In this document: positions 1-64,000 of the stretch, piece after piece
How the letters are laid out: every line of letters starts with the position of its first letter
Numbering within the stretch: position 1 is the stretch's first letter
Source of the DNA: Escherichia phage phiSUSP1
Sequence record: KT454805
Reading direction: 5' to 3' (one strand)
Length of the DNA: 64,000 nt
Notes under the pieces: model-generated
The model's input: the letters and a program-made list of their open reading frames with translations, nothing else
The model's database searches: none
Told to the model about the DNA's origin: nothing
Translations under genes and position numbers: made by a program

Positions 1-21
1 TTCTATTTGCGGAGGCGCTTA

Positions 22-1623
22 ATGGATTTGAATGCTGTTAAGCAGAAGCGAGTGGAAGATGTAAGGAAAGTCCTAGCTGGAGAGTTGGGGCTTTCTGACG
101 AAGTTAAAGATATTATCAAGTCATTTGGTAAAGACCCCTCTAAATTCCTTCCTACTCAGATTCTGACTTTATTAAGATACACTCCAGACCAAGTAAGACT
201 TATCTTCAAACTTATGACTGATAAGAACTATGTAGCTCCACAACCCGGCTCTCAGGAAGTGTTTCTTAACACAAATGCTGACTTAGTTCTGTATGGTGGT
301 GCGGCTGGTGCTGGTAAGACTGCTGCTTTGCTGATGGATTCACTCAGATTTATCGAAGACCCTAACTACAACGCTGTATACTTCCGTCGAAACACGACAC
401 AGTTACAAGGTGGTTTATGGCCTGCTGCGAAGAAGCTTTTTGGTAAGTTCGGTGGTGTTCCACATGAACAGAAGATGACTATTGTATTCCCTTCTGGGGC
501 TACTATCAAGTTTACCTACTTAGAACTTGAAAAACACGCTGAAGGTCATCAGGGTATTGAATACTCAGCAATTTACTTTGACGAAGGTACACACTTCTCT
601 GCGTCACAGATTTCATACCTGCAAACTCGTTTGCGTTCTGGTGCTGAAGGTGACTCTTACATGAAGATTTCCATGAACCCAGACAGAGACCACTTCATTT
701 ATGATTGGGTAGAACCATTCTTAGACGAAGAAGGTTATCCAGACCCTGAGAAATGTGGTCGTATTCGTTGGTATGTGATGAATGATGGTGTGATGGTATC
801 TGATTGGGATAGAGACAAGATTCTTGAAATGTTCCCTCTGGAGATTCCTCAGACGTATACCTTTATCTCTGGTACGATTGATGATAACCCAATTCTTGAC
901 TTCTTGGAACCGAAGTATCGTGGTAAGCTGGAAAACAACACTCCAGTAAACGTTGCACGTTTGAGATTTGGTAACTGGAAAGCTCGTGCAGAAGGTTCTA
1001 ACTATTGGCAAAGGCAATGGTGTGAGATTGTTGACTCAGTTCCACCTGACGTATTTGACGTTAGAGCATGGGACTTAGCGGCTACTTTACCTTCTGAAGT
1101 TAACCCTAACCCTGACTGGACAGCAGGTGTTAGAATGGCTAAATCTAAAAAAGATGGTTGCTATTATGTCATGAACGTAGTAAGATTTAGAGATAGACCT
1201 TCTGGAGTCGAGACACAAATTAACTTGACTGCTGAAAGCGACGGCAAACGTACTGGTATCTTTATTCCTCAAGACCCAGGCGCTGCTGGTAAATCCTACG
1301 CAACATCTCTTATCAGAAAACTTGCCGAGAAAGGTTATCGTGCAAGAGCCAAACCAACCAATAAAGATAAAGTTACCCGTTTTGCAGGTTTCTCTGCTGC
1401 TTCTGAAGCAGGATTGGTAAAAATCGTTAGAGGTAGCTGGAACGAAGCCTATTTCCAAGAACTGGAAGGTTTTTGTGGAGATGGGAAAACCAAGGATGAC
1501 CAAGTGGATGCCACAAGCGATGCTTTCAACAGTCTCAACGAAGTAAAACTATTCAAGCCACCTTCTATGGGTACTCACACTGACTTAGTGAGGAGCAATC
1601 CTTATGAGGGGCTTAGACGTTAA
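22..1623 (+). CDS. terminase large subunit (ATPase + nuclease); ORF is open to the window edge so the start may lie upstream, ATG at 22 has a GGAGG RBS
   Basis: P-loop/Walker A LYGGAAGAGKTAALL about 95 aa in; about 535 aa; immediately upstream of portal gene. Confidence 0.85.
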   Translation: MDLNAVKQKRVEDVRKVLAGELGLSDEVKDIIKSFGKDPSKFLPTQILTLLRYTPDQVRLIFKLMTDKNYVAPQPGSQEVFLNTNADLVLYGGAAGAGKTAALLMDSLRFIEDPNYNAVYFRRNTTQLQGGLWPAAKKLFGKFGGVPHEQKMTIVFPSGATIKFTYLELEKHAEGHQGIEYSAIYFDEGTHFSASQISYLQTRLRSGAEGDSYMKISMNPDRDHFIYDWVEPFLDEEGYPDPEKCGRIRWYVMNDGVMVSDWDRDKILEMFPLEIPQTYTFISGTIDDNPILDFLEPKYRGKLENNTPVNVARLRFGNWKARAEGSNYWQRQWCEIVDSVPPDVFDVRAWDLAATLPSEVNPNPDWTAGVRMAKSKKDGCYYVMNVVRFRDRPSGVETQINLTAESDGKRTGIFIPQDPGAAGKSYATSLIRKLAEKGYRARAKPTNKDKVTRFAGFSAASEAGLVKIVRGSWNEAYFQELEGFCGDGKTKDDQVDATSDAFNSLNEVKLFKPPSMGTHTDLVRSNPYEGLRR

Positions 1624-1640
1624 CAATTCAGGTGAGAAGA

Positions 1641-3107
1641 ATGGCAGAAATTACAGAAACACAAGAAAGCCTACCTCCATTCAGAATGGGTGAGGTTGGG
1701 AGCCTTGGTTTAAAGGTTCGTGGTGGAAGAATCTACGAAGAACCTAGACAAGCTTTAAGATTCCCAGAAAGTATTAAGACTTTCCAACTGATGATGCGTG
1801 ACCCTGCTGTAGCGGCATCTGTAAACATTATTAAGATGTTTGTTAGAAAAGTCAACTGGAGATTTGTTCCTCCGAAGGGAAAAGAACAAGACCCTAAGAT
1901 GATTGAACGAGCAGACTTCTTTAACTCTCTGATGGATGACATGGAGCATGATTGGGCTGACTTTATTAACTCTGTAATGTCATTCTGTACTTACGGATTC
2001 TGCGTGAATGAGAAAGTTTACAAGAAGCGTCAGGGTAATAAAGGGAAATACCCTTCAAGATATAATGATGGTTTAATTGGTTGGGCTAAACTCCCTATCA
2101 GAAACCAGTCAACTCTTGATAAATGGTATTTTGATTCAGATTATCGAAAAGTAACAGGTGTTAGACAGAATCTGAGAAACGTTTCACACATTGCTGGAGC
2201 TATTAATCTGGCTGAACAGCCACTGACAAGAAAACTTCCAAGAAGTAAATTCTTGCTGTTCAAATATGATGATGAATACGGTAACCCAGAAGGTCGTTCA
2301 CCATTGCTTAATGCTTATGTACCTTGGAAATATAAAGTCCAAATTGAAGAGTACGAAGCAGTTGGTGTTTCCAGAGACTTAGTAGGTATGCCAAAGATTG
2401 GTTTACCACCTGATTATCTGGATGAGAATGCTGAACCTGAAAAGAAAGCTTTCGTAGAATACTGCAAATCTGTAGTTAATGATATGATTGCAAATGACCG
2501 AGCAGGTTTAATCTGGCCTAGATTCATCGACCCAGAAACTAAAGAGGATATCTTTGAGTTCTCATTAGTGTCTAGACAGGGTGCAAAGGCTTATGATACC
2601 GGAGCTATTATTGACCGTTATTCTAAGCAGATTATGATGGCGTTTATGTCAGATGTTCTTGCAATGGGTCAGTCAAAATATGGTTCATTCTCTTTAGCAG
2701 ATTCTAAGACAAGTTTACTTGCAATGTCTGTAGACATTCTTCTGAAACAAATCAGAAACGTAATTAACCGTGACCTAGTAGCACAGACTTACGCTCTGAA
2801 TATGTGGGATGATGAAGAACACGTTCAAATCGTTTATGACGACATTGAAACTCCAGACCTTGAAGCTATCGGTGCTTATATTCAGAAGACCGTCGCAGTT
2901 GGTGCTATGGAAGTTGATAAGGAACTGTCTAACAAGCTTAGAGAACACATTGGCTTACCACCTGCTGATGAGTCTCAACCTGTGTCTGAAGAATTATCTC
3001 CTAACACTCAAAGTCGTTCAGGAGATGGTTATAAGACTGCCGGAGAGGGAACTGCGAAGACCCCTTCAGCAAAAGACCCAAGTACAGCGAATAAGGCAAA
3101 TAAATAA
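1641..3107 (+). CDS. portal protein
   Basis: about 490 aa ORF directly after terminase and before prohead protease; ORF track start 1632 is GTG, ATG at 1641 more likely. Confidence 0.7.
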   Translation: MAEITETQESLPPFRMGEVGSLGLKVRGGRIYEEPRQALRFPESIKTFQLMMRDPAVAASVNIIKMFVRKVNWRFVPPKGKEQDPKMIERADFFNSLMDDMEHDWADFINSVMSFCTYGFCVNEKVYKKRQGNKGKYPSRYNDGLIGWAKLPIRNQSTLDKWYFDSDYRKVTGVRQNLRNVSHIAGAINLAEQPLTRKLPRSKFLLFKYDDEYGNPEGRSPLLNAYVPWKYKVQIEEYEAVGVSRDLVGMPKIGLPPDYLDENAEPEKKAFVEYCKSVVNDMIANDRAGLIWPRFIDPETKEDIFEFSLVSRQGAKAYDTGAIIDRYSKQIMMAFMSDVLAMGQSKYGSFSLADSKTSLLAMSVDILLKQIRNVINRDLVAQTYALNMWDDEEHVQIVYDDIETPDLEAIGAYIQKTVAVGAMEVDKELSNKLREHIGLPPADESQPVSEELSPNTQSRSGDGYKTAGEGTAKTPSAKDPSTANKANK

Positions 3108-3607
3108 TGGCTGAAGTTATCTCTATTTCAAATGCTACACGAGTGCATTCGTATAGAGGTGTTCTGGTTATTACTGATACGTTATCTGTAGAGGCTGGCT
3201 CAAGGGTCAGCCTTTCAGGTTATGTAAGTGATGGTGGAACCTCTAACGTTTTCACTATTTGTAGGTTACTTGATGCTCCAATGAACGGAAATTCGTTTAT
3301 TTCAAACAATTGTAGCGAAATTGTTAAAATTCCATTTGACAGTTCATGCCTTTTGGGTGTAAAGTTATATAACTGTGAAAATAAACGTATAAACGTTAAT
3401 AGCGTTGAAGCTGCGTTCATTACCATTGACACAGCATTTCAATCCCCAATGACAGTAAACAAAGAGTCTAACAGACTTGAGTACATTTTTTCACAAAATG
3501 ATTACAAAGTACTTGTCAAAGGTAAAGTATATGATATGATTGTAAATGTGGTGGATGAATCTGGTAACCATTCAACAGTCCTTAAACAGAAAGTAAGGTT
3601 CAATTAA
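3107..3607 (+). CDS. hypothetical protein (166 aa) between portal and protease
   Basis: ORF track; start overlaps portal stop; no recognisable motif. Confidence 0.4.
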   Translation: MAEVISISNATRVHSYRGVLVITDTLSVEAGSRVSLSGYVSDGGTSNVFTICRLLDAPMNGNSFISNNCSEIVKIPFDSSCLLGVKLYNCENKRINVNSVEAAFITIDTAFQSPMTVNKESNRLEYIFSQNDYKVLVKGKVYDMIVNVVDESGNHSTVLKQKVRFN

Positions 3608-3939
3608 TGGGAACATTAACTATTGATGGTAAGAATAAAATCCTCGCCACGCTAACCCCAACGACTATTGTTTTACACAATGTAGACCCAACGGCAGACC
3701 CTACAGCAAATAAGGTTACTCAGCCAGTGGCTATTTATTTCTCTGAACCGAACAACGGCTTAATTGCCTCAGAAGATACAGTCAATATTACTGTACCAGC
3801 TTCTGCAACGGTCTCACACTATAGCCTATGGGATGCCAACGATAAATGCGTGGCAACAGGTGCTCTTAGCAGCCCTCAATTCTTTGCTGAAGAAGGTATC
3901 TATGTTATCGCTTCAGTATCGGTGGATTTAAACAAATAG
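3607..3939 (+). CDS. hypothetical protein (110 aa)
   Basis: ORF track; start codon coupled to the preceding stop. Confidence 0.4.
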   Translation: MGTLTIDGKNKILATLTPTTIVLHNVDPTADPTANKVTQPVAIYFSEPNNGLIASEDTVNITVPASATVSHYSLWDANDKCVATGALSSPQFFAEEGIYVIASVSVDLNK

Positions 3940-3949
3940 GGTGAGTAAA

Positions 3950-5296
3950 ATGAGTTCGAATATCTTCAGACTTGCTGATAGATTATTCAACCAACCTTTA
4001 CTAGCCACTGAATCTCTAGCTCACTCAGCAGCGACTTATGTAAATAATCGCTTGTTAGGTGAAGTTCAAGCAGCAGTCAATTTCGACAAACCTAAAGGTG
4101 AGGCAAGAAGTCTTTTAAAAGTTAAAGACGACATTGCTATTATCCCTATTATGGGTGGCCTAACACATCGTATGACCTTTATGGATGCAATGTGTACTGG
4201 TGGTCTGAGTTCTTATGAAGGTTTACGCAGAGGCTTTGATGAAGCTTTAGCAGATGAATCTATTAAGACAATTGTACTGCATGTTGATTCTGGTGGTGGT
4301 GAAGCTTCAGGTTGTTTTGAATTAGCACGTCACATCGTAGCCTCCAGAGGCAAAAAGAAAATTGTAGCATATGTTGATGAGTTCGCATGTTCCGCTGCGT
4401 ATGCACTTGCATGTTCTGCTGATGAAGTAATTGCATCACCAGATGCAGATGTTGGTTCAATCGGTGTAATTATGGTTCACCAAGAATTAACTAAAGCATT
4501 TGAAAAGAATGGCGTTACGATTAACGTTATTAAAGCTGGTGAATTTAAAGGTTTGGGTTCTCCATTCCAAGCACTCTCAGAAGAAAGCAAAACAAGACTT
4601 CAGCAGAGAATTAATGACACCTATAACACCTTCACAGGTTTTGTAGCTGATGCACGTAATATCTCTGAAGAAGCTGTAAAGAATACTGAGGCGAATGTTT
4701 ATTCTGCTCAGGAAGCTCTTGAACTTGGTTTAATTAATTCAATCATGTCTCAAGATGATTTCTTAAATTACTTACAAGGTTCTGATGAAGCTCCTGTAAG
4801 TTTAAACGTTAACAATTCAGGTGAAGAAATGACTGAACAAGAAAAGCAAGAACTAGAGGCTCTACGCGCTCAGGTTGCTCAGATGAAAGCAAAAGAACAG
4901 GAAAAAACTATGTCTGAACTGACTGGTAAGATTTCTGCTTCTGCTGAAGCTTTCGGATTTGACGCAACAGAAGCTGCTCAGGCTATCTTAGGCGCTGGTC
5001 TTGACAACCCTCTGAGTGTTCTCTTTATGAATGCTATGGAAGGTGCTAACCAGAAACTAAATGAAACTATCGCGTCTCATGCTTCTGCAATGTCAGAGAA
5101 AGACACAGAAATCACTAAGCTGAAAGAAACTGCTGGTGCTGTTCTGGAACACTCTAACGCAATGGAAGAAATGGGTAATGACGGTGAAGCAGAACTGGTT
5201 GATGAAGAAAAACCTTCTGAAAACGCATCTGATGACACCGCAGAACAACGCAAACTGGCTCTCCAGAATGCTTTGCAATCTCTTCTTAATAAATAA
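3950..5296 (+). CDS. prohead protease (S49/SppA-ClpP-like) fused to coiled-coil scaffold-like C-terminal region
   Basis: N-terminal peptidase-like region (IIPIMGGL, VDSGGGEASGCFELA, acyl-enzyme Ser region FACSAAYALAC); C-terminal Q/E/K-rich helical region; between portal and capsid. Confidence 0.7.
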   Translation: MSSNIFRLADRLFNQPLLATESLAHSAATYVNNRLLGEVQAAVNFDKPKGEARSLLKVKDDIAIIPIMGGLTHRMTFMDAMCTGGLSSYEGLRRGFDEALADESIKTIVLHVDSGGGEASGCFELARHIVASRGKKKIVAYVDEFACSAAYALACSADEVIASPDADVGSIGVIMVHQELTKAFEKNGVTINVIKAGEFKGLGSPFQALSEESKTRLQQRINDTYNTFTGFVADARNISEEAVKNTEANVYSAQEALELGLINSIMSQDDFLNYLQGSDEAPVSLNVNNSGEEMTEQEKQELEALRAQVAQMKAKEQEKTMSELTGKISASAEAFGFDATEAAQAILGAGLDNPLSVLFMNAMEGANQKLNETIASHASAMSEKDTEITKLKETAGAVLEHSNAMEEMGNDGEAELVDEEKPSENASDDTAEQRKLALQNALQSLLNK

Positions 5297-5308
5297 GGAA
5301 CACAAATA

Positions 5309-5686
5309 ATGGCATATGAAGGTTTTACTCACTTAGGTAACAGAGAACCACTGAATGATATCATTCTTTGGGAACAGATTACACCAACAGGTCACTCTCG
5401 TAAAGAGTACGCTCCAGTCGCTGCTACAGAATACCGTGTAGGTGAAGTTCTGAAAGCCGATGGAACCAAAGTTGCAACTGGTGAAGAAGCTCAGGCTGAT
5501 TCTGTTTGCATCGTTAACTTCTACGCAGACCTGCAACTGTCTTACCACGGTCAGTTGAAAGTTGTTGGTATCTACCGTGATGCTGAACTGAAAGACCTCT
5601 TAACTCTGGCTGAAGATGTTGATGCCGACGCAGTTAAGGCGGCTCTGAAAGCAAAAGGCATTGATTTCGTACCAACTGGCCTGTAA
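5309..5686 (+). CDS. head protein (decoration/scaffold-like), function uncertain
   Basis: 125 aa ORF between protease and major capsid gene. Confidence 0.4.
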   Translation: MAYEGFTHLGNREPLNDIILWEQITPTGHSRKEYAPVAATEYRVGEVLKADGTKVATGEEAQADSVCIVNFYADLQLSYHGQLKVVGIYRDAELKDLLTLAEDVDADAVKAALKAKGIDFVPTGL

Positions 5687-5716
5687 TAACAATAAGACAT
5701 TCTGGAGAATTTTATA

Positions 5717-6826
5717 ATGGCATTAACTAATTCTGAAAAAAGCAGATTTTTCCTTGCTGACCTGACTGGTGAAGTCCAGTCTATCCCAAATACTTATGGT
5801 TATATTTCCGGTTTGGGTCTTTTCCGTTCTGCCCCAATTACTCAGACCACTTTCCTGATGGATTTAACTGAGTCTGACATTAGCTTACTGGATGCAGTAG
5901 ACCGTACCAGCCGTAAAGCTGAGACGAGTGCTCCAGAGAGAGTTAAGCAGATTAGCTTCCCAATGATGTACTTCAAGGAAGTGGAAAGCATTACTCCTGA
6001 TGAAATTCAGGGTGTACGTCAGCCAGGCACTGCAAACGAACTGACTACTGAAGCTATCGTTCGTGCTCGTAAGCTGATGAAGATTCGTACCAAGTTCGAT
6101 ATTACTCGTGAGTTCTTGTTCATGCAAGCTCTGAAGGGTAAAGTAATCGACGCTAACGGTGTTCTGTACGCTGACCTGTTCAAGCAGTTCGACGTTGAGA
6201 AGAAGACTGTTTACTTCGACCTTGACAATCCAAACGCTGATATCGACGCTGCTATCGAAGAACTTCGTATGCACATGGAAGATGAAGCTAAAGTTGGTAC
6301 TGTAATCAACGGTGAAGAAATTCACATCGTTGTTGACCGTCTGTTCTTCAGCAAGCTTATCAAGCATCCGAAGATTCGTGACGCATACCTTGCACAACAG
6401 ACTCCGCTGGCTTGGCAGCAGATTACTGGCTCTCTGAGAACTGGTGGTACTGATGGCGTTCAGGCGCACATGAACACATTCTACTACGGTGGTGTGAAGT
6501 TCGTTCAGTACAACGGTAAGTTCCAAGATAAGCGTGGTAAGACTCACGTTCTGGTAAGCATCGACGGCGTAGCAAACACTGTAGGTGTTGGTCATGCGTT
6601 CCCTAACGTTTCTATGTTGGGTGAAGCTAACAACATCTTCGAAGTTGCATATGGCCCATGTCCTAAGATGGGTTATGCAAATACTCTTGGTCAGGAACTG
6701 TACGTATTCGAATACGAAAAAGACCGTGACGAAGGTATTGACTTCGAAGCTCACTCTTACATGCTGCCATACTGCACACGTCCTCAGTTGCTGGTAGACG
6801 TTCGTTCTGACGCTAAACCAGACTAA
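5717..6826 (+). CDS. major capsid protein
   Basis: 369 aa ORF in canonical position after protease/scaffold; strong RBS GGAGAAT; high-expression codon look. Confidence 0.7.
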   Translation: MALTNSEKSRFFLADLTGEVQSIPNTYGYISGLGLFRSAPITQTTFLMDLTESDISLLDAVDRTSRKAETSAPERVKQISFPMMYFKEVESITPDEIQGVRQPGTANELTTEAIVRARKLMKIRTKFDITREFLFMQALKGKVIDANGVLYADLFKQFDVEKKTVYFDLDNPNADIDAAIEELRMHMEDEAKVGTVINGEEIHIVVDRLFFSKLIKHPKIRDAYLAQQTPLAWQQITGSLRTGGTDGVQAHMNTFYYGGVKFVQYNGKFQDKRGKTHVLVSIDGVANTVGVGHAFPNVSMLGEANNIFEVAYGPCPKMGYANTLGQELYVFEYEKDRDEGIDFEAHSYMLPYCTRPQLLVDVRSDAKPD

Positions 6827-6847
6827 TACTTGAAAGGAGGGTTATAA

Positions 6848-7300
6848 ATGTGTTATACAGGCGACCCAGCCAATAACCCTCTTGATAGAGTAAGAATCCT
6901 CTGCACCGACACCAATAACGATGAACTTCTTATTGAACAGTCGGTGCTAGAGTGGTTCTATGTGGAATCTGGTAAAGACGAAAAGAAAGCAGCCATCAAA
7001 GCTCTTAAATATTTACTCTTTCAAGTAGCCAAGATGGGAGATGAGAAAGTTGGTGGTGTTTACTTACGTAACTCTTCCAGATTCAAGTCTCTAAAAGCTG
7101 TCTACGACGACCTGATTAAAAGTTCAGTGTCTGGTCTACCTTATGCGGGTGGGATTAGTCAGTGTGATATTGATATCAGGCGTCAACAGAATCCTTGCTC
7201 TGTCAAGAAATATACTGAATATGGCGATGCTGCTAGATATCATGGTAGAGACTTCTGCCCTAATGTCAATGGCGTATTTATTATCGAGCGAGATGAATAA
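6848..7300 (+). CDS. head-tail connector / head completion protein (putative)
   Basis: position between capsid and tail genes; RBS AAGGAGG. Confidence 0.4.
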   Translation: MCYTGDPANNPLDRVRILCTDTNNDELLIEQSVLEWFYVESGKDEKKAAIKALKYLLFQVAKMGDEKVGGVYLRNSSRFKSLKAVYDDLIKSSVSGLPYAGGISQCDIDIRRQQNPCSVKKYTEYGDAARYHGRDFCPNVNGVFIIERDE

Positions 7301-7782
7301 TGGTTAAAAGGGTTATTCACCCCGCGAGAGCTAAATTAGTCGGGGCTATGAAGAACTTGCATACGGCTAATGCTCAAGTTGGGTATTTTCAAGAACAAGG
7401 TCAACATAGCTCTGGTTTTTCTTATCCTGCTTTAATGTACTTACACGAAGTTATTGGGGTTCCCTCAGCTTCTGGTAAAGTATATCGTAGGTTGTTTGAA
7501 ATCACTATGATGCTAAACAGACAGACCTTGTTAGAGCAGACTAAGAAGAATCTCTATAAGCAACTTAACAGTCTTAACGTAGACCCTACAAATACTTTGG
7601 AAGCCTTTGCAAAGAGTGCTCAGAAGTCAATTAAAAGAGGTTTCGGTAATACTGCTATCCTTCCTCCTAACGCACCTTCCACAGTCAAGAAAAAAGGTTT
7701 TAACGCACCTCTTGTTGAGACGGGTGATTTAAGAGACCAACTTGCTTATAAAATTTCTACTAAAAAGGGTATTAAGAAATGA
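7300..7782 (+). CDS. head-tail joining protein (putative)
   Basis: ORF track; start overlaps the preceding stop. Confidence 0.4.
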   Translation: MVKRVIHPARAKLVGAMKNLHTANAQVGYFQEQGQHSSGFSYPALMYLHEVIGVPSASGKVYRRLFEITMMLNRQTLLEQTKKNLYKQLNSLNVDPTNTLEAFAKSAQKSIKRGFGNTAILPPNAPSTVKKKGFNAPLVETGDLRDQLAYKISTKKGIKK

Positions 7783-8180
7783 GACTCTTAAACAGACACC
7801 GCTTTGTAGTTAAGCGTAAAGTATCTGAGGATGGTTATTACAATAACGATGGTGATTGGGTAGCTTCAGAAGATATTGTAGAGATTAACTGCAAAGGTAA
7901 TATCCAGCCATATATTAAGGGTTCTGTGAAGAATGGTACACAGATTGTTTTACCTGAAGGTATTCGACTGACTGATACCAGAATCCTTTATACTGTAGCT
8001 AAGTTGAGAACATCTGATGATGTTGATTGGACTGAATCTGATATTGTGGTGATTGATGGTCACGAGTATGAAGTATTTATGACAATGGATTGGTCAAATC
8101 AATTAGCTTACACATCCCATTATGAATATATCATTATTAGAAGGGATAAAATGAATGCAGTTAGAAACAGCAGAACTTGA
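7779..8180 (+). CDS. neck/tail completion protein (putative)
   Basis: ORF track; overlapping start/stop. Confidence 0.4.
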   Translation: MRLLNRHRFVVKRKVSEDGYYNNDGDWVASEDIVEINCKGNIQPYIKGSVKNGTQIVLPEGIRLTDTRILYTVAKLRTSDDVDWTESDIVVIDGHEYEVFMTMDWSNQLAYTSHYEYIIIRRDKMNAVRNSRT

Positions 8181-8754
8181 GAAAGGGATTGTTAGAACTT
8201 TGGTAGATGTTATTGGTCACCGATTAGCTCGTGATAAGAATAACAGACCAAACGTTATTAGGGCTTATCCCTCTGACAACTCTAACGATAAAGGTTTAAA
8301 ACCTGACCAGCCATTCATTACAGTATACTGCCAAGATGCTACAACACCTTATGGTTGGGTACTTGATAAATTCGTGGAAGATGACGTAGTTTGTTATCGA
8401 ATTGCTTTTCAGATTCCCGTACTAATTACTGTAAATGGTAAAGGTGCTCACAGTATTATGCTGGAGCTAAAACAAAGGTTAGAGATGAGTTCCACAAGGG
8501 ATTTATTGCTTGAACAAACAGGTGCTACGGTACTTGATACTGGAGCTATCCCGAATGATTACACTTATCTTAACACAGATTTCGAAAATTCTGCACCTCT
8601 TGTTGTAACCCTTGTAATGAACTCAGTCTTGAAAGATGAACGTGGTGGTATTATTGAGCGCGTTATCGTTGATGGTGAGTTGGTTTATGAGGAAGGACAG
8701 GAGCCACCAGAATATATTATCCATCTAGATGTAGACTCCAAAGGGGTAAAATAA
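8155..8754 (+). CDS. tail completion / sheath terminator-like protein (putative)
   Basis: ORF track; immediately precedes putative sheath gene. Confidence 0.35.
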   Translation: MQLETAELEKGIVRTLVDVIGHRLARDKNNRPNVIRAYPSDNSNDKGLKPDQPFITVYCQDATTPYGWVLDKFVEDDVVCYRIAFQIPVLITVNGKGAHSIMLELKQRLEMSSTRDLLLEQTGATVLDTGAIPNDYTYLNTDFENSAPLVVTLVMNSVLKDERGGIIERVIVDGELVYEEGQEPPEYIIHLDVDSKGVK

Positions 8755-10107
8755 ATGTGGAATCCAATTGTTAATGTAGATATTACATTGAACACCGCAG
8801 GAACTACGAGAGAAGGTTTTGGTCTACCATTATTCTTAGCGTCAACAGACAACTTTGAAGAAAGGGTTCGTGGCTATACTTCTCTGACTGAAGTTGCTGA
8901 AGATTTCGGTGAAGATACTGCTGCTTATAAAGCTGCAAAACAGCTATGGAGTCAGACTCCAAAGGTAACTCAGCTATATATTGGTAGACGTGCTATGCAG
9001 TATACAGTCTCAATTCCTGACGAAGTAACTGAAAGCACAGATTACTCTCTGACGGTTGCTGTAGGTGGTGGGGTTTCTCAGCCATACCAATACACCGCTC
9101 AAGCTGAGGACACTGCTCTGATTGTCCTGACGCAGTTTAAAGACCAGATTGAAGCTGACCCAACAATCAAAGATGATGTTACCATCAACGTAACAGGTAC
9201 TGGTAGCTCTGCAACCATGATTGTTACAAAAGCTGGTGACAATGACTTCGTAAAAGTTACCTCAACAACTAACACTGTGTCAATCGCTGGTACAACTGCT
9301 GATACTGCTGCAACTGCTCTTGCTGCAATTGAAACGTACTCAACTGACTGGTACTTCATCTCTGCTGAAGACAGAACTGCACAGTTTGTCTTGGCAATGG
9401 CTTCAGAGATTCAGGCTCGTAAGAAGATTTTCTTCACAGCTAACTCTGATGTAGCTGCACTGCAAGGGACTGAACTTGCATCGGCTTCTGATGTTCCTGC
9501 ACAACTTGCTAAGAGCATGTACACTCGTACAGTTTGTTTGTGGCATCACACTGCTAGCTACGACTACCCAGAAATGGCTTATGTCGCTTACGGTGCTCCG
9601 TATGATGCAGGTTCAATTGCTTGGGGTAACGCTCAGTTGACTGGTGTTGAAGCATCTCTTCAGCCAGCTAACCAGAGACCTCTGACAAGCATTCAGAAAT
9701 CCGCTTTGGATGTACGTCACTGCAACTTCATCGACCTTGATGGCGGTGTTCCAGTTGTACGTAGAGGTATCACGTCTGGTGGTGAATGGATTGATATCAT
9801 CCGTGGTGTTGACTGGTTAGAATCTGACTTGAAAACTTCTCTGAGAGACTTGCTAATTAATCAGAAGGGTGGTAAGATTACTTATGATGATACTGGTATT
9901 ACCCGTATTCGTCAGGTCATTGAAACCTCTCTGCAAAGAGCAGTTAACAGAAACTTCCTGTCATCTTACACAGTTAATGTTCCTAAAGCCTCTCAAGTTG
10001 CTTTGGCAGACAAGAAAGCTCGTATCCTGAAAGACGTTACCTTCGCAGGTATCTTAGCGGGTGCTATCTTGGATGTTGACTTGAAAGGTACAGTGGCTTA
10101 CGAATAA
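8755..10107 (+). CDS. tail sheath protein (putative)
   Basis: 450 aa ORF followed by a small tube-sized ORF, a chaperone pair and the tape measure, which is the contractile-tail gene order. Confidence 0.45.
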   Translation: MWNPIVNVDITLNTAGTTREGFGLPLFLASTDNFEERVRGYTSLTEVAEDFGEDTAAYKAAKQLWSQTPKVTQLYIGRRAMQYTVSIPDEVTESTDYSLTVAVGGGVSQPYQYTAQAEDTALIVLTQFKDQIEADPTIKDDVTINVTGTGSSATMIVTKAGDNDFVKVTSTTNTVSIAGTTADTAATALAAIETYSTDWYFISAEDRTAQFVLAMASEIQARKKIFFTANSDVAALQGTELASASDVPAQLAKSMYTRTVCLWHHTASYDYPEMAYVAYGAPYDAGSIAWGNAQLTGVEASLQPANQRPLTSIQKSALDVRHCNFIDLDGGVPVVRRGITSGGEWIDIIRGVDWLESDLKTSLRDLLINQKGGKITYDDTGITRIRQVIETSLQRAVNRNFLSSYTVNVPKASQVALADKKARILKDVTFAGILAGAILDVDLKGTVAYE

Positions 10108-10122
10108 TAGAGGTAAATTGGA

Positions 10123-10569
10123 ATGGCTATGTATCAGCAATATTCCCCTAAAGACGTTGTATGTAGCTGGAATGGTATTGCCATCGAAGGCTTTGCTCCA
10201 GATTCATTCTTACGTCTTCAGAGAACTTCTCCACTTGTTACACCAGTTGTTGGTGCAGGTGGTCAGGTAGCTCTGACAAGAAACGCAGACAAGACAGGTA
10301 CTATTGAGATTGAGCTAATGCAGACTTCACTCTCTAACCAGATGCTTTCTGCGATTCAAGCTAAACAAGATGATATGGAACTTGAAGAAGATATCTCTTC
10401 TAACTTCGTAATCTACGACCCATCTGGCTCTGTTCTGGCAACTGGTATTAACGCATGGTTGCAGGAACTGCCACAGATTGAACTTGGTCGTGACCAGAAC
10501 TCTAAAACTTGGATTTTTGGTTGTGAGAAGTTAGACTACACTTCTACGATTCCTGCGTCAAGTGTTTAA
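10123..10569 (+). CDS. tail tube protein (putative)
   Basis: 148 aa ORF after the sheath candidate, followed by a terminator. Confidence 0.45.
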   Translation: MAMYQQYSPKDVVCSWNGIAIEGFAPDSFLRLQRTSPLVTPVVGAGGQVALTRNADKTGTIEIELMQTSLSNQMLSAIQAKQDDMELEEDISSNFVIYDPSGSVLATGINAWLQELPQIELGRDQNSKTWIFGCEKLDYTSTIPASSV

Positions 10570-10582
10570 GAACATCCTAATA

Positions 10583-10616
10583 AGGGGGAGACTGTAAAAG
10601 GTCTTCCCTTTTTTCG
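10583..10616 (+). terminator. intrinsic terminator after tube gene
   Basis: imperfect hairpin GGGGGAGAC-tgtaaaa-GGTCTTCCC followed by TTTTTT. Confidence 0.55.
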
Positions 10617-10648
10617 TTTATAGAACCTAAGAAATTTAAGGAATCACA

Positions 10649-11059
10649 ATGAAGACAGAATCTAAAATTATTAATGGTAAGAAAGTGAATATTGTCCTAC
10701 TAGGTGCAAGAGATGGTATTAAAATGTCGATGAAACTTGGTAAAGTTGTTGTACCGACAATTGCTCAGATGTTTTCAAGTTTATCTGGGAAAGAGCAGAA
10801 AGAAGGTGAAGAAAGCGTAACAGCAGTACCTTTCAAAGAATTAGTTGAAGCTTGCTTTGACCGTATTGATGAACTCGATATTGATTCAATGGCTGCTCTG
10901 TTATTCCAAGGTGCGACTGTAGATGACTTCCCTCTAAACGTAGATAAATACTTCCAAGCAAACTACGGTGAATTTATTGACTTCTTGGCATTTGCTCTGG
11001 AGGCTAATTTCGGAAGTTTTTTCGAAGCAAGCATTTTCAAAAGCCTAACTTCTCAGTAA
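10649..11059 (+). CDS. tail assembly chaperone (G-like)
   Basis: 136 aa acidic ORF directly upstream of tape measure; contains slippery heptamer near the 3' end. Confidence 0.55.
   Translation: MKTESKIINGKKVNIVLLGARDGIKMSMKLGKVVVPTIAQMFSSLSGKEQKEGEESVTAVPFKELVEACFDRIDELDIDSMAALLFQGATVDDFPLNVDKYFQANYGEFIDFLAFALEANFGSFFEASIFKSLTSQ
11017..11023 (+). other. putative -1 programmed ribosomal frameshift slippery site T_TTT_TTC
   Basis: heptamer in X_XXY_YYZ register of ORF 10649..11059; the -1 frame is open from 11020 into ORF 11062..11301. Confidence 0.5.
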
Positions 11060-11301
11060 GCATGAGTAGTGCTATGCAGACCCCATTGACTGATGGGGCT
11101 GTAGAAGTAACTTATGAAGAAGCAGATGAGATGAAATTTGTGCTTGCTATTTACGGTATGGAAGGGTGTAAAGAAACACTCGACCAACTCTTCTCAATGA
11201 CTTTCTCCGATTTATTATCTCTGCGACAATATTTAGAAATCCAGAGGTCATACAAAGAAGAAATTGCTTATAACGAACTTAGAAGGGCAGGTAAAATTTA
11301 A
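11020..11301 (+). CDS. tail assembly chaperone frameshift extension (GT-like), annotated ORF 11062..11301
   Basis: -1 frame has no stop between the slippery site and ORF 11062..11301; ends at the tape measure start. Confidence 0.45.
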   Translation, partial: FRSKHFQKPNFSVSMSSAMQTPLTDGAVEVTYEEADEMKFVLAIYGMEGCKETLDQLFSMTFSDLLSLRQYLEIQRSYKEEIAYNELRRAGKI

Positions 11302-13540
11302 TGGCACAATATACAGTTGATAGCTTTATTGTGGAGTTGGGTTTCAGTGAAAAGGTTGTTAAAGGTTTGCAGAGAGTTGAAAGGATGGCTATGCAGTCTG
11401 CTCAACGAATCGAACGTAATATTAACAAAGCCTTTGACGTGAAACCTAATAAGTCTTCACAGGAAGCATTAAACAGAATTGTAAAAAACGCTCAGACTGC
11501 TTCGGGCAGAATCAATAAAGCACTCAACAACTCCCTTAACCTTGATTCACAAGGTGTTAAATCTCTTAAAAGACTGGAAACTCAAGGTAGAAAAACTGCC
11601 AAGGAAATTAACAAGGCTTTAAGAGACGCTATGAAAGTTGATGGAAAAGTCACTGTTCGTGGTGGTAGAAAAGGTGGTACTGGTTTCCCTCCTACTGGTG
11701 GAAGTGGTAACCCAAGACCTCCAAGACCTGATATTGCTCAGAGACAGATGGAAAGAATGTTTAACAACAACTTCTACTCTGGTCTGACACGTCGCCTTGA
11801 AACTATTGGTGGACAAGGTAACCAAATGGCAGCTTCCTTCAGAGGAAACCTGCAAGGTCTTTATAACAAATATAAGGGAACTGGTAAAGTCGGTGAATAT
11901 GAGATGGAAGTCAAAAAGCTCATTGACGTTACCAAGCGTTGGGTTATTGCAGAAAATGCTAGACTCAAGTCAGTCAGAGAATCAGCTTGGCTTCAGGAAA
12001 GAGCTAACTCATCTCTACGTCAGATGATTGGTGGTTTTGTTTCAGCTTATGCAGCCTTAGAATTGGCTCAGAAGACTATTGATGCAGGTGTTAAAAGACA
12101 GTCTGCACAGTTAGCCTCAACAGCTATCTTTGGAGCAGATACACAGCAAGCTAGAATGTTCGCTGCATCGTTTGCTCATCAGATTGGACAGAACTACACA
12201 GACACCATGAAGCAATACTCAAACTTTGCTGCTGGTGCTCAACCTGCTCTTGGATTCCAAGGGACTCAGGAGTTCTATAAGAATGCTGCGATGTTCTCCC
12301 GTATCAGGGGTGCAACAGACGAAGACCTGAAAGGTATCATGGTTGCTTTCCAACAGATGGCTTCTAAGGGTAAGATTCAGGCTGAAGAACTTCGTGGTCA
12401 GTTAGGTGACCGTTTGGCAGGTGCTGTACAGTTATTTGCTGATGCTATCGGTAAGACACCACAAGAACTTGATAAGATGATGAAGGACGGTAAACTCCTT
12501 GCTGAAGATGTACTTCCAAAGGTATCTGAAAAGATGGCTGAGTTGGTACAGGCAGCAGGTGGTATGAATGCCGTATCTAAGCAGACAGCTACCTCAATGG
12601 GTCAAGCGAAGTCTATGTGGGATAACATGTTAGTTGCATTGTTTAATAACTCTAGCGACGGTATTTCACAGCTTTCACAATCCATTGCAATGTTCTTACA
12701 AGGTTCTATGGGTACTGCTGAAGCACTTGGCACAGTGATTGGTTACCTGTTAAAAGGTGCTGGTAACTTACTTGACTTCGTAACAGATATCATGTATAGA
12801 ACATCTTCACTGTATTACTCTGCAATGGCATGGTACAAGGATTTGGATGCAAGTCAACAGAAACTTATCAAGGATTCTGCTGAACTAGTTTCAACCTTTG
12901 CTATGATTGGTGTTGCAATTGCTGCTATTACGAAGGTTGCAAAAATCTTTGGCGGTACTGTAGCATTCGTTAAGAGTATCTTTGAAGAAGGTATCTTTGC
13001 AAAAATTATGCAGAAGTTTGGTTTAGGTGGAGCAGCAGCAGCCTCTGAAGCAGCAGGTGTTGCAGGTGTATCAGCAACTAGGATGGCTCTCGGTACAGTT
13101 GGTTCATCACTGATGTTGTCCGGTTCTACAGACAGAAAGAACAATGGTAGATTCAGTGAAGTTGACCTTCCAAAACCTTTTGAAGACGCTGTATCAAGCA
13201 TCACCAACCCTAAACGTCCAATGTTCTTTGACCAGAATGGACAGCTACAGTTTGCACAATATTCTGTAGATGCTCAAGGTAATCGTAGCTTTGTTGATAA
13301 TGGAATGTCCAATTGGGATATTATCATGAACAACTTGTCAGAGTCTTTAAACAACTTTGCAACTAAGTTCAACCAAACCCCAATGATGATGACGCCTTCT
13401 GGTTTCCCTATGCAGACTAGACAGACTCTGAATGTTTCATTCAATCTGGATGGTAAGCAGATTGCTACTAAGACGGTTGATATCATGGACAAGAACCAAG
13501 AAGATATCCTTCTTAACTCAAGTTACCCAGAGGAAGAATA

Positions 13541-13541
<1 letters not shown>
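11301..13541 (+). CDS. tail tape measure protein
   Basis: 746 aa, helical/coiled-coil composition, Gly/Ala-rich hydrophobic segments, position after the chaperone pair. Confidence 0.8.
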
Positions 13542-16697
<3,156 letters not shown>

Positions 16698-16698
<1 letters not shown>

Positions 16699-18167
16699 TG
16701 GCTGGATTAACCGCAACAGGATTACAAACACTGAGGTATCAAGAAATCTTTGATAATATCAAAGCAAGACTTTTAAGAGATATCTCCCCAAACCTTGACG
16801 TATCTGAGGACAGCCAATTAGGTCTGTTCTTAGCATCAGTAGCAAGAGCCTTGGCAGATACCCATGAAGTTCTGTCTGAAATTTATGATGGTAACACCAT
16901 TGACAAAGCTGAAGGATTCAACCTAGATGATATCACAGCCTTAAACGCAATCTACAGATATGTTGCTCAGGCTACAAGAGGACAGGCTGAATTTACTGGT
17001 ACAACTGGTGCTTCAATTCCTGCAACCACAAGACTGAGAAGTACTGCTGGTAATATTTTCTATCCAGTTTCTACGTTCACGCTAACACCATCTTATTGTG
17101 TTGAAGCGGTTCTAGAAGTTAACTCTTTACGTACTGATGCAAACTATGTTATTATTATTGATAACGTTGTTTTCTCTTATCAACCTACATCTTCAGACAC
17201 TATTACGACTCTACTAAATGAACTTGCAGATGCGATTAATGGTGGTATTGTTGCGAAAGCTGAGGTTATTAATGGTGGCTCATCTCTAAGAATCTACAAA
17301 GATGAAGGGGATATTATTGCAAGAACAAACCCTATGGTTGTTACTGCAACGACATTCTTAAGCTTTACGAAGATTACTACAATTCATGATGTAGTTGCTG
17401 AAGAGGTTGGTGCTATGCCAGCTTTGGCAGGAACTCTGATTGAGATTGAAACGACTGTAGATGGTCTTGACAGTGTATTTAACAGATACGACCTGACAAC
17501 AGGACGTGATGAAGAAAATGATACAGAACTTCGCCAGCGTTACCTAGAGTCTTTAACCGTTACTGGTGTAGGTACTTTAGATGCTATTGTTGCTGCTGTC
17601 AAGAGAGTTCAGGGTGTGTCAGACGCTTCAGGTGTAGAGAACGACACTGAGACAACAACTTCTGACGGTATTCCTCCGAAATCTTTCAAGATTGTTGTTG
17701 TAGGTGGTCAGAACGATAACGTTGCTCAAGCTATCTGGGATACTAAACCTGCTGGTATCAGGGCTTATGGTTCTATCTTCGGAACTGCATATGACCTTGG
17801 AGGATTGGCTCATAATGTTTACTTCAGCAGACCAACGCCTAAGTATGTCTTTGTGAAGGTGACTTACGAGTTGTACGATGAAGAAAGCTTGACAATCCCT
17901 GAAGAAGATATTCATGACAGCATTGTACAGGGTATTAACGATTATGGCAGAACCCTGAAAGTTGGTAATGACGTGATTCCTAACAGAATCTATGGATACA
18001 TCTATGATGTTATTCAGGGGATTGAAATCAACGAAATTAAAGTTGCCCTTTCAAATAACCAAGCAGTTCCACCAACAGATGACCAGTACACTACTTCGAG
18101 AATCACAGTTGATGGTGACCAGTATACGGTATGGGAAAGCAGCCAGTACACTATCACTAAGGAGTAA
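16698..18167 (+). CDS. baseplate J-like protein (putative)
   Basis: 489 aa; position. Confidence 0.45.
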
Positions 18168-18169
18168 CA

Positions 18170-19027
18170 ATGTTTGAAAAGATTGAAGACGTCTATTACA
18201 AAACATTGGATGAAAGAACTGTAACTCAATTCAAAGAAAAGTTTATTTACACTAGTCTATTGAAATCTATTACAGATGAGTTACAATTGTTAGAGGATAT
18301 TACTTGGCAGATGCACACAGAACGTAATATCCGTACAGCTATTGGTCAGCAATTAGATAATATTGGGGCTTTGATTAAAGTCCCTAGACCTCTTGGTGCT
18401 GATGACGACACATATCGTGCAATGCTGTATATCCAAATTTTCCTAAGACGTTCTGACACAACTCCAGCGTTTCTTCAAAATGCCGTAATGACACTTTACA
18501 ACGCTACCTTTTCACAGGTGTTTGAGCATATCACGCCTATGACGGCTGGTATTGTTATCCGTGTTAATACGAGAAATAACGTTCTAGATACAGCATACAC
18601 ACTTTCAAAGATTGCTGCAACAACAATTGGTTCAGCAGTCATCTTAAGAGATGTAACTTTGAATGGTACTGCTTGGACACCTGTAGAAGTTGCTGACTCA
18701 GCTTTAGCCATCGTTGACGACAAAGACAACTGGTTTGTAACAGATAATAACAGAGGTCTTGTAACGAATAACACAGGTGGTTCTCTTGAGGCTAACTTGT
18801 TGGGTAGTTTAGCAGATGCAGGTGTAAGAGACGGATATTTCAGAATTGATAGAACTGCTGGAAGCACTTCAAAAGATTATATGAATGTGAGCAGAACGAA
18901 TAACAGTAACGACAACTTTATTGTCGGTAAAGAAACGGTTGCAGGTGGTGAATATGGTGTAATGGCTGAAGTTGCACAAATCATCAAAGGCAGAAAAGAT
19001 AAATCTCAACAGGAAGGAAGTTCATAA
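18170..19027 (+). CDS. baseplate/tail fiber attachment protein (gpI-like, putative)
   Basis: 285 aa; position. Confidence 0.35.
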
Positions 19028-19341
19028 TGGCAGATGCAGTAAGATGGGCTACAGATGATGTAGACGCTGATGGTAACCAGTTAAAAGTGTTACCACCTCC
19101 TGAGATTCAGGCAACAGGGTTACTTCGTGGCGAACCAATGGGTCGTCAGTGGTATAACTATATTTTAAACTATTTGCTGGAAAGAGCAAATGGGACAACA
19201 GCTATTGTTGGTGAAGTCAGAAGCTTTGCTACCGAGCAACCCGATTTAGTATCGGCTGGATGGAACCTTATTAATACCGTGACAGGTACTGCTCCAACAA
19301 GCACAACTAATCAGTACACTTATGAATTTATCGGAGGCTAA
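19027..19341 (+). CDS. hypothetical tail protein (104 aa)
   Basis: ORF track; coupled to neighbours. Confidence 0.35.
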
Positions 19342-19343
19342 TA

Positions 19344-20471
19344 ATGGCAGTAGGTGAAATTCAAATTAGTGCCTTGCCTCAAGCGTCGTTACCAATTGAG
19401 TTAAGTGATATCTTCCACCTTAAACAAGGTATTGAGGATAAGAGATGTACACTTGAGCAATTACTTGACCCCCACGCATCCCTGAGAAATAACCCTCACG
19501 GTGTCACAAAGGTTCAGGTTGAATTGGGTAACGTATTAAACGCTTTACAGCTTGTCGCTGCAAATAACTTATCAGATATTGTTGACGTAGCCGAAGCAAG
19601 AGCAAACTTGCAGATTATGTCTTCTGATGAAGTTAATCAACTTATTCAGGCTCACATCAATGATAAGAACAACCCTCACAACACAACTAAATCACAAGTT
19701 GGTTTGGGTAATGTTCAGAACTGGTTAGCCTCTAACGCATATAACGAAGATGCTGATAAGTATGCTACAGCAAGAGCTGTTAATAGTCTATATCCAGTTG
19801 GTACTATCCACTTGTCTATGAATGCTGCTAACCCATCTACTTACCTGATTTGTGGAGGTACTTGGGAGCTAGTTTCAAGAGGTAGAGCACTTGTGGGTTA
19901 TGATAGTGCTTCCAGACCAGCAGGTTCGACGTTTGGTTCACAGACTGCTGCACTGACTGCTAATAACATCCCTGCTCACACTCACTCAGTGTACGTTACA
20001 GGTGGTGGTCACACTCACGGTGCAACTGTCTCTATTAATGCTTTTGACTATGGTACGAAGGGAACTACAACGTTTGACTATGGAACCAAAACAGTAAGTA
20101 CATTTAACTACGGCAACAAGACAACAAGTTCTGCTGGCTTCACACAGACCACGCTTATCAATCGTGGGTATGATAATGGTAGCTTACCGGGACTATCAGT
20201 TGTAGGTGCAGATTATGACCCAAGAGCAACACTGACAACGGCTAATAACCATACTCACTCTGTAGCAATCGGTGCGCATAACCACACAGTTGCAATTGGT
20301 GCTCACAGCCATTCTGTAGCGATTGGTTCTCACAACCACTCAGCAACAGCAACAGTAACTGGAGCAGGTGAGCACTCCCACTCTGGTACAACTGGTTCAA
20401 CTGGTTCTGGTCAAGCGTTCAATATTGAACAGCCATCATTCGTACTTTATGTATGGCAAAGAACTGCTTAA
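19344..20471 (+). CDS. tail fiber protein with C-terminal tail-collar-like domain and HxH repeats
   Basis: duplicated NNPH..TK.QV.LGNV fiber motifs; C-terminal region PVGTIHLS...GGTWELVSRG and HTHSV/HNHTV/HSHSV repeats; ends VWQRTA. Confidence 0.7.
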   Translation: MAVGEIQISALPQASLPIELSDIFHLKQGIEDKRCTLEQLLDPHASLRNNPHGVTKVQVELGNVLNALQLVAANNLSDIVDVAEARANLQIMSSDEVNQLIQAHINDKNNPHNTTKSQVGLGNVQNWLASNAYNEDADKYATARAVNSLYPVGTIHLSMNAANPSTYLICGGTWELVSRGRALVGYDSASRPAGSTFGSQTAALTANNIPAHTHSVYVTGGGHTHGATVSINAFDYGTKGTTTFDYGTKTVSTFNYGNKTTSSAGFTQTTLINRGYDNGSLPGLSVVGADYDPRATLTTANNHTHSVAIGAHNHTVAIGAHSHSVAIGSHNHSATATVTGAGEHSHSGTTGSTGSGQAFNIEQPSFVLYVWQRTA

Positions 20472-20478
20472 TTATTAC

Positions 20479-20499
20479 AGGGGCTTTTTAGCCCCTTTT
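20479..20499 (+). terminator. terminator-like hairpin between the two fiber genes
   Basis: AGGGGC-ttttta-GCCCCT followed by TTT. Confidence 0.45.
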
Positions 20500-20513
20500 A
20501 AGAGGATTGTATA

Positions 20514-22862
20514 ATGGCAGAATTTAAATTGAGTGAACTAAACTCGATTAACGAAATTCGTTCTGATGACCTATTGCATGTCAGAGTTAAGAAAAGAACT
20601 GAGATGTTAGGTGATGAAGACCGTAGAATGACTTATGCAGATTTTCTTGCATCATTTAGACTGGAAAGATTTCTGCAATTAGTTGGTGGAACCATGACAG
20701 GTAATTTAGGGATTGTGAAGCTTACCTATGGAGGAAAAGATTTACTTGACCCAACAGGTAGCTCTGAAATTGTCTTCGGTGATACTGCAAAAACTTTCAA
20801 GCTTAATGCAAATGGTCTTAAACTGACTATTGCAGATGCTTCAAGAAGTGCAACTGTTTACCACACTCTGAACAAACCATCCCCTAATGAACTTGGGATG
20901 AGAACTAATGATGAGAACGATGCAAGATTTGCTATCAAGGGAACTCAAAATACCTTCACAGCAAGTCAGATTTTCCAGACAGATAATGCTGGTTTGACTC
21001 TGAAGAACACTGCTGCGGCTGCATTGTATTATGAAGGTCGTGATACAGCAAACGTTGTAAGATTCACAATTGGTAACCTGAGTTCTGGTTCTGACGTTAC
21101 TATTGCAAACACCAGACAGAATACTAACATTGTTCTTGGCACTGGTTCTGTAGGTATTAACAAGCAGCTTCAAGTAACTGGACAGGTTGTTCCTTCAGAC
21201 TTTGCAAACTTTGATGCAAGATTCTATACTCGTGATGCAGCAGACCAAAGATTTGTTCAGTTGGCAGCAGCTAACACGATTACTGGAAACAACACCTTCA
21301 GAGGGACTACAACGTTACTTGGTGACGGTGCAAGATTAACTCTGAAGAACTTGACAAGTGGTAAAGCACTTTACATTGAAGGTCAGAACACAGATGCTTC
21401 TATGAAGTGGGCTGTAGGTAACTATGCAGATGGTAGCAACTCAGTTGTATTGACAAACATCTCAAATGATACCTATGTATTGCTTGATAACATGGTCAGA
21501 GTTAACAAGAGTCTTGCAATCACTGGACAGGTTCAACCATCAGACTGGACTAACATTGACTCCCGTTATGTTCTTATCGGTTCATACGCAAATCTTGCTA
21601 AGAAGAATGAAGCTAACACATTCACCCTACAGCAGAATATTCAGTCTGATGGTGAAGCACTTAGAGTCTATAGTAAGGCTCAGAACAATGCTTCCTACAT
21701 TGTTGGTAAGAACACTGATAACACTAATAAGTGGTATATTGGTTGTGGTACAAACGGTTCTGGTATTGCATCTTTCCATAACTACTTAACTGGTGCAAGA
21801 ATTGATTTGTCTGATGAAGTTCTTCTGTCAAAATCTTTACAGATTACTGGACAGGTAAAACCTTCTGATTGGGGTAACTTGGATGCAAGATACTTCACAC
21901 AGACAGCAGCTAACTCTAGATTTATGCTTGCTGGCTCATCAGGCAATGCCACTGAACAGAATGGTGGAGATGGCGTAGCGTGGAATGCCAAGACAGGTTT
22001 GTACAATGTTACATTTTCAACTGGTGGCTCAACACAACTGGTCTACCATATGTATCAGGGTGCATCATCAACACCGTCTGCTCAGTTGAAATTCAACTAT
22101 AAAAATGGTGGGATGTGGTACAGGTCGGCTAGGGATAGCTATGGTTTTGAAGCTGCTTGGTCTAAAGTGTATACAGAAGCACAGAAACCAACACCTTCAG
22201 AACTTGGTGCGTATACTAAAGCAGAAACTGACCAAAAAATTGCTGCTGCTGTTACATCTTCAACAGACCTTAAGAAAGTCTATCCAGTTGGGATTGTAAC
22301 ATGGTTCGCCACTAACCAAAACCCTAACACGACTCTTGCAGGTATGACTTGGACGTATCTGAATGAAGGTGTTGGAAGAACAGTTAGGATTGGTGCAGCA
22401 AACGGTTCAGATGTTAAATCAGTTGGTGGTGCGGATACTGTGACGTTATCTGTAGGGCATATCCCTTCACACACTCACAGCTTCTCAGCTACAACATCAA
22501 GCTTTGACTACGGTACTAAAACGTCTAACACAACGGGTGCTCATACTCACTCTGTGAGTGGTTCTGCTGCATCTGCTGGTAGCCATAACCATGCAATCTC
22601 GTGGATTGGTCAGAACTCTACACACTATTCTGGTGGTGGTGGTGGTAAGATTGGTACAGGGCCAGGTTATACTGATGCAGGTGGTGCTCACACCCACACA
22701 ATCTCTGGTACTGCTACCTCTGCTGGTAACCATGCCCACACAGTAGGTATCGGTGCTCACACCCACACAGTTAGTGGTAACACTGGTGGTACAGGTTCTG
22801 GTTCAGCATTCAGTGTTGTAAACCTGTTTATTAGATTGATGGCATGGGTTAGAACGGCGTAA
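20514..22862 (+). CDS. long tail fiber protein with three internal repeats and the same C-terminal collar/HxH module
   Basis: 782 aa; three copies of L(Q/A)(V/I)TGQV.PSD..N.D.R(F/Y) repeat; C-terminal HTHSF, AHTHSV, SHNHAI, AHTHTI, NHAHTV, AHTHTV; ends AWVRTA. Confidence 0.75.
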   Translation: MAEFKLSELNSINEIRSDDLLHVRVKKRTEMLGDEDRRMTYADFLASFRLERFLQLVGGTMTGNLGIVKLTYGGKDLLDPTGSSEIVFGDTAKTFKLNANGLKLTIADASRSATVYHTLNKPSPNELGMRTNDENDARFAIKGTQNTFTASQIFQTDNAGLTLKNTAAAALYYEGRDTANVVRFTIGNLSSGSDVTIANTRQNTNIVLGTGSVGINKQLQVTGQVVPSDFANFDARFYTRDAADQRFVQLAAANTITGNNTFRGTTTLLGDGARLTLKNLTSGKALYIEGQNTDASMKWAVGNYADGSNSVVLTNISNDTYVLLDNMVRVNKSLAITGQVQPSDWTNIDSRYVLIGSYANLAKKNEANTFTLQQNIQSDGEALRVYSKAQNNASYIVGKNTDNTNKWYIGCGTNGSGIASFHNYLTGARIDLSDEVLLSKSLQITGQVKPSDWGNLDARYFTQTAANSRFMLAGSSGNATEQNGGDGVAWNAKTGLYNVTFSTGGSTQLVYHMYQGASSTPSAQLKFNYKNGGMWYRSARDSYGFEAAWSKVYTEAQKPTPSELGAYTKAETDQKIAAAVTSSTDLKKVYPVGIVTWFATNQNPNTTLAGMTWTYLNEGVGRTVRIGAANGSDVKSVGGADTVTLSVGHIPSHTHSFSATTSSFDYGTKTSNTTGAHTHSVSGSAASAGSHNHAISWIGQNSTHYSGGGGGKIGTGPGYTDAGGAHTHTISGTATSAGNHAHTVGIGAHTHTVSGNTGGTGSGSAFSVVNLFIRLMAWVRTA

Positions 22863-22871
22863 TCAATTTGT

Positions 22872-22900
22872 TGACTAATTGTTAAGATGGTGTTAATATT
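22872..22900 (+). promoter_or_regulatory. sigma70-like promoter (TTGACT, 17-nt spacer, TG-n-TAATAT)
   Basis: hexamers and spacing read directly; upstream of ORF 22942. Confidence 0.45.
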
Positions 22901-22941
22901 TTCATAGGTATTCTCACCATCTTGGCTGATGAGGTGACATA

Positions 22942-23139
22942 ATGCCGACTATCCTAGCAATCCTCTTAAAAAACTTGGGTAGCTTCTTCTGGAAACTTCT
23001 ACTTTCCCTTCTGAGTGAATACATGATTGAGAAAGCCTTCTTCAGACTTGCAAGATACCTTGCGAGTAAGACAGATACGCCTATTGATGATGAATTTGTT
23101 AACAACTTGGAAAAAGCCTTTAAAGGGGAGAAAGAATGA
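22942..23139 (+). CDS. small hydrophobic protein (65 aa)
   Basis: ORF track; hydrophobic N-terminus ILAILLKNLGSFFWKLLLSLL. Confidence 0.35.
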   Translation: MPTILAILLKNLGSFFWKLLLSLLSEYMIEKAFFRLARYLASKTDTPIDDEFVNNLEKAFKGEKE

Positions 23140-23510
23140 AGTGGTTAGAGGATGCTTTCAAAAATAACATTGGTGCAATTGTTGTGGGTATCTTCAGTGT
23201 AATTGGTATGTACACTACAATGCAGGTGTCTAGTGGGAAGCAGGAAGTTTCCGTCTCAACAAAGTTACAACAGCTAGATAGTTACAACAAAAGCAACTAT
23301 TCAGCTATTCGTGATTTACAGTCTGACATGAAACTCCTGCAATTAGGCATGGAGAACCAGAAGGTTCAGCTAGAGAACGTAAAGGGTGAAAACGCCAAGT
23401 TGACAAAAACCCTTGATAAATTCTCTGACAGTGTTAATAACCTAGCACAGTCTGTATCAGCTTTGCAAGCAATCACTGAACAGAACACACAAAATGCTAA
23501 GAAGAAATAA
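23136..23510 (+). CDS. membrane-anchored coiled-coil protein (124 aa)
   Basis: N-terminal TM segment IGAIVVGIFSVIGMY then Q/L/K-rich helical region. Confidence 0.4.
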   Translation: MKWLEDAFKNNIGAIVVGIFSVIGMYTTMQVSSGKQEVSVSTKLQQLDSYNKSNYSAIRDLQSDMKLLQLGMENQKVQLENVKGENAKLTKTLDKFSDSVNNLAQSVSALQAITEQNTQNAKKK

Positions 23511-23514
23511 GTTT

Positions 23515-23543
23515 AAGGCTCCCGTAAAAAGGAGCCTTTTTTG
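23515..23543 (+). terminator. intrinsic terminator between convergent gene blocks
   Basis: AAGGCTCC-cgtaaaa-GGAGCCTT followed by TTTTTT. Confidence 0.7.
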
Positions 23544-23549
23544 TATCTA

Positions 23550-24446
23550 TCAACCTACTGACAAGGGAGCTTCAATCTTCCCTGCATGTCGATAGTCTTT
23601 GAAACCACCGATAAAGTCACTTGCCGTCATATGTTTGAGGTCATCCAGACATTTTAAATCTTGAACAATCTCAAACTTCGGTGCAGGAAACTCTTCATTC
23701 CCTAAAAGCTGGAATACCTGATTCATATGGTTCTGATAAATCTGAGTATCACCAAAAGTACCAATCAGATAACGAGGTGTATATCCAGTCATCTTACAAA
23801 GCACTTCCAAGATAAAACCATAAGACGCAATGTTAAATGGTAAACCTAAGAAGCTGTCTACAGAACGTTGATACCATTTTAAATCCACTTCACCAGTATT
23901 CGAGATGTAAATCTGGAAAAGCACATGACAAGGTGGTAAAGCCATTGCATTAGCTGAGATATCAGCAGCATTCCAAGCATTAACCAGCATGTAACGGTCT
24001 GTAGGAGACTTTTTCATCTTGGTAATCAGATTGTCTAGCTGGTCAACTGTAACGCCACCATGACCTTCTGAGGCTCTCCACTGGACACCATAGATACGTC
24101 CACCTGCATCATCCAACCAATCTTGCTCACTTGCATACGTTGTTTTAAGCCAACGTTCAAAGTCATTTGTCCAGATTGTCCAACGTTCCCCATCGTTTTC
24201 TCCCCAAGTACGATAGCGAAGATGACCAAGTTTATTCTCACCATTCAAGAACCATAAAGCTTCACCAATAACTTGTCTGGTCAGAACCTGTTTAGAGGTT
24301 AGTAAAGGAAAACCAGTACGCATATCAAAACGAAACTCTGGTGGTGAGAACGTTGAAATTACAGAACCAGTTCGGGTTTTACGCTGCTCACCAACTGTTA
24401 AAACATGGTTCAGAATATTTTTGTAACTTACATCTGCCTGTGACAT
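23550..24446 (-). CDS. thyA: thymidylate synthase
   Basis: catalytic-Cys motif ALPPCH; WYQRSVDSFLGLPFNIASY matches the T4 td/ThyA block from memory; DHFR immediately downstream. Confidence 0.9.
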   Translation of the reverse strand: MSQADVSYKNILNHVLTVGEQRKTRTGSVISTFSPPEFRFDMRTGFPLLTSKQVLTRQVIGEALWFLNGENKLGHLRYRTWGENDGERWTIWTNDFERWLKTTYASEQDWLDDAGGRIYGVQWRASEGHGGVTVDQLDNLITKMKKSPTDRYMLVNAWNAADISANAMALPPCHVLFQIYISNTGEVDLKWYQRSVDSFLGLPFNIASYGFILEVLCKMTGYTPRYLIGTFGDTQIYQNHMNQVFQLLGNEEFPAPKFEIVQDLKCLDDLKHMTASDFIGGFKDYRHAGKIEAPLSVG

Positions 24447-24447
24447 A

Positions 24448-24993
24448 TCAGAAACGTCCTCTTACTTGTGGAACATAGAAATTGACCACCCCAGATTTAT
24501 CATCCAGAGGTTTAGCCTGTATTCTAGCAAATAGTTCAGGTTCGTGTAAATACTCAAAGAATCCCTCTTCAGGAAGATACACAGTTGGCTCTTTAGTAAT
24601 TTCATAGATAACTGTGTGGTAAACCTCATCAGCAAACGGTAAAGCGGATTTTAAGATGTTTGCACCACCAATCACACAGACATTTTCATCAATCTGGCTG
24701 TCAATCTTCTTCAAGAATGCACCGAAAGAGTCTGGGTCAACCTTCGCAATAACAAAACCATCATTGTCAAAGTCTATCCCATAATATGGAAGGTTGTTTG
24801 ACAGAATCATGTTCTCACGATTTGGTAAAGGTTTACGTCCAAGAGTCTTGAAAGTCTCGTTACCCATGATTACAAGCTGGTTTTGAGTCAGCTTTTTAAA
24901 CTCTTTCATGTCTTCACGGTTACGCTCCCAAGGCATCCCATCAGGAGTACCAAACTCACCTTTACGACCACTTGCAAATACTAAACGAATCAT
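24448..24993 (-). CDS. folA: dihydrofolate reductase
   Basis: 181 aa; N-terminal MPWE motif and LVIMG..TF..LGRKPLP..N.ILS pattern typical of DHFR. Confidence 0.8.
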   Translation of the reverse strand: MIRLVFASGRKGEFGTPDGMPWERNREDMKEFKKLTQNQLVIMGNETFKTLGRKPLPNRENMILSNNLPYYGIDFDNDGFVIAKVDPDSFGAFLKKIDSQIDENVCVIGGANILKSALPFADEVYHTVIYEITKEPTVYLPEEGFFEYLHEPELFARIQAKPLDDKSGVVNFYVPQVRGRF

Positions 24994-25259
24994 TTGAAAA
25001 ACCCCTTAATGATAAACCAGTTGATGACGTTCTTAATAACTTTAACTGGATGGTAAATAATATGTGGATGTGGCTCATAACTTCCATAAGCCCAAAAAGA
25101 AACAACCTTCATACAACCACGGCAACGAGTGTACTCTGCTGCTACATGACCAGATACAATATCACTTACCTCACCTTGGAAGTCTGTACCACCACAATGA
25201 GGACAACGTATTGGTTCGCCACTCTGCATGTAACAGTGTTCAACTTTAAAGATTTTCAT
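24990..25259 (-). CDS. small zinc-ribbon protein (89 aa)
   Basis: CPHCGG ... CRGC cysteine pairs. Confidence 0.4.
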   Translation of the reverse strand: MKIFKVEHCYMQSGEPIRCPHCGGTDFQGEVSDIVSGHVAAEYTRCRGCMKVVSFWAYGSYEPHPHIIYHPVKVIKNVINWFIIKGFFK

Positions 25260-25774
25260 TTCTTATTCACCTTATATTCTTGTTCCAGTTTTACAATGAA
25301 ATCAAGGTCATCACCACACGATGAAAGGAAGTCTTCAAAGTGTTTTGGGATGAAATCTAAGAAGTTCATCGTTGCAAGATTGCCAGCAAGAGTTATGTAG
25401 CTGTTATTCTGACATTCAGCAGTGATTACATACTCACCAGCTTCTGGCCTTACCAAATCCACAATATCATCTAAAAAGATGTTAAGTAAAGCTTTGAAGC
25501 TACGTGGATACTGCATACCTTCATACAACTCAATGCTTGGAACCAGCTTCACAGAGATTGATTTAGAATCTCGAAACTCAGTAGTGAAGAGGTGAGTTGG
25601 TAAAAGGCAAAGTGCATCACCAGTATCTTCATCAAGAAACTCAATCGTTCCAGCTTCGTAGTTTGTCTCAATCAGGATTGTGCCCTCTTGGAGCCTACGA
25701 TTTTTCAGGTGTTCTTTGATAACACCCTTAAGCAGAATTGCTTCTGGTTCTGTTAAGCTGTTTCCAATCTTCAT
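25256..25774 (-). CDS. hypothetical protein (172 aa)
   Basis: ORF track; overlapping start/stop with neighbours. Confidence 0.4.
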   Translation of the reverse strand: MKIGNSLTEPEAILLKGVIKEHLKNRRLQEGTILIETNYEAGTIEFLDEDTGDALCLLPTHLFTTEFRDSKSISVKLVPSIELYEGMQYPRSFKALLNIFLDDIVDLVRPEAGEYVITAECQNNSYITLAGNLATMNFLDFIPKHFEDFLSSCGDDLDFIVKLEQEYKVNKK

Positions 25775-25775
25775 A

Positions 25776-26276
25776 TTAAACCTCTACAAAAGTTTGTTTG
25801 TCATTATCGTATGCGAAGAATTGTATAACCTTTTGAGTGTTCCAGTCAATCTTTTCATCATAAGAAAGACCTTTATCAACACGCTTTGCAACAGTCTGAT
25901 AGATTATCTCACGTAACTTCTCAAACTCTGTTCCACTACTGAACGGTTGCATAGTGACTTTCTTGTAACCCTCAACAGCTTTCTTGTTCCACTCTTGAGC
26001 AGTTGGAGAGGTTACTTTGTACAGCCGTGGGAACAGTTCATAACCCATCTTATTTTCTTCGTTAGCCATACGAAGTTGATGGAAGTACTCATTTACTCGA
26101 CCATCTTCTTCAAGCCATTTGTAAATCGTCTGCAAACGACCTAAATCGTTATTGTAATGTGCAGCACGTTTCACAGCACCTTTCTCAGTACGATACGGAG
26201 ACTTAGGAAGACTTAGCATACGTCCTGTCATCAGGTTGTATCCGAAGAACAAATCAATTTTTACGGGAAGAGACAT
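25776..26276 (-). CDS. hypothetical protein (166 aa)
   Basis: ORF track. Confidence 0.4.
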   Translation of the reverse strand: MSLPVKIDLFFGYNLMTGRMLSLPKSPYRTEKGAVKRAAHYNNDLGRLQTIYKWLEEDGRVNEYFHQLRMANEENKMGYELFPRLYKVTSPTAQEWNKKAVEGYKKVTMQPFSSGTEFEKLREIIYQTVAKRVDKGLSYDEKIDWNTQKVIQFFAYDNDKQTFVEV

Positions 26277-26620
26277 TTGATATCCTCATTTTTGAATACG
26301 AAAGTGGTATACTTAGTACCATCAACATCAAGCCAAGCACACATTACATCGACACCTTCAAGGTTGCTGTGAAGGTCACGAATAAAATGGTCTCGTACTT
26401 CTTTTGCACAGGTTGTCTCCAGTTTAATATTGGAGATTGCTGAACCAACAGCCATATAACCTTTTACACGATTCTTCTCAGAATGCTTAATCATTCCTTC
26501 CTGAACATAATCAGTTAGGTCATCAAGAATGTATTTCCCATACTGCTTCTCAGTTTCAGTAGGTTTCCCGTAGAAGCCAATTGCAAAGTTACCTTTGAAG
26601 ATTGCATTTTCACGTTTCAT
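26261..26620 (-). CDS. hypothetical protein (119 aa)
   Basis: ORF track. Confidence 0.4.
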   Translation of the reverse strand: MKRENAIFKGNFAIGFYGKPTETEKQYGKYILDDLTDYVQEGMIKHSEKNRVKGYMAVGSAISNIKLETTCAKEVRDHFIRDLHSNLEGVDVMCAWLDVDGTKYTTFVFKNEDIKCLFP

Positions 26621-26621
26621 A

Positions 26622-26951
26622 TTAATCTGACAGCCTTAAGTTAAAGTTAACACCAAGTTTTTCACAAGCTTTCAACATGTATTCAAGGGTAATCTTTCCA
26701 GTACCGTTGACAATGTTGGAAACACGACTTTGAGAGATATCACAAATCTTTGCGACTTGTGCCTGAGAAAGTTTTCTTTTCTCAATTTCTTTTTCAAAAC
26801 GGAATGCAACGAACTCTCTCATTTCGTCTACATCCATTGGACAGATATAACTTGCCATCTCATACTCTCTATCAGCTTCCCACTTATCTTGTGGAGCATA
26901 AGGGTCAAAGACTTCATTCATCTTTCTTCCTCCGTTTTCTGGAAGTGTCAA
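26622..26951 (-). CDS. HTH (XRE-like) DNA-binding protein
   Basis: helix-turn-helix-like segment LSQAQVAKICDISQSRVSNIVNG. Confidence 0.5.
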   Translation of the reverse strand: MTLPENGGRKMNEVFDPYAPQDKWEADREYEMASYICPMDVDEMREFVAFRFEKEIEKRKLSQAQVAKICDISQSRVSNIVNGTGKITLEYMLKACEKLGVNFNLRLSD

Positions 26952-27117
26952 TCAATGAATCTATGTTTGTTGCTCTGACGTTTTCACGAGTACCATTGAT
27001 ATGGTCATCCAGTGCTTTATCTACCTCAGAGTCATCTGCACAGTAAACTCGGAAGATAGCATAACCTTCATCGTCAAGCACTTCTCCATAGTTCTTCCTG
27101 CAATGATTCTTCTTCAT
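26914..27117 (-). CDS. small hypothetical protein (67 aa)
   Basis: ORF track; overlaps neighbour by about 38 nt, so the start is uncertain. Confidence 0.3.
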   Translation of the reverse strand: MKKNHCRKNYGEVLDDEGYAIFRVYCADDSEVDKALDDHINGTRENVRATNIDSLIDTSRKRRKKDE

Positions 27118-27118
27118 A

Positions 27119-27499
27119 TCATAGACCTACGCAGGTACGCTTTTCAACAAAATAGTGAACACCTTTGAAAGTTTCATCCATCATTTCACTTTCAGTATCA
27201 CTGACCTTCTCAATGCTCTTGGAATCAAGCAAGTCAACATCCTGAGTGACCATAGCATCAGAAACAGCTTCGTAGTAGTCTGCCATCACACGATATTTGT
27301 AATCAGTAATACGGTCAGACATTTCTATGACAGTTGGAGAAGATAACGGCTTAGTTAACTCCCCAGCATCTGTTACGACTTTACGAACAATCTGACAAGC
27401 CTCCATAGAGACCTTGCTAAAGTCTGCTTCAGGCATCTTCATAGCTGATGCACCAAAACTCAGAGTTGCCAGAATGACACCTACCATAAGCTTTTTCAT
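27119..27499 (-). CDS. secreted/periplasmic protein with cleavable signal peptide (126 aa)
   Basis: N-terminus MKKLMVGVILATLSFGASA with AxA cleavage site; two Cys; GAGGTGA RBS; first gene after the repeat-rich promoter region. Confidence 0.5.
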   Translation of the reverse strand: MKKLMVGVILATLSFGASAMKMPEADFSKVSMEACQIVRKVVTDAGELTKPLSSPTVIEMSDRITDYKYRVMADYYEAVSDAMVTQDVDLLDSKSIEKVSDTESEMMDETFKGVHYFVEKRTCVGL

Positions 27500-27543
27500 A
27501 ACTCACCTCATATAAAATTTTGTATACATTCAAGTATAAAAAT

Positions 27544-27582
27544 AAGCTATAACACCTGACTTGTCAACAGATTTTATAGCTT
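27544..27582 (-). promoter_or_regulatory. minus-strand promoter region with -35 TTGACA flanked by a 9-bp inverted repeat
   Basis: TTGACA on minus strand at 27563..27568; AAGCTATAA (27544..27552) and TTATAGCTT (27574..27582) are perfect reverse complements; -10 is not clean. Confidence 0.35.
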
Positions 27583-27602
27583 ATTTGGCAGATTTTTTAT
27601 AA

Positions 27603-27753
27603 GGCTACTGCCATCCTTCCATACCTCACCACACAAGACCAGACCATGCCGTACTCCACTTCACAGGACCAAGCATCACTTAAAAACCCTCTTAGAAGAC
27701 TCTTAAGTGGTGTAAGTCTCATTTTAATGTAGCTGAGACTAACTACCCATACC
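27603..27753. repeat. regulatory repeat module copy 1: CA-rich tract + 36-bp element A + 42-bp hairpin element B
   Basis: element A 27674..27709 is identical to 29230..29265; element B 27712..27753 repeats at 27855..27896 with 1 mismatch; plus strand almost lacks G across the CA-rich tract. Confidence 0.75.
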
Positions 27754-27816
27754 GAACCTTACTAAACCACACTTTACCTGACTGAACCCTACCAAACATC
27801 ACCATGCCAGACCAAA

Positions 27817-28003
27817 CCTTATTAAAAGACCCTCTTCAAAGACCTTTTAAAAAGGTGAGTCTCATTTTAATGTAGCTGAGACTAACTACCCATACCAAAC
27901 CAGACCGCACCAGACAAAACCACGCCAAACCGCACCTTACCCAACCTTAACACACCAGACCCAACCTTATTAAAAGACCCTGTTTAAAGACCTTTTAAAA
28001 AGG
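27817..28003. repeat. tandem duplication of about 148 bp (element C, CA-rich tract, element B)
   Basis: 39-bp element C at 27817..27855 and 27965..28003 (2 mismatches); B copy 2 at 27855..27896. Confidence 0.7.
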
Positions 28004-28022
28004 AGCCTCCGAAGAGGCTACC
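27993..28022 (-). terminator. intrinsic terminator for minus-strand gene 28031..28471
   Basis: on minus strand, hairpin AGCCTC-ttcg-GAGGCT followed by TTTTT. Confidence 0.6.
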
Positions 28023-28030
28023 TAGTCAAC

Positions 28031-28471
28031 TTAGAAAGGCTTTCTACGTTGCTTGTTAATGTTAGCTTTCATAGCAGCTAAATGGTTTTGCTGTTCAATC
28101 AGTCGTGAACGTTCTTGATGACTAAGTGCCATAGTGTTCACATTCTCAATTGCTTGGGTGGCTTGCTTTAAAGCTCGACCAATCTTACCAGACATTTTAC
28201 GTTTTGCAATAGTTGCTTGATGTTTTGGTTCAACTACACGATAACCCACACCCATTGAAGCAACCAGATAAATCTTTTCTTCTTTAAGAAGCTTTTCGAT
28301 AAACTTCTCAAGTCGGTTTAATCGTGTCAGAGAATAAGCCTTCATCTCATCTTCGTACTTAACAATATCACCCTGATAAGTTGGCTTCACAATACCTAAG
28401 AAGGTATCCATTTCAGAGTGTGATACAGTATCACCGTAACTAAACTTTGCTGCTAATGCTTTTGTATTCAT
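28031..28471 (-). CDS. hypothetical protein (146 aa), cassette gene 2
   Basis: ORF track; basic C-terminus; no recognisable motif. Confidence 0.45.
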   Translation of the reverse strand: MNTKALAAKFSYGDTVSHSEMDTFLGIVKPTYQGDIVKYEDEMKAYSLTRLNRLEKFIEKLLKEEKIYLVASMGVGYRVVEPKHQATIAKRKMSGKIGRALKQATQAIENVNTMALSHQERSRLIEQQNHLAAMKANINKQRRKPF

Positions 28472-28473
28472 AA

Positions 28474-29079
<606 letters not shown>

Positions 29080-29149
29080 TTAGTTGATTGTTAAGTTGTT
29101 TGTAAAGAACCCTCAACAGAAGACTCTTTAGAAACTTGGTAGATTTTTA

Positions 29150-29310
29150 ACGTGGCTACTACCATCCACCCACACCAGACCAAACCTAGCCTTACCCCAC
29201 CGCACCTTACCGAACCACACCTTACCATACATCACTTAAAAACCCTCTTAGAAGACTCTTAAGTGATGCTGGTGAGTACCCGTTGGTTTATGCTGCTCAG
29301 TATACTCACC
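29150..29310. repeat. regulatory repeat module copy 2: CA-rich tract + element A + B-like hairpin
   Basis: element A 29230..29265 is a perfect 36-bp copy; 8-bp stem hairpin GGTGAGTA...TACTCACC at 29271..29310; CA-rich tract 29150..29229 shares blocks with 27603..27673. Confidence 0.7.
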
Positions 29311-29322
29311 AAATTTTCTATG

Positions 29323-29511
29323 TCAACAACTTTCTAATAAAGTTTTATAAAGATTTTGCTTAACGACTCGCCTCACATGCCTATGCTCTTTCTTAATAAA
29401 GAGTGACCTCTTCTTGATAGAGCGCCTATTCTTGTAAGTGTTGCTAGGGTACTTATCGTGACCCGGACAACAACTGCCAGGATTTGTAAACTTGATAATC
29501 TCTCTTTTCAC
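29323..29511 (-). CDS. small basic ORF (62 aa), doubtful
   Basis: GTG start overlapping ligase stop by 1 nt; lysine/arginine-rich; may be non-coding leader. Confidence 0.2.
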   Translation of the reverse strand: MKREIIKFTNPGSCCPGHDKYPSNTYKNRRSIKKRSLFIKKEHRHVRRVVKQNLYKTLLESC

Positions 29512-30611
29512 TATTCATAATCCCTAATAACGAGACCAACAGGGAACTGTAAAGACCCCTTACGAGTCATCTTCTGGAACTGAACTGTCAAAGGTTTCCC
29601 GATAAACTCTTCAGGATGTTCAGCAAGATACTGTTTCTTCTCGTGTGTAGTCTTCCATGAAACATCTACAAAGACGTTAGGAAGAGTCTCTACAACGAAC
29701 TTACCATGACCACGCTTATCGGTCTTCACACCAGTAATTTTAAACTCTTCAGTGTGCATCTTCTTGTGCTTAATCAAGAAGTATGAACGGTGACCACACT
29801 CGTAGAAAGATTCTTCAGAGATTGAACGGTACATTGCACCTTCAAACTTAGCTTCAACCCACTTATCATGAGCTTCATCAAACTCTTCCCAAGAATTTAC
29901 ATGGATAGTCTGTACAGGAACAACTCTACAGGTATCCCCAAGCTGAACGAGAGGTGAACTGTCAATAACTTCACGACGCTCAGGCCAAGATTTTGAATTG
30001 TCACAGATATCATACCAGTAGAATTTAAGAAGGTGACGGTCTGGATTGTCAGCATTCTTAATCATAGAGACAATATCTTCTAAGTCCCAACCATGAGCAT
30101 AAATCTCACCATCAAAGTCTTCAACTTGTGGATGTAATTTAAGCAACAAAAGCAAATCTGGGATTAGTTCTGTTGGAACGTTGTAAACAGTATTCTCACG
30201 AGAATAAGCCGTGAAACTAACTGAATCAGCATTCTTTGAAATCCTACAACGGACACCATCAAGTTTTGGTTGAGCATCAGCAGGGAACTTCAGATACTTT
30301 GCATGGCTAACCTTTGCAGCATCATGAGCAAGCTGTACACCAACCTTCTCAACACACTCTGCTTCAGATTTTGTGTAAGCGTAACCTTTACGGTCAACCT
30401 GTTTCTTGTACTTAGCAGCAACTTCAAAGAGAGCTTGCTGTTCAGCATTACGCTCATTCTTTTTACCGATGTTTTTCGGTTCTGCTGTGTACTCTTCAAA
30501 CATCATCTTGCCATTTTCTTTACCGTAAGTTGTGACAACTTTATCACCTACGGCAACACATGACCAGACGTTGAAAGAACCATCTTTATTTTGTTTGTAC
30601 AGGATTGTCAT
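29511..30611 (-). CDS. ATP-dependent DNA ligase
   Basis: adenylation motif KLDGVRC; 366 aa, similar in size to T7 ligase. Confidence 0.8.
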   Translation of the reverse strand: MTILYKQNKDGSFNVWSCVAVGDKVVTTYGKENGKMMFEEYTAEPKNIGKKNERNAEQQALFEVAAKYKKQVDRKGYAYTKSEAECVEKVGVQLAHDAAKVSHAKYLKFPADAQPKLDGVRCRISKNADSVSFTAYSRENTVYNVPTELIPDLLLLLKLHPQVEDFDGEIYAHGWDLEDIVSMIKNADNPDRHLLKFYWYDICDNSKSWPERREVIDSSPLVQLGDTCRVVPVQTIHVNSWEEFDEAHDKWVEAKFEGAMYRSISEESFYECGHRSYFLIKHKKMHTEEFKITGVKTDKRGHGKFVVETLPNVFVDVSWKTTHEKKQYLAEHPEEFIGKPLTVQFQKMTRKGSLQFPVGLVIRDYE

Positions 30612-30796
30612 TACATCTCCTTGCTCTTATCTAAGAATCTTGCACCGCAGCTATTACATTCATATAAACCTAATTTTGTGTTGTCAGGTTTATGAAAGCA
30701 ATTACACCCACATTTGCAAGAGAACTCACCACCAGCTACTGTGATTATGAACGTCTCAATGTTTCCGTCTTCAGTTCTTACAGGTTCTGTTTTCAT
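30611..30796 (-). CDS. small Cys-rich zinc-binding protein (61 aa)
   Basis: CKCGCNC ... CNSC. Confidence 0.35.
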   Translation of the reverse strand: MKTEPVRTEDGNIETFIITVAGGEFSCKCGCNCFHKPDNTKLGLYECNSCGARFLDKSKEM

Positions 30797-30999
30797 TTTC
30801 TCTTACCACCAATTTCTACATCAATAACCTGAACATCACCAGCAACATCAAACTTGTGAATGACATTTTCTACAGTGTAAGTCCAACCTTCAATATGAAC
30901 CCATTCACCTTCTCGTGGTACGATTGGATTACGTTGAGCCACCGTTGTAGTAGAATGAACAACATCATAACGGTAGATATAGTTTACTAAAACTTGCAT
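30793..30999 (-). CDS. hypothetical protein (68 aa)
   Basis: ORF track; overlapping start/stop. Confidence 0.35.
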   Translation of the reverse strand: MQVLVNYIYRYDVVHSTTTVAQRNPIVPREGEWVHIEGWTYTVENVIHKFDVAGDVQVIDVEIGGKRK

Positions 31000-31007
31000 A
31001 ATTTTCC

Positions 31008-31235
31008 TTAAAAGAATAAGTCAGAGGCTTTTGGAGAATCTTGCACAAGACCCCACTCAGATTTCTGCCAATCAAGGCCACGATACCATGAAGCCATCGG
31101 GTAACCCATTTCACAGACAATCTTTCCATCTTTCATTTCAAAGAACTCATCAGATGTGAAGTTCTCATTACGTACTTTCTTACCTTGCTTCATTGCTTCA
31201 ACAGCTTCTTCAAAAGTCATTTTTGGTTTCTCCAA
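31008..31235 (-). CDS. DUF2829-like small protein (possible Tad2-like Thoeris signal sponge)
   Basis: N-terminal motif MTFEEAVEAMKQGKKVR and C-terminal W-rich region recalled as DUF2829 family hallmarks; 70-75 aa. Confidence 0.4.
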   Translation of the reverse strand: MEKPKMTFEEAVEAMKQGKKVRNENFTSDEFFEMKDGKIVCEMGYPMASWYRGLDWQKSEWGLVQDSPKASDLFF

Positions 31236-31238
31236 TAC

Positions 31239-31451
31239 TTAAAAGTTAATGTCGATGCGTTCACCCTTAAGGACTCCAGTGCGGTCTCTTGCAATCTTAC
31301 CGTCAACAATAAGGATATGTGCAGCCCTTAAAGAGTCACGATTAAAACCTTTTACGAACTTACTAGGCATCACTACAATGAGCATCTCCTGAATCAACTC
31401 TGGAGTGTAGCAGTTGTCGTGAAGTTGTTGGATAACGTCTGAAAGTGTCAT
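31239..31451 (-). CDS. hypothetical protein (70 aa)
   Basis: ORF track. Confidence 0.35.
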   Translation of the reverse strand: MTLSDVIQQLHDNCYTPELIQEMLIVVMPSKFVKGFNRDSLRAAHILIVDGKIARDRTGVLKGERIDINF

Positions 31452-31502
31452 AAACCCTCCTATACAAGATACAGTATAAGGTACTCTTCCATGAGCACCT
31501 TG

Positions 31503-32030
31503 TCAACTTAGTTTTGCAAACTCTCCGTGAAGTTTCATAGAAGCTTCACAGTAAGCTTTATGGGCTTCTTCAGGGGTGTCATAGTAGCCTAATGACATCT
31601 TTTTACCTTTATAGCTTATTTGCGCAACCCACCTACCAGACTTCTTCTTCAGGCTTACACCCTTATAGCCTGATTTATTGGTGGATAGTTTGCTTTTATT
31701 CCAAGCACTTTGGCAGTCGTCTGCTTCTCTTAAGTTTACAATCCTGTTATCAAGGGAGTCCCCATTACTATGGTCAATAACACCTTTAGGTAACCTACCA
31801 TACACGTACAGCCATGCGAGTCTGTGCGCTTTATGTGCTTTCTTGTCAAAATAGATAGTAATCTGCTTATGACCAGTTGAGTCAATCTGGAGGCTTCCCG
31901 CTACCTGTCCTGCGTACTGGCTATTAAAAACTTTAACAGCCTTTGAGTCGCCCTCTCTACGAAGCCAAGTAAAGACCCCTATTTCGGGGTCATAGTGTAG
32001 TAGTTCCTTTAAACGTTCTTGTGTAATCAT
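31503..32030 (-). CDS. HNH homing endonuclease with AP2 DNA-binding domain
   Basis: HNH region IDHSNGDSLDNRIVNLREA; AP2-like GYKGVS...GRWVAQISYKGKKMSLGYYDTPEEAHKAY; paralogous to ORF 54234..54725. Confidence 0.8.
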   Translation of the reverse strand: MITQERLKELLHYDPEIGVFTWLRREGDSKAVKVFNSQYAGQVAGSLQIDSTGHKQITIYFDKKAHKAHRLAWLYVYGRLPKGVIDHSNGDSLDNRIVNLREADDCQSAWNKSKLSTNKSGYKGVSLKKKSGRWVAQISYKGKKMSLGYYDTPEEAHKAYCEASMKLHGEFAKLS

Positions 32031-32040
32031 TTTGTCACCA

Positions 32041-34740
32041 TTAATGCACTTCCAACCACGATTTACCGACCTTACCAGTACCAGTTACCAGTGTTTTACT
32101 CTTTAGTCCTAAGTTCTTAGAGGCTTGCCCGTAATACCAATCAGTGACAGCCTTCACCTCTGCCGTCATACTTTCTGGACATTCCCAACTTGTCTCATCG
32201 TGATAGGAGCACAATAAACGAGCACCTATAGCTGGTTTACGACCGTTCAACTTCATCAAACCTTCGTCAATCATACGACGGCAAGCAAGGTTAATTGCCT
32301 CGTTCTGAATCTGGCTTTCCGAACCCATGAGCAAGTAGTTCAACAGTTTGTGTGGAGACTTACACCACAACCATGCTCCAGCAACCTTGACAAAACCACC
32401 TTTAGCAATTGCAGCAGTCTTACCAAATACCTCTTCAAGTGCTTTCTTAGTTGCTTTAAAGTCAGCTTCCAAGTCATCTAACAGTTTCTTAATCTTCGGC
32501 AAACGCACAAAGTAAGTCTGTTTAGTCAATGCACCTTCCTGAGTAGTCGCAGCTTTAATCGTCTTAGCAAACTTCTCATCACCAGCACCAAACAGCAACG
32601 CATAGATGCCATTCTTAGCTTTCTTACGACCTTTACTAATTTCGTGAAGAAGATTTTCATCCTGAGTCATACGACAAGTCAAGATGTCTTGTTCTTCGTT
32701 CAAACTGAAGTAGATACTGTTCAGTGTATGAGCATCAGTGCCTGAGTAAACTACGTACAAATCGTTTTCAGAGTCATAACGCAGATACTTATCAACTTCT
32801 GGATTCAGGTATTCGTCAAAGTGTTTGCAGTAATATCTGCCATCTTCCTGACGGATAAACTCAATCTCTTCTTTACCTTGAGTTACCGCTTTGGTGAACT
32901 CTTTGTCACCCATAAAGTTACACAGCAAAACAAGCTGTGCAGAGTTCATGTCAACGGAAACTACGTTGGTTCCTTCTTCACAAATCCAGACTGCCCTCAT
33001 TGGTTCACCGTAAACAGCAGCCCCAGAAGGTACGTTCACAATCCCGTATTGTGTCATACGTCCAGTTGAAGTACCAAACACCATTGCACCAGCACTCAAA
33101 CGACCATCTGGACGAATCTGGTTTAACCAACCCTTTTCATCATCCTTTGAGTTCTCAATAGTCCTGCGTCGGTGCATCAAAGTGTAGTACTTCGCAATCT
33201 TCTGTCCAAGTTCACCTTCAATCGTATCATAAGATGATTCAGTCAGTTTCGGTGAAGTACGAATCAAGCAAGGCTCAAGCAAATCTGTGTACTTCTTCAC
33301 AGACCAGTTGTGTTCGATGTACTGTACACCTTCATGCTCAACATAGTTCAACCCGCAACGGTCTACCATCTCTTGCCATTTCGGATGTTTACGAATCATC
33401 TTCTTGTTGTCTTTGAAGCGACAAACCTTCACCGGACGACCATCAGAATCTTTCTTGTAGTTCCAGTCATCAGGAATCCAGCCAAGAGTTTTCAGATAAT
33501 CCTTCACAACCGCAACCTGAGTCATGCGTGAAACTTCAAACTCAATTGGTGTATAAGGTGCATCAATCAAACCTGTGTAACGACTTGACTCAAGTTCGAA
33601 GTGGTTTACTACGTGATTGTTGTAGTACTTCACAGTCTTCACAGTCTTAACTGGTTTCCAGTCTTTGCACTTCTTATCAATCGCAGCATTCAACTCGTTA
33701 CAAACTGCACGAGCATCTTTCATTGCCACGAAACCTTCTTTGTACTCTTCTCCAGTAACCGTGTTAGTTGGAGTGTAGCAGTTACGCTTCTCAATGTTGA
33801 AAATCTTGGTAGTTGGTTTACCAAAAGGTTTGATAGCGTAAGTCTGCATCTCACCATTACGAACCTGCTGACGGAACTTAGTTTTTGGATACTTAGTGAT
33901 GCGCTTCAGACCATCTGCTTCACCAAATGTCTCAACGTACTCGTTCCAAGCTTTTGCAAACTCTTCACCAGTGACTTTACCTTTCGTCTTAATAGTCGGT
34001 GGCAGATGAGGCTCAACTTCAGCAGCTAATTCATCAGTCATTCTGTCAAGTTCTTTGACATGGAACTGCATAAGTTCAATATCAGCTTTCCAACCGTTGA
34101 TAGCTTGCTGACTCATCCAGAAAGATGTTTCTTTAGCTCGCATGTAGGTTTCGTAAGTGTCTACACCACACTTCTTCAACTTCAGGTATTCATTATCAAG
34201 AGCACGTTTAGCTTTGGCGTTGATTCGAATATCCTCAACAACACGGTTCAGAATGTCAGCATTCCAGACACCCCACTCTTCAATCTCTGGCTTACGAACA
34301 CCAACACGAGCACCCCATGCAGCCAAACCATGAGCACCTTTGTAACCTTTCGGTGTAGGTCTATCCATCCACTGAACACGAGACTGGATAAGAGAATCCT
34401 GAAAGAAGTCTCCCCAAGGTTTACACTTCGGATTATCAAAGTTCCATAAGTCTGGTGCAATGTGGTTAAACACCCACCAGTCATAGCCAAGACCGTTATG
34501 AATGCAGAGACGTTTTGCCTTAAGAGCAAACTCCACACCTTCACGAAGACCACCTTTGATGTACTTAGTACACTTGTGACCAAGGATAGGTTCATCGGTG
34601 AAGACCCACACAGCAGGTTCGTCACTGTCATCTTTGTAATCTGCAAATGCCATTACGTGTGCTTTTGTGAACTCAAGGAGTAACCCATCAGTTTCGGTAT
34701 CACCTACCAAGTGCAAGTTTTCAAAATCTACGTTTTCCAT
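32041..34740 (-). CDS. DNA polymerase, family A (T7 gp5-like) with 3'-5' exonuclease domain
   Basis: Exo I motif VGDTETDGL at N-terminus; 899 aa. Confidence 0.85.
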   Translation of the reverse strand: MENVDFENLHLVGDTETDGLLLEFTKAHVMAFADYKDDSDEPAVWVFTDEPILGHKCTKYIKGGLREGVEFALKAKRLCIHNGLGYDWWVFNHIAPDLWNFDNPKCKPWGDFFQDSLIQSRVQWMDRPTPKGYKGAHGLAAWGARVGVRKPEIEEWGVWNADILNRVVEDIRINAKAKRALDNEYLKLKKCGVDTYETYMRAKETSFWMSQQAINGWKADIELMQFHVKELDRMTDELAAEVEPHLPPTIKTKGKVTGEEFAKAWNEYVETFGEADGLKRITKYPKTKFRQQVRNGEMQTYAIKPFGKPTTKIFNIEKRNCYTPTNTVTGEEYKEGFVAMKDARAVCNELNAAIDKKCKDWKPVKTVKTVKYYNNHVVNHFELESSRYTGLIDAPYTPIEFEVSRMTQVAVVKDYLKTLGWIPDDWNYKKDSDGRPVKVCRFKDNKKMIRKHPKWQEMVDRCGLNYVEHEGVQYIEHNWSVKKYTDLLEPCLIRTSPKLTESSYDTIEGELGQKIAKYYTLMHRRRTIENSKDDEKGWLNQIRPDGRLSAGAMVFGTSTGRMTQYGIVNVPSGAAVYGEPMRAVWICEEGTNVVSVDMNSAQLVLLCNFMGDKEFTKAVTQGKEEIEFIRQEDGRYYCKHFDEYLNPEVDKYLRYDSENDLYVVYSGTDAHTLNSIYFSLNEEQDILTCRMTQDENLLHEISKGRKKAKNGIYALLFGAGDEKFAKTIKAATTQEGALTKQTYFVRLPKIKKLLDDLEADFKATKKALEEVFGKTAAIAKGGFVKVAGAWLWCKSPHKLLNYLLMGSESQIQNEAINLACRRMIDEGLMKLNGRKPAIGARLLCSYHDETSWECPESMTAEVKAVTDWYYGQASKNLGLKSKTLVTGTGKVGKSWLEVH

Positions 34741-34997
34741 TTTTACTCCCTCTCAAAATCATTGACTCAATACATTACTGCAAAAAGTTTCAAAAAGCAA
34801 GTTGACAATTCACTTGACAAGGTGTTAATCTTTGCGAAGTGGGTTTTAACTTAAAAGACTCCCTTTACAGATTAACTATACAGTTTCTTTAAAACCCTTA
34901 AAAGATTTTTAATAGCTTTTAAGAAGCTTTAAAGTTATACGTATAGAATACGTAAAGAAAACAGATTAAGTTTAATAGGTACTTAAAAGAGGGCATT
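34741..34997. promoter_or_regulatory. divergent promoter region between DNA polymerase and plus-strand replication block
   Basis: two TTGACA hexamers (34802, 34815), TATAGAAT at 34943, and TTAAAAGAC/AAAACCCTTAAAAGA motifs related to the intergenic repeats at 27.7 kb. Confidence 0.4.
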
Positions 34998-35420
34998 ATG
35001 CAGAGAATGTTTGTTCACCCAGACATAGCTGACTTCATGAGAGCTTTAAAAAAGTTGGAAGAACTTGACATTGCTGCTCAAAAGGAATACGCTTACCATC
35101 ATCGTCGAATGGTTGATGTTCAACATGAGATTGAACTCTCCGAAGGCTACGATGAAAGAATGAAATGTTCAGTCTTTGAGCATATGAAGGAGATATCGGC
35201 TGAGAGGCGTAAAGCAAAAGATACACTCTTCTTGATAGATTCTTTAAAAAAGAAGTTGCAAAACGGAACAGACTTAGATAACCTAGCAACACTGATTAGC
35301 GATGTAGAAAGTTCATGGGATAGACATTACTTCCCAAGGTCTGAAAAAGTTCTTGACTTTTCCTCTACAGAGAGCTTAAAGTTATCACGACAAACACTTA
35401 ACAAAATGAGAGAGAATTAA
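34998..35420 (+). CDS. hypothetical protein (140 aa)
   Basis: ORF track. Confidence 0.4.
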   Translation: MQRMFVHPDIADFMRALKKLEELDIAAQKEYAYHHRRMVDVQHEIELSEGYDERMKCSVFEHMKEISAERRKAKDTLFLIDSLKKKLQNGTDLDNLATLISDVESSWDRHYFPRSEKVLDFSSTESLKLSRQTLNKMREN

Positions 35421-35421
35421 T

Positions 35422-36225
35422 ATGACTACTGTAAATGAAATGCTGGCCTCTAAAGGTATCGATAGCAACTTTATGCTGAACACTATTGAAAGCCTTGCTA
35501 TCGTTATGCGTAGCAACACCTTCAGTTCACAAGTAATTCCTGAATCTTATCAGGTTAACGCAGAGATTTCTGATGAGTCAGCATTTCGCTCACAGGTTGA
35601 ACTGCTTCTGAATAACCGTCAACTGGCTCTGGCTTCAGTGGCTGTTGGTGTAGATGCCTTGGCTGGTTATGTCTTTGACAAGATGCAAACTGGCGACTAC
35701 AAAGTTCTCTCTGAAGAAGAGAAAGAAGCACTGCTTGAGTTCACTGAAGACGACACCTTCAACCTGATTATCAACTCAATTGCAAGCGTGATGGCTGTAC
35801 TTGAGAAACGTGTTACAGAAAAACTCCCACACTATGAAAAACTTGATTGGGGTTTTGCAGATATCTTTGAGCGTTCACAGGAAATGGTGAAGCTGACTAA
35901 AGAGCAACTTCAAGAGGTTGTTGACAATGAAGCTGAACGTGGAATTGATGAGATTCAGGTCAAACTGACCGCTCTGGTTCCTTCAATCATCACAGTGATG
36001 AGTATTCACGCTCTGTTCGAAGTTGCAGGTATGATTGATGCACCTATTGAGTTTGTGGAGCAGATTGCTGGTAATGTAAGTGGTGAAGCACTGCGTGAAG
36101 TGATTATGCAAACTGGTGCGGCAGTTCTTCAAGACAAGATTGCCATCCACTTCGGTGATGAATTTGTAGCAACTATTCAGGCTCTGTCTGAAAAAGAAAA
36201 GCTTGATTCTACACAAATTCACTAA
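35422..36225 (+). CDS. hypothetical acidic helical protein (267 aa)
   Basis: ORF track. Confidence 0.4.
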   Translation: MTTVNEMLASKGIDSNFMLNTIESLAIVMRSNTFSSQVIPESYQVNAEISDESAFRSQVELLLNNRQLALASVAVGVDALAGYVFDKMQTGDYKVLSEEEKEALLEFTEDDTFNLIINSIASVMAVLEKRVTEKLPHYEKLDWGFADIFERSQEMVKLTKEQLQEVVDNEAERGIDEIQVKLTALVPSIITVMSIHALFEVAGMIDAPIEFVEQIAGNVSGEALREVIMQTGAAVLQDKIAIHFGDEFVATIQALSEKEKLDSTQIH

Positions 36226-36240
36226 TAGAATTGTTTTCCC

Positions 36241-36266
36241 AAAGCCTCCTTAATTGGGGGCTTTTT
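36241..36266 (+). terminator. intrinsic terminator
   Basis: AAGCCTCC-ttaatt-GGGGGCTT followed by TTTTT. Confidence 0.55.
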
Positions 36267-36285
36267 CGTATGGAGATAAAGGTAT

Positions 36286-37029
36286 ATGAAAAGTATTATT
36301 GCATTTACTGGAAAGGCTCGTTCTGGTAAGGACACTTCCTGCATGTTGACAAAGAACTTTCTTCAAGAAGAAGAAGGTTACAACGTTCACATCTTTGCTT
36401 TTGCAGACAGTTTAAAAGAATCTGCTGCATACATCTTTGGGCTTGACTGGAATGATTTGTATGGCGAAACTAAAGAGACACCTCAAAAGTTCAACTTGAG
36501 ATTCTCTGACTTGTACTTTGCAGTTCAATGTTCACTTGAACAAGTATTCCCACACAAAAACTTACACCTTGACGTTAAGCTATGTGGTGAACTAACTGGA
36601 CGATTAATCATGGAACTGAAGAAGGTTGCTAAACCGACTATCTTAACCAGAATGGGGCTTAGTAAAACTTATAAGTTCTCTTCACGTCAGATTCAACAAA
36701 TCTGGGGGACTGAAGTTGTCAGGAAGGTTCTTGGAGAGAAGTTCTGGATTCGTGACCTTGCTGAAAGGATGGAAAGATTCTTTGAGTCGTGCTCAAGAAA
36801 TAACCAGTATGGCATCGCATTGATTAGTGACTTGCGATTTGACCATGAAGCAGAGTTCTTAAAGTCTTTTGACAGCCAAATCATTGAGGTAAAAAGAGAC
36901 AATCAGGTTAAGGTTTCATCACATAAATCAGAAAATGGAATTTCTACCAAATTTGAACGTGACATTATTCAAAACAATGGTAGTCTTGAAGACCTCGAAA
37001 ATAAGTTGAAAGCTATTATCATTAAATAA
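36286..37029 (+). CDS. deoxynucleoside monophosphate kinase (T4 gp1-like)
   Basis: P-loop AFTGKARSGKDT and C-terminal IQNNGSLEDLENKLK match T4 gp1 blocks from memory. Confidence 0.7.
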   Translation: MKSIIAFTGKARSGKDTSCMLTKNFLQEEEGYNVHIFAFADSLKESAAYIFGLDWNDLYGETKETPQKFNLRFSDLYFAVQCSLEQVFPHKNLHLDVKLCGELTGRLIMELKKVAKPTILTRMGLSKTYKFSSRQIQQIWGTEVVRKVLGEKFWIRDLAERMERFFESCSRNNQYGIALISDLRFDHEAEFLKSFDSQIIEVKRDNQVKVSSHKSENGISTKFERDIIQNNGSLEDLENKLKAIIIK

Positions 37030-37034
37030 GAGAG

Positions 37035-37232
37035 ATGAAGATGAGAGTGAATAATTTAGAAGTTGTTGACCATCGTTCGGTGGAACTCTCATCTCTTTCC
37101 AAGGAAGTTATGATGGAGCGGCTTGAAAGGGTCGCTTCAAGACGGAAAGAGATTGCAGAAGAGATTCACGAGCTAGACAAGATTGAAAATGGCTTGAAAG
37201 CAGAACTAAAACGCAGAGGTGCTAATGTCTAA
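37035..37232 (+). CDS. small hypothetical protein (65 aa)
   Basis: ORF track. Confidence 0.3.
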   Translation: MKMRVNNLEVVDHRSVELSSLSKEVMMERLERVASRRKEIAEEIHELDKIENGLKAELKRRGANV

Positions 37233-39216
37233 AGGTCGTAAATTGAAGGAAGCTGGTAATTTTGTTGGTCATTGTGCTTGCCCTAGATGTGGTTCATCAG
37301 ATGCTGGTTCAATCTATCATCACGACGATGATTCTTATTCGATGACTTGCTTTAGTTGCAACAAAGGTTTTCCAGAGTGGGATTTTGATAAAGGGCAAAT
37401 TGTGAGTACTTATTCTACTGGTTCAGACAATAAAAATCGTACTTTCCGTGGTATGGATTTAGATGATGTAAAAGACAACCTTGAAGCAATGGATTTAAAA
37501 GACCGTAAGATTCCTGCAAAGGTTCTTGACCGTCTTGGTATCAAGGTTGATGTAGATGGTGAAGGTGAGATTGATGCACACTTTTACCCAACTTACAAGA
37601 AAGATGAAAACGGAAAGCTTGAGCATGTGGGTTATCGTGTTCGTCACCGTTATCCAGAAGACCATCCGAAAGAGCATCTTCGTGGTAAGTTGAAAGACTT
37701 CTCCGGTGGCGTAGGGGATATCAAAGGTGAACTGGCAATGTTCGGTTCGTGGATTGCTCCAGAAGGTGGTAACCGTCTATTCATCTGGGAAGGTGAGATG
37801 GAATGCGCTACAGCAATCTACATGACTTCTCTGGCAATTAAAGATAAGTCTCGTCGTAAGAATTACTGCCACGTATCTGTTCCATCAGGTGCAAACATCA
37901 AGTCTATCAAAGACAACTATCAGTACATCACGTCATTTGATGAGATTTACCTGTGCTTTGATAACGATGAAGCAGGTGCAAAAGCCACTAAAGAGGCTGC
38001 TGGTATCCTTCCGATTGAGAAGGTTCGCTTATTCCAGTATCCAGAAGGTGTCAAAGACCTTAACGAATGGTGGACTAAGTTTTATAAAGAGAAAGATACA
38101 GTACTGGAAGGATTTAAACAGCGTATCTATAATGCACCTCGTTACTGCCCTGCTGGTATCAAGAACTTCGCAGATGGTTTTGAGGCAATGAAGAATCGTG
38201 GTCAGATTCCACTGATTCCATTCCCAGAATCTTTCGGAGACTTGAACAGGCTGACTTATGGCGGTTATGGTCTAGGTGAGATTACAACTCTGGCAGCACC
38301 ATCTTCAGTAGGTAAATCAGCTTACACTCGTGAAATGATTTATACTGCTTGGAAGGAAACTGATTACAATATCGGTGTGATTCCTGTAGAAGATACTTAT
38401 GAAGAGTTAATGGAGATGCTTTGTGCGATTCACCTTAGCAAGCAGATTTCAGAGATTCCTTACGATGAACGTAATTGGGATGAAATCAAGGTTGCACATG
38501 CTGAGTTGTCTGCTGGTCGTCGTATTCACATCGTTGACCACCAAGGGGCAATCGACCAAGATAACCTGTTAGAGTTTGTTGACTATCTGGTTAACAGCTT
38601 AGACTGTAAGATTATTATTCTTGACCCTATCACACTGGCTCTGTCACGTTCTGATACGGATGAAGAAGAAGTCTTATCTGAACTGCTGCGTCGTTGCAAG
38701 CGTTACCAATATGCACAGGTAAACGTCTGTCACGTTCGTAAGAGTGCAGGTGGTCAGAAAGCTAACTCTGAAGGTGGTGATATTTCTGAAGAGGATATCA
38801 AGGGTTCTGGAGCATACTTCCAGATTTCCATGAACAACATTCTGTTAATGCGTAACAAGGTTGACCCAGACCCTGTGAAGAAAAACTTGACCAAAATCAA
38901 GTTAACTAAATGTCGTCGTCATGGTAAGTCAACTGGTATTGCTGGTCACACTTGGTATAATCCAGATACAGGCCGTCTTATCAAGGCTGCTGGTAGTGGT
39001 GTTGATATTGATGGTGCAGCAGAGAATATTCGTCAGCAGTTTGGTATTGGTGAAGCTGATGACCACTATGATGATTCTATGCCGCATTATGATGATGAAG
39101 TCTTTGACCGTGAGACTGGAGAGGTTTACACTCAAGAGCAACGTCAAAGTTCTACTATTCCACCAGTATTAAACGAAGACGGAGAAGATGATGACTGCCC
39201 GTTTGAAACTGACTGA
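37225..39216 (+). CDS. bifunctional primase-helicase (T7 gp4-like)
   Basis: N-terminal zinc ribbon CPRCGS...CFSCNKG, central TOPRIM-like region, Walker A GEITTLAAPSSVGKSAY; ORF track start 37219 is GTG, ATG at 37225 more likely. Confidence 0.85.
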   Translation: MSKGRKLKEAGNFVGHCACPRCGSSDAGSIYHHDDDSYSMTCFSCNKGFPEWDFDKGQIVSTYSTGSDNKNRTFRGMDLDDVKDNLEAMDLKDRKIPAKVLDRLGIKVDVDGEGEIDAHFYPTYKKDENGKLEHVGYRVRHRYPEDHPKEHLRGKLKDFSGGVGDIKGELAMFGSWIAPEGGNRLFIWEGEMECATAIYMTSLAIKDKSRRKNYCHVSVPSGANIKSIKDNYQYITSFDEIYLCFDNDEAGAKATKEAAGILPIEKVRLFQYPEGVKDLNEWWTKFYKEKDTVLEGFKQRIYNAPRYCPAGIKNFADGFEAMKNRGQIPLIPFPESFGDLNRLTYGGYGLGEITTLAAPSSVGKSAYTREMIYTAWKETDYNIGVIPVEDTYEELMEMLCAIHLSKQISEIPYDERNWDEIKVAHAELSAGRRIHIVDHQGAIDQDNLLEFVDYLVNSLDCKIIILDPITLALSRSDTDEEEVLSELLRRCKRYQYAQVNVCHVRKSAGGQKANSEGGDISEEDIKGSGAYFQISMNNILLMRNKVDPDPVKKNLTKIKLTKCRRHGKSTGIAGHTWYNPDTGRLIKAAGSGVDIDGAAENIRQQFGIGEADDHYDDSMPHYDDEVFDRETGEVYTQEQRQSSTIPPVLNEDGEDDDCPFETD

Positions 39217-39469
39217 TGCGTATCTTAAGGAGGGCTTTACGCCCTTCTATGAAGAAACAAATTCAGTAAAATTTAAAAAAGAGTGCTTGACTCGTATAGA
39301 CGATTTCTGTAAAGTACTCATCAACGAAGGACATACGGTTGAGTTAGAGCACAGAGAACTTGAGATTGGCCTTGATGGAATCTTAGTTTCTGTTGACAAT
39401 GATACTGGATATATGTTTAAGTTGACTGACAAAACATTTGAATACGAAATTTATCGGAGAGTTGTATGA
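39188..39469 (+). CDS. hypothetical protein (93 aa)
   Basis: ORF track. Confidence 0.35.
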   Translation: MMTARLKLTDAYLKEGFTPFYEETNSVKFKKECLTRIDDFCKVLINEGHTVELEHRELEIGLDGILVSVDNDTGYMFKLTDKTFEYEIYRRVV

Positions 39470-39603
39470 AACATTCTAAAGCGTTTGAAAAAGTATTTGG
39501 CGATTCACTGAAAGCAACTGCTGGTAAATCTGCTGCACACTACGAAGCAAAACGTGTTCGCACTGGTAAGACAGCACGTAAAGCAGCTAAAAAATCTGCT
39601 TAA
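39466..39603 (+). CDS. small lysine/alanine-rich basic protein (45 aa), not in ORF track
   Basis: ATGA start/stop overlap with upstream ORF; GGAGAG RBS; translation MKHSKAFEKVFGDSLKATAGKSAAHYEAKRVRTGKTARKAAKKSA. Confidence 0.3.
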   Translation: MKHSKAFEKVFGDSLKATAGKSAAHYEAKRVRTGKTARKAAKKSA

Positions 39604-39609
39604 AAGTGT

Positions 39610-39638
39610 TTGACAAGGGAGTATGAAGTCTGTAAGAT
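39610..39638 (+). promoter_or_regulatory. sigma70-like promoter (TTGACA, 17-nt spacer, TAAGAT) overlapping an inverted repeat
   Basis: hexamers read directly; GGAGTA...TACTCC inverted repeat spans the spacer and -10. Confidence 0.5.
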
Positions 39639-39688
39639 TGTACTCCTTCAAGTTTGAAAGAAATAATTTTGAGAAAGAGGATTTAAGA

Positions 39689-40540
39689 ATGTCTAAAGTT
39701 GTTAAAATGAAATCTCCGGTAGAAAAATACAATGGTACTGAACGTCAGACTCTGCGTTACTTGCTGAAAGATGTTTGGTTCTACTACCTGAACACTATTC
39801 CACGTCCGGGAAAAGGCAAGTCAGTTGATAAGAAATTCCCAGGCAAAGATTGTAACTACAGCGTTTCGATTCTGGCAAAAGACGGTAACAAACTCTTCAA
39901 AGAGTTCACCAAGTCTAAAAAGAATCCTGATGGTTGGGATAAAGTTACAACTGAAGCAGTTGATGCAGATGACTTCGAAGAGAAGTTTGGTTGCAAACCA
40001 CCATTTGAAGCAGACACTTATCACATTCTGAAAGTAAGTCGTGCTGCTGCTTATAAAGATGGTGCAGTCTGGACAGCGAAACAGTCATTCCCTGTTATGC
40101 TGATTGAAGAAGTTAACGGTAAGCGTGTTGCAGTTAAACAGCCGATGAAGAAAATCAAGGCTCAACATTCTGACAAACACGATGACGACAAAACTTATGA
40201 TGTTATTCACCCAGATATCGCAGTCGGCAACGGTTCATTTGGTAGTGTGATTCTTGCAACTCACTTCTACACTTTTGAAAGCAACGTTCTGACGAAGCCG
40301 ATTCAGGAACAGTTTATCATTGATACTCTGGTTCCGTACACTGGTGGTACAGGTGGTAACGGTGAGCCTGAACTGGATGAAGATGAACTGGCTCTGCTTG
40401 GTCTGGATGGCGTTGAAGATAACGGTGAAATCACCGAAGAAGATGCGAAGGATTCTGAAGATACTAACTCTGACGATGACGACGATGATATGCCAGACCC
40501 AGATGACGACGACGAAGAAGATTTCGATACTGAAGATTAA
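39689..40540 (+). CDS. ssDNA-binding protein-like (acidic C-terminal tail)
   Basis: C-terminus DDDDDDMPDPDDDDEEDFDTED resembles T7 gp2.5-type acidic tail; sits between helicase and exonuclease; start at ATG 39689 with GAGAAAGAGG RBS. Confidence 0.4.
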   Translation: MSKVVKMKSPVEKYNGTERQTLRYLLKDVWFYYLNTIPRPGKGKSVDKKFPGKDCNYSVSILAKDGNKLFKEFTKSKKNPDGWDKVTTEAVDADDFEEKFGCKPPFEADTYHILKVSRAAAYKDGAVWTAKQSFPVMLIEEVNGKRVAVKQPMKKIKAQHSDKHDDDKTYDVIHPDIAVGNGSFGSVILATHFYTFESNVLTKPIQEQFIIDTLVPYTGGTGGNGEPELDEDELALLGLDGVEDNGEITEEDAKDSEDTNSDDDDDDMPDPDDDDEEDFDTED

Positions 40541-40557
40541 TTCTCAGTAGTTACTAC

Positions 40558-40586
40558 AAAGCCCTGTACTTAGTATGGGGCTTTTT
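40558..40586 (+). terminator. terminator-like hairpin
   Basis: AAGCCC-tgtacttagtat-GGGGCTT followed by TTTTT. Confidence 0.45.
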
Positions 40587-40590
40587 CGTA

Positions 40591-41643
40591 TTGGAGATAC
40601 AAATGGAAAAGTACACGTTAACAAAACTCCCAGATACTGTGACACATGTCTTTATTGACTCTGACAGTATTGCTTACAAGGGAGCCTGTGTCGTTGAGAA
40701 AGCAAAGTACAAGTATGTGAATAAACTCACTGCTGAAGAGTCTGATGCCTTTGAAAGTGCTAAAGATGCTAATCAATGGCTATCTGACCAGAGAGTTCTG
40801 ACAGAGGAACTTGGTCTTGCATTCGATGAAGATGAATGGGAAAGACAATCTTGGAAAGAAGCTAAGAGTGAAAAAGAAGCTATTATGGCAACTCAACAAG
40901 TTCTTCAGGAATGGTTGAAGGTTGTCGGGAAAGAGCGAACTTGGATGGGCTACCTTACTGAAAAAGGTGTTCACAAGCATAAAGATATCAAAGGTCTTGA
41001 ACATCAGTATCAAGGTAATCGTAAAGACGCAGTAACACCTACGCATTTAGTTGCTTGTCGTGAGTATCTTCTGTCACGACCTGAGTTTAAGCTCTTACTT
41101 AATGGGTTTGAAGCTGACTCCATTGTTATTGCAAAAGCTGAGAAGATGGGTAAGAAGGCTGCTCTTATGAGTATTGATAAAGACCTTCGCCAAGCGGAAG
41201 GAACTTACTGTATTGATATGACTTACGAGAAAGCCCCTCTGATTTTCATTGCAGATGGTAACGTAGGTGATATTTGGGATTGTCCTATCAAGTCTAAGCC
41301 GAAAGCTAAAAAGACTGTTGGTGTAGGCTTCAAATTCCTCTGCTATCAAGCTGTAGCAGGAGATAACGCAGATAACTACTTTGGCCTTAAGGGTGCAGGG
41401 AAAGTTGCTGTAATGAACGCTCTGGAAGGTAAAGAGACCTATAAAGAGTGTCTTGACGCTATCTATGAACTCTACGCTAAGAAAGAGTCATATACTTATG
41501 AATCGTGGGATGGTCAGGTGATTACAAAAACACCTCTTGAATTAATGCACCAGCACTTCTGGATTGCCTATCAAGAACGTAACCCTAAAGACGATTTCAC
41601 CTTTGCTAAATATGGTTGGGAGCCTGTTATGAATGAAGATTAA
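40591..41643 (+). CDS. 5'-3' exonuclease / flap endonuclease (FEN family)
   Basis: H3TH-like motif AVAGDNADNYFGLKGAGKVA; acidic clusters FIDSDSIA and IDKD. Confidence 0.65.
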   Translation: MEIQMEKYTLTKLPDTVTHVFIDSDSIAYKGACVVEKAKYKYVNKLTAEESDAFESAKDANQWLSDQRVLTEELGLAFDEDEWERQSWKEAKSEKEAIMATQQVLQEWLKVVGKERTWMGYLTEKGVHKHKDIKGLEHQYQGNRKDAVTPTHLVACREYLLSRPEFKLLLNGFEADSIVIAKAEKMGKKAALMSIDKDLRQAEGTYCIDMTYEKAPLIFIADGNVGDIWDCPIKSKPKAKKTVGVGFKFLCYQAVAGDNADNYFGLKGAGKVAVMNALEGKETYKECLDAIYELYAKKESYTYESWDGQVITKTPLELMHQHFWIAYQERNPKDDFTFAKYGWEPVMNED

Positions 41644-42133
41644 AGGTTTTGGCAATTGCCCTGAATATGGACATTGGATTTCACTGTGCGGGGAGATTGA
41701 CCCCGCTAAGTATTTTGGTTTCGTTTACTTAGTGTACTGCAAAAAGACTGGACAGTATTACATCGGTAAGAAGCAGTTTAACAATGTCACCAAGAAGAAA
41801 GTAGCTGGAAAGACCAGACGTAAGATTGTGACAAAAGAGAGTGACTGGATGGTTTACCAGACCTCTTCTGAGTACATTAAGAAAGATATTGAAACTTTCG
41901 GTGAAAAAGAGTTTGACTTCTATATTGTGCAAACTTATTATACGCGAGGTGGGTTGGTCTACGGAGAAGCTAACCTTCAACATAAGTTTGACGTCATGAC
42001 AAAAAGGATTGACTCCAAGCTTCGACTCTTCTACAATGCAAACATTGCAGCAATCAAGTTTCTTACTAAAGAGACTTATGAAGATGCTGAGAAGAGAATC
42101 CATAAAATCATGAAACTTAATGAGAGAGAATAA
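41633..42133 (+). CDS. GIY-YIG nuclease domain protein
   Basis: GFVYLVYCKKTGQYYIGKK matches the GIY..YIG signature; 166 aa. Confidence 0.45.
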   Translation: MKIKGFGNCPEYGHWISLCGEIDPAKYFGFVYLVYCKKTGQYYIGKKQFNNVTKKKVAGKTRRKIVTKESDWMVYQTSSEYIKKDIETFGEKEFDFYIVQTYYTRGGLVYGEANLQHKFDVMTKRIDSKLRLFYNANIAAIKFLTKETYEDAEKRIHKIMKLNERE

Positions 42134-42347
42134 GATTATGTTTAACAAACTGAAGAATGACCACGTAGCTAAAATTGACAGCCACATTGCAGCACTGAAA
42201 GATGCAATCATCAAAGCTAAAGAAGCTACGGAGTCCGAAATGGAGGCTCTTGAGTCCCAGATTCAGCACCTGATTAACAAGCGTGTTGAACTGAAAGGCC
42301 GACTGGATTATATTGAGTCTCAGCAGAAACTGTTTCAGGAGGTTTAA
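42120..42347 (+). CDS. small coiled-coil protein (75 aa)
   Basis: ORF track; heptad-like helical sequence. Confidence 0.35.
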   Translation: MRENKIMFNKLKNDHVAKIDSHIAALKDAIIKAKEATESEMEALESQIQHLINKRVELKGRLDYIESQQKLFQEV

Positions 42348-43102
42348 TGTTTAATTCCAGAGAATCCGTTTTAACTTGGAACCAGCGTTGTGGTAAAACC
42401 CCGTTGACTCCGTATACACCTGAGTACTGGTCTTCGATGCGTAGTCAAGCACTTTGCATGTTAGAAGAAGCCAAAGAGCTTTTGAAAGCTGTTGATGAAA
42501 AAGACCCTATCGAGGCTCTTGATGCTCAGGCAGACTTACAGTATGTTCTTGATGGACTGATTTACCTTTCACAGCATGACCATGACGGAGCTATGAAAGC
42601 AGTCTGTGAGAATAACAACCTGAAGTATACCGATAACTACGAAGAAGCTTTGAAGCGTCTTGCAGATATCGAGAAACGTACTGGTGATGAATGTCGTGTA
42701 CGTGCTTCAATGATTGACGGCAAAGAGTGGTACGCCATTATCCGTGAGTCTGATAAGAAGGTTATGAAGCAATCTAATCTTCCTAAAGTACAGCTTGCAG
42801 AGTTCATCGCGGAACTTGAAAGCAGAGAATTGTTCGTGGTAACATCTGACACATGCGTTATCTGTAAAGGTCTTGTAGGAAGTTTGAAAGACCTTGGATT
42901 GAGTGACTTCACAGAAGTTCGACCAATCAGTTCGAAAGCAGACAAAGACTTCTGCCGAGAAAACGGATTATGGCTTGCAGATATTGTTTACTATGACGGT
43001 GAGAAGTTCCATGTGACCTCATACCCGAAACTGAACTATGATGCAAATAACCTTAAGAATTGGTTAAAAGGGGTTGGTTATAATGGATTCACAGAACATT
43101 AA
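42347..43102 (+). CDS. MazG-like NTP pyrophosphohydrolase domain protein with C-terminal CxxC region
   Basis: N-terminal EExxEL-type helical region (LEEAKELLKAV, EALDAQADLQYVLDGL); C-terminal CVIC motif. Confidence 0.4.
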   Translation: MFNSRESVLTWNQRCGKTPLTPYTPEYWSSMRSQALCMLEEAKELLKAVDEKDPIEALDAQADLQYVLDGLIYLSQHDHDGAMKAVCENNNLKYTDNYEEALKRLADIEKRTGDECRVRASMIDGKEWYAIIRESDKKVMKQSNLPKVQLAEFIAELESRELFVVTSDTCVICKGLVGSLKDLGLSDFTEVRPISSKADKDFCRENGLWLADIVYYDGEKFHVTSYPKLNYDANNLKNWLKGVGYNGFTEH

Positions 43103-43406
43103 TACTGAAGAGGTGGCTCCAAAGAGCCATTTCTCAAACTATAATCTCTCTATGACAGTGTTTATGAATGATTCACTGTTAGTAAAATACGGAGAGACAC
43201 CAGAAACTTTACTGGATAATGAACAGGTCTTGAAAGCAGTGCTTTTCAAATATGGCCTGAACATTGAGAAAACGTATTCTTATGAGATTTGTCAACATCG
43301 CAATACGTTTGGAAAGGTTGTAACGGCTCCACTATTCATGGGTGTTGAACGCACTGATGATGGGTGGCTTTACCTAAAACGAAACTTGGATAAATATCAT
43401 GTCTAA
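43074..43406 (+). CDS. hypothetical protein (110 aa)
   Basis: ORF track. Confidence 0.35.
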   Translation: MVIMDSQNINTEEVAPKSHFSNYNLSMTVFMNDSLLVKYGETPETLLDNEQVLKAVLFKYGLNIEKTYSYEICQHRNTFGKVVTAPLFMGVERTDDGWLYLKRNLDKYHV

Positions 43407-43734
43407 AGCAAACAAGCTTACAATTGAAGATGTAAAAGCTGGCGTTGAACTTGGAGTAGATAAGTTTGACAACCCTTTACGATTCGGTGACATAGTGATG
43501 TACACAGAAGATTGTAAAGGGCGAAGTGATATCAAGTTTGGTCGTGTTTCTGGTAAGCATCGTGGTAATTTTGTTATATCACGCATGGAAGATGACCCTT
43601 ACGAAAACCTTGCAAAACTTTTTGATGAGACTAAGAGTTATTGGTATCACAACGCAATGTCAAAAGGTTCACTGACCAAGGTTTCTCACAAGTTTTATGA
43701 ACTTTGGCAAAATAAACAAATCTTTAGCATTTAA
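43399..43734 (+). CDS. hypothetical protein (111 aa)
   Basis: ORF track. Confidence 0.35.
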   Translation: MSKANKLTIEDVKAGVELGVDKFDNPLRFGDIVMYTEDCKGRSDIKFGRVSGKHRGNFVISRMEDDPYENLAKLFDETKSYWYHNAMSKGSLTKVSHKFYELWQNKQIFSI

Positions 43735-43740
43735 TCTCTA

Positions 43741-43766
43741 AGGGGTCTCTTCGGAGACCCTTTTTC
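43741..43766 (+). terminator. intrinsic terminator (UUCG tetraloop)
   Basis: GGGGTCTC-ttcg-GAGACCC followed by TTTTT. Confidence 0.75.
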
Positions 43767-43786
43767 ACCTGTAGGACTCTAAAATA

Positions 43787-46021
43787 ATGATTAAGACCAT
43801 TCGCAAATCTGACGGTACAATCGTACCATTCGAACCAGAACGTTTAAACAAATGGGCTTCATGGGCTGACAAACGAGGAATCATTTGGTCAGAGGTAACT
43901 ATGGAAGCTATGAAGCGTGTCTATGAAGGTTGCTCTACCAAAGAGATGCACCAAGCTATGATTGACGTTTGTATTGATAAGCAGACTCAAGAATACTCTG
44001 ATATGGCTGGTCGATTACTTCTTGGTATCATCTACAAAGAAGCCTTTGGTGGTTTCACAAAAGTTCCTCAACTGTTTAACTTCGTTATGAAGATGGAGCA
44101 AATGGGATTGTGGGAACACATGGATTACACTGAACAAGAGATTGACTATTTACAAGGTCACATTGTTCACTCAAAAGATATCTCTTACGGCTATGCAGTA
44201 CTGAAACAGTTCCGTGACAAATACGGTATCCGAGATATCAAGTCAGGTCGTCTGTTTGAGTCTCCACAGTTTATGTTTATGGGTATGGCTATGAAAGCCT
44301 TTGAGAGACAACCTAAGCACCGTAGACTGGAAGATGTTATCAAGCTGTACACTTACCTGTCTGACCTGAAGATTAACGCCCCTACGCCTTATCTGAATGG
44401 TTTACGTGCTACTAAGTCAGGTTATGCGTCATGCTGCTTAATCAAGGCTAATGACACTGCTGAGTCTCTTGGCATTGCTACTAAGGTAGCTTATGATATG
44501 ACCACGAAGCAAGCTGGTATTGGTATGCTGATGGAGACCCGTACAATTGGTGACGGTATCCGACAAAACACTATTGAGCATATGGGAAAACTCCCTTATT
44601 ACAAGCTTGTACGTGCTGCTGTAGAAGCTAATAAGCAGAAGAGTCGTGGTGGTTCAGCTAACAACTTCTTTACTGCATTAGACCCACAGATAGAAGATTT
44701 GCTACGCTTAAAGCACCCTACAACGGTTCCTGCAAAGCGTATTAATGAGATGGACTACTCATTTGGTGCAAACGACTATTTCTGGCAGTGTGTACAGTAC
44801 GATACAGATTGGTTATTGTTCTCTTACAAGGACGCACCAAGGTTGTATGATATGTTCTACACGGCTAGTGCTGATGAGTTTGCTATGGCAGTCGGTCACG
44901 CAGTACATACAGGTGTTAAACATAAACGTGTAAAAGCTCGTGAAGTCGCTAAACTGTTTATCCAGCAACGTTATGCTACAGGACGTGTTTACCCGTTCTT
45001 TACTAACAATGCAAACTACCATACACCTTTCAAAGAGCCTTTGAAAATGTCTAACCTGTGTATGGAAATTGTATTGCCAGTACATGGTTTTGAAGATGAA
45101 CGAGACCTATACAGCTACACAGCCAAGAAAGAAGATGGTGAAGTTGCTCTTTGCTTCCTAGCTAGTTTGGTTGCAGGGAGAATCTCAGAAGATGAATACG
45201 CTGACGTTGCTTATTATGCTCTGGCAATGGTTGACTCCGTTATTGACCTTATGGATTATCCGTATCCGTCGATGCGTAACCATGTTCAGAAGCGTCGTTC
45301 TGTTGGTATTGGCCTTACTAATGTGGCTCATTACCTTGCGAAGAACTATGTGAACTATTCTTCAAGAGCAGGTAAAACTAAGCTTCATGAGTTGGCTGAG
45401 ATGCACTCTTACTTCTTGCATGAGGCATCTTTAAGACTTGCAAAAGAACGTGGTGTACCAGAGTACATGCAGTTTACCAAGTACCCTGATGGTTGGGTTC
45501 CACCTAAGACTGCTAACAAGAAGATTGATGAGAAACACGATGCAAAACTTCGTTATGATTGGGATGACCTGTCACATCGAATTAAAGAAAATGGCGGTAT
45601 CCGTAACTCTGTGTTAGAGGCTTACATGCCTAATGAGAGTTCTTCTCTGGCAACTAACACGACAAACGGTTTATACCCTATTCGTGACTTTATCTTAACC
45701 AAGAAGTCTGCAACTGGTAACGTGCTGTTTATTGTACCTGACTATGAAGAATTGAAGTACGTCTATGAAATTGCTTGGGATATTGACACTTTTGATATGA
45801 TTGATTGTTATGCAATTGTTCAAAAATTCACTGGTCAAGCTATCTCTTCAGATTTCTATGTTGACTACTCAAAGTCTAAGAAGGTATCATTAGAACTAGC
45901 TTTGAAATACATGATTTATGCAAACCTTGTTGGTTTGAAAACTATGTACTACCTGAACAGTCGTATTGGTGTTGGTAAATCAGCACTGCAAGATGCCTAC
46001 TGTGAGGGTTGTGGTGTTTAG
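43787..46021 (+). CDS. nrdA: ribonucleotide reductase class Ia large subunit
   Basis: 744 aa; N-terminal ATP-cone-like start MIKTIRKSDGTIVPFEPERL; C-terminal Cys pair CEGCGV. Confidence 0.85.
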   Translation: MIKTIRKSDGTIVPFEPERLNKWASWADKRGIIWSEVTMEAMKRVYEGCSTKEMHQAMIDVCIDKQTQEYSDMAGRLLLGIIYKEAFGGFTKVPQLFNFVMKMEQMGLWEHMDYTEQEIDYLQGHIVHSKDISYGYAVLKQFRDKYGIRDIKSGRLFESPQFMFMGMAMKAFERQPKHRRLEDVIKLYTYLSDLKINAPTPYLNGLRATKSGYASCCLIKANDTAESLGIATKVAYDMTTKQAGIGMLMETRTIGDGIRQNTIEHMGKLPYYKLVRAAVEANKQKSRGGSANNFFTALDPQIEDLLRLKHPTTVPAKRINEMDYSFGANDYFWQCVQYDTDWLLFSYKDAPRLYDMFYTASADEFAMAVGHAVHTGVKHKRVKAREVAKLFIQQRYATGRVYPFFTNNANYHTPFKEPLKMSNLCMEIVLPVHGFEDERDLYSYTAKKEDGEVALCFLASLVAGRISEDEYADVAYYALAMVDSVIDLMDYPYPSMRNHVQKRRSVGIGLTNVAHYLAKNYVNYSSRAGKTKLHELAEMHSYFLHEASLRLAKERGVPEYMQFTKYPDGWVPPKTANKKIDEKHDAKLRYDWDDLSHRIKENGGIRNSVLEAYMPNESSSLATNTTNGLYPIRDFILTKKSATGNVLFIVPDYEELKYVYEIAWDIDTFDMIDCYAIVQKFTGQAISSDFYVDYSKSKKVSLELALKYMIYANLVGLKTMYYLNSRIGVGKSALQDAYCEGCGV

Positions 46022-46076
46022 TTTTAATAACTATGAGGGTCGTAAAAGACCCTCTAAAATTAACTTGGAGAAAGAT

Positions 46077-46352
46077 ATGCTAGATTTAATTCGTAATGCA
46101 AGAGTACGTAGCAAAGATAGCTCACTATACTTATTCTATATCCCAAGACGGTCTTTGTATTATATTGCAGATTTGGACTTAAAAGTTAAGATGCCAGATG
46201 ATTCTTGGAAAGAGCATATACGTTATGTGGATTGCTTTAATCCAAAGCAAACATATGCAAGGCCACTAGATATGTTCAATAAGAACAATTGGGTTGTTTT
46301 GACGACAACCGAAGCCAGAAACTTTTTAGATACAGGAATCTTACCGGAATGA
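46077..46352 (+). CDS. small hypothetical protein between nrdA and nrdB (91 aa)
   Basis: in-frame ATG at 46077 with GGAG RBS; ATGA overlap with nrdB start. Confidence 0.3.
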   Translation: MLDLIRNARVRSKDSSLYLFYIPRRSLYYIADLDLKVKMPDDSWKEHIRYVDCFNPKQTYARPLDMFNKNNWVVLTTTEARNFLDTGILPE

Positions 46353-47422
46353 TTAATCCACATCCAATTTTCTTAGGTGGTGAACGAAAGACTTTCGATT
46401 CACTAAATAAACACTATCCAAAAATCTTTGAACTGTATAAGCAGCAGAAAGCACAAGACTGGTCTGAAGATGAGTTCCCGTTTGAACAGTCACGACTAGA
46501 TTTTGAAAGCGTTCCACAGTCAATGTCTGGTGTAATGCTTGAAATTCTTAAGTGGCAATGGGAAGCAGATACACAGGTTGCTAAAAGTTTAGCTTTTGCA
46601 TTTGCACCATTCATCTCTGATGATATCTATGCAACTGCTATTATGAAGCAATCAGAAATTGAGAACCTTCATGCACTAACTTATTCAGAGATTGTACGTC
46701 AGTGTATTAAGAACCCTGAAACAATCCTTGATGAAATTAACCAGAACGCTGCTGTTCAGGACAGACTGAAAACTGTTAACAGAGCATTGGCAGAACTGCT
46801 TGACGAAGGTATTAACTATCGTCTAAACTACGTTCGACAAGAATTGATTGAGAAAGACCCTTTACATTTCCATAAGGTAATTTTGAAAGGTCTTTTCGCA
46901 GTGACAGCACTTGAAGGAATTTCTTTCATGGCATCCTTTGCATGTACCTTTGCACTTGATGCTCAAGATAAATTCCAAGGTATTGCTCAAGCAGTACAGA
47001 AAATTATGCTTGATGAAATCATTCACACAAAGATTGATATCGAAGCATTAAAAGAAACTTTGAAAGACGAAGAGTGGCAAGAAGCGTTCCGTCAAGTACT
47101 CCCAGAAATTAAAGTAATTCTGGATGAAGTAGTTGAAAGTGAAGAGAAATGGTCTTATTATATTTTCTCTGAAGGACGCGCTGTTGTAGGGTTAAATACA
47201 AAACTTCTTCACGAATGGGTTTACTACAACGCTGCTCCATTGTATGATATGTTTGGTATTCCAAGAGACTTTGTAGCTCCTAAAGAACCACCTTTGAAAT
47301 ATATGATTAAGAAGATGGAAATTGATAAAGAGCAAAACGCTAACCAAGAACAACAAAATGGTGCGTATCTTTTGAATACTGTTGTTGATGATTTAAATTC
47401 AGGATTTTTAGAGGTTCCTTAA
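46349..47422 (+). CDS. nrdB: ribonucleotide reductase class Ia small subunit
   Basis: about 357 aa directly after nrdA; glutaredoxin-like gene follows. Confidence 0.8.
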   Translation: MINPHPIFLGGERKTFDSLNKHYPKIFELYKQQKAQDWSEDEFPFEQSRLDFESVPQSMSGVMLEILKWQWEADTQVAKSLAFAFAPFISDDIYATAIMKQSEIENLHALTYSEIVRQCIKNPETILDEINQNAAVQDRLKTVNRALAELLDEGINYRLNYVRQELIEKDPLHFHKVILKGLFAVTALEGISFMASFACTFALDAQDKFQGIAQAVQKIMLDEIIHTKIDIEALKETLKDEEWQEAFRQVLPEIKVILDEVVESEEKWSYYIFSEGRAVVGLNTKLLHEWVYYNAAPLYDMFGIPRDFVAPKEPPLKYMIKKMEIDKEQNANQEQQNGAYLLNTVVDDLNSGFLEVP

Positions 47423-47664
47423 TGACTTATGTAATTTACTCAAAAGATGGATGCCCACAATGTGTGACTGCTAAAAACTTTGCTCAGGCTCGTGGCCTAG
47501 ACCACGTTGTAAGAATGCTTGGCAAAGATTATGAGCTAAGTGACCTTATGGATATTTCAAAAGTTCCTGTTCGTCAGATGCCTTTCATTATGAAGGTTGA
47601 AGATAATGAAATGAAACCAGTTGGAACACTACAAAACTTTATGGCAGAGGTGAATAATGCTTAA
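47422..47664 (+). CDS. glutaredoxin/NrdH-like redoxin
   Basis: 80 aa with CPQC active-site motif near N-terminus; adjacent to nrdB. Confidence 0.7.
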   Translation: MTYVIYSKDGCPQCVTAKNFAQARGLDHVVRMLGKDYELSDLMDISKVPVRQMPFIMKVEDNEMKPVGTLQNFMAEVNNA

Positions 47665-47857
47665 ACGTTTATGGGATGGTTTTGTTGAAGATGCACCGAT
47701 GATTGCTCTTGCATTCATGGTTATCAGTATGTTTACTGATTTAAAACAAGGTGTCCTCTTCGGAGCTATGCTAGTATGGGTTATCTTTGAGATACTGGAT
47801 ATTCAGCATGACTTAAGCGGAAAACTTAAAAAGCTTATTGAAAAGTTTTCTAAGTAG
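47657..47857 (+). CDS. small membrane protein (66 aa)
   Basis: two hydrophobic segments (MIALAFMVISMF, FGAMLVWVIFEIL). Confidence 0.3.
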   Translation: MLKRLWDGFVEDAPMIALAFMVISMFTDLKQGVLFGAMLVWVIFEILDIQHDLSGKLKKLIEKFSK

Positions 47858-47866
47858 ATTTAATAT

Positions 47867-47892
47867 AAGGGTCTCTTCGGAGACCTTTTTTG
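47867..47892 (+). terminator. intrinsic terminator (UUCG tetraloop)
   Basis: AAGGGTCTC-ttcg-GAGACCTT followed by TTTTTT. Confidence 0.75.
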
Positions 47893-47906
47893 CATTAGGA
47901 GTTAGA

Positions 47907-50048
47907 ATGGTTAAAGTACAAGTTATTAAGAAAGATGGTTCACTAGAAAAACCAAATGTAAATAAAATCGTTGAAGCAGTCACCAAGTCAGCTAATAGAG
48001 TTGGGTACAAAGAACTACCAATAGAAGTTATCCATGCTCTTGAGTCAGCTTTTAACAGACTGCTTGCCAGAGCAACTAATCAGAATGCAATGCTAATCTC
48101 TGTAGATGACATTCATAGCATCGTTGAAGGGACTCTGGCAGAGGTGAACCATGAAATCTATGAGTCATATTCAACATACAGAAACTACCGTAAAGAGGTG
48201 GCTCAGAATTGGGATGAACTATATCAGAAGACTAAAGACACACTCTTCTTAGGTGACCGTGAGAATGCTAACTTTGACAGTAGCTTAATCTCCACAAAAG
48301 GCTCAATCATCCGTGGTTACCTGACAAAAGAAATCTTTAAGCAGTACCACTTAACACCAGAAGAAACAAGTGCTATTGAAGATGGATTCATTTATATCCA
48401 TGACTTAAGAGATTTAATCTTCGGTGGTATTAACTGCTGCTTGTTTGACATTGGAAGTGTCCTGAAAGGTGGCTTTGAAATGTCCGGCATCGAATACTGT
48501 GAACCTAAGTCTGTGCTATCAGCTTTACAGGTTATCGGTGATGTTGTACTCTCAGCAACTGCACAGCAGTTTGGAGGGTTCACTATTCCAGAGATTGATA
48601 AGGTTCTTGTGCCATATGCTAAGAAGTCTTTTGAGTATCATCTGGAAAAAGCAAAGCAATATAATATCCCAGGCAAGGGAGCATACTACTACGCTAAAGA
48701 GCAACTCCAGATTGAACTAACTCAGGGATTCCAATCACTGGAAATGAAGCTGAACACTGTTCCTTGTAGCCGTGGGGACTTTGCATTCACAACATTAACA
48801 TTTGGTTTACTTGAACCAGATATGGCTAGTGAAGATAACCGTTTGCAATTTATGATTGCTAAGACTATCCTAGATGTTAGGATGAATGGTCAAGGTAAAT
48901 CTAAGAAGCCTGTTGTGTTTCCTAAGCTGGTTTATATCTATGATGAAACAAGACATATACTAGACCCTTGGCAGGGGCAGCTTTATGATAAAGCTATTGA
49001 GTGTTGTTCTAAAGCTATGTATCCAGACTTCTTAAGCGTGTCTGGTAGTGGTTCTGTTGCAGAGGCTTTTGAACGTTCAGGTGCAGTCATCTCTCCAATG
49101 GGTTGCAGGGCTTTCTTATCTCCTTATTACGATGATGAAGGTAAAGAGTTCTATACAGGTCGAGCAAACATTGGTGCAGTATCTCTTAATCTGCCGATGA
49201 TTTACAAGTATTCTGAAGAGAATGACTTAGACTTTTGGAAAGAACTTGACAAGTATCTTGAGATGATTAGAAGCTTCCACAAGAAGCGCTATGAGATGAT
49301 TGCTAATATGCCAGCAAGTTCTAACCCTCTTGCATTCACTCAAGGTGGATTGTATAAAGGTCATAAGAAGCCAACTGATAAGATTGGTTGGGATACTGTG
49401 AAATCTTTTACAGCATCTTTTGGTGTAACTGCATTAGATGAGTTAACAGTGCTTGCCCAAGGTAAAAGGTTGCATGAATCTGATGGTGATATTGCAAGTA
49501 AGGTTTTAAGCTACCTGAATAGCAAGCTGGAGCAGTTTAAGCAGGAAGATGGTTTCTTGTATGCCCTCTATGGTACACCTGCTGAGAGCCTTTGTGGTAC
49601 GCAATTGAAGCAGTTCAGAAATATGTTCGGAGTTGTTAAAGGTGTTTCTGATAAAGAATACTTTACAAATAGTTTTCACATGAATGTTGGTGCAGATATC
49701 ACACCGTTTGAAAAGCAAGACTTAGAAGAACCTTTCTTCCATTCTTGTAATGGAGGCCATATCCAGTATGTTCGTATCGCTAACCCAGAGAACCACAAAG
49801 CCATTAGAGCTTGTGTAACAAGGGGTATGGGTAAAGGTTTCTATCAAGGTGTTAACTTTGATTTAGCAATCTGTGAAAATTGTGGTCACCGTCCAAGTGC
49901 AGATGTTGAATTATGTCCTAAGTGCAACTCACACGATATCTCTGTGATTAATAGGGTGTGTGGTTATCTTTCGTTCACTAAGATTAAAGGACAGTCTCGA
50001 ATGAACGATGCAAAAATTGCCGAGATTAAGGATAGAAAGTCTATGTAA
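47907..50048 (+). CDS. nrdD: anaerobic ribonucleotide reductase (class III)
   Basis: C-terminal zinc ribbon CENCGH...CPKC and glycyl-radical motif RVCGYL; ORF track start 47838 overlaps the terminator, ATG at 47907 with AGGAG RBS more likely. Confidence 0.85.
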   Translation: MVKVQVIKKDGSLEKPNVNKIVEAVTKSANRVGYKELPIEVIHALESAFNRLLARATNQNAMLISVDDIHSIVEGTLAEVNHEIYESYSTYRNYRKEVAQNWDELYQKTKDTLFLGDRENANFDSSLISTKGSIIRGYLTKEIFKQYHLTPEETSAIEDGFIYIHDLRDLIFGGINCCLFDIGSVLKGGFEMSGIEYCEPKSVLSALQVIGDVVLSATAQQFGGFTIPEIDKVLVPYAKKSFEYHLEKAKQYNIPGKGAYYYAKEQLQIELTQGFQSLEMKLNTVPCSRGDFAFTTLTFGLLEPDMASEDNRLQFMIAKTILDVRMNGQGKSKKPVVFPKLVYIYDETRHILDPWQGQLYDKAIECCSKAMYPDFLSVSGSGSVAEAFERSGAVISPMGCRAFLSPYYDDEGKEFYTGRANIGAVSLNLPMIYKYSEENDLDFWKELDKYLEMIRSFHKKRYEMIANMPASSNPLAFTQGGLYKGHKKPTDKIGWDTVKSFTASFGVTALDELTVLAQGKRLHESDGDIASKVLSYLNSKLEQFKQEDGFLYALYGTPAESLCGTQLKQFRNMFGVVKGVSDKEYFTNSFHMNVGADITPFEKQDLEEPFFHSCNGGHIQYVRIANPENHKAIRACVTRGMGKGFYQGVNFDLAICENCGHRPSADVELCPKCNSHDISVINRVCGYLSFTKIKGQSRMNDAKIAEIKDRKSM

Positions 50049-50056
50049 GGTGGTGA

Positions 50057-50620
50057 ATGAACTATGAACTAATCTATGACAAGTTAATGAAGAAAGCACA
50101 CTCTGAGAGGGGTGTGCCTTTAACATTTTACAAATGCCAAGGCTTAGGTTATGAGAGACACCATATCAAACCACTGTGTCTCGGAGGGGATAGATTTGAC
50201 GGTAGCAATATAGCCTTATTAACACCAAGGGAACATTATATTGCACACAAGCTTTTGGTTAAGATGCATCCTGAAAAGTACAAACTCTGGATTGCTTGGC
50301 AAAGGCTGTCTACAGATGGACTAAATAGAAAGGTTTCATCAAGAGACCATGAACACGTCAAACGTTTAAACTCAAAAGCTATGTCTATAATCAATAAAGG
50401 TAGATTGTTTACAGATGAGCATAGGTTTAGATTGAGTCAATCCCAGATTGGTAATACCAAGCCCAAAGGGTGTAAGAGGTCTTTAGAAACAAGGCAACGA
50501 ATGTCAGAATCTGCAAAGAAACCACAGGCGAAAAAGACGTGCCCATACTGCGGCATGACAGGTGGTGCAAGCAACATGACACGTTACCATTTTGAGAATT
50601 GTAAAAGTAAATCTATGTAA
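50057..50620 (+). CDS. HNH homing endonuclease inserted between nrdD and nrdG
   Basis: HNH motif ERHHIKPLCLGGDRFDGSNIALLTPREHYIAH; C-terminal Cys cluster. Confidence 0.75.
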   Translation: MNYELIYDKLMKKAHSERGVPLTFYKCQGLGYERHHIKPLCLGGDRFDGSNIALLTPREHYIAHKLLVKMHPEKYKLWIAWQRLSTDGLNRKVSSRDHEHVKRLNSKAMSIINKGRLFTDEHRFRLSQSQIGNTKPKGCKRSLETRQRMSESAKKPQAKKTCPYCGMTGGASNMTRYHFENCKSKSM

Positions 50621-50629
50621 GTAGTTGAC

Positions 50630-50670
50630 AAGGTGGTGTAGGTCTTGATAGGCTTACATCACCTTTTTTT
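50630..50670 (+). terminator. intrinsic terminator with 13-bp stem (two G-U wobbles)
   Basis: AAGGTGGTGTAGG...CTTACATCACCTT followed by TTTTTTT; a TTGACA hexamer sits immediately 5' at 50625. Confidence 0.6.
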
Positions 50671-50685
50671 ATTAGGAATCACAAC

Positions 50686-50787
50686 ATGATTAAGACATTC
50701 TTGTTAGTCACCTTAGTAGGCTCTGTTTTACTAGGTTTCTTGTTAGGGCTTTTATACAACACATTGAAAGGAAAGAAAGATGACTAA
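50686..50787 (+). CDS. small single-pass membrane peptide (33 aa), not in ORF track
   Basis: ATG at 50686 with AGGAA RBS; translation MIKTFLLVTLVGSVLLGFLLGLLYNTLKGKKDD; overlaps next gene start by 8 nt. Confidence 0.25.
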   Translation: MIKTFLLVTLVGSVLLGFLLGLLYNTLKGKKDD

Positions 50788-51172
50788 GTTAAATAAAAAT
50801 CAAATAAATTGGCTTAAAGACTATGCTTTAGAGTGTGGCTCTTGTAAGAAAACTCACAGAAAATACTCAGAGTTTTACATCACTTGCACATTGATGATAG
50901 ATGAAGAGGTTATTGGTGAATCTGAGGAAGAAGGTATTAGTATCCCTCCATCACTATGTGGTAAAGTTTTGGTAGCAACTGGTACATGGTCAGACTCATA
51001 TGGCACAGAGATTGGTGACCTATCCTTCTACAGCATTGAACAAACGATGAATCCAAAATATGTTACTCTTATGACTCGTGCTCAGGAAGATGAACTCCTT
51101 CAGGAATTTATTAAAGAACACTGTGAAGAGTACGTCACAAAACATGTAAGGTTTGAAGTTGAGGTGATTTAA
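50780..51172 (+). CDS. hypothetical protein (130 aa)
   Basis: ORF track; CGSC motif near N-terminus. Confidence 0.4.
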   Translation: MTKLNKNQINWLKDYALECGSCKKTHRKYSEFYITCTLMIDEEVIGESEEEGISIPPSLCGKVLVATGTWSDSYGTEIGDLSFYSIEQTMNPKYVTLMTRAQEDELLQEFIKEHCEEYVTKHVRFEVEVI

Positions 51173-51657
51173 TGAATTACATGGAAATACGAAAATTCGA
51201 TACAGCAAACGGTGAAGGTGCTCGTGTTAGTCTTTTTGTAGCTGGCTGCAAACACCACTGTGAAGGATGCTTTAACAGGGAGTCTTGGAAGTTTAATGCT
51301 GGCAAGGAGTTTACTTATGCAAACCTTTATGGCATTATGCAACTAATGAACGATGATGCTATCAGTGGATTCTCTATATTAGGTGGAGAACCTCTTGATG
51401 ACCGAAACGTACAGGAAGTGACAAATATCTGTAAGCGGATTAAGACTGTCTATCCAGATAAAACTATATGGTTGTGGACAGGTTACCAGCTACATGAAAA
51501 AATTCACTTAGAAGTGATGAAATATGTTGACGTGGTAGTAGATGGTAAGTATGATGCTTCTAAACCGACACACAAACCATATCGTGGGTCTGATAATCAA
51601 ATACTTTGGAGAAAAGAATATGGCTGGCAAGGTGACTGTCAATGGAGAGCAGAGTAG
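51172..51657 (+). CDS. nrdG: anaerobic ribonucleotide reductase activating protein (radical SAM)
   Basis: CX3CX2C motif CKHHCEGC; 161 aa; follows nrdD. Confidence 0.8.
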   Translation: MNYMEIRKFDTANGEGARVSLFVAGCKHHCEGCFNRESWKFNAGKEFTYANLYGIMQLMNDDAISGFSILGGEPLDDRNVQEVTNICKRIKTVYPDKTIWLWTGYQLHEKIHLEVMKYVDVVVDGKYDASKPTHKPYRGSDNQILWRKEYGWQGDCQWRAE

Positions 51658-51898
51658 CTACTCTGGTAAGTGGATTTATAACATCAACAAGCTTGATGCT
51701 TGGATGGTTTATACTCAAGAAAAATTTGGTGAGAGTGGTTTAACGGCTTTAGCTGCACTTGTTAAGCAGGTAACATTCACAGTTGAAGAAAAATCAACAC
51801 TTGGGGATGGACTAATGCTTTTCACTGATGTAAGATACGGAAACATACAAGTCTGTATTGAAAAAGAAGAACTAGACCAGTTCTGTATTAAACTTTAA
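51620..51898 (+). CDS. hypothetical protein (about 92 aa)
   Basis: in-frame ATG at 51620 with GGAGAAAAG RBS within ORF 51542..51898. Confidence 0.35.
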   Translation: MAGKVTVNGEQSSYSGKWIYNINKLDAWMVYTQEKFGESGLTALAALVKQVTFTVEEKSTLGDGLMLFTDVRYGNIQVCIEKEELDQFCIKL

Positions 51899-51913
51899 AA
51901 GAGAGATATTAAA

Positions 51914-52171
51914 ATGGGTATTTTTTCAAACATGAAAGCAGGTTTATTAGCAGCTCTGGCAAAAGCAGCAGCTATCGTTTCAATGACTGGTAAGCAGGTT
52001 GGAGTAGATGCTTCAGCAGTTGCACAGGTTTTTGCAAGCCAGATTGGACAGCAACCTTACATCCATGTTGGACGTGGTAAAGGTGGTAAGAAACAAGCTC
52101 ATCGCCAAACTGGTGCAGCAGCAATTAAACGTGCAGCTAAAAAAGCTCGCAACCGTAAACGTAGCAAGTAA
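51914..52171 (+). CDS. small basic protein (85 aa)
   Basis: C-terminus KRAAKKARNRKRSK. Confidence 0.35.
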   Translation: MGIFSNMKAGLLAALAKAAAIVSMTGKQVGVDASAVAQVFASQIGQQPYIHVGRGKGGKKQAHRQTGAAAIKRAAKKARNRKRSK

Positions 52172-52182
52172 GGATTACTAAA

Positions 52183-52494
52183 ATGGAAAAGATTTATAAC
52201 ACCCGTAAAATTCAGATTGCAATTCTGTGCCAATTCATGGCTGATAAACATGATTCACACTATTGCGGTACAGGTTTTCTTACTCTAGGTGGTGGGTATG
52301 TCAGCTTCAAAGAGGCTGTGAAGATGTACAATGAACATCCTGAAGATGATAAAGAGTTGAAGCAACTGAAGCTTACCTATGATAAGAAACGTAAGAAAAT
52401 TATATGCTTGAACAACCTTATCAAGCCAACTGAAAACGTTCATGATTCAATTGGCGAAGAAGGTTTCTTCAAAGTCTTGAAATTGGCTCAGTAA
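52183..52494 (+). CDS. hypothetical protein (103 aa)
   Basis: ORF track. Confidence 0.35.
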   Translation: MEKIYNTRKIQIAILCQFMADKHDSHYCGTGFLTLGGGYVSFKEAVKMYNEHPEDDKELKQLKLTYDKKRKKIICLNNLIKPTENVHDSIGEEGFFKVLKLAQ

Positions 52495-52506
52495 GAGTAT
52501 ATGATT

Positions 52507-52531
52507 AGGGAACTGTAAAAGGTTCCCTTTT
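52507..52531 (+). terminator. intrinsic terminator
   Basis: GGGAAC-tgtaaaa-GGTTCCC followed by TTTTT. Confidence 0.7.
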
Positions 52532-52546
52532 TATTTTGGAGAAATC

Positions 52547-53062
52547 ATGTACTATTCAAATCTAAAACATGCTGCTGCAATGTCTGTTCTTCGTCTTGAT
52601 TTCGATGAGCGTCAAGAGTTCATTGAATCCCACAAGTATAATCCTTCAAATTCTAATCACATGGTACTTTGGAACCGTGGTAAGTTCCGTGACAGTACCC
52701 TGTTTCAATACTATCCCCACTATACCATTGATAACCTCTATGAATATTGTGTTGTCAAGAACACTATAGCAACTCTTAACAAGCTTTGTAGATACTCTGG
52801 GAAGAAAGCTTTCACATTAGGCCACCATAAGCCTGTGACAAAAGGTGGAGAACATCATTGCTCAAACTGGTTTATTCAGACACAAGAAGATAATCAGAAG
52901 CAAGGTGAGAAGCTTCCTGAGACTCCTAAGATGACTTGGGAAGAACAAAAAGCATATCTCAGAAATAATATGCCACCAATGCTTGACAAGGACTATTCAA
53001 TTCTGGCAATATCTCTCTTGTTGAAGCTTGAGACAGTTTATGAGGCAACTTATCATGGCTAG
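52547..53062 (+). CDS. hypothetical protein with HNH-like motif (171 aa)
   Basis: LGHHKPVTKGGEHHCSNWFIQTQEDNQKQG resembles an HNH core. Confidence 0.35.
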   Translation: MYYSNLKHAAAMSVLRLDFDERQEFIESHKYNPSNSNHMVLWNRGKFRDSTLFQYYPHYTIDNLYEYCVVKNTIATLNKLCRYSGKKAFTLGHHKPVTKGGEHHCSNWFIQTQEDNQKQGEKLPETPKMTWEEQKAYLRNNMPPMLDKDYSILAISLLLKLETVYEATYHG

Positions 53063-53333
53063 AGAACAATGGGAAATCAAAGAACTCATTAGTGAAGCTG
53101 GAAATGGTAGTGAGATGTATATGATACGTGGTCACGTCCCAGATGCACTTGCTATTGAAATGATTGACCACTACTCCAACGGATTCTATAAAGAATTTGG
53201 AGAGCCAAATATTGAACGTACTTGGACAAAACCAGTACCAGATGGAACAGGGAACTGTTCAGTTATCTATCACATTGTAGACCCAAAGAAATGTAAGTCA
53301 GCTATGGCTGTAACATTTGTAACTTTTGACTGA
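53055..53333 (+). CDS. hypothetical protein (about 92 aa)
   Basis: in-frame ATG at 53055 within ORF 53028..53333. Confidence 0.3.
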   Translation: MAREQWEIKELISEAGNGSEMYMIRGHVPDALAIEMIDHYSNGFYKEFGEPNIERTWTKPVPDGTGNCSVIYHIVDPKKCKSAMAVTFVTFD

Positions 53334-53343
53334 GAGAAATATT

Positions 53344-54225
53344 ATGAAAACTATTATTCAAGTCCTGATTAATTCAAACTCTAAAGGCACTCACCAAGAG
53401 AACTTCAACATTATCCAGTTCCCTTCAGGAGAAATTGGTGGTAACTTCTCAGAAGATTTGGTAGACTTTGTTGAACATGCTGCTGGTAAGATTGATAACG
53501 TAATCTTCACGGTACAAGGCTATGATAAAGATACACTCTTTGCATTAGCTCTGGCTAAAGAAGCAATTGACCGTATGATTCCTCAGAAAGCAGCTATGAA
53601 GACTGTTGTCTTTGGTTTCTTACCAAATGCTAGATATGACCGTCACATGTTTAAAGGTGATGCAGCAGCACTTAAAGCATTTGCAAATCTTGTAAACGCT
53701 ATGGAGTTTGATGCAATTTGTGCTCTGGATGCTCATAGTAACGTGGCAGAGAATCTATTTAAGTGCTTCTACAACCTACCTCAAAAAGAGGCAGCAGTAC
53801 ACTTTGCAAGTGACCCACGAATTGATTACTTAGTGGCTCCAGATGCAGGTGCAGCTAAGAAGACTGAAGAAGCTGCTAAGGATGTTGAGAAGCCTTATAT
53901 CACAATGGCTAAGGTGCGTAACCTGAAAACTGGTGAAATCACTGGTATGCGAATCCTTGATGACGTAGATTTAACAGGCAAGACTGTCATGATTCTGGAT
54001 GATATCTGTGACGGTGGTCGTACCTTCATTGAGGCTGCAAAGTATCTTCGTGAAGCTGGTGCAGAACGTGTAGAACTGTATGTCACTCATGGGATTTTCT
54101 CTAAAGGTGTTGAAAATCTTCTTGACAACGGTATTGACCATATCTACACTACAAACTCACTAGGCGATGTAGAAGACCGTGGACTTTCACACTTCTCACA
54201 AGTGACTGTAGCAAACATTGAATAG
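53344..54225 (+). CDS. ribose-phosphate pyrophosphokinase family protein (Prs-like; possible ADPR-PP synthetase)
   Basis: Prs blocks ALDAHS, YLVAPDAGAAKK and PRTase loop VMILDDICDGGRT...YVTHGIFS; ORF track start 53326 is TTG, ATG at 53344 more likely. Confidence 0.65.
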   Translation: MKTIIQVLINSNSKGTHQENFNIIQFPSGEIGGNFSEDLVDFVEHAAGKIDNVIFTVQGYDKDTLFALALAKEAIDRMIPQKAAMKTVVFGFLPNARYDRHMFKGDAAALKAFANLVNAMEFDAICALDAHSNVAENLFKCFYNLPQKEAAVHFASDPRIDYLVAPDAGAAKKTEEAAKDVEKPYITMAKVRNLKTGEITGMRILDDVDLTGKTVMILDDICDGGRTFIEAAKYLREAGAERVELYVTHGIFSKGVENLLDNGIDHIYTTNSLGDVEDRGLSHFSQVTVANIE

Positions 54226-54233
54226 GTAACAAG

Positions 54234-54725
54234 ATGGATAAGGGTTACTTTGAAAAATACCTAAGATACGAACCAGAGACAGGTTTGTTAATTTGGAAAG
54301 TAACCCTTTGTAGCACCGCTATTGCTGGTAATGTGGCTGGCACAAGGTCTAAGAAGGGTTATATCCAAGTTCAGATAAACAAGAAGAGGTACTATGCACA
54401 CAATATCGCATGGATTCTATCTGGAGGTGAGATACCAAGTGGATATGAGATAGACCACATAGACCTTGACAAGACAAATAATAAGTTGGAAAACTTAAGA
54501 CTGAGTACAAAGTCACAAAACCAAAGAAATAGAGGTATACAAAAGAACAACAAAACTGGCGTGAAGGGTGTAAGTGTATGTACACAGACAGGTCTTTATA
54601 AAGCAAGAGTGATGCTTTATCATAAAGAATACTTTTGCGGAAGATTTAAAACGCTAGAAGAAGCGAAAGAAGCTGTAATTAAAAAACGATTAGAACTTCA
54701 TGGTAAGTTTGCAAGACATAACTAA
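54234..54725 (+). CDS. HNH homing endonuclease with AP2 domain
   Basis: HNH region IDHIDLDKTNNKLENLRLS; AP2-like GVKGVS...GLYKARVMLYHKEYFCGRFKTLEEAKEA; paralog of 31503..32030. Confidence 0.8.
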   Translation: MDKGYFEKYLRYEPETGLLIWKVTLCSTAIAGNVAGTRSKKGYIQVQINKKRYYAHNIAWILSGGEIPSGYEIDHIDLDKTNNKLENLRLSTKSQNQRNRGIQKNNKTGVKGVSVCTQTGLYKARVMLYHKEYFCGRFKTLEEAKEAVIKKRLELHGKFARHN

Positions 54726-54741
54726 TAGAGAGATATAAAAT

Positions 54742-56559
54742 ATGAGTAAATCACTTTACGCAGTACCAGCAGGTCTTAATGCAGATGCTTACAAGTCATC
54801 ACACATCTACCAGTATCCAGATGCTACTCAGTATCTTATGCTGAATTTAACGCCTCGTGGAGACAAATGGTTTAACTCTCCATTAGAAATTGATGGTGTT
54901 GTAGCATTTGGTATTCAGCGTTTTGTAAAAGACTATCTGGTAGACCACTGGAATGCAACGTTCTTTGAACGTGATAAGAAAGAAGCCATTGACGAAATCT
55001 TGGAAATCATGAATGGTGTACTTGGTGCAGATGCCATTGGTCGTCAACATTGGGAAGAACTTCATGACTTAGGTTATCTGCCTGTTGAAGTCTACTCTGT
55101 AGAGGAAGGTACAATTGTCCCTATGCGTGTCCCGATGATTATATTCAAAAACACTGTAGAGGGCTTCCATTGGGTAGCTGGTTATCTCGAAGATGCTTTC
55201 TCTGCTGAAATCTGGAAAGCTTGTACAATTGCAACTATTGCACTACATTACAAACGTATTTGTAAGAAGTGGTCAGATTTGACCTGTGATAACGACTTCC
55301 ATCTTCCTTGGCAGTGTCATGACTTTGCAATGCGTGGTATGTCTGGATTCACAGATGATGCGTTTAACGCAGTAGGTCACCTGACAAGTTTTAAAGGTAC
55401 TGACAGCTTCCCTGCTGTATACACAGCTAAACGTGCATATGGTCAGTTTATGACTGTAAGTGATATCGGGAACTCTGTACCAGCAACTGAACACTCTGTG
55501 ATGTGTGCAAACATCTCATGGAATAGTTGTGCCAAAGAAGTAAGTGATTGGCATCTGCTACAGTCTGACAACTTGTTAGATGCAATGCGTTGGCGTGGTG
55601 AGGTAGAAACTTTCCAACGTCTTCTGACAGAAGTCTACCCAACTGGTATTGCAAGTGTTGTATCAGATACTTACAACTTCTGGAGAACTGTTACACAGAT
55701 TTTACCAGAGCTACGTAATGTGATTCTGAATCGTGATGGTAAGTTGGTAATCCGTCCAGACTCTGGAGACCCTGTTCACATTGTCACTGGTTACAAAGTC
55801 ATTGAATGGGAAACTGCTAAGTCAATGTTCTATAAGCACATGAAAGGTCTTGCACCAGATAACACCCACCTGCATGATGCAATCTTGAATTGTGAAATGG
55901 CTGATATTGGCTTTGGATTATCTGCTTGGCTAATCTCTGAAGGTTATGAGATGGTTGTTGAAAATGAAGATTTTGATTATATTGATACAATCAACCTGAT
56001 TACTGCTCAGAAAACTGGACAGTTTACTGTGAAGCGTATGTTAACAGCAGAAATTGATGGAGCTATCCACACGCTGTATAACATCTTTGGTGGTACTGTT
56101 AACTCCAAAGGGTACAAAGTACTGGATGAGCACATTGGACTAATCTACGGTGATTCTATCACTTTGGAAAGGGCTAATGAGATTCTATCACGTCTTGCTG
56201 ATAAAGGTTTTGCAAGTTCTAACGTAGTGTTTGGTGTAGGTTCATACACCTATCAGTACCTGACTCGTGATACCTTTGCATTTGCTGTTAAAGCAACTCT
56301 TGCACAGATGGACGGTCAAGAAATCATGCTGGCTAAAGACCCTAAAACAGATAGTGGTCTGAAGAAATCTGCTTTTGGTGGAGTCATCCCTATGTGGGAC
56401 GGTGATAAGCTGGAAGCTGTAGATGGTTTTGGTTTTGCAGAGTTTGAAGGTGCAATTGAGAATTGTCAGAGCGCTTTGAAACTGGTATTTAGCAACTCAC
56501 AACCTTATGGTTATGTTAATCTACGTGATGTACGAAATACTATTGACAAGCAACTTTAA
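54742..56559 (+). CDS. nicotinamide phosphoribosyltransferase family protein (Nampt/NadV-like)
   Basis: blocks match Nampt from memory: DAYKSSHIYQYP, HDFAMRGMSGFTDDAFNAVGHLTSFKGTDS, VPATEHS, VVSDTYNFW, LVIRPDSGDPV. Confidence 0.8.
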   Translation: MSKSLYAVPAGLNADAYKSSHIYQYPDATQYLMLNLTPRGDKWFNSPLEIDGVVAFGIQRFVKDYLVDHWNATFFERDKKEAIDEILEIMNGVLGADAIGRQHWEELHDLGYLPVEVYSVEEGTIVPMRVPMIIFKNTVEGFHWVAGYLEDAFSAEIWKACTIATIALHYKRICKKWSDLTCDNDFHLPWQCHDFAMRGMSGFTDDAFNAVGHLTSFKGTDSFPAVYTAKRAYGQFMTVSDIGNSVPATEHSVMCANISWNSCAKEVSDWHLLQSDNLLDAMRWRGEVETFQRLLTEVYPTGIASVVSDTYNFWRTVTQILPELRNVILNRDGKLVIRPDSGDPVHIVTGYKVIEWETAKSMFYKHMKGLAPDNTHLHDAILNCEMADIGFGLSAWLISEGYEMVVENEDFDYIDTINLITAQKTGQFTVKRMLTAEIDGAIHTLYNIFGGTVNSKGYKVLDEHIGLIYGDSITLERANEILSRLADKGFASSNVVFGVGSYTYQYLTRDTFAFAVKATLAQMDGQEIMLAKDPKTDSGLKKSAFGGVIPMWDGDKLEAVDGFGFAEFEGAIENCQSALKLVFSNSQPYGYVNLRDVRNTIDKQL

Positions 56560-56571
56560 AACAGTATGATA

Positions 56572-56596
56572 AGAGGCTCCTACGGGAGCCTTTTTA
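56572..56596 (+). terminator. intrinsic terminator
   Basis: GAGGCTCC-tacg-GGAGCCT followed by TTTTT; identical to the hairpin at 62766. Confidence 0.75.
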
Positions 56597-56612
56597 ATTT
56601 GTGGAGAATGTT

Positions 56613-56828
56613 ATGAGATTTAACACTGATTTATTTTATACAGATAGTACTGGATTCTTTGGTGGATACTGTGTAGCATCTTGGCAGTTATGGTTCTCAG
56701 AAGACTACAGAGATGATATGCAGGTTTTTGTAGATGATTACAAGTTCCCTACAAAACCCACTAAACGTCAGATTAGAAAGCTTCGCAGAGAGTTTCGTAA
56801 AACTTGCAAAGGGATTAATAGACTATGA
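56613..56828 (+). CDS. hypothetical protein (about 71 aa)
   Basis: in-frame ATG at 56613 within ORF 56601..56828. Confidence 0.3.
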   Translation: MRFNTDLFYTDSTGFFGGYCVASWQLWFSEDYRDDMQVFVDDYKFPTKPTKRQIRKLRREFRKTCKGINRL

Positions 56829-57160
56829 AAATTAAACAGATGAATGTCAATGTAATCATTGAAGAACGTTGGGAAAATATTCAGCGACCTGAAGATGGTC
56901 ACAAGTTTATCAACGAACTGTTTCAAGCAGCACAGTCAGAGTTAGCTTCTGAGATTTATACAACGGTCACTTTGAAGGTTTACATCAAAGGTCTGCCACA
57001 AAATCACCAAGAGGCACTTGATTTGTTCCAAAAAGGATTCTACAATCCAAATAAAGATATACTTGAGAACAGTTTTGCAGTATCTTCGAGTATTGTTCAT
57101 GACAGAAGTTTTGTCCTATTCAGAACTGTAGGAGATAAGGTATGCAAAGTTATTGGTTAG
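56825..57160 (+). CDS. hypothetical protein (111 aa)
   Basis: ORF track; coupled start. Confidence 0.35.
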   Translation: MKIKQMNVNVIIEERWENIQRPEDGHKFINELFQAAQSELASEIYTTVTLKVYIKGLPQNHQEALDLFQKGFYNPNKDILENSFAVSSSIVHDRSFVLFRTVGDKVCKVIG

Positions 57161-57321
57161 AACTTGTACTGTCACTCGGTTGCATTGTTGCTATTGCAGT
57201 GATACTATGCAGATACTTCTCAGAGACAGAACCTTGTGATGAGTGTGAAGGCTCTGATATAGCTGGTATGGGGCATTGTTGCCCTTACTGTAACGGAACT
57301 GGAAAGAAATTTAAAAAGTAA
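57142..57321 (+). CDS. small membrane protein with C-terminal Cys cluster (59 aa), not in ORF track
   Basis: ATG at 57142 after GGAGATAAGG; translation MQSYWLELVLSLGCIVAIAVILCRYFSETEPCDECEGSDIAGMGHCCPYCNGTGKKFKK. Confidence 0.3.
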   Translation: MQSYWLELVLSLGCIVAIAVILCRYFSETEPCDECEGSDIAGMGHCCPYCNGTGKKFKK

Positions 57322-57322
57322 C

Positions 57323-57359
57323 TTGACAGTGGCATCTATAAAATTATATAGTTTGCCAC
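57323..57359 (+). promoter_or_regulatory. sigma70-like promoter (TTGACA, about 16-17-nt spacer, TATATA) inside a GTGGCA...TGCCAC palindrome
   Basis: hexamers read directly; 6-bp inverted repeat at 57329..57334 and 57354..57359; upstream of rIIA-like gene. Confidence 0.5.
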
Positions 57360-57383
57360 ATCAACCACTAAGGAGATATTCTT

Positions 57384-59756
57384 ATGCGCATGGTAAATGA
57401 CCACGCAACTGTAATTAAAAGCTCAAGTACACTGGAAACCTCTCAGGCTCAGATTAAGATGACACCTGAAATGTTCAGTCTCCTAAGCTCAGGTGTTTAC
57501 ACATACAAAGAACGTGCTGTTATTCGTGAGTTATCATGTAACGCAGTAGATGCTCACATTGATTCTGGTAATGTTGATAAACCTTTCTTGGTTCACTTAC
57601 CAACTCGTTTTGAACCTTTCTTTGAAGTTCGTGATTTTGGTACAGGTCTGACTCATGATAAAGTTATGAAGCTTTACATGACCTATGGAGAATCTACAAA
57701 GAATGATTCGAACGACTACATCGGTGCTATGGGTATCGGCTCAAAGTCACCATTTGCAATTGCTCAGTCATTTACTGTGTCAAGCTATGTTGATGGTGTA
57801 GTTAATAAATACTCAGTTTATCTTGAGAATGGTATTCCTCAAGTGACTAAGTTGACTACTAACCCAACTACCGAACCAAATGGTTTAGCTGTTCGCGTAG
57901 CAGTATCTGACAACCGTATTAATAAGTTCCATGAAGAAGCAAGTAATGTTTACTCATACTTCAAAGTGAAACCAGAATGCAACGTTGAGTACTACGACAT
58001 TCTTGAAGCGATGACTTCCATCTCTCGTGAAGATGGTATCTATGATGCAATGAAGTACAAAGAAAACTGGCGTTCAAATAGTAACAGTGTACATTTCAAT
58101 GTAATCATGGGTAATATTGCTTATCCTGTTGAAATGGGTGAACTGCTTGGTTCAGAGTTTACAAGTATTCTGCCTCAGTTCTTCCGTAGTGCTGTAGACC
58201 TTGTTAATATCTACATGCCAATCGGTTCAGTGGCTATCGCTGCATCTCGTGAAGCATTGCAGATGAATGAGACCACTAAGACAAAGATTGTTGAAGCTGT
58301 GAAGAAAATCACTAAGACAATAGTTGAAGATGTGGTAAAAGAGATTGCTAATAAGCCAACTCTGATTGATGCTGCACAAGCTTATGACACCATGAGGAAA
58401 GAGGCTCGTGAAATCTTTAATCACGTCCAAGATTCTCTGGAGTGGCAAGGTCAGAACTTGAAAAAGCTTGAACAAAAGCTGTTGGGTATTCGTCGTGGTC
58501 AGTTAACTGAAGCAGATGGTTCTCCATCATTCTTGAAAGATGATGCAGGTAACTTAAGGCTTGACAAAGACGGTAATCCAGTTCCTAATATTGGTAATCT
58601 GTATGAACCTGTAGCGTATTACAAGTACAGCAGTCTGGAGAATCGTATTCGAGCAACTTCAGCAACATATTCACAAGATGCTGCAATGTTCAGTATCTTT
58701 GGTGCAATGAGTAAAGATAAGTTGAGCAACTACTTGTTCCTTATCAATGACCGTCGAAACAAGAACGGGTCTGAAAAGACGACTGGTAAAAATCAGATTA
58801 TCCGTGGAGCTTGCCGTGACCGTGAACAGGAAGATTCTAACTTCCGTCGCTATAATGGTATTGCTTTCTTGTTCAGCAGTCAGCAGCAATTTGATGAGTT
58901 TGTAGCTTTGCATATGCTTGACAAGAATCTGTTAAGTGTGCATACAATGTCAGCTAAAGAGCACCACTATGAGAAACGTACCATTGTACGTGGTGTAGTG
59001 AAACTGTACAAAGCATACTTCAGCCCTGCAACTGGAAGGGTTCTTTATACGGAAGTTAAAGAAAACTTTGATGAGATTGAAGAACCACAACTATATATCA
59101 AAGCACAGAGTGATGAAGTTCTGGGTGGTATCTTCTCATGCTCACCAGAACGTGCTGCAACGTTGATGACAGAACTAACTGGACAACCAGTTTATGTCTT
59201 CCGTAAAGCAAACTGGAAAAAGATTCCTGAAGATTGGGCTGAAGTCAATGCACAGGTGATGAAAGATTTTATTGAGAATACTCACTGGATTGAGTATCAT
59301 CGATACTTGACGTATCAGTATATGACTGATAAGCATGATATTACAGACTGTAATGTTGTTGCTCGTAACTTCAACTTTGCTGGTAAGAAGAAGTCAAGAG
59401 GTCATGTATATAACAAAGACTTTGATTCAACAATCCTGTTAGAAGGGAACGAAGACGCTGTAGAAGCAATGTTTGGTCGCTTGGCATACACTGCTGCACC
59501 GATTGCTTATAAAGAAGTCTACAGCACTCTTGACACTCTTCGCAGGAATATGAGAGGCTCTTGTAAGCCAAGAAAGATTCTGGACAATGCTAAGAAGCGT
59601 CTTGAAAGCAAGTTCAAAGATTACTTTGAGAAACGCCGTAAAGAAAACTTCTTGCTTTCTAATCTGGATTGGAATAAAGTGTCACCTGTTGAAGTTGGTA
59701 GGTTCTTAGGATTTGACGTTAGAGGTCTTCCAGAAGATACCAACTGTTGGGAATAA
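57384..59756 (+). CDS. rIIA: rIIA-like protein with N-terminal GHKL ATPase domain
   Basis: Bergerat-fold motifs ELSCNAVDA (N box), DFGTGL (G1), GAMGIGSKS (G2); 790 aa; followed by rIIB-sized gene. Confidence 0.5.
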   Translation: MRMVNDHATVIKSSSTLETSQAQIKMTPEMFSLLSSGVYTYKERAVIRELSCNAVDAHIDSGNVDKPFLVHLPTRFEPFFEVRDFGTGLTHDKVMKLYMTYGESTKNDSNDYIGAMGIGSKSPFAIAQSFTVSSYVDGVVNKYSVYLENGIPQVTKLTTNPTTEPNGLAVRVAVSDNRINKFHEEASNVYSYFKVKPECNVEYYDILEAMTSISREDGIYDAMKYKENWRSNSNSVHFNVIMGNIAYPVEMGELLGSEFTSILPQFFRSAVDLVNIYMPIGSVAIAASREALQMNETTKTKIVEAVKKITKTIVEDVVKEIANKPTLIDAAQAYDTMRKEAREIFNHVQDSLEWQGQNLKKLEQKLLGIRRGQLTEADGSPSFLKDDAGNLRLDKDGNPVPNIGNLYEPVAYYKYSSLENRIRATSATYSQDAAMFSIFGAMSKDKLSNYLFLINDRRNKNGSEKTTGKNQIIRGACRDREQEDSNFRRYNGIAFLFSSQQQFDEFVALHMLDKNLLSVHTMSAKEHHYEKRTIVRGVVKLYKAYFSPATGRVLYTEVKENFDEIEEPQLYIKAQSDEVLGGIFSCSPERAATLMTELTGQPVYVFRKANWKKIPEDWAEVNAQVMKDFIENTHWIEYHRYLTYQYMTDKHDITDCNVVARNFNFAGKKKSRGHVYNKDFDSTILLEGNEDAVEAMFGRLAYTAAPIAYKEVYSTLDTLRRNMRGSCKPRKILDNAKKRLESKFKDYFEKRRKENFLLSNLDWNKVSPVEVGRFLGFDVRGLPEDTNCWE

Positions 59757-59762
59757 AATAGT

Positions 59763-59791
59763 TTGACAGGGGCTGAAAAGCCCCTTAGAAT
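59763..59791 (+). promoter_or_regulatory. sigma70-like promoter (TTGACA, 17-nt spacer, TAGAAT) with GAAA-loop hairpin in the spacer
   Basis: spacer is GGGGCT-gaaa-AGCCCC. Confidence 0.5.
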
Positions 59792-59834
59792 ACGAACCAC
59801 TAAGTAACTTTAAACAACAAAGAGAGATATTAAG

Positions 59835-60956
59835 ATGACTACTAAGACTAAAGCACAAATCGACGCAGAAATCTACGCACTGGTTAAAGAAGGTAAACTG
59901 ACCAAAACTGCAATTGCTCTGAAGTACAATACTTCAACTCGTTCTGTAGGTCGTGCTGTAGAGCGTCATGAAGCAACTCTGCTGACAGGGAAAACCAAAG
60001 CAAAACCTGCAAAGACCCTGAAAGATATTGCAAAGGGTGCTAAGAAAGCTAAAGCAACTAAAAAGGTAGCTACCCAGAAACCTATTGCAAAAGCTGTTAA
60101 AGAGGCAGCCAAAGCAGAACCTGTAAATGCTCTGCACGAAGCGATGCAGAATAACAGCCAGATTGAGTACATGATTACTGGTGACTCGGTTATCATGACT
60201 TTCGGTGCAGAGTCAGAGATTGTTGAGTCAACTCACCCTAACTACACTGAAATTGTTATGGCTGTTGTATCAGGTGAGTACAAGAAAGCCTTTGAACTGA
60301 TGAACATTCGCAAATCCATTGAGAACTTCACTCAGGGTGCTGTGACCATTAAAGGTGATAACCTGTACTACGGTGCTGTTCAAATGCGTTCAACTCTGGT
60401 AGACCGTATTCTGGACATGATGAAGAAAGGCGATGAAGGCTTTACCCGTCTTATTGCATTCTTCGAAAAACTGATGGAAAACCCATCAAAAGATTCTGTA
60501 GAACAACTTTGGGGCTTTGTGTCACACCTCGATGTTGAAATTGATGAAGAAGGTTATATCATCGGTTGGAAGAAAGTCACAACTCGTAGTGGTAAACTGT
60601 TTGACTCTCGTACCTGCAAAGTGCCAAACGATTTGGGTAACATTGTTGAAATGCCACGTTGGATGGTTGATAATAACCGCCATGTAACATGCTCTCAAGG
60701 TCTACATGTTGGTGCTTGGGATTACGTAACTAGCTTCTCTGGTGACACTATCCTGAAAGTTCGTGTTCACCCTCGTGATGTTGTTTCAGTACCAACTGAC
60801 TACAACGATATGAAGATGCGAGCCTCTCGTTATGAAGTTGCAGCGATTGTAAATAGTCGCCGTGAAGTCATCAAAGAGTGGGATGGTTCAGAAGCACTCC
60901 ACGTAGTTGTAGGAACTGCTGGTGAACTGATTTCTCAGCGTAAACGTGAAGTCTAA
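59835..60956 (+). CDS. rIIB: rIIB-like protein (putative)
   Basis: 373 aa ORF directly downstream of the rIIA-like gene; no independent motif. Confidence 0.35.
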   Translation: MTTKTKAQIDAEIYALVKEGKLTKTAIALKYNTSTRSVGRAVERHEATLLTGKTKAKPAKTLKDIAKGAKKAKATKKVATQKPIAKAVKEAAKAEPVNALHEAMQNNSQIEYMITGDSVIMTFGAESEIVESTHPNYTEIVMAVVSGEYKKAFELMNIRKSIENFTQGAVTIKGDNLYYGAVQMRSTLVDRILDMMKKGDEGFTRLIAFFEKLMENPSKDSVEQLWGFVSHLDVEIDEEGYIIGWKKVTTRSGKLFDSRTCKVPNDLGNIVEMPRWMVDNNRHVTCSQGLHVGAWDYVTSFSGDTILKVRVHPRDVVSVPTDYNDMKMRASRYEVAAIVNSRREVIKEWDGSEALHVVVGTAGELISQRKREV

Positions 60957-60972
60957 TAAGTAAATTCCTAAA

Positions 60973-60997
60973 TGGGCTGCTTCGGCAGCCTTTTTTA
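60973..60997 (+). terminator. intrinsic terminator (UUCG tetraloop)
   Basis: GGCTGC-ttcg-GCAGCC followed by TTTTTT. Confidence 0.75.
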
Positions 60998-60998
60998 T

Positions 60999-61026
60999 TT
61001 GAAAAATGTGCAGGATGATGTATAAT
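60999..61026 (+). promoter_or_regulatory. strong sigma70-like promoter (TTGAAA, 16-nt spacer, TATAAT)
   Basis: hexamers read directly; sits between the terminator and the transglycosylase gene. Confidence 0.6.
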
Positions 61027-61057
61027 TGTCTGCATGTTTAACAAAATAGGAGTGCAA

Positions 61058-61606
61058 ATGAAGAAATTTGTTTTAGGTTTGTGCTTATTCTTTACAGCAC
61101 ATTTAGCTACAGCATCTGACTGTCCAGAACTTACAATCAGCCAGAAAGTAAATATGTTAAAAGCATATAACTATGGCGAAGGACAGATGGGAAAAGGTTG
61201 GGGAATCCCTTTAGCAGCTATAGCCTTACAAGAGTCACAATTAGGTGTCATGTTAGAAAATAAAAGGACTCATGATTATGGTGTTTTCCAGAATCACTTG
61301 AAGACTGTTGTAAAGCGTAACAAAGTATCTCCAAAGGTTGCTAAGAAGAAGTTGGTAAGTGACTTCCATTACTCAGCAAAAGAGGCTCATAAAGAGTTGC
61401 TATTCTGGACAAAGGTTCACGGTAACCCAGATGGAAAGTACTCTATGAAGCGTGTCCTAGCTTCTTATAATGCTGGTTACAAATATAAGATTCCAAAGGC
61501 TAGACAATACTCTCAAGATGTGTACAATAACATGAAACTGCTTGCTCAATGTGAGTTTGCAACAAACATTAAAAAGGTAAAATATGAGCGAATCAAAACA
61601 ATTTGA
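61058..61606 (+). CDS. secreted lytic transglycosylase (SLT-domain, signal peptide)
   Basis: signal peptide MKKFVLGLCLFFTAHLATA; SLT-like motifs AIALQESQLG, GVFQ, ASYNAG; AGGAG RBS. Confidence 0.55.
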   Translation: MKKFVLGLCLFFTAHLATASDCPELTISQKVNMLKAYNYGEGQMGKGWGIPLAAIALQESQLGVMLENKRTHDYGVFQNHLKTVVKRNKVSPKVAKKKLVSDFHYSAKEAHKELLFWTKVHGNPDGKYSMKRVLASYNAGYKYKIPKARQYSQDVYNNMKLLAQCEFATNIKKVKYERIKTI

Positions 61607-62279
61607 TACGGTTCTGTGTCATGCTTATGATATCAAACCACTTGATTTAGATATCAGTTCTGCAAGCTGGTCAGACGTTGCTAAAGCTGACTTTGCAGAT
61701 ACAGCAAGATATGTTGCGTGTAGCTTTGAAGACTTTCATTCAACAAAGACACAGATTCCTTGTCAAGATTTGCTAACAGGTAAAACTGTGTATGTAGGTC
61801 GCAATAGTCTTATCTTGGTTGCAAAGAACTTGGAAGAAAAACGTAAGATGGTCTTAGCAGATATTGACGGTGTTCTTACAAGCTTTGATAAGAAACTTAA
61901 CGCAACCTTGTTAGATGATGGTACTTACTCACAGTACACTAACTTGGTAGACTCTCGCAGAGCTAAACCAACTTATGTTTTTAACATTCTGTGTGGTATA
62001 TCACAAAATGCTGATATAGGATTCTTAACTGCTCGTGGTGAATCTCAAAGAGTGGTCACTCACCTCTTCCTGAATGAAAATGTAGACAGTAACTTCTTAC
62101 TGTTTATGCGTGGATTTGGTGACAATGAAATTAGTGCAGAAAGTTTGAAAGTTCGTATGCTTCAGTCTTGCATTCTACCTTACTATGATGTAGTATGCTT
62201 TATAGAAGATACAGTAAAGAACGTGGCAAAGGTTGAAAGAATCTTACCACACATCAAAACAATGCTTGTTAAAAACTGA
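61584..62279 (+). CDS. HAD-like hydrolase domain protein (putative)
   Basis: motif-I-like LADIDGVLT; 231 aa. Confidence 0.35.
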   Translation: MSESKQFDTVLCHAYDIKPLDLDISSASWSDVAKADFADTARYVACSFEDFHSTKTQIPCQDLLTGKTVYVGRNSLILVAKNLEEKRKMVLADIDGVLTSFDKKLNATLLDDGTYSQYTNLVDSRRAKPTYVFNILCGISQNADIGFLTARGESQRVVTHLFLNENVDSNFLLFMRGFGDNEISAESLKVRMLQSCILPYYDVVCFIEDTVKNVAKVERILPHIKTMLVKN

Positions 62280-62290
62280 GAGAGTAAATC

Positions 62291-62755
62291 ATGCAAAACA
62301 TTATTACAGTAGCTATCGATGCTTCCGGTAACAAATCACAGGTAGTTCGTGAGATTATCAAGAATAACTTCGATGGTAAAATCTTTCGTGCAGTAAACGT
62401 GAAAGCTGATGGTAACATTCGTGAGTATCGTGCAATGTTGAATGTAACAAAACACGTTAAAGGTGTTGGCTCAACAACTGCACATAAAGAAAATCTGATG
62501 ACTATCTATGATATGGGTATGGCTTCAGAGTTAGGTGCAAAAGGTATTATACAATCCGGTGCTCCTTACCGTTCTTTCAATCTGGAAACTGCTCTTATGC
62601 TTTCCTTTACAAGTGGTTCTCAAACTACCACTTACCTCTTCACAGACTCTGCAACGGTGTCTGCGATTAAGGATAATACCATTAAGGCTGGCGTAGCTGC
62701 TGCTTCAAAAGCCTCAACAATGGCAGCAAATGTCCTTGCGAAAGTTCTTGGTTAA
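62291..62755 (+). CDS. hypothetical protein (154 aa)
   Basis: ORF track; good RBS. Confidence 0.4.
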   Translation: MQNIITVAIDASGNKSQVVREIIKNNFDGKIFRAVNVKADGNIREYRAMLNVTKHVKGVGSTTAHKENLMTIYDMGMASELGAKGIIQSGAPYRSFNLETALMLSFTSGSQTTTYLFTDSATVSAIKDNTIKAGVAAASKASTMAANVLAKVLG

Positions 62756-62765
62756 AGTTATTATA

Positions 62766-62790
62766 GAGGCTCCTACGGGAGCCTTTTTCA
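62766..62790 (+). terminator. intrinsic terminator
   Basis: GAGGCTCC-tacg-GGAGCCT followed by TTTTT. Confidence 0.75.
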
Positions 62791-62807
62791 TTTTTAGGAG
62801 AAGTTAA

Positions 62808-63155
62808 ATGACATTTAAAGAATTTTGTCAAGCAGCTTTTGTAATCATTTTCTTAATAGGTGTTGGTGCTTGGGGAGGTTACACTTACAAGACCAGCCAA
62901 GTTAATGAAAAGGAGTTAACTAACCAGAGACTTGTAAGTGTTGCTAAAGATGCTTATCAAGAAGGTTTATCAAATCTTAGCTCCAATTACAAAAATGATT
63001 TGAAAGATGTGCTTGCTAAAAACAAACACACAAAAGAGGTATTGAATTATGAAAAAACTAAGACAGTCTTTATTAATGATTGTGCTACTGAGCCTTATGT
63101 CAGGGTGTTCAACGAACAAAGTGAACAGTACCTTCAAAAACTCCCAAGTAAGTGA
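62808..63155 (+). CDS. i-spanin (Rz-like)
   Basis: N-terminal TM segment FVIIFLIGVGAWGGY then charged helical periplasmic region; o-spanin gene embedded at its 3' end. Confidence 0.5.
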   Translation: MTFKEFCQAAFVIIFLIGVGAWGGYTYKTSQVNEKELTNQRLVSVAKDAYQEGLSNLSSNYKNDLKDVLAKNKHTKEVLNYEKTKTVFINDCATEPYVRVFNEQSEQYLQKLPSK

Positions 63156-63318
63156 GAGTGACAAGTATACTCAAGAGGAAGCACGATATGAAGTCAAAAG
63201 CACTAAAGGTAAAGATATTGCAAGTGCTCTTGAGTTTTATCGTGACGGCTACTATGAGTGTACTATCAAGGCAAACAACTTGATTGATATGATTTTGTTA
63301 GGGAATAAGCAGCAATGA
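63049..63318 (+). CDS. o-spanin (Rz1-like outer-membrane lipoprotein)
   Basis: lipoprotein signal MKKLRQSLLMIVLLSLMSGC (lipobox LMSGC); starts inside the i-spanin gene in another frame and extends past its stop. Confidence 0.55.
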   Translation: MKKLRQSLLMIVLLSLMSGCSTNKVNSTFKNSQVSESDKYTQEEARYEVKSTKGKDIASALEFYRDGYYECTIKANNLIDMILLGNKQQ

Positions 63319-63584
63319 CAGAAAAGAATGAAACTTTTTTCGTGGAAGGTTACCTTCTGTTACCAAGACCAAATAACACCTACATGAGATTTGACATTAT
63401 GCCAACGGTTATGGATGATGTAACCTGTCACATCTTTATGCAAGGTGTTTCTGCACAACTTAAACATGTTGGAAGAGATTGCAAAATACGTGTTGACAAC
63501 CACCCTGAAATCAACGAGAATCACTACACATGGTTCGGGGAAGATTCTAAAGAAATCTACGCAGTTCTTAAAACGAGGAAATAA
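63315..63584 (+). CDS. hypothetical protein (89 aa)
   Basis: ORF track. Confidence 0.35.
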   Translation: MTEKNETFFVEGYLLLPRPNNTYMRFDIMPTVMDDVTCHIFMQGVSAQLKHVGRDCKIRVDNHPEINENHYTWFGEDSKEIYAVLKTRK

Positions 63585-63585
63585 C

Positions 63586-63747
63586 ATGGATAAGCAAGAG
63601 TTGCTTAAACTGATTGAAGAGTATGGTGATTCCCGTTACAATGAAGCTGGAGAAAGCTGTGTAGGTTCTATAGAGGCATTAACACTCTGGGAAGAATCCT
63701 CAGCAGCTTTACTTCAGCAGATTAAAGAGGTTATTGCAAATGGGTGA
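63586..63747 (+). CDS. small hypothetical protein (about 53 aa)
   Basis: in-frame ATG at 63586 with AGGAA RBS within ORF 63445..63747. Confidence 0.25.
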   Translation: MDKQELLKLIEEYGDSRYNEAGESCVGSIEALTLWEESSAALLQQIKEVIANG

Positions 63748-64000
63748 CTGTGCAGATGATGCAGACCGTTGGGCTGAACTCCAAGATTTAAGAGCAGAGT
63801 TTAGAGACCTCTTAGTGAGGTCTTCTAAAACAAATGTAGAGTATACACAAAAGGATTTTCCAAAGGCTCCTTTGTATGTTATACATCAAAACAATCTAAT
63901 GAACTCTGGATTAAGTTTGCAACAAAGGATGGACATTTGCCTAGCAAGGTATTACATTAATGTTGATGCCAAAGTTGGTGACTTGATTAAGTGTCCATGT
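63740..64000 (+). CDS. hypothetical protein, 3'-truncated at window edge
   Basis: ATG at 63740 overlapping the previous stop; frame open to end of window. Confidence 0.25.
   Translation, partial: MGDCADDADRWAELQDLRAEFRDLLVRSSKTNVEYTQKDFPKAPLYVIHQNNLMNSGLSLQQRMDICLARYYINVDAKVGDLIKCPC

Follow-up and report, generated by a model that had tools for sequence, protein, structure and literature searches.

Two cryo-EM studies from 2025 describe proteins that decorate the phage neck and that are the closest known relatives of the pair analyzed here. In Escherichia phage JohannRWettstein (Bas63; Hodgkinson-Bean et al., Sci Adv 2025, PMC12609058, PDB 9MT4), 12 Ig-like collar subunits encircle the junction between the adaptor and the head-closure protein, and every second subunit contacts the hexameric head-closure ring. 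Each collar protein has an N-terminal rope, on which dimers of the whisker protein are threaded like beads, and the whiskers run alternately upward, toward the capsid, and downward, toward the sheath. Two types of disulfide bond, from Cys69 of the collar to Cys2 of the adaptor and between Cys52 and Cys90 of the collar, are described as "putative" (PMC12609058). In Shigella phage Sf14 (Subramanian et al., Commun Biol 2025, PMC11821841, PDB 9C39), the corresponding proteins gp30 and gp31 are both termed "whisker", and mass spectrometry found both of them in virions. The two papers differ as to the make-up of a whisker: it is a single collar rope with two whisker dimers in the Bas63 paper (PMC12609058) and two gp30 plus two gp31 in the Sf14 paper (PMC11821841). 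The deposited asymmetric units of 9MT4 and 9C39 contain 2 collar and 6 whisker chains apiece.

Less similar systems are known from other phages. The fiber-tail-adaptor, rope, and Fiber-1 (gp80) complex of the Ralstonia podophage GP4 (Zheng et al., J Mol Biol 2023, as cited in PMC12609058) also has an Ig-like collar ring and a rope with threaded dimers of a small protein with an incomplete sandwich. However, the GP4 rope is separate and longer, it carries five dimers, and all of the fibers point up (PMC12609058). Fibritin (Wac) from phage T4 and gp40 from Vibrio phage XM1 are peripheral decorations of myophage necks with elements that point up or down. Wac differs in being a single protein that forms a trimeric coiled coil and has a role in attaching the tail fibers.

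We analyzed 64,000 nucleotides of Escherichia phage phiSUSP1 (sequence record KT454805; "the window"), whose genome belongs to the genus Suspvirus of the Ounavirinae. A sequence-only reading of the window had pointed to two open reading frames between the genes for the portal and the prohead protease, and the coordinates that it gave for both are exact (Table 1). From their sequences, the pair most likely specifies (probability roughly 96%) the collar and whiskers found on the neck of Ounavirinae (Felix O1-type) virions, and no observation speaks against this identification.

Table 1. Genes and segments of the neck locus, with positions in the window.
Feature	Position	Strand	Evidence or counterpart
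Portal gene, Mu-type	1641..3107	+	Pfam PF06074 3e-27; 9mt4_B, 9c39_A "Portal protein" E = 0
Collar gene, 166 aa	3107..3607	+	Orthologue of Bas63 gp4, Sf14 gp30
Collar rope segment (predicted)	3107..3250	+	Motifs read from translation; low pLDDT
Whisker gene, 110 aa	3607..3939	+	Orthologue of Bas63 gp5, Sf14 gp31
S49 prohead protease, C-terminal scaffold-like region	3950..5296	+	Pfam PF01343 4e-38; phrog_53 2e-115
Head-tail adaptor (Bas63 gp9)	6848..7300	+	9mt4_C 1.1e-93; 9c39_C
Head-closure (head completion) protein (Bas63 gp11)	7779..8180	+	9mt4_E, 9c39_E "Head-closure protein" ~1e-81

The collar protein aligns without gaps over residues 1-166 to chain 9mt4_G, which is labelled "Collar protein" (E = 7.7e-100, 92.2% identity), and to 9c39_I (E = 6.4e-102, 94.6% identity). 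It also matches phrog_3977 at 5e-98. Similarly, residues 1-110 of the whisker protein align to 9mt4_I (E = 1.6e-67, 96.4% identity) and to 9c39_K (E = 7e-66, 94.5% identity), and this protein matches phrog_240 at 4e-28. Both PDB entries also contain chains that match the window's portal, adaptor, and head-closure proteins. Bas63 is a Felixounavirus. It has the same gene order, the same lengths for both proteins, the same cysteines, and the same portal, adaptor, and head-closure partners. Relative to Bas63, the collar of the window has 13 substitutions and its whisker has 4, all of them outside the cysteines, and its adaptor has 150 amino acids instead of 149. Sf14 is a Mooglevirus, and its two genes lie in the same position after the portal gene. 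Through homology to these solved structures, the pair can be given an identity, a location, and an architecture; placement of the proteins on the Suspvirus neck, which we consider highly probable, rests on their 92-96% identity to the solved proteins.

The window has every residue of the proposed disulfides, namely collar Cys52, Cys69, and Cys90 and adaptor Cys2, although the bonds themselves are putative. The full set of cysteines is 52, 69, 81, and 90 in the collar and 2, 19, 106, 117, and 137 in the adaptor. Among relatives of the collar down to 60% identity, Cys52, Cys69, and Cys90 are invariant.

To describe the fold of the collar protein, we used an AF2 model of the protein alone, built on an alignment of 7 sequences (a single-sequence run gave a pLDDT of 31.7 and was unusable). 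Residues 1-48 are disordered in this model, with pLDDT below 50. Residues 49-166 form an all-beta domain of eight strands, with pLDDT of about 75-87 across most of the domain and low confidence for the loop at 61-70. The best Foldseek matches are 9mt4_G/H and 9c39_I/J (target-normalised TM-scores of 0.71-0.82), and the next matches are Ig-like attachment domains of phage baseplates. The modelled collar protein is an N-terminal rope plus a globular Ig-like beta-sandwich. An Ig-like or beta-sandwich fold was what the sequence-only reading had suggested looking for as a sign of an accessory role, and for the 166-aa protein the AF2 model and Foldseek both point to one. XM1 gp40 shares such an Ig-like N-terminal part, but its whiskers are coiled coils, unlike those predicted here.

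Within the rope, we noticed a pair of related motifs, ISISNATRVHSY at residues 5-16 and LSVEAGSRVSLS at residues 26-37, with a spacing of about 21 residues. Each of these motifs may bind one whisker dimer. Counts of the motif from an HMM are circular for the seed sequences and are too low in L008 and L011, and they are used here only qualitatively. Some relatives have collar genes of 499-657 amino acids (the collar of Arno162, for instance, has 499). It is conceivable, though rather doubtful, that the module is a length-tunable neck appendage, in which the length of the rope sets the number of whisker dimers and the whiskers serve for reversible adhesion to LPS on the host surface or for sensing instead of passive bracing. 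If so, the module in the window would be the smallest form, in which two motifs carry two dimers, and the relatives with collars of 499-657 amino acids would bear long neck fibers.

The whisker protein may be remotely related to the fiber of GP4. Its score against PF23140 (GP4 Fiber-1 gp80) is weak, at 22.6 bits versus a gathering cut-off of 27 bits; whiskers from the same locus in relatives score above the cut-off (39 bits for that of Arno162). When the whisker profile was compared to the PDB, the only matches were to the two Ounavirinae chains and chance matches to gasdermin, and there was no GP4 chain among them. Compared to GP4, the rope here appears to be fused to the collar, with probably two dimers and whiskers that would alternate up and down, and the similarity of sequence is marginal. 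The whisker profile also matched the giant proteins P0024 (2865 aa, 29 stretches), P0063, and P0073, which were considered as tandem whisker arrays. These matches are spurious: the three are F5/8 type C and PKD repeat proteins.

The collar gene lies directly 3' of the portal gene and 5' of the whisker gene. Both junctions read TAATG, so that one base is common to the stop and the start codon. These overlaps are consistent with translational coupling of the collar and the whisker to the preceding gene, as had been proposed from the sequence. The position after the portal gene, together with the stop/start overlap, suggests that the pair belongs to the late head operon and would fit co-expression with the portal, which is present in 12 copies, as is the collar. 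There is no overlap at the other end: 10 bases separate the whisker gene from the ATG of the protease at 3950. This is the annotated start. It is more likely than the other candidate, GTG at 3941, and the Shine-Dalgarno sequence GGTGAG lies upstream of it. The gene for the S49 protease follows directly downstream, and its product is outside the collar complex. A 70-aa antisense open reading frame at 3220-3432 sits within the conserved collar gene, whose product has been solved. An Rfam scan of 2500-4500 gave zero matches.

To examine the distribution of the two genes, we searched for relatives among phages. Collar and whisker were each found in 298 records of Ounavirinae-type phages, with identical organism breakdowns, and they were adjacent in every locus that we inspected. 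The order portal, collar, whisker, S49 protease is also found in relatives from Erwinia, Pectobacterium, and metagenomes. In the nearest outside relatives with a related portal (the Vequintavirinae EmilHeitz and DU_PP_I, and Pseudomonas phage TIETA), both genes are absent and the protease directly follows the portal, so the description of them as extra genes was apt.

An interrupted portal-protease pair, which is usually contiguous, might indicate a moron or another recent foreign insertion without a role in the virion. The absence of the gene pair from the nearest relatives outside the Ounavirinae fits this idea, and so does the base composition of the collar gene. The AT-richness that had been noticed at 3300-3600 is real: the GC content is 0.326, versus a mean of 0.402 for the window (z = -2.65), which is within the lowest 0.4% of 300-base segments. 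However, GC3 is ordinary, at 0.287 for the collar gene versus 0.315 for the portal gene and 0.256 for the protease gene, and the dip arises at the first two codon positions. In the C-terminal domain of the collar, F/Y/I/N/K/M make up 39% of the residues and G/A/R/P make up 11%. Since GC3 does not stand out and codon positions 1 and 2 account for the dip, we attribute the low GC to amino-acid composition and not to foreign origin. Also, both genes are present at a constant position in all of the Ounavirinae-type records found, and each overlaps the gene before it. In a scan of 1-9000, promoter-like sites (19 versus 19.0 expected) and terminator-like sites (6 versus 6.3 expected) are at chance level. 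Finally, counterparts of both proteins have been found in virions and built into cryo-EM density (PMC11821841, PMC12609058). A moron, which was one of the options raised by the sequence-only reading, has almost no probability left: it is refuted by the distribution of the genes and by the solved structures.

The same reading had also raised internal head or ejection proteins and accessories of the capsid. The genes do lie within the head-morphogenesis operon and adjoin the protease-scaffold gene, which might suggest either internal proteins or scaffolding proteins or assembly chaperones that would be missing from the finished particle. In contrast, structures at 3.0-3.4 Å show nearly identical proteins on the exterior of the mature neck (PMC12609058, PMC11821841), and these were detected by mass spectrometry in purified virions (PMC11821841). 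Cryo-EM thus places proteins with 92-96% identity to these on the exterior of the neck, which speaks against the capsid lattice as well as the interior of the head. Because of these structures, we regard an internal protein or a chaperone as refuted, with a negligible chance of being correct. Of the earlier proposal, the general idea of a virion accessory stands, but the specific kinds of accessory that it offered do not. It had also linked universal presence with a role as assembly chaperones of a known type; both genes do occur throughout the subfamily, but their products are structural proteins and not chaperones.

If the neck of this Suspvirus is built as in Bas63, then the portal would be the dodecameric core of the connector, and 12 copies of the collar's Ig-like beta-sandwich would encircle the connector on its outer face, at the contact between the adaptor and the head-closure ring. 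The ring would probably be stapled by the putative disulfides, with Cys52-Cys90 bonds between neighbors and a bond from Cys69 to Cys2 of the adaptor. The N-terminal ~48 residues of the collar would form an extended rope. The whisker protein would combine a helix at its N terminus with an incomplete beta-sandwich, and would dimerize; each rope would carry two whisker dimers as a string carries beads, and a strand of the rope would complete each sandwich. The 12 resulting whiskers would alternate, with six pointing up and touching the capsid and six pointing down and touching the tail terminator and the first rings of the sheath.

As for the function of this complex, we infer that it is most likely a brace that ties the head and the tail together at their joint. 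The second possibility, which has been raised in the literature, is transient adhesion to LPS. In the stronger form of this idea, the whiskers are primarily host-adhesion fibers that raise the rate of adsorption, and bracing is secondary. The authors of the Bas63 study suggested binding to LPS, as Bas63 depends on LPS and Fiber-1 of GP4 is speculated to bind it (PMC12609058), and the whisker protein may be a remote member of the GP4 gp80 family. Also, collar and whisker diverge far faster than the core proteins (identity to an Erwinia phage is 36% for the collar and 44% for the whisker, versus 67% for the portal), which is typical of surface-exposed proteins. On the other hand, the whisker is 94-100% identical across phages of E. 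coli, Salmonella, and Shigella, despite their very different O-antigens, while true receptor-binding fibers are highly variable in these phages. Furthermore, the whiskers are short and are folded onto the capsid and the sheath (PMC12609058). We consider adhesion as the primary role to be possible but unlikely.

Another potential role is that of T4's Wac: the collar and whiskers might hold or chaperone the long tail fibers, and either aid their attachment or retract them under poor conditions. The whiskers that alternate up and down on the neck are analogous and reminded the authors of the Bas63 study of the T4 collar and wac, and the fibers of Bas63 are folded up alongside the sheath (PMC12609058). 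But those authors call the two systems unrelated, and the fibers of Bas63 are anchored on sheath domains rather than on whiskers (PMC12609058). In our searches of the collar and the whisker against Pfam and PHROGs, there was no match to fibritin or to a coiled coil, nor did we detect homology between T4 Wac and the window's proteins or any relation in fold. A Wac-like role seems very unlikely, and a brace at the head-tail joint remains our preferred explanation.

The collar and the whisker are an already described, lineage-specific accessory of the virion. Since they are known from the two 2025 cryo-EM studies, their identification here is nothing new to specialists. In GenBank and RefSeq, however, SUSP2 and the majority of the ~300 related genomes carry these genes under the labels "hypothetical protein" and "head protein", and the names collar and whisker can now be assigned to both genes across those genomes. 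Felix O1-type phages are used in the typing and biocontrol of Salmonella and E. coli, so a neck structure that may stabilize the particle or aid adsorption has some practical interest.

By homology to solved structures, the two small genes between portal and prohead protease encode neck proteins, a collar (ORF-A) and a whisker (ORF-B), and this homology also gives their stoichiometric class and bead-on-rope architecture. RefSeq labels them "hypothetical protein" and "head protein," respectively. ORF-A matches, over its full length, the "Collar protein" chain 9mt4_G (E = 7.7e-100, 92.2% ungapped identity) from the connector of the Felixounavirus Bas63 (9MT4; PMC12609058) and chain 9c39_I (E = 6.4e-102, 94.6%) from the neck of Shigella phage Sf14 (9C39; PMC11821841). 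ORF-B matches 9mt4_I (E = 1.6e-67, 96.4%) and 9c39_K (E = 7e-66, 94.5%), likewise ungapped and over its full length. In 9MT4, the window's portal, adaptor, and head-closure proteins have their matches in chains B, C, and E, and in 9C39 in the equivalent chains; both depositions have 2 collar and 6 whisker chains per asymmetric unit. The stretch from 1600 to 5400 has 99.2% identity to SUSP2 (an Escherichia phage; Suspvirus, Ounavirinae), where it lies at the same coordinates, and 89% identity to about 250 Felix O1-type phages of E. coli, Salmonella, Shigella, and Citrobacter.

The collar and whisker have already been described in the literature. According to PMC12609058, an N-terminal "rope" extends from each Bas63 collar. 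A whisker monomer comprises a helix at its N terminus, a small sheet, and a beta-sandwich that is incomplete; the monomers pair, and two such dimers are threaded on each rope, and a strand of the rope completes the sandwiches. The whiskers alternate between pointing down, in contact with the tail terminator and first two sheath rings, and pointing up, in contact with the capsid. Whiskers alternating in this way are also described for Sf14, and both proteins were found in its virions by mass spectrometry (PMC11821841).

We also modeled the collar with AF2, using a 7-sequence alignment. Residues 1-48 were disordered, and residues 49-166 formed an eight-strand beta domain (pLDDT of about 75-87 over most of it). 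With this model as the Foldseek query, the four collar chains ranked first, followed by Ig-like attachment domains of siphophage baseplates (for example, the N-terminal domain of TP901-1 ORF48, and phage 80alpha). The sequence-only reading had proposed a search for an Ig-like or beta-sandwich fold as a sign of an accessory role, and the collar has one. That reading correctly noticed the two genes, and its idea of virion accessory proteins was partly right in spirit, but its specific options were wrong: the solved homologs place them at the neck, not inside the head or in the capsid lattice.

The gene coordinates in that reading agree exactly with our ORF list (see the table). TAATG occurs at both junctions upstream of ORF-A and ORF-B, so that stop and start share one base. 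For the protease, the ORF begins with GTG 3941; translation more plausibly starts at the annotated ATG 3950, which lies 10 bases past the end of ORF-B and follows the Shine-Dalgarno sequence GGTGAG. The start of the terminase is also ambiguous (the ORF opens at TTG 7 and the annotation starts at ATG 22). Because promoter-like sites (19 versus 19.0 expected) and terminator-like sites (6 versus 6.3 expected) in bases 1-9000 are at chance frequency, and there is no match to an Rfam family, we place both genes within one late head operon.

Coordinates of features in the window and in related phages
Feature	Location	Note
Large terminase	ends at 1623	ORF list
Mu-type portal	1641-3107	
ORF-A (collar)	3107-3607	166 aa
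ORF-B (whisker)	3607-3939	110 aa
S49 protease with scaffold-like tail	3950-5296	
125-aa protein	5309-5686	
Major capsid protein, lambda-E-type	5717-6826	
Adaptor	6848-7300	
Collar Cys69 codon	3311-3313	
Adaptor Cys2 codon	6851-6853	
Long collar-position gene	L007:3002-4501	499 aa; Pectobacterium phage Arno162
Long collar-position gene	L011:3379-5001	540 aa; metagenomic relative
Long collar-position gene	L008:3028-5001	657 aa; metagenomic relative
Small prohead protease after portal	L003:5950-6420, L004:3100-3675, L005:3957-4376	Pakpunavirus-like and Vequintavirinae phages

To examine the distribution of the pair, we used tblastn and found 298 phage records for the collar and 298 for the whisker, with identical organism breakdowns. 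The records span Felixounavirus, Suspvirus, Mooglevirus, the Erwinia Kolesnikvirus group, and Pectobacterium phages. Erwinia phage Rouille, for instance, has portal, 164 aa, 110 aa, and protease, with TAATG between the two small genes. Outside the subfamily, we checked phages with related portals (Vequintavirus EmilHeitz, Certrevirus DU_PP_I, which is a relative of phiTE, and Pseudomonas phage TIETA): the portal is followed directly by a small protease of another type, and the scaffold is separate. This agrees with the statement in PMC12609058 that phiTE shares the connector core and lacks collar and whiskers. Judging from this distribution within and outside the subfamily, the pair is a lineage-specific yet universal addition, and therefore not a moron, one of the options that had been suggested. 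Whisker and collar genes with 93-96% identity to those of Felix O1-type enterobacterial phages also occur in two records named after other hosts, GU169904.1 (Staphylococcus phage SA1) and MG065664.1 (Campylobacter phage A132); both records are probably mixed or mislabeled assemblies.

The AT-rich stretch that had been noted at bases 3300-3600 is genuine: its GC is 0.326, compared with 0.402 on average in the window, and it ranks among the lowest 0.4% of 300-base windows. The collar gene's GC3 (0.287) lies between those of the portal (0.315) and the protease (0.256), and it is codon positions 1 and 2 that are short of GC. F/Y/I/N/K/M make up 39% of the collar domain and G/A/R/P 11%; the dip mirrors this composition and is no sign of foreign origin. 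Collar and whisker share only 36% and 44% identity with their Erwinia phage counterparts, whereas the portal shares 67% and the capsid protein 63%; such faster evolution is expected for peripheral proteins.

The whisker's score against Fiber-1 gp80 of Ralstonia podophage GP4 (PF23140) is below threshold (22.6 bits; cut-off 27), and its same-locus orthologs reach 26.6 bits in the Erwinia phage and 39 bits in Arno162. An exhaustive whisker profile search gave 250 cluster representatives at E ≤ 0.001, mostly of 105-130 aa. Some others, of about 250 aa, have two stretches; of these we checked P0027, which contains the domain twice in tandem and scores 206 bits on PF23140. Three giant proteins (P0024, P0063, and P0073; up to 2865 aa and 29 stretches) are F5/8 type C / PKD repeat proteins, and we disregarded them as spurious because their scores build up over many weak repeats. 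We found no relation of collar or whisker to T4 fibritin in Pfam or PHROGs, and PMC12609058 describes the two systems as unrelated.

In three Ounavirinae-like genomes (Arno162, L008, and L011), a much longer gene lies between portal and whisker. With 32% identity (E = 3e-22), the last ~165 residues of the Arno162 protein align to the entire window collar; by inspection, the other two share this conserved C-terminal sequence. The N-terminal extensions contain many rope-like motifs and apparently extra globular segments; in Arno162 there are about ten copies (VSNGEVISI and VKNGERISL, for example) of a motif similar to the pair in the window's rope. This suggests that these phages have much longer neck whiskers or fibers, nearer to GP4's five-dimer rope. 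The available sections of PMC12609058 and PMC11821841 do not mention such a variant.

The collar's cysteines (52, 69, 81, and 90) are invariant among database relatives down to 60% identity, and the adaptor begins MC, so Cys2 is present. For Bas63, putative disulfides in the collar ring join Cys52 of one collar to Cys90 of another, and Cys69 to Cys2 of the adaptor (PMC12609058). The Felix O1, SUSP2, and Sf14 group has both Cys69 and Cys2; the Erwinia Kolesnikvirus phage, Arno162, L008, and L011 have neither. This pattern is consistent with the putative collar-adaptor disulfide, but it may reflect few independent evolutionary events, perhaps only one or two. Cys52 and Cys90 are kept in the Erwinia phage; L011 has cysteines near these positions, and Arno162 and L008 have none there.

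RefSeq and PHROG (phrog_4146) call the 125-aa protein a "tail protease." Because it matches the Sf14 capsid decoration chain 9c2d_J and 9ncf_J, "Head stabilization/decoration protein" (about 1e-70), this label is a propagated misannotation. The small post-portal protease of Pakpunavirus-like and Vequintavirinae phages falls in phrog_1530, which is named "DNA methyltransferase," and the TIETA annotation uses that name. Head-maturation-protease families match it as well, and it is a prohead protease in the EmilHeitz annotation; the methyltransferase name is probably wrong.

As for function, adhesion of the whiskers to LPS, by analogy with GP4, seems rather unlikely, and a Wac-like role in handling fibers is less likely. 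We favor the view that the collar-whisker complex would brace the head-tail joint mechanically, because it contacts the capsid, adaptor, head-closure protein, terminator, and sheath, and because the whisker is 94-100% identical across phages whose hosts have very different O-antigens, while the true receptor-binding fibers vary strongly.

What the first reader, a model, noticed from the sequence alone, without database searches (positions are those of the whole stretch)
11017..11023. Slippery heptamer T_TTT_TTC for a -1 frameshift joining the two tail chaperone ORFs
The heptamer lies in the X_XXY_YYZ register of ORF 10649..11059, about 12 codons before its stop. The -1 frame is open from the slip site straight into ORF 11062..11301, which ends exactly at the tape measure start. 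This is the conserved G/GT chaperone frameshift arrangement of tailed phages and it means ORF 11062..11301 is probably not independently initiated.
Basis: partly seen in the sequence, partly recalled or inferred. Interest (0 to 1): 0.45.

Follow-up and report, generated by a model that had tools for sequence, protein, structure and literature searches.

The report
Phage tail chaperone -1 frameshift site
The T_TTT_TTC heptamer is real and almost certainly the programmed -1 ribosomal frameshift that fuses the two tail-assembly chaperone reading frames of this FelixO1-like E. coli phage, an ordinary feature already annotated at the same site in sister phages.

Summary
Observation confirmed and interpretation supported, but the feature is already known.

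**What is there.** Window 11017-11023 is TTTTTTC in X_XXY_YYZ register of ORF 10649..11059, a Pfam Phage_TAC_15 chaperone. The -1 frame is open from 11008 to the TAA at 11299-11301, which overlaps the tape-measure ATG at 11301. The fusion would be 217 aa and 24.5 kDa.

**Origin.** The window is a Suspvirus (Ounavirinae), about 98% identical to phage SUSP2.

**Conservation.**
- The same in-register T_TTT_TTY sits at the homologous invariant FF dipeptide in all 24 clusters (<60% aa identity) of this chaperone family. The chance product from local codon usage is about 10^-19.5.
- Candidate T start codons lack a Shine-Dalgarno sequence and are not conserved.
- T-frame residues upstream of any start codon are conserved.

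**Prior annotation.** My predicted fusions for phages Moogle/Mijalis and Mushroom are identical to their deposited joined-CDS proteins. The Moogle and Michonne genome papers state the frameshift. The Suspvirus records I opened still list two separate CDS.

**Stimulators.** No downstream hairpin is conserved in this lineage. A Shine-Dalgarno-like GGAGG lies 13 nt upstream, as in dnaX. Its GAG codon is kept in 18 of 20 clusters against 7.5 expected. That role is inferred, not shown.

**Missing.** No experiment exists for this clade.

The parts
10123..10569 (+). Tail tube gene (context: upstream boundary of the chaperone cassette)
   Evidence: PF11681 E = 5e-07 and phrog_280 E = 2e-47. It follows the sheath gene 8755-10107 (phrog_205).
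10582..10621 (+). Terminator-like hairpin plus T tract between the tube and chaperone genes
   Evidence: Scan hit with 12 pairs followed by TTTCGTTTAT. The homologous position is annotated as a terminator in Citrobacter phage Mijalis. Its function is inferred.
10649..11059 (+). Chaperone G ORF (frame 0), 136 aa, 15.0 kDa
   Evidence: PF21822 Phage_TAC_15 E = 1e-21 and phrog_1613 E = 2.5e-46. The start has a Shine-Dalgarno sequence of -6.1 kcal/mol.
10999..11003 (+). Internal Shine-Dalgarno-like GGAGG, 13 nt 5' of the heptamer; candidate frameshift stimulator (inferred)
   Evidence: Its duplex with the anti-SD is -9.3 kcal/mol, a value reached by 0.4% of background 20-mers. The GAG codon is kept in 18 of 20 family clusters against 7.5 expected, P = 4.5e-7. 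The spacing lies within the 9-14 nt reported for -1 stimulators (PMC5009743). The element is absent in the Hafnia and Erwinia phages and in L153.
11008..11059 (+). Overlap in which frame 0 and the -1 frame are both open (17 codons)
   Evidence: The -1 frame has a stop TAA at 11005-11007, and frame 0 stops at 11057-11059.
11017..11023 (+). Slippery heptamer T_TTT_TTC (P site TTT to TTT, A site TTC to TTT)
   Evidence: In register. Conserved in 35 of 35 close loci and in 24 of 24 clusters below 60% identity. This class is among the most efficient in E. coli (PMC4066793).
11009..11047 (+). Island of near-invariant nucleotides spanning the slip site
   Evidence: The invariant fraction is 0.86-0.95 in 21-nt windows, against 0.32 for the whole G-T locus among 7 Ounavirinae representatives. 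For Erwinia phages the only blastn match to the G-T query (window 10640-11310) falls here, at window 11006-11046.
11023..11301 (+). T segment read in the -1 frame after the slip (C 11023 is read twice); 92 codons plus TAA
   Evidence: Open frame. phrog_4963 E = 3e-53. Residues before any start codon are conserved.
11301..13541 (+). Tape measure protein gene; its ATG overlaps the T stop (TAATG)
   Evidence: PF20155 E = 2e-17 and phrog_4036. The start has a Shine-Dalgarno sequence of -8.8 kcal/mol.

Best explanation
**Mechanism.** A minority of ribosomes translating chaperone gene G (10649..11059) slip back one base on U_UUU_UUC (11017-11023). The P-site tRNA-Phe re-pairs from UUU to UUU and the A-site tRNA-Phe from UUC to UUU. 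Decoding resumes at CGA (11023) in the -1 frame.

**Product.** The result is a 217-aa, 24.5-kDa G-T fusion with the junction ...ANFGSFF|RSKHFQKP.... It ends at TAA 11299-11301, directly on the tape-measure start.

**Function, by analogy with lambda gpG/gpGT and P2 E/E+E'.** Abundant G and rare G-T would coat the tape measure protein, and the T domain would recruit tube subunits.

**What is shown.**
- Sequence, register and open frames.
- Family membership of the proteins.
- Deep codon-level conservation of the heptamer.
- Lack of a usable T start.

**What is inferred.**
- That the shift is ribosomal.
- Its efficiency.
- The chaperone roles.
- That the upstream GGAGG (10999-11003, 13 nt 5') stimulates the shift through 16S rRNA pairing, as in dnaX.
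For: **Site.** Register and open frames.

**Gene context.** G is PF21822 TAC, T is phrog_4963, and the flanks are tube and tape measure.

**Conservation of the heptamer.**
- It is in register in 35 of 35 Ounavirinae loci, including those at 43-47% identity.
- It is present in Vequintavirinae and Shandongvirus relatives at 28-31% identity.
- It is present in 24 of 24 clusters below 60% identity. The chance product from local codon usage is 10^-19.5, which treats the clusters as independent and so overstates significance somewhat.
- It is present in two lineages retrieved independently of the motif.
- Nucleotide invariance across the G-T locus peaks at 11009-11047.

**T has no usable start.**
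- The candidate starts lack a Shine-Dalgarno sequence.
- In L018, L070, L031, L153 and L155 the first in-frame start lies 114-177 nt after the heptamer, inside conserved T sequence.
- The -1-frame peptide right after the heptamer keeps a basic/aromatic pattern (RSKHF, RQERF, HERRF, YRKRY) although the DNA differs.

**Independent annotation.**
- The predicted fusions equal the deposited joined-CDS proteins of Moogle/Mijalis and Mushroom exactly. The alternative junction is absent from the collection.
- The Moogle and Michonne papers state a -1 frameshift.

**Precedent.**
- H_HH.U_UU.Y heptamers are among the most efficient in E. coli.
- P2 uses TTTTTTG without a hairpin.

**Upstream GGAGG.**
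Against: **No experiment.** No experimental detection of the fusion exists for this phage or, as far as I found, for any Ounavirinae.

**No downstream structure.**
- Window 11024-11075 folds with z = -0.16, and the L004 relative with z = +1.04.
- The alifold consensus is -0.93 kcal/mol with no covariation.
- There is no Rfam hit.

**The upstream GGAGG is not universal.** It is missing in Hafnia and Erwinia phages and in L153, and weakened in mistaenkt (GGAGA).

**Sf14 virion mass spectrometry.** It reported the T ORF (gp42) but not G (gp41). That is unexpected if T exists only as a fusion alongside excess G. The preparation was crude and no peptide detail was available.

**Existing annotation.** The closest records (SUSP2, mistaenkt, CHB7) annotate two separate CDS.

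**A second possible slip site.** An in-register T_TTC tetramer at 11035-11038 could contribute a minor alternative junction.
Confidence: 0.9

Rival explanations
1. Two independently translated proteins. G terminates at 11059 and T is initiated on its own at ATG 11062 or 11074, as annotated in SUSP2, mistaenkt and CHB7. The heptamer would be incidental.
For: - An ATG lies 3 nt after the G stop, so termination-reinitiation coupling is conceivable.
- Three Suspvirus records annotate separate CDS.
- Sf14 virion MS detected the T ORF product but not G.
Against: - Neither ATG has a Shine-Dalgarno sequence: +0.7 and -2.2 kcal/mol, in the bottom 3-9% of window ORF starts.
- The ATG is mutated to ATA in L018 and is absent for 114-177 nt in the Hafnia and Erwinia phages, L153 and L155, while the upstream T-frame sequence is conserved.
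- This reading does not explain the 24 of 24 codon-level conservation of T_TTT_TTY or the nucleotide island.
Confidence: 0.04
2. Transcriptional slippage. RNA polymerase adds one U in the T6 run, so a fraction of mRNAs encode the fusion in a single frame. The protein would have one extra Phe or the same junction region, and no ribosomal shift would be involved.
For: The site is a homopolymeric T run, T6 here and T7 in several relatives. Slippage on A/T runs is known in bacteria (PMC5009743).
Against: - The bacterial cases described there involve runs of 9 A or T, and six is short.
- The register of the run relative to frame 0 is strictly conserved in 24 of 24 clusters. That matters for tRNA re-pairing but not for polymerase slippage.
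- The conserved SD-like element at 13 nt is a ribosome-level signal.
- The P2 TTTTTTG site is described as a translational frameshift.
Confidence: 0.05
3. Chance heptamer and chance open frame with no biological role, or a sequencing error in a homopolymer.
For: A single X_XXY_YYZ in a 17-codon overlap is not vanishingly rare on its own, with 0.046 expected.
Against: The site is conserved in about 300 independently sequenced phage genomes and in all 24 divergent clusters. It is the only efficient-class heptamer in the window with a long -1 extension.
Confidence: 0.01

Closest known systems
Tape-measure chaperone frameshift of FelixO1-like phages (Citrobacter phages Moogle, Mijalis, Michonne, Mordin; Salmonella phage Mushroom)
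   Same: - The genes are orthologous: 76-81% aa identity in G.
- The heptamer is the identical T_TTT_TTC at the homologous FF codons, and the gene order is the same.
- Their GenBank joined-CDS proteins equal the fusion I predict from slipping at this heptamer.
- The frameshift is stated in PMC4319497 and PMC4591319.
   Different: The window belongs to the genus Suspvirus. The three Suspvirus records I opened (SUSP2, mistaenkt, CHB7) annotate two separate CDS, and the window's own 217-aa fusion is not in the protein collection. In those relatives the frameshift is an annotation, not an experiment.
Bacteriophage P2 E / E+E' tail chaperone frameshift (Christie et al. 2002, as cited in PMC3091744)
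   Same: - It is a contractile-tail phage.
- It uses a -1 shift on a T6-based heptamer (TTTTTTG) near the end of the small ORF between the tube and tape-measure genes.
- It has no downstream hairpin.
   Different: - The proteins are of a different size: E is 91 aa and E+E' is 142 aa. I did not compare their sequences with G.
- The last base is G rather than C.
- P2's shift is described in the literature as a translational frameshift at this site. This one has not been tested.
Bacteriophage lambda gpG / gpGT (Levin 1993; Xu, Hendrix, Duda 2004, 2013, 2014, as summarised in PMC5009743)
   Same: - It is the same logic: two overlapping ORFs between the major tail gene and the tape-measure gene, with a low-level -1 shift giving a fixed ratio.
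- G binds the tape measure and T binds the tail tube subunit.
- Neither product is found in virions.
   Different: - The slip site is G_GGA_AAG in lambda.
- Lambda is a siphovirus.
- I found no detectable sequence similarity. G here is Pfam Phage_TAC_15.
E. coli dnaX -1 frameshift cassette
   Same: It has an internal Shine-Dalgarno-like element upstream of an X_XXY_YYZ heptamer. The 13-nt spacing here lies within the 9-14 nt reported for -1 stimulation.
   Different: - dnaX also needs a downstream stem-loop and reaches about 50% efficiency.
- Here no hairpin is conserved and efficiency is presumably low.
- The stimulatory role of GGAGG here is inferred only.

Membership tests
Conserved tail-assembly-chaperone (G/GT-type) programmed frameshift of long-tailed phages (Xu, Hendrix, Duda 2004) | Two ORFs located between the major tail/tube gene and the tape measure gene | tested here: met
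   The order is tube 10123-10569, G 10649-11059, T to 11301, tape measure 11301-13541. Assignments come from Pfam and PHROGs.
Conserved tail-assembly-chaperone (G/GT-type) programmed frameshift of long-tailed phages (Xu, Hendrix, Duda 2004) | The second ORF overlaps the end of the first in the -1 frame and lacks its own translation start signals | tested here: met
   The -1 frame is open from 11008. Candidate starts have no Shine-Dalgarno sequence. The start codon is not conserved, while upstream T residues are.
Conserved tail-assembly-chaperone (G/GT-type) programmed frameshift of long-tailed phages (Xu, Hendrix, Duda 2004) | A canonical slippery sequence in register within the overlap, conserved among relatives | tested here: met
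   T_TTT_TTC at 11017-11023. It is conserved in 35 of 35 close loci and 24 of 24 divergent clusters.
Conserved tail-assembly-chaperone (G/GT-type) programmed frameshift of long-tailed phages (Xu, Hendrix, Duda 2004) | A fusion protein is actually made at a low, fixed ratio and is required for tail assembly | not testable with these tools
   I found no experimental data for this clade. Sf14 virion MS detects T-ORF peptides only, without junction information.
Pfam PF21822 Phage_TAC_15 (tail assembly chaperone) | The sequence matches the family profile above the curated cutoff | tested here: met
   78.2 bits against a cutoff of 22, E = 1e-21, covering profile positions 1-124 of 127.
dnaX-type Shine-Dalgarno-stimulated -1 frameshift | An SD-like sequence 9-14 nt 5' of the slip site | tested here: met
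   GGAGG at 10999-11003, 13 nt upstream, -9.3 kcal/mol. The GAG codon is enriched family-wide, P = 4.5e-7. The spacing rule comes from PMC5009743.
dnaX-type Shine-Dalgarno-stimulated -1 frameshift | A downstream stem-loop 5-9 nt after the slip site | tested here: not met
   There is no significant or conserved structure in Ounavirinae. Hairpins starting about 7-8 nt after the heptamer are present in some distant lineages of the same family, such as L126 and L143.
dnaX-type Shine-Dalgarno-stimulated -1 frameshift | Mutating the SD-like element lowers frameshift efficiency | not testable with these tools
   This requires a reporter assay.

The most novel reading that the evidence does not exclude
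The Phage_TAC_15 chaperone family carries a family-wide RNA-level frameshift cassette: (G)GAGG, then 13 nt, then T_TTT_TTY. The family's most conserved protein motif, L-E-[AV]-N-[FY]-[GS]-S-F-F, would then be conserved largely because it encodes that signal. Lineages would use the upstream rRNA-pairing element, a downstream hairpin, or, in Ounavirinae, an unexplained invariant unstructured 3' tract (GAAGCAAGCATTTTCAAAA). Shine-Dalgarno-type stimulation is, to my knowledge, not an established feature of phage G/GT frameshifts.
Probability: 0.4. Interest if true: 0.3.

Novelty: already known. Interest (0 to 1): 0.12.

Why it matters
**Practical value.** The main value is for annotation. Suspvirus genomes such as SUSP2, mistaenkt and CHB7 list the T ORF as a separate small gene with arbitrary starts. 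They should instead carry a joined CDS with ribosomal slippage at T_TTT_TTC, as Moogle and Mushroom do.

**Biological value.** The site is one more instance of a very widespread recoding event, and it adds nothing unexpected.

**Side observation.** A conserved Shine-Dalgarno-like element sits 13 nt upstream, across a chaperone family whose members otherwise share 21-50% identity. This is a modest, testable lead on how these usually structure-less phage frameshifts set their efficiency.

Tried and rejected
- **Downstream hairpin or pseudoknot.** Single-sequence folds of 52-87 nt after the heptamer in the window and four relatives gave z between -0.83 and +1.04. The exception was the 87-nt window fold (z = -2.1), which owes its score to a window-specific hairpin about 65 nt downstream that Felixounavirus does not share. 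RNAalifold on 7 genera gave -0.93 kcal/mol with no covariation. Rfam gave no hit at E <= 1. I rejected a conserved 3' stimulator for this lineage.
- **Alternative slip site.** I considered the in-register T_TTC tetramer at 11035-11038. The fusion with that junction is not among deposited proteins, and tetramers are about 10-fold weaker than heptamers. I keep it only as a possible minor site.
- **GGAGG as a ribosome-binding site for an internal start.** There is no ATG, GTG or TTG between it and the heptamer, so I rejected this.
- **Whole-database protein search with the fusion.** It returned only unfused G proteins, because fused entries are buried inside 90% clusters. The exact look-up resolved this.
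- **Sf14 supplementary files.** They held no peptide-level MS data.
- **First literature search.** It found only an irrelevant paper.
- **Degenerate DNA pattern scan of viral contigs.** It recovered only contigs already found, with no synonymous variants of the 3' tract.

Full report
**1. The observation.** Window 11017-11023 is TTTTTTC. ORF 10649..11059 is read ...GGA AGT TTT TTC GAA GCA..., so the heptamer is in X_XXY_YYZ register. Eleven sense codons separate TTC from TAA at 11057.

The -1 frame has a stop at 11005-11007. It is then open from 11008 through ATG 11062 to TAA 11299-11301, whose last A is the A of the tape-measure ATG (TAATG).

Slipping at the heptamer gives a 217-aa, 24.5-kDa protein. 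G alone is 136 aa and 15.0 kDa.

On chance:
- In-register XXXYYYZ heptamers occur at 53 of 19,784 codons in ORFs >=100 aa of this window, so 0.046 are expected in the 17-codon overlap.
- T_TTT_TTC in register is unique in the window.
- Among 12 efficient-class in-register heptamers, only this one opens a -1 frame that runs beyond the frame-0 stop, by 92 codons.

**2. What the locus is.** The 4.9 kb around the site is 97.9% identical to Escherichia phage SUSP2 (Ounavirinae, Suspvirus). It is 84-86% identical to Felixounavirus and Mooglevirus phages.

| Coordinates | Gene | Evidence |
|---|---|---|
| 8755-10107 | tail sheath | phrog_205, E = 4e-120 |
| 10123-10569 | tail tube | PF11681, phrog_280 |
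| 10649-11059 | tail assembly chaperone G | PF21822 Phage_TAC_15, 78 bits against a cutoff of 22 |
| 11062-11301 | T ORF | phrog_4963 'tail assembly chaperone', E = 3e-53 |
| 11301-13541 | tape measure protein | PF20155, phrog_4036 |

The fusion matches phrog_3840 over positions 6-157 of 158, against 6-136 for G alone. Members of that family therefore already extend into this -1 frame.

**3. Comparative evidence.**

*Heptamer conservation.*
- All 35 Ounavirinae loci first collected have T_TTT_TTC in register, with the -1 frame open to the tape-measure start. This includes Hafnia and Erwinia phages with only 43-47% identity in G.
- Relatives found by tblastn at 28-31% identity have T_TTT_TTC or T_TTT_TTT at the homologous N-[FY]-G-x-F-F motif. 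In each, a -1 ORF ends just before the tape measure. They are Vequintavirinae A5-4 and FENT2, and Shandongvirus H101.
- A profile-guided scan of viral contigs gave 80 loci. Together with the three tblastn relatives they fall into 24 clusters below 60% identity, with GC from 35 to 65%. All 24 encode the invariant FF as TTT-TTY preceded by a codon ending in T.
- From each locus's own codon usage, the probability of that arrangement by chance is 0.03-0.5 per cluster. The product is 10^-19.5. The clusters are not fully independent, so this overstates significance, but the conclusion is robust.
- Two further lineages retrieved purely by protein similarity (L153, L155) show the same arrangement.

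*Nucleotide invariance.* Within Ounavirinae, invariance across the whole G-T locus peaks sharply at 11009-11047, at 0.86-0.95 against a mean of 0.32. For Erwinia phages the only blastn match to the G-T query (window 10640-11310) lies at window 11006-11046.

**4. Is T independently initiated?**
- ATG 11062 and ATG 11074 have anti-SD duplex energies of +0.7 and -2.2 kcal/mol. That is like random positions (median -1.9) and in the bottom 3-9% of ORF starts in the window (median -5.9). G scores -6.1 and the tape measure -8.8.
- The ATG is ATA in L018.
- In the Hafnia and Erwinia phages, L153 and L155, the first ATG, GTG or TTG in the T frame lies 114-177 nt after the heptamer, inside conserved T sequence.
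- The T-frame peptide right after the heptamer (RSKHFQKP) is conserved in Ounavirinae. It keeps a basic/aromatic pattern in distant relatives whose DNA differs (RQERF, HERRF, YRKRY). This indicates that -1 decoding starts at the heptamer.

**5. Already known.**
- Citrobacter phage Mijalis and Salmonella phage Mushroom carry joined CDS features across this site.
- The fusion I predict from slipping at T_TTT_TTC is residue-for-residue identical to the deposited proteins AIW03804.1/ARB06563.1/YP_009145710.1 (Moogle/Mijalis) and AJF40599.1/YP_009600435.1 (Mushroom). The alternative-junction versions are absent.
- The Moogle and Michonne genome announcements state a translational frameshift to the -1 frame in the tape-measure chaperone (PMC4319497, PMC4591319).
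- By contrast SUSP2, mistaenkt and CHB7 (all Suspvirus), Sf14 and phiEa104 list two separate CDS. The T starts are inconsistent or truncated, only 37 aa in phiEa104.
- The window's own fusion is not in the protein collection.

**6. Mechanism.**

*The slip site.* In E. coli, H_HH.U_UU.Y heptamers are among the most efficient -1 motifs, and U_UU.U_UU.C is used by IS elements (PMC4066793). P2 makes E+E' by a -1 shift at TTTTTTG without a downstream hairpin (PMC3091744). The general G/GT model is summarised in PMC5009743: G and GT bind the tape measure, T recruits the tail tube protein, and neither is in the virion.

*Downstream structure.* I found none in this lineage:
- Window 11024-11075 gives z = -0.16, and Felixounavirus gives +1.04.
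- The alifold consensus is -0.93 kcal/mol with no compensatory change.
- There is no Rfam match.
- Several distant, mostly GC-rich lineages of the same family do have a clear hairpin starting about 7-8 nt after the heptamer, for example L126 (z = -3.7) and L143 (z = -4.8).

*Upstream element.* GGAGG at 10999-11003 lies 13 nt 5' of the heptamer. Its duplex with the anti-SD is -9.3 kcal/mol, matched by 0.4% of background 20-mers.
- The same element at the same spacing occurs in Felixounavirus, Mooglevirus, FENT2 and many metagenomic lineages. H101 has AGGAG at 11 nt.
- The Glu codon that forms the element is GAG rather than GAA in 18 of 20 clusters, against 7.5 expected from local codon usage (Poisson-binomial P = 4.5e-7).
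- This position is upstream of the -1 frame stop, so dual coding cannot explain the bias.
- Internal Shine-Dalgarno sequences 9-14 nt upstream stimulate -1 shifts in dnaX and many IS elements (PMC5009743).
- The element is absent in Hafnia and Erwinia phages and in L153, so it is not obligatory. Its role here is an inference.

*Unexplained.* The invariant, unstructured 3' tract GAAGCAAGCATTTTCAAAA in Ounavirinae is not explained beyond dual coding.

**7. Rivals.**
- Independent T initiation is disfavoured (section 4).
- Transcriptional slippage on T6 is possible. The run is short compared with the 9-nt runs described for bacteria. The strict conservation of register, and the ribosome-level Shine-Dalgarno-like element, point to the ribosome.
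- Chance or sequencing error is excluded by conservation in about 300 genomes.

**8. Caveat.** Mass spectrometry of Sf14 (Mooglevirus) particles listed gp42, the T ORF, as detected and gp41, which is G, as not detected (PMC11821841). This shows that the T frame is translated. It is odd if T exists only as a fusion alongside excess G. The preparation was a simple pellet, and no peptide data were in the held supplements. Re-searching that dataset for the junction peptide would be decisive.

**9. Verdict.** The feature is an ordinary member of a well-known class, and it is already annotated at the identical site in sister genera. Interest is low. The only mildly new element is the family-wide (G)GAGG-N13-T_TTT_TTY cassette.

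Noticed in passing
window 10999-11003: A Shine-Dalgarno-like GGAGG lies 13 nt upstream of the slippery heptamer. The GAG codon that forms it is kept in 18 of 20 divergent clusters of the chaperone family, against 7.5 expected. It is a candidate dnaX-like stimulator.
   Followed up: yes
window 11009-11047: A near-invariant nucleotide island spans the slip site across Ounavirinae genera, including phages with 43-47% identity in G. The 3' tract GAAGCAAGCATTTTCAAAA is unstructured. Its conservation beyond dual coding is unexplained.
   Followed up: partly
window 10582-10621: A terminator-like hairpin (12 pairs) with a T tract sits between the tube gene and the chaperone gene. The homologous spot is annotated as a terminator in phage Mijalis. 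It may reduce expression of the chaperone and tape-measure genes relative to sheath and tube.
   Followed up: partly
window 11035-11038: A second, weaker in-register slip motif, the T_TTC tetramer (ATT TTC), lies inside the overlap and is also conserved. It would give a fusion of the same length with the junction ...FFEASIFQKP....
   Followed up: partly
window 11081-11098: A hairpin CCCCAT-TGACTG-ATGGGG lies inside the T ORF, about 65 nt after the slip site. It is present in Suspvirus and Mooglevirus but not in Felixounavirus, and is too far away to be a classical stimulator.
   Followed up: partly
L126, L143, L132, L146 (about 7-8 nt after their heptamers): Distant, mostly GC-rich members of the same chaperone family have strong hairpins just downstream of T_TTT_TTY (z = -3.2 to -4.8). 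Lineages of one family therefore appear to use different stimulators.
   Followed up: partly
L071 (Shigella phage Sf14 gp41/gp42); PMC11821841 Table 1: Published virion mass spectrometry lists the T ORF product as detected but the G product as not detected. This is unexpected for chaperones thought to be absent from virions and to be made as G plus G-T.
   Followed up: partly
L035 (Erwinia phage phiEa104, locus 1389-1502) and L001/L002/L072: Public records annotate the T ORF with inconsistent starts, and in phiEa104 it is truncated to 37 aa. These are annotation artefacts of not modelling the frameshift.
   Followed up: yes
window 35048 and 35246 (ORF starting 34998, + strand): Two in-register A_AAA_AAG heptamers fall in one 140-aa ORF. 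Their -1 frames stop after 4 and 9 codons, so at most they would give truncated products. They are probably incidental.
   Followed up: partly

Follow-up and report, generated by a model that had tools for sequence, protein, structure and literature searches.

Pairs of side fibres are already known in the Ounavirinae, having been published for VpaE1 (2015), Sf14 and Bas63 (2025). In Bas63, the short tail fibre gp26 carries seven HxH motifs and the long tail fibre gp27 six, and cryo-EM and AlphaFold depict fibres of 430 Å and 630 Å with a collar, a needle, a head and a chain that doubles back (PMC12609058); the same study describes the N-terminal fold of both fibres as structurally conserved (PMC12609058). 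An attachment motif common to both fibres, EDRKCT in one and EDRKMT in the other, was described for Sf14 (PMC11821841). Both VpaE1 fibres, gp74 and gp75, have homology to the T4 adhesin, and that phage uses the LPS core as its receptor.

Here we examine two fibre genes, A and B, in a 64,000-nucleotide stretch of Escherichia phage phiSUSP1 (sequence record KT454805; hereafter the window). The source phage, whose DNA in the window is 97.9–98.2% identical to that of Escherichia phage SUSP2, is a Suspvirus, an Ounavirinae (Felix O1-group) myophage of coli. The other Ounavirinae pairs (SUSP2, Bas63, Sf14, VpaE1 gp74/gp75) resemble that of the window in gene order, sizes and EDxRCT/EDxRMT motifs, in tips built of a collar, an HxH needle and a head, in the repeat-domain shaft of the long fibre and in C-terminal signatures, and the HxH counts of Bas63 equal the window's. 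Compared with SUSP2, however, window A is without the residues YRAVQAS and window B has a 553-nt tip patch in which it is nearer to EcSzw-2, while the Salmonella and Mooglevirus members have different heads and nine HxH motifs in A, as against seven in the window. A and B are very probably the short and long side fibres of this myophage, likely homotrimers, each ending in a collar, needle and head tip of the T4 gp37 type, and our analysis found no evidence contradicting this short/long fibre model.

Gene context and N-termini

The two open reading frames (A, 375 aa; B, 782 aa) lie exactly where the initial annotation had placed them, and their matches to phrog_2097 and phrog_4277, respectively, span the full length of each protein (Table 1). 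Orthologues of A are SUSP2 gp025 (98% protein identity), Sf14 gp52 (66%) and Bas63 gp26; those of B are SUSP2 gp026 (99.1%), Sf14 gp53 and Bas63 gp27. Gene order is fixed in three genera, running wedge, wedge, an ORF of about 100 aa, short fibre, long fibre, a small ORF and holin, and the ORFs downstream of the fibre genes belong to PHROGs of unknown function. The region upstream encodes a 489-aa Baseplate_J wedge protein, a 285-aa wedge protein and a 104-aa protein; this trio matches Bas63 gp23/gp24/gp25 in gene order, with identical sizes for the 489-aa and 285-aa proteins, and from order and size the 104-aa protein would be the positional counterpart of the Bas63 long-fibre platform. Between the fibre genes, directly 5' of the B ribosome-binding site AAGAGGA, lies an RNA hairpin whose stem is kept and whose loop varies in 11 phages of three genera; terminator prediction made no terminator call at 20479–20496.

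Table 1. Features of the two fibre genes and their surroundings (window coordinates; residue numbers refer to proteins A and B).
Feature	Coordinates	Strand	Evidence or remarks
Candidate upstream attachment partners	16698..19341	+	Pfam Baseplate_J, DUF2612; PHROG baseplate families
Gene A: short tail fibre	19344..20471	+	375-aa ORF; phrog_2097 (tail fiber) match, E 4e-117
A 1-47: N-terminal baseplate-binding region (putative), EDKRCT motif	19344..19484	+	Conservation; role suggested by Sf14, Bas63
A 48-126: shaft, two NNPHxxTKxQVxLGNV helix-turn copies (48-66, 107-126)	19485..19721	+	Sequence reading
A 146-211: collar, T4 gp10/gp37-type	19779..19976	+	Pfam Gp10_C, 62 bits; aligns to T4 gp37 collar
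A 212-260: outgoing needle strand	19977..20123	+	HxH at 212, 223, then three 10-aa FDYGTK-type units
A 261-300: head (hairpin turn), hypervariable, putative receptor-binding part	20124..20243	+	Aligns with T4 gp37 head
A 301-347: returning needle strand	20244..20384	+	HxH at 303, 312, 321, 330, 344
A 348-375: C-terminal segment GTTGSTGSGQAF...VWQRTA	20385..20468	+	Collinear with T4 gp37 end ...AFNYIVRLA
RNA hairpin between fibre genes	20479..20496	+	AGGGGCU-UUUU-AGCCCCU, dG -12.9 kcal/mol, z -1.6
Gene B: long tail fibre	20514..22862	+	782-aa ORF; phrog_4277 full-length, 1272 bits
B 1-145: N-terminal baseplate-binding region (putative; EDRRMT), first shaft domain, helix-turn KPSPNELGMRT (121-131)	20514..20948	+	
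B 146-255: shaft repeat 1	20949..21278	+	Pfam gp37_trimer at 160-243, E 6e-16; T7 gp17 pyramid-like
B 256-365: shaft repeat 2	21279..21608	+	Pfam gp37_trimer at 274-362, E 1.5e-17
B 366-475: shaft repeat 3	21609..21938	+	Pfam gp37_trimer at 380-472, E 1.5e-22
B 477-584: Mu/P1/P2-type fibre domain, then helix-turn KPTPSELGAYT	21942..22265	+	Pfam gp37_C
Recombination patch relative to SUSP2	22199..22751	+	Spans B collar, needle and head; 56/553 nt differ (10.1%)
B 586-652: collar	22269..22469	+	Pfam Gp10_C, 30.5 bits; aligns to A and T4 gp37 collars
B 653-693: outgoing needle strand	22470..22592	+	HxH at 653, 677, 691; one FDYGTK unit; 2xgf alignment
B 694-724: head (hairpin turn), hypervariable	22593..22685	+	Aligns with T4 gp37 head
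B 725-782: returning needle strand (HxH at 726, 740, 749), C-terminal segment ...GSGSAF...LMAWVRTA	22686..22859	+	

The N-terminal parts of the two fibres had been described as different, yet the difference is not complete: a search for EDxxCT/EDxxMT places a short attachment motif in both (EDKRCT at A 31-36, EDRRMT at B 35-40), recovered by hhalign as a short, weak match (P 0.002). Residues 1-47 of A have a mean identity to the window of 0.83–0.96 per 20-aa bin in 10 relatives, and Sf14 and Bas63 suggest that they bind the baseplate (PMC11821841, PMC12609058). In B, residues 1-145 show a conservation of 0.78–0.90 among relatives; Pfam gave no match there and hhalign shows no kinship of the region to the repeat unit of the shaft. 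The shaft of A is matched at about residues 95-130 by many PHROG tail-fibre families, and the seven residues that protein A is without (YRAVQAS) are present in SUSP2 and all others (11 of the 11 other short fibres examined).

A T4 gp37-type tip on both fibres

The tail-collar-like domain that the initial annotation saw in both fibres corresponds to Pfam Gp10_C (PF21939), which scored above its cut-off of 27 bits when the collars were scanned as isolated segments. The Phage Tail Collar Domain PF07484 was absent from these segments at E ≤ 10, a search in which HMMER filters may hide very weak matches, and by sequence we assign the collars of A and B to Gp10_C, not PF07484. The C-terminal domain of T4 gp10 (2FKK) is of the same family, and A133-221 matches it (E 1.6e-5); T4 gp10, however, is a baseplate protein with neither needle nor head, whereas in the window the domain forms the base of a fibre tip.

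Beyond the collar, the structure of the T4 gp37 tip (2XGF; Bartual et al., 2010) is matched by B629-759 (E 4e-17) and A221-344 (E 1e-6), and in a three-way alignment A, B and T4 gp37 800-1026 run collinearly from YPxG through to their final residues, taking in the collar, FDYGTK units, HxH motifs on both strands, an internal head and the AF...VR(L/T)A end. The related terminal motifs VWQRTA and AWVRTA, also noticed at the outset, are kept in all 11–12 relatives examined, as [LV]Y[VI]W[QK]R[TV][AS] in A and as LMAWVRTA, invariant in 12 phages, in B; conservation reaches 0.73–0.85 over A 348-375 and 0.82–1.0 over B 725-782, the latter collinear with the T4 gp37 C-terminus. The systems differ in that T4 carries the tip on the 1026-aa distal half of a four-protein fibre and needs gp38, whereas in the window the tip is borne directly by single-protein fibres; the T4 heads are unrelated in sequence to those of the window, and the receptor of the window phage is probably LPS only. 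A tblastn search of the whole window with T4 gp38 detected no gp38-like assembly factor (best E 0.41), and folding must therefore differ from T4 in that respect; the need for such a factor is an accessory trait of T4 and does not belong to the fold itself.

The reiterated HxH motifs, seven in A and six in B (positions in Table 1), are far beyond chance: shuffled sequences averaged 1.0 and 0.39, and none of 20,000 shuffles reached the observed counts. Six of T4's seven positions are present in B, while A shows a different pattern, with five of the seven plus two of its own. In A, extra FDYGTK units stand in place of two outgoing-strand sites of T4, so the needle of A does not simply copy that of T4; its returning strand is partly encoded by a 27-nt tandem array (20256–20341, 3.2 copies). 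The HxH motifs of the T4 gp37 receptor-binding tip coordinate iron. Among relatives of the window fibres, both histidines are retained in 10–11 of 11 and the middle residue varies; two head-proximal sites of B are missing in some. Metal binding by A and B is suggested by homology with T4 gp37, and the retention of the ligand histidines in relatives fits such binding.

The shaft of the long fibre

Three internal repeats of about 110 aa had been reported in B, and they are indeed homologous, with pairwise identities of 39–41% (BLASTP, E 3e-21 to 4e-19; repeat 1 is 41% identical to repeat 2 and 39% to repeat 3), hhalign E values of 1e-35 to 1e-43 and tandem PF20744 gp37_trimer scores of 58.6, 63.9 and 79.9 bits (gathering cut-off 21.7). 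Each is homologous to the pyramid domain of T7 gp17, with the repeat profile matching residues 368-442 of that protein (E 4e-8) as well as Mu S (E 0.002), and repeat 3 as a single sequence matches PDB 4a0t/4a0u (T7 gp17) at E 7e-5. In T7 (4A0T, 7BOZ) this domain occurs once and directly bears the receptor-binding tip domain, whereas in B it is triplicated and forms shaft. The motif LxxTGQVxPSD (B 219, 334, 442), taken earlier for the start of each repeat, instead lies in the final third of each unit and closes it; in the earlier phase, the third ‘repeat’ (442-556) matches the others over its first 42 residues only and then enters the gp37_C domain. That domain (PF12604, 82–88 bits, E 3e-23; gathering cut-off 22.5 bits) has tblastn matches in Mu, P1 and Peduovirus fibres. 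It is homologous to Mu gpS/S' (5YVQ, 8JU3), with B474-578 matching 8JU3 at E 2e-23; the homologous stretch, B 477-584, is internal in B, not terminal.

Origin of the shared module and rival readings

Pairwise alignment bears out the proposal that A and B share a C-terminal module, A146-375 aligning with B586-782 at 27% identity with 18% gaps (BLASTP, E 1e-10 with composition adjustment). Both regions are of low complexity, with an abundance of Gly, Ser, Thr and His, and an identity of just 27% with that many gaps might be read as compositional or convergent likeness without common ancestry. We give this reading practically no credence, since the module scored 82 bits unadjusted against 28.3 ± 4.3 (maximum 48.5) for 300 shuffles of the B C-terminus with the same composition, and family-profile hhalign joined A and B over 185 collinear columns to both C-termini (probability 99.9%, E 9e-33); each module, taken independently, also has matches to T4 gp37 and Gp10_C arranged in the same order. 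Shuffling and profile comparison thus refute a compositional origin. It is likewise very improbable that the likeness arose within this genome, by recent duplication or by gene conversion between the two genes. Such homogenisation is known in Salmonella phage VSe102, in which A and B carry needle/head cores with ~87% identity along 71 aa, but for the window it is contradicted by the low protein identity, by DNA sharing that nowhere exceeds about 50 nt at about 80% (longest 46–51 nt at 78–80% identity) and by the presence of both paralogues in three genera. Since both occur, marked by separate C-terminal signatures, in Suspvirus, Felixounavirus and Mooglevirus, the duplication is older than these genera; the sequences indicate that the module is an old duplication and the two tips ancient paralogues. 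Of the two origins offered in the initial annotation, domain duplication and module exchange, both have a part: an old duplication and, as described below, exchange between phages.

That A might belong to the baseplate wedge or tail pin, as T4 gp10 does, and not be a fibre is suggested by its best Pfam match (Gp10_C), by the annotation of the mistaenkt orthologue as ‘baseplate wedge subunit and tail pin’ and by its position directly after the baseplate genes. Gp10_C, however, covers only the collar of a protein that has the full needle, head and C-terminus of the gp37 type, the phrog_2097 match is to a ‘tail fiber’ family, and cryo-EM of orthologues shows a 430 Å fibre running along the sheath, all of which makes a gp10-like role highly unlikely. 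Somewhat less remote, yet still improbable, is the reading of the HxH arrays as structural beta-strand repeats that bind no metal in A or B. The needle of A was kept when FDYGTK units took the place of two T4-equivalent sites, and some relatives do without the two head-proximal sites of B; against this, the histidine pairs are strictly conserved while the residue between them is free, and they occupy positions homologous to those of the iron-coordinating motifs in T4 gp37 (T4 structure cited in PMC12609058).

Variable heads on a conserved scaffold

Conservation is lowest at A241-300 and B681-740, with conserved sequence on either side and at the C-terminus. The head of A is the least conserved part of the protein (0.33–0.46), that of B scores 0.38–0.43, and 12 phages together have at least six types of B head. 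The module had been taken to lie at the receptor-binding end of the fibre, which stands insofar as it is a homologue of the T4 gp37 receptor tip, but not for the extreme C-terminus, since it is the internal head (A ~261-300, B ~694-724) that varies. The receptor-binding part is thus probably this internal head, and the C-terminal motif, the most conserved segment, would return to the collar (PMC12609058). Within the window the heads of A and B are unrelated in sequence, and therefore the fibres probably read different cell-surface features; what they have in common is scaffold, not the receptor-contacting surface.

Taken as short and long side fibres, A and B would most likely each form a homotrimer with its N-terminus on the baseplate. 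In the tip, a long beta needle of six strands would lead from the collar to a small head, the chain going out along the needle, reversing at the head and coming back, so that the last ~30 residues (...AF...W(Q/V)RTA) would pack at the collar. Each HxH, contributed by three chains, may form one octahedral metal (iron) site stapling the needle, the prediction being seven sites for A and six for B. The head, hypervariable and exchangeable, would contact the receptor, most likely the LPS core, with collar and needle as conserved scaffold, and the extra length of B would consist of the three tandem pyramid-like domains and the one Mu/P1/P2-type domain, with helix-turn connectors between them. Homologies, motif arrays, repeat structure, conservation pattern and recombination patch were computed here; attachment points, the LPS receptor and metal binding come from homologues, as do the trimer state, the reversal of the chain and the metal content, carried over from proteins of 50–68% (Ounavirinae) or about 30–40% (T4) identity.

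Recombination among the fibres of relatives

Comparison with related phages, suggested earlier as a check for module swapping, reveals exchange between phages. The B tip of the window is a recombination patch: gene B upstream of it differs from SUSP2 at 0 of 1,685 nt, and the patch itself is closer to EcSzw-2 (96.6% identity) than to SUSP2 (90.2%), the reverse of the first 25 kb of the window, where SUSP2 (98.2%) is closer than EcSzw-2 (96.4%). In Meda and vB_Si_35FD, the short and long fibres are fused as one gene and the long fibre is lost, through two independent crossovers. A head deletion of 49 aa in mistaenkt equals the 147-nt spacing of the direct repeat 22536–22591/22683–22738, and the head may have been excised between the needle's own direct repeats; in the VSe102 clade, the heads of both fibres have been kept or made alike.

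We found no mention of fused fibres, head excision or matching tips in the literature found on these fibres, and what is new here are these comparisons: the B tip patch, the fused fibres, the head deletion and the near-identical tips of VSe102. The window has the recombination substrates, and the events seen in it are the between-phage tip patch and the 7-aa deletion only. We tentatively propose, at somewhat less than even odds, that two paralogous gp37-type tips per genome are a built-in recombination substrate that alters fibre number and specificity. Provided that the deposited genomes contain no errors and the variants are viable, this would represent an undescribed route for switching host range and fibre set in Felix O1-group phages.

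Organization of the fibre locus

The two adjacent fibre genes lie exactly where the initial annotation had placed them, both on the plus strand: a short tail fibre gene (A) and a long tail fibre gene (B) (see table). The fibre region is 97.9% identical to that of Escherichia phage SUSP2 (Ounavirinae, genus Suspvirus), and over the window's first 25 kb identity to the SUSP2 genome is 98.2%; in SUSP2 the orthologues of A and B are annotated as 'tail protein' and 'tail fiber protein' respectively. The genes run from a Baseplate_J wedge protein (489 aa) and a second wedge protein (285 aa) through a 104-aa ORF to A and B, then to a 65-aa ORF and a putative holin, beyond which thymidylate synthase and then dihydrofolate reductase are encoded on the opposite strand; the gene order of the fibre locus is constant in all Suspvirus, Felixounavirus and Mooglevirus loci examined. 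In T4 the order is gp37, gp38 and holin t, whereas the two small ORFs that follow B are both unlike gp38, and neither a gp38 homologue nor a gp38-like assembly factor is encoded in the 64-kb window.

Erwinia phage Fifi318 (Kolesnikvirus, L012:4001-9071), a distant member of the subfamily, has kept the short fibre (357 aa, 6 HxH motifs, ending VYIWKRVS), while the single long-fibre gene is replaced by a different set of at least three fibre genes (a 'proximal tail fiber subunit' and two annotated 'tail fiber protein'). In the record of phage CHB7 (locus L003), two overlapping ORFs (1147-1866 and 1850-2458) are annotated in place of one short-fibre gene, which points to a frameshift or to a sequencing error.

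Features of the fibre locus (positions in the window, or residues of B where stated)
Feature	Position	Strand	Remarks
A, short tail fibre gene	19344-20471	+	ORF, 375 aa
Hairpin	20479-20496		7-bp GC-rich stem; between A and B, just 5' of the B ribosome-binding site
B, long tail fibre gene	20514-22862	+	ORF, 782 aa
gp37_C domain (Pfam)	B477-584		matches Mu S/S' structure 8JU3, E 2e-23
Exchange patch	22199-22751		B residues 562-746 (collar, needle, head); 56 of 553 nt differ from SUSP2 (10.1%)
Direct repeat	22536-22591 / 22683-22738		outgoing and returning needle strands of B; 56 nt, 75% identical, 147 nt apart
ORF, 65 aa	22942-23139		follows B; hydrophobic N-terminus; phrog_402, function unknown
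ORF, 124 aa	23136-23510		after the 65-aa ORF; 'putative holin' in relatives; PHROG of unknown function; weak Rz-like spanin match

The hairpin between the two genes keeps its stem, with varying loops, in 11 phages from three genera. A plain terminator is unlikely here, since the T-run behind the hairpin is not conserved, being lost in Moogleviruses; its fold z-score is only -1.6, a terminator scan did not call it, and we have set this reading aside. The hairpin may set the ratio of short to long fibre expression, or it may stabilise the mRNA. Long-fibre occupancy is incomplete in Bas63 (PMC12609058).

A T4-type tip shared by both fibres

The proposal that the two fibres share a C-terminal module is borne out, with A146-375 aligning to B586-782 at 27% identity (BLASTP with composition-based statistics, E 1e-10). 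Similarity of composition only, the case that would undo this proposal, is ruled out by shuffling and by profile alignment. Without composition correction the pair scores 82 bits (BLASTP), as against 28.3 ± 4.3 bits (maximum 48.5) for 300 shuffles of the B C-terminus, and profiles of the two modules, each built from 11-12 relatives, align with 99.9% probability (hhalign, E 9e-33) over 185 columns that reach both C-termini. Judged from these alignments, the likeness is one of homology, not composition. The HxH arrays are likewise confirmed: seven motifs occur in A and six in B, where chance gives means of 1.0 and 0.39, and the observed counts were never reached in 20,000 shuffles. Among 11 relatives, 10-11 retain the two histidines of each motif, the middle residue being variable; the exception is the two HxH flanking the B head, kept in seven of the 11. 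The terminal motifs prove to be family signatures: short fibres all end in [LV]Y[VI]W[QK]R[TV][AS], long fibres all in LMAWVRTA. At the position of the suggested tail-collar-like domain both proteins match Pfam Gp10_C, but Pfam Collar (PF07484) matches neither fibre.

The module is of the T4 type. B629-759 matches the receptor-binding tip of T4 gp37 (crystal structure 2XGF) with E 4e-17, A221-344 matches the same structure with E 1e-6, and A133-221 matches T4 gp10. We aligned residues 800-1026 of T4 gp37 (sequence from the T4 record, from which the T4 HxH positions were also read) with A140-375 and B580-782, and found all three collinear through the collar (YPxG), the first HxH, the FDYGTK units, the outgoing HxH sites, a variable middle, the returning HxH sites, the motif G(N/T)T..T....AF and the last residues (VRLA in T4, WQRTA in A, WVRTA in B). 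As the collinearity extends to these last residues, the terminal motif belongs to the T4-type module. Six of T4 gp37's seven HxH positions are retained in B; A retains five, with two of its own, and in place of the two absent outgoing sites it has extra FDYGTK-type units. The T4-type tip consists of a collar, an iron-coordinating HxH needle and a small receptor-contacting head, at which the chain turns back to end again at the collar (PMC12609058, citing the T4 structure). By homology, the heads would lie at about A261-300 and about B694-724. Cryo-EM-fitted AlphaFold trimer models exist for orthologues of A and B.

The initial annotation considered domain duplication as a source of the shared module. 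Of eleven phages compared, the window included, ten show 25-36% identity between the A and B of one genome, and the duplication is thus old. Inside the window, DNA common to the two genes is limited to stretches of no more than about 50 nt at about 80% identity, so that A and B have undergone no recent conversion. An old duplication of a homologous module therefore stands, and a recent conversion in the window does not. Elsewhere in the 64 kb, neither the tip nor the shaft repeat occurs again.

Shaft repeats and N-termini

Three repeats of about 110 aa had been claimed for the B shaft, and Pfam gp37_trimer indeed matches three times (B160-243, 274-362 and 380-472). The units B146-255, 256-365 and 366-475 are 39-41% identical to one another (BLASTP, E 3e-21 to 4e-19), and their family profiles align pairwise at E 1e-35 to 1e-43 (hhalign); in the DNA their trace is 41 nt, at spacings of 345 and 324 nt. 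An impression that BLAST could not detect the repeats was a self-hit artefact, in that self-BLASTP of B1-480 returned the diagonal only, while the separated units give E about 1e-20. The phase of the repeats required correction: the motif L(Q/A)(V/I)TGQVxPSD, said to begin each of them, stands at 219, 334 and 442, in the last third of the unit. The third unit as originally phased (442-556) matches the others over 42 residues only and then passes into a different domain; thus there are three repeats, each closed by the motif.

A profile built from 17 copies of the repeat matches residues 368-442 of T7 gp17 (E 4e-8), which we take to lie within the pyramid domain (Garcia-Doval and van Raaij, 2012), and fibre S of Mu (E 0.002). 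The long fibre of Sf14 has a domain like the T7 gp17 C-terminus (PMC11821841). The gp37_C domain that follows the repeats in B is found again in Mu, P1 and P2-type fibres. For the Bas63 long fibre, five beta-helix repeat domains have been described (PMC12609058); in B, the three repeats and the two flanking domains (B55-145 and gp37_C) would total five. Sequence does not support either flanking domain as a degenerate extra repeat copy (hhalign probability at most 1%).

The N-terminal parts of the two fibres differ in sequence, as had been noted, except for a short motif in common (A ...DIFHL...EDKRCT..QLL; B ...DLLHV...EDRRMT..DFL; hhalign P 0.002 over 14 columns). With an hhalign probability of 13%, we regard this as a motif, not as homology of the N-terminal domains. 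The same motif pair is found in the N-termini of Sf14 gp52 and gp53 (PMC11821841), and in Bas63 the baseplate-binding N-terminal domains of both fibres are structurally conserved with little sequence similarity (PMC12609058).

Variability and exchange of tip modules

Conservation was assessed across three to four genera, with 11 short and 12 long fibres aligned. Mean identity to A is 0.7-0.96 over residues 1-220 and 0.33-0.53 over 241-300, rising again to 0.85 at the C-terminal end. B is conserved at residues 1-140 and, beyond a variable repeat shaft (141-560), again at 561-680, and is almost invariant at 741-782; the most variable stretch of the tip is B681-740, with bin means of 0.38-0.50 that resemble the lowest shaft values. 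Residue-level alignment sorts the heads of the 12 long fibres into at least six types, set between two conserved flanks, FDYGTK..GAHTHS and GxHxHxVGIGAHxHTVSGNTGGTGSGSAF. High variability of the tips and of the long-fibre repeat domains has already been reported (PMC12609058).

Modular exchange, the other origin proposed for the shared tip, finds support in a patch of the window's B tip and in relatives. From 20514 to 22198, B has not one nucleotide difference from SUSP2; the exchange patch then begins, 96.6% identical to EcSzw-2 and EcSzw_1 and 90.2% to SUSP2. Since the genome overall is closer to SUSP2 than to EcSzw-2, the tip module has a history of its own. Of the 59 differences from SUSP2 over the whole of gene B, 47 lie in codons that still specify the same amino acid. 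Phages dune and Alf5 belong to a genus different from the window's, yet carry the window's heads on both fibres, and dune has repeat 3, but not repeats 1-2, in common with the window: this sharing of heads and repeats is cassette mosaicism. Along with SUSP2, both were isolated on E. coli K-12.

In A, seven residues (YRAVQAS, 21 nt) are missing at residue 150 (19788-19789) relative to all 11 other short fibres, including that of the Erwinia Kolesnikvirus. The deletion, flanked by microhomology (...CTATA / ...TCATA), takes out the second of two copies of a heptad (RAVNSLY / RAVQASY) that stand where shaft and collar meet.

At 16000-18000 the baseplate wedge genes show a further cluster of differences from SUSP2, about 97 within 2 kb (roughly 5%), in contrast to the nearly identical stretch at 18.5-22.2 kb. 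This cluster is another mosaic patch adjoining the fibre genes.

Fibre variants in relatives

In Salmonella phage VSe102 (L006:1284-4846), A and B are closely alike in the needle/head core, where 71 aa show about 87% identity, although DNA identity over 267 nt is just 76%. Phages of this clade carry nearly the same head on both fibres, apparently kept alike by selection and not by very recent conversion.

Two further Salmonella phages have one fibre gene only, the long-fibre gene of about 2.3 kb being missing from both genomes. The single fibre of Meda (L013:4074-5180, 368 aa) is A-type to about residue 315 and B-type thereafter, and that of vB_Si_35FD (L015:2501-3703, 400 aa) is also a fusion; both end in LMAWVRTA. 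In vB_Si_35FD the crossover is earlier than in Meda, and there is a 32-aa internal duplication; this fusion is independent of Meda's. The vB_Si_35FD paper gives one tail protein fewer, without comment. These could be real phages with a single fibre set, laboratory deletions or assembly errors.

The long fibre of mistaenkt (Suspvirus, L014:3036-5237) lacks exactly 49 residues, namely the head and one HxH on each side. Binned identities had pointed to a swapped head, but residue-level alignment reveals a clean 49-aa deletion, equal to the 147-nt spacing of the direct repeat that encodes the needle strands of B in the window (GAHTHSVSGSAASAGSHNH / GAHTHTISGTATSAGNHAH). The papers examined do not mention the variants in VSe102, Meda, vB_Si_35FD or mistaenkt, which may represent viable phages, laboratory derivatives or assembly errors.

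Proposed mechanism and significance

Beyond the homologies, motif arrays, repeat anatomy, conservation pattern and recombination patch observed directly, the structures of orthologues (Bas63, Sf14) and of T4 suggest how these fibres would work. Each would be an interdigitated homotrimer, the short fibre attaching to the Baseplate_J-type wedge protein and the long fibre to a small platform protein, by position the 104-aa ORF (19027-19341), and both would be retracted along the sheath. HxH triplets would bind iron and so make the needle rigid, and the head would bind the LPS core. Because the window's two heads are unrelated, A and B probably differ in the surface features that they recognise.

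Among known systems, the orthologous fibre pairs in SUSP2, VpaE1, Sf14 and Bas63 come closest. For VpaE1, homology of both fibres to the T4 adhesin was noted in 2015; for Bas63, a 2025 description gives each fibre a collar, a needle and a head, and counts seven and six HxH motifs (PMC12609058). The initial annotation read correctly an architecture that was already known, and the phage is 98% identical to one already sequenced; for the window there is no new biology beyond the published Bas63, Sf14 and VpaE1 work, and only the fused fibres, the deleted head and the matched heads seen in relatives may be new.

Phages of the Felix O1 group are used in Salmonella typing and biocontrol and are candidates for therapy, with their host range set by these two fibres. 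Specificity probably lies in an internal head of about 30-40 aa flanked by conserved coding repeats, while collar, HxH needle and C-terminus serve as scaffold; for host-range engineering, the head is thus the graft site, and the scaffold residues are to be left alone.

Follow-up and report, generated by a model that had tools for sequence, protein, structure and literature searches.

The question raised by this locus is whether seven short minus-strand open reading frames in the genome of Escherichia phage phiSUSP1 form an island of their own, with functions in host takeover, anti-defence or superinfection exclusion as originally predicted, or belong to a larger transcription unit. The window, i.e., the whole stretch of 64,000 nucleotides analysed here, is DNA of this Felix O1-like myovirus, with coordinates identical to those of NC_028808. 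The seven predicted frames (67–172 aa) were all present at unchanged positions in the ORF listing, and their coordinates are those of the annotated CDS agp031–037 (AVU07_agp031–037), here called g1–g7. The public annotation of these genes consists of "hypothetical protein" and "transcriptional regulator" only. With the two genes which follow them, they are:

27119..27499, minus strand: g7 (agp037), 126 aa, predicted Sec signal peptide with cleavage between ASA and MK
26914..27117, minus strand: g6 (agp036), 67 aa, N-terminal half variable, C-terminus nearly invariant
26622..26921, minus strand: g5 (agp035), 99 aa, XRE-family HTH at residues ~46–93
26261..26620, minus strand: g4 (agp034), 119 aa, soluble, lineage-specific
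25776..26276, minus strand: g3 (agp033), 166 aa, basic, in Suspvirus and Mooglevirus
25256..25774, minus strand: g2 (agp032), 172 aa, acidic, pI 4.6
24990..25259, minus strand: g1 (agp031), 89 aa, predicted CxxC...CxxC zinc ribbon, stop overlapping the DHFR start
24448..24993, minus strand: frd (agp030), dihydrofolate reductase (DHFR_1, 88 bits), translationally coupled to g1
23550..24446, minus strand: thyA/td (agp029), thymidylate synthase, last gene of the unit

A chance origin of the open frames, or mis-annotation, has a probability that is as good as negligible. The small size of the seven could be taken in its favour, as could the fact that Pfam recognised no known domain in five of them, but each of the seven matched one PHROG family (all of unknown function; E about 3e-39 to 7e-95), ribosome binding sites precede most starts, and pairwise dN/dS values against three relatives (92–97% identical) were 0.03–0.31 for all seven, well below 1 and indicative of purifying selection. 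With the gene order kept in 36 genomes (see below), sequence comparison thus confirmed g1–g7 as real genes. No enzymatic motif was detected in any of them by Pfam profile search, in agreement with the original prediction.

The block had been described as an island, but it forms the promoter-proximal section of a unit of nine genes which ends with frd and thyA. Neighbouring ORFs overlap by 4, 8 or 16 nt or are separated by 1 nt, and a Shine-Dalgarno motif is found upstream of most, not all, starts. The block continues past 24990: g1 and the DHFR start share the bases ATGA, and 1 nt separates DHFR from thyA; the cistron order from end to end is g7, g6, g5, g4, g3, g2, g1, frd, thyA. The features which precede and terminate the unit are:

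27540..27586, no strand assigned: inverted repeat with 19-nt arms, 17/19 complementary, enclosing the -35 hexamer
27539..27567, minus strand: predicted sigma-70-like promoter, TTGACA (27567-27562), 17-nt spacer, TATTTT (27544-27539), 10/12 consensus matches
27508..27526, minus strand: AT-rich element TATACAAAATTTTATATGA between -10 and RBS, with columns invariant across eight phages
23515..23538, no strand assigned: bidirectional intrinsic terminator after thyA, common to the converging holin operon, at the end of the nine-gene unit

Judged by consensus only, the unit has the layout of an operon, with a sigma-70-type promoter at its 5' side, a terminator at its end and none internally; the predicted position of the seven genes downstream of a promoter region was thereby supported. 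The -10 hexamer is ambiguous, since it could be TATTTT at 17 nt or TATACT (27538-27533, directly after TATTTT) at 23 nt; TATACT, like TTGACA, is invariant in eight phages. Between the operon promoter and position 23538, a scan revealed neither a terminator-like site nor a further promoter-like site that is strong; the number of sites in the promoter scan was no higher than in shuffled sequence, and promoter and read-through are to be regarded as consensus predictions for phiSUSP1. For Felix O1, the equivalent t79/t80 terminators have been listed.

Across the 36 enterobacterial Ounavirinae loci of the survey (three genera), six of the seven genes were always present and their order never changed. 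The sole variable in content was g3, which is missing from every Felixounavirus locus of the survey, Felix O1 included. The same arrangement was found in Felix O1, Sf14, ESh21, Moogle, CHB7, mistaenkt and PC79-13, and in every relative the genes remain tightly coupled as far as frd (ATGA overlap). The Felix O1 orthologues, ORF82–87, lie beside frd and td in unchanged order and differ from g1–g7 by the lack of g3. Erwinia and Yersinia relatives possess thyA (the Erwinia phage also frd) without g1, g2, g5, g6 and g7. Of the seven, only g4 is clearly also present in these distant relatives, where it lies, as does a g3-like gene, within the replication module (polymerase/ligase/frd/td).

Published data for Felix O1 point to expression of the tested orthologues before the late phase. 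By RT-PCR of Felix O1, ORF81 (frd) peaked at 10 min and ORF80, 83, 84 and 87 at 25 min, as did ligase (88) and polymerase (96), while late genes peaked at 60 min; the RT-PCR data are coarsely tabulated and contain no entry for ORF82, 85 and 86. Gp82–87 are absent from the Felix O1 virion proteome. Thus, the tested orthologues did not peak late, and, apart from a sub-threshold hint for g2 (see below), no sign of a structural role emerged; neither of the two observations which would have refuted the original prediction, late timing and clear structural homology, was made. The designation of the block as early-type agrees with the pre-late peak of the tested Felix O1 orthologues; for the functions attached to it (takeover, anti-defence, exclusion) no positive evidence was found. 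A CRISPRi-ART dCas13d knock-down of phiSUSP1 scored agp029–037 all as "Not Fit" (fitness -1.6 to +1.0, p > 0.19). The screen, carried out in a defence-poor K-12 host, caught most expected essential genes, and a "Not Fit" score carries little weight, since there are false negatives and ligase and tail fibre were also Not Fit. Together with the disruption of g2 and the absence of g3 in relatives, these scores are a weak indication that the seven genes are dispensable in the laboratory host, as would be expected for auxiliary genes.

We favour, with a probability of roughly 0.6, the reading that the seven ORFs make up the promoter-proximal section of a conserved operon of nine phiSUSP1 genes, which is expressed early to middle in infection. 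The products would be auxiliary, condition-dependent proteins for host interaction or regulation, rather than core replication or structural proteins. Predicted are a helical protein exported to the periplasm (g7), a protein with a basic tail (g6), an HTH DNA-binding protein (g5) and a zinc ribbon (g1); g4, g3 and g2 are lineage-specific soluble proteins, and frd and thyA encode the two enzymes of dTMP synthesis.

The XRE-like HTH proposed for 26622..26951 was found in g5 (HTH_3, PF01381, 45.5 bits versus a Pfam cut-off of 23, E 7.6e-12); the TTG start at 26951 was not upheld. The start is most likely ATG at 26921, because GGAGGA is located 7 nt upstream and all orthologues begin with MN(E/D/K)VFDPY; TTG 26951 lies within g6 and has no RBS. 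On the TTG-start ORF (109 aa, 10 aa longer), HTH_3 maps to residues 56–103. HTH_37 (PF13744; "HigA2-like" is the InterPro model name, quoted from the CHB7 record) also exceeded its cut-off (32 versus 27 bits), and the best natural solved-structure match was HigA2 of M. tuberculosis, with a marginal E of 1.8e-3. The equivalog score of NCBIfam HigA (TIGR02607) was not reached (25.8 versus 47.7 bits). A conserved acidic extension of ~45 residues precedes the HTH; its N-terminal motif occurred in 0 of 185,579 bacterial and archaeal species genomes. Like XRE/Cro-C1 regulators (HigA2-type antitoxins, controller (C) proteins of R-M systems), g5 is small, possesses an HTH_3/HTH_37 domain, would by analogy probably be dimeric and autoregulatory, and has an N-terminal extension as in HigA2. 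Unlike HigA2 and C proteins, it is accompanied by no cognate toxin or R-M genes, belongs to a strictly lytic phage and carries an N-terminal motif unique to its own phage lineage. The gene g6 comes first and overlaps the start of g5 by 8 nt. Its C-terminus, RE(N/K)VRATN(I/L)DSLIDTSRKR(R/K)KKDE, forms a basic tail; the constraint acts on the protein, since synonymous differences underlie the invariant peptide.

Most likely, g5 would bind a putative site unique to its own promoter region. Candidates are the inverted repeat around the -35 hexamer and the AT-rich element downstream; binding could result in autoregulation of the operon, possibly with the translationally coupled g6. The recognition-helix segment ISQ(S/A)RVSNI is kept across phages with different promoter types, and TATACAAAATTTTATATGA is kept regardless of the type of promoter which precedes it. 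With one site in 64 kb versus 0.03 expected, this element is a candidate for an operator or a 5'-UTR element. The inverted repeat occurs once in the 64-kb window, shows no difference between phiSUSP1, SUSP2, Felix O1 and Moogle (100% identity), and has a predicted RNA fold with an MFE of -24.9 kcal/mol (z = -3.6). We take it for a composite hairpin/promoter, or possibly an operator; it could equally be a composite terminator/promoter stem with no protein partner.

Upstream of the block, a mobile two-gene cassette (u2-u1) bounded by direct repeats was noticed, which is the true variable element here. The hairpin-embedded promoters upstream are similar to the PeSL elements of T4-like phages (PMC2839356, PMC4122927), recombination-prone cassettes in which terminator and promoter are combined, in that an early promoter lies within a stem-loop, the promoter element shows much stronger conservation than the genes on either side, and the location is an indel boundary. 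They differ in phage family and sequence and in the position of the phiSUSP1 element, which is upstream of the coding block and outside it; recombination activity of this element would follow from genome comparison only.

The zinc ribbon predicted at 24990..25259 is supported by the four cysteines of g1 (C19, C22, C46, C49), which are invariant in 7 sequences, including the distant relatives in JSE and JenP2; there the gene does not adjoin frd. Weak relatives occur in Nonagvirus and Krischvirus phages. Similarities to the ECs_2282 and Lar zinc-ribbon families were below threshold and came from 3–5 of 7 family members, with E below 0.01 for Lar in only 3/7; for Lar restriction alleviation, the cut-offs were missed (PF14354, 13.7 versus 28.6 bits; TIGR03655, 16.7 versus 39.6 bits). 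Thus g1 shares with the Lar/ECs_2282 CxxC prophage proteins the CxxC...CxxC ribbon, a similar size and weak matches, but all scores remain below curated cut-offs and g1 has in addition an invariant WAYGxYxP motif and a hydrophobic C-terminal tail.

The prediction of a secreted protein is supported by the Sec signal peptide features of g7, which are kept in all orthologues. The export call was made by inspection of these features: the N-terminus, MKK-LMVGVILATLSFG-ASA followed by M, contains the hydrophobic maximum of the protein, and in all orthologues MKK is followed by a hydrophobic core and a cleavage motif of the small-x-A type (mostly A-x-A, e.g., AVA or AYA, and V-N-A in Felix O1). A lipoprotein was rejected, since the first Cys is residue 35, and the predicted cleavage site and its surroundings are free of Cys. 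In the mature part, two Cys are conserved in all orthologues; three helices were predicted by a model of low confidence (pLDDT 44). The gene is found only in Ounavirinae-type genomes, with 32–59% identity between genera. The protein may act in the periplasm on an envelope target which differs between host genera. T4 Spackle (gp61.3), an early periplasmic superinfection-exclusion protein (PMC7677548, PMC7650644), is likewise small and, as g7 is predicted to be, exported and encoded in a pre-late transcription unit, but shows no sequence similarity to g7, and the helical content of g7 stems from a model too poor for fold comparison. A g7 profile searched against all PDB sequences (E up to 10) retrieved only unrelated helical proteins, Spackle not among them.

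For the remaining three proteins, little similarity was detected. Homologues of g4 formed 5 real clusters among 1.84 billion representatives, with no solved-structure relative. No family or structure match was obtained for g3, which shows a weak similarity (31%, E about 5e-3) to ORF069 of Yersinia phage P778. A confident alpha/beta model of g2 had no fold match in PDB or BFVD; a head-completion function (PF24163) was rejected on the basis of 16.6 bits versus a cut-off of 27 and no support from fold searches. The gene is disrupted in SUSP2 and Moogle and is lost in some laboratory-propagated phages.

Anti-defence genes are usually located in variable accessory regions. The original prediction of an anti-defence, host-takeover or superinfection-exclusion cassette appears somewhat unlikely to us; g7 could then be, e.g., a Spackle-like periplasmic exclusion factor, g1 a Lar-like anti-restriction ribbon and g2 an acidic inhibitor of a host immunity protein. 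Such a cassette would agree with small proteins devoid of enzymatic motifs behind an early-type promoter, with dispensability on the defence-poor K-12, with an acidic g2 which has no fold match and is repeatedly disrupted, with the presence or absence of g3 by genus, and with the export and divergence of g7 and the sub-threshold similarity of g1 to Lar and ECs_2282. But a variable accessory region was rejected, as neither content nor order changes in 36 loci of three genera, except for g3, which differs by genus; purifying selection acts on all seven. The genes g7 and g2, which differ strongly between genera, are yet 91–100% conserved within Felixounavirus, where they are less variable than frd or ligase, and for that reason show no arms-race signature. 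PADLOC models gave nothing beyond generic HTH similarity for the seven genes and no other anti-defence family was matched, the Lar scores of g1 are far below their cut-offs, and the g7 profile found no solved-structure relative, Spackle included. Moreover, the Felixounavirus phage Bas63 was reported to be "remarkably sensitive" to RM systems.

Quite unlikely, in our opinion, is a role of the small proteins as accessory factors of the nucleotide-precursor or replication machinery, e.g., by acting together with DHFR and thymidylate synthase or by regulating them. This would explain the co-transcription and translational coupling with frd and thyA, and it is consistent with the ATGA coupling in every relative, the location of g4 and a g3-like gene in the replication module of Erwinia and Yersinia phages, the expression peak shared with ligase and polymerase, and the reported dependence of SUSP1 on de novo nucleotide synthesis. 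Against it are the predicted export of g7, the nature of g5 as a putative DNA-binding regulator, and the lack of nucleotide-binding or enzymatic motifs in all seven; relatives of g1 exist apart from frd in JSE and JenP2, thyA of the Erwinia and Yersinia phages and frd of the Erwinia phage occur without five of the seven, and the screen provides no functional link, since frd and thyA were Not Fit too. Very improbable is a toxin-antitoxin-like pair g6-g5, or g5 as a decoy antitoxin against infection-activated host toxins of the HigB/RelE type. The HTH_37 score, the HigA2 match and extension of g5, the small overlapping gene in first position, and the invariant basic tail of g6 beside the invariant acidic N-terminus of g5 would fit such a pair, but g6 has only 67 aa, neither g6 nor g4 matched a toxin family in Pfam, NCBIfam or PADLOC, the HigA score and the PDB match of g5 are deficient and marginal, respectively, its N-terminal motif is missing from the bacterial and archaeal genomes searched, and its knock-down had no phenotype. 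That at least one lineage-specific protein has a new host-directed activity is unlikely; the best candidates would be g2, g7, perhaps as a factor of a new kind for exclusion in the periplasm or for modification of the envelope, and the g6-g5 pair, perhaps as a phage-specific regulator/partner module on a HigA2-like scaffold.

The finding of the nine-gene operon is largely ordinary, g1–g7 were already annotated, and three generic features (zinc ribbon, HTH, signal peptide) had been recognised correctly beforehand. The more informative biology is situated just upstream, in the two-gene cassette and the hairpin-embedded promoters. As it stands, the block is typical of early/middle phage operons in which small lineage-specific genes are collected, and it changes no picture. 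It represents a well-delimited set of seven conserved genes in a tractable phage with genome-wide knock-down data, and these genes are defined targets for testing on wild hosts.

All seven minus-strand open reading frames that had been predicted were present in the ORF listing of the window, and their coordinates are those of annotated phiSUSP1 coding sequences (NC_028808; CRISPRi-ART supplement), e.g., g1 = AVU07_agp031 (24990–25259) and g7 = agp037 (27119–27499); they are read in the order g7 to g1. The window corresponds to the first 64 kb of the genome of this published phage, a Felix O1-like myovirus classed in the Ounavirinae, genus Suspvirus, and the region shows 98% identity to Escherichia phage SUSP2. 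The proteins g2 and g4 matched phiSUSP1 entries exactly. Every one of the seven proteins had one full-length PHROG match (E values from 3e-39 to 7e-95) to families labelled as of unknown function, except for g5, which matched a "transcriptional regulator" PHROG. Comparison with three relatives (92–97% nucleotide identity) yielded dN/dS values of 0.03–0.31 for each gene; g1 to g7 are real genes under purifying selection. A Shine-Dalgarno motif precedes most of the ORF starts. The predicted frame with a helix-turn-helix (HTH) exists as g5, but the TTG start at 26951, which falls within g6, should be replaced: ATG 26921 is most likely the start, because it has the ribosome binding site GGAGGA, yields the N-terminus MN(E/D/K)VFDPY found throughout the orthologues, and is the annotated one.

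Overlaps of 4 nt were found at the g2/g1 junction and between g1 and the gene for dihydrofolate reductase (frd), of 8 nt at g6/g5 and of 16 nt at g4/g3; the remaining junctions have a gap of 1 nt. The surrounding features are:

28019–28004, terminator, upstream of the promoter-like site at 27567–27539 (consensus scan)
27567–27539, minus strand, promoter-like site TTGACA-17-TATTTT (consensus scan)
24448–24993, minus strand, frd (Pfam DHFR_1, 88 bits), its start overlapped by the g1 stop
23550–24446, minus strand, thymidylate synthase gene (thyA or td), beginning 1 nt after frd
23538–23515, bidirectional terminator after thyA (consensus scan)

Between the promoter-like site and position 23538 the consensus scan gave no terminator-like sites. 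The simplest reading of the sequence would be an operon of nine genes, with promoter, g7, g6, g5, g4, g3, g2, g1, frd, thyA and terminator in this order, and the same nine-gene layout was seen in phages Felix O1, Sf14, ESh21, Moogle, CHB7, mistaenkt and PC79-13. The notion of a self-contained island could thus not be maintained, since g1 runs into frd and thyA follows; the block is a fixed, conserved section of the frd-td operon and not a variable one.

Among 36 surveyed loci of enterobacterial Ounavirinae, the order of g7, g6, g5, g4, g2 and g1 was kept in all 36; g3 was carried by the Suspvirus and Mooglevirus loci and was missing in all Felixounavirus loci. The block was present in 257 of 257 matching phage records. 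Identities to the Felix O1 proteins were 65% (g1), 37% (g2), 66% (g4), 76% (g5), 62% (g6) and 32% (g7), compared with 60% for dihydrofolate reductase and 95% for ligase. Inside Felixounavirus, g7 (95–100%) and g2 (91–99%) were not more variable than ligase or dihydrofolate reductase, and therefore the large differences between genera are no sign of rapid diversification; diversifying selection on both genes was ruled out by dN/dS values of 0.03–0.26 and identities of 91–100% within the genus. In SUSP2, g2 is split by a frameshift (4857–5374 of its locus, L001), and in Moogle it contains an in-frame stop at codon 18 (3860–4375 of L005); these disruptions could be true pseudogenes, laboratory adaptations or sequencing errors. 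The g4 proteins of mistaenkt (L011, 2461–2820) and PC79-13 (L012, 2462–2821) are 73–76% identical to that of the window, compared with 96% for CHB7, and the genes flanking them 90–99%, which indicates a recombinational allele swap limited to g4. In distant relatives from Erwinia (Kolesnikvirus) and Yersinia, g4 (37–40%) and possibly a g3-like gene were the only ones of the seven detected, both within the polymerase/ligase/td module.

The expected zinc ribbon is present in g1 (CxxC...CxxC, four invariant cysteines), together with a WAYGxYxP motif. Matches of g1 to the ECs_2282 and Lar families were all under the curated cut-offs, and those to C2H2 zinc fingers, from a profile search against all PDB sequences, were Cys/His artefacts; nothing meaningful was obtained in that search with g1, g2, g3, g4 and g7. 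Weak relatives of g1 occur in JSE-like and 9g-like phages, where they do not adjoin frd, and a linkage to dihydrofolate reductase in other phages was thereby ruled out. A homologue search with g2 reached 15 proteins, from close relatives only, and paralogy of g2 and g3 was dismissed (hhalign probability 0.05). No family or structure match was found for g3. In the CHB7 record its orthologue, gp50 (L010, 1977–2477), is named "putative transcriptional regulatory protein" and credited with an HTH domain of the HigA2-like type; this label looks misplaced, since a Pfam scan detected zero domains in g3 of the window, whereas g5 carries such a domain. For g4, only five real clusters were present in 1.84 billion representative proteins (a 290-aa match, P0126, was repetitive, unrelated sequence), and a relative with solved structure was not found. 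Nothing informative was matched in PADLOC, NCBIfam or Rfam.

The HTH in g5 was confirmed by two Pfam models, HTH_3 and HTH_37 (HigA2-like), and the best natural match of solved structure was HigA2 of M. tuberculosis (E 1.8e-3). An origin as a captured bacterial antitoxin is unsupported, since the acidic conserved N-terminal motif had no match in the genomes of 185,579 species of bacteria and archaea. The C-terminal 24 residues of g6 are nearly invariant and end in a basic tail; the constraint acts on the protein, because synonymous changes lie beneath the invariant residues.

The secreted protein of the original prediction corresponds to g7, with a conserved Sec-type signal peptide (predicted export) and two conserved cysteines. 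It occurs only in Ounavirinae-type genomes. The homologue search reached 7 proteins, all from close relatives, which accounts for the failure of the structural model (pLDDT 44, three predicted helices, unreliable). An RI-like antiholin is unlikely: phages whose g7 proteins share 32–59% identity have putative holins that share about 93%, and the variation of g7 also fails to follow that of the tail-fibre tip.

Putative regulatory elements upstream of g7 and of the adjoining genes u1 and u2 are:

27540–27586, inverted repeat with 19-nt arms and the -35 hexamer in the loop
27533–27615 and 29299–29332, minus strand, hairpin-embedded promoters, also upstream of g7 in five relatives' loci (L003, L004, L010–L012)
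27508–27526, minus strand, AT-rich element between -10 and ribosome binding site, conserved with both promoter types, once in the window

As RNA, the inverted repeat has a folding energy of -24.9 kcal/mol (z = -3.6). An element of about 90 nt around it is shared across genera, by phiSUSP1, SUSP2, Felix O1 and Moogle, with 100% identity; g7, directly behind it, is just 32–59% identical. Other relatives have a different promoter, AAAGTTGTTGACA...TATACT, which likewise lies within an inverted repeat; the arms of the repeat vary by phage with complementarity kept (CTGACGGGT/ACCCGTCAG, TAGTGGGT/ACCCACTA, TCCGGTAGT/ACTACCGGA). The published description of the PeSLs of T4-like phages, which are composite terminator/promoter motifs, fits these hairpin-embedded promoters. 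The recognition-helix segment of g5 is conserved across both promoter types, and g5 may autoregulate its own operon at the inverted repeat or the AT-rich element, both of them unique in the window. A role of g5 as genome-wide temporal regulator is unsupported in the 64-kb window, where each candidate operator was found once.

Both types of hairpin promoter are positioned at the boundary of a cassette indel:

28031–29076, minus strand, u1 (agp038, 146 aa, basic) and u2 (agp039, 200 aa as ORF)
27619–27712 and 29175–29268, 94-nt direct repeats with palindromic core, bounding u1 and u2

By its sequence features this is a mobile cassette: it was found in 17 of 36 Ounavirinae loci from three genera with 96–99% protein identity, as compared to 32–95% for neighbouring genes. 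Gain or loss mediated by the repeats would leave a join inside the 94-nt repeat, as is seen in Felix O1, whose ligase-g7 spacer consists of the left (98%) and right (100%) junctions. A GGT-rich repeat region (27747–28003; two direct copies of about 109 nt with 75% identity, separated by 148 nt), which is presumably what was originally called the "repeat-rich promoter region", is larger in phiSUSP1 than in SUSP2, whose u1-g7 spacer is shorter. An unannotated candidate ORF (29323–29511, minus strand, 62 aa, GTG start, Lys/Arg-rich) lies in the roughly 180 nt that separate the upstream promoter from the ligase stop; in Felix O1, the promoter directly follows that stop.

Published experiments are available on timing and fitness. 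RT-PCR with Felix O1 showed a maximum at 10 min for ORF81 (frd) and at 25 min, together with ligase and DNA polymerase, for ORF80 (td), 83 (g2), 84 (g4) and 87 (g7); late genes peaked at 60 min. Gp82–87 were all absent from the Felix O1 virion proteome. The expectation of non-late, non-structural genes fits these Felix O1 data. In a genome-wide dCas13d knock-down of phiSUSP1 on E. coli NEB10beta (CRISPRi-ART), agp029–037 were all "Not Fit" and agp038 was "Semi-Fit"; most expected essential genes were recovered, with some false negatives, e.g., ligase. On the basis of these scores, g1 to g7 appear dispensable in the laboratory host. The same screen listed agp027 (22942–23139, plus strand) among 19 "Fit" genes and the putative holin as "Not Fit"; this ORF of 65 aa, hydrophobic at its N-terminus and with about 90% conservation between genera, overlaps with the beginning of the putative holin gene and may be relevant to the lysis mechanism of these phages.

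Positive evidence for anti-defence, host take-over or superinfection exclusion, the functions originally proposed, was not obtained, and the block is fixed and conserved. A Felixounavirus of the BASEL collection was "remarkably sensitive" to several restriction systems, which, assuming that it carries the block, argues against a potent general anti-restriction role. What stands is a set of probably pre-late, non-structural genes, apparently dispensable in the laboratory host, already annotated in the published genome and ordinary in kind; the variable island does not stand, and the proposed functions are unsupported. The remaining interest lies in g2, which is without a fold match, in g7, predicted to be exported and genus-specific, and in the g6-g5 pair.
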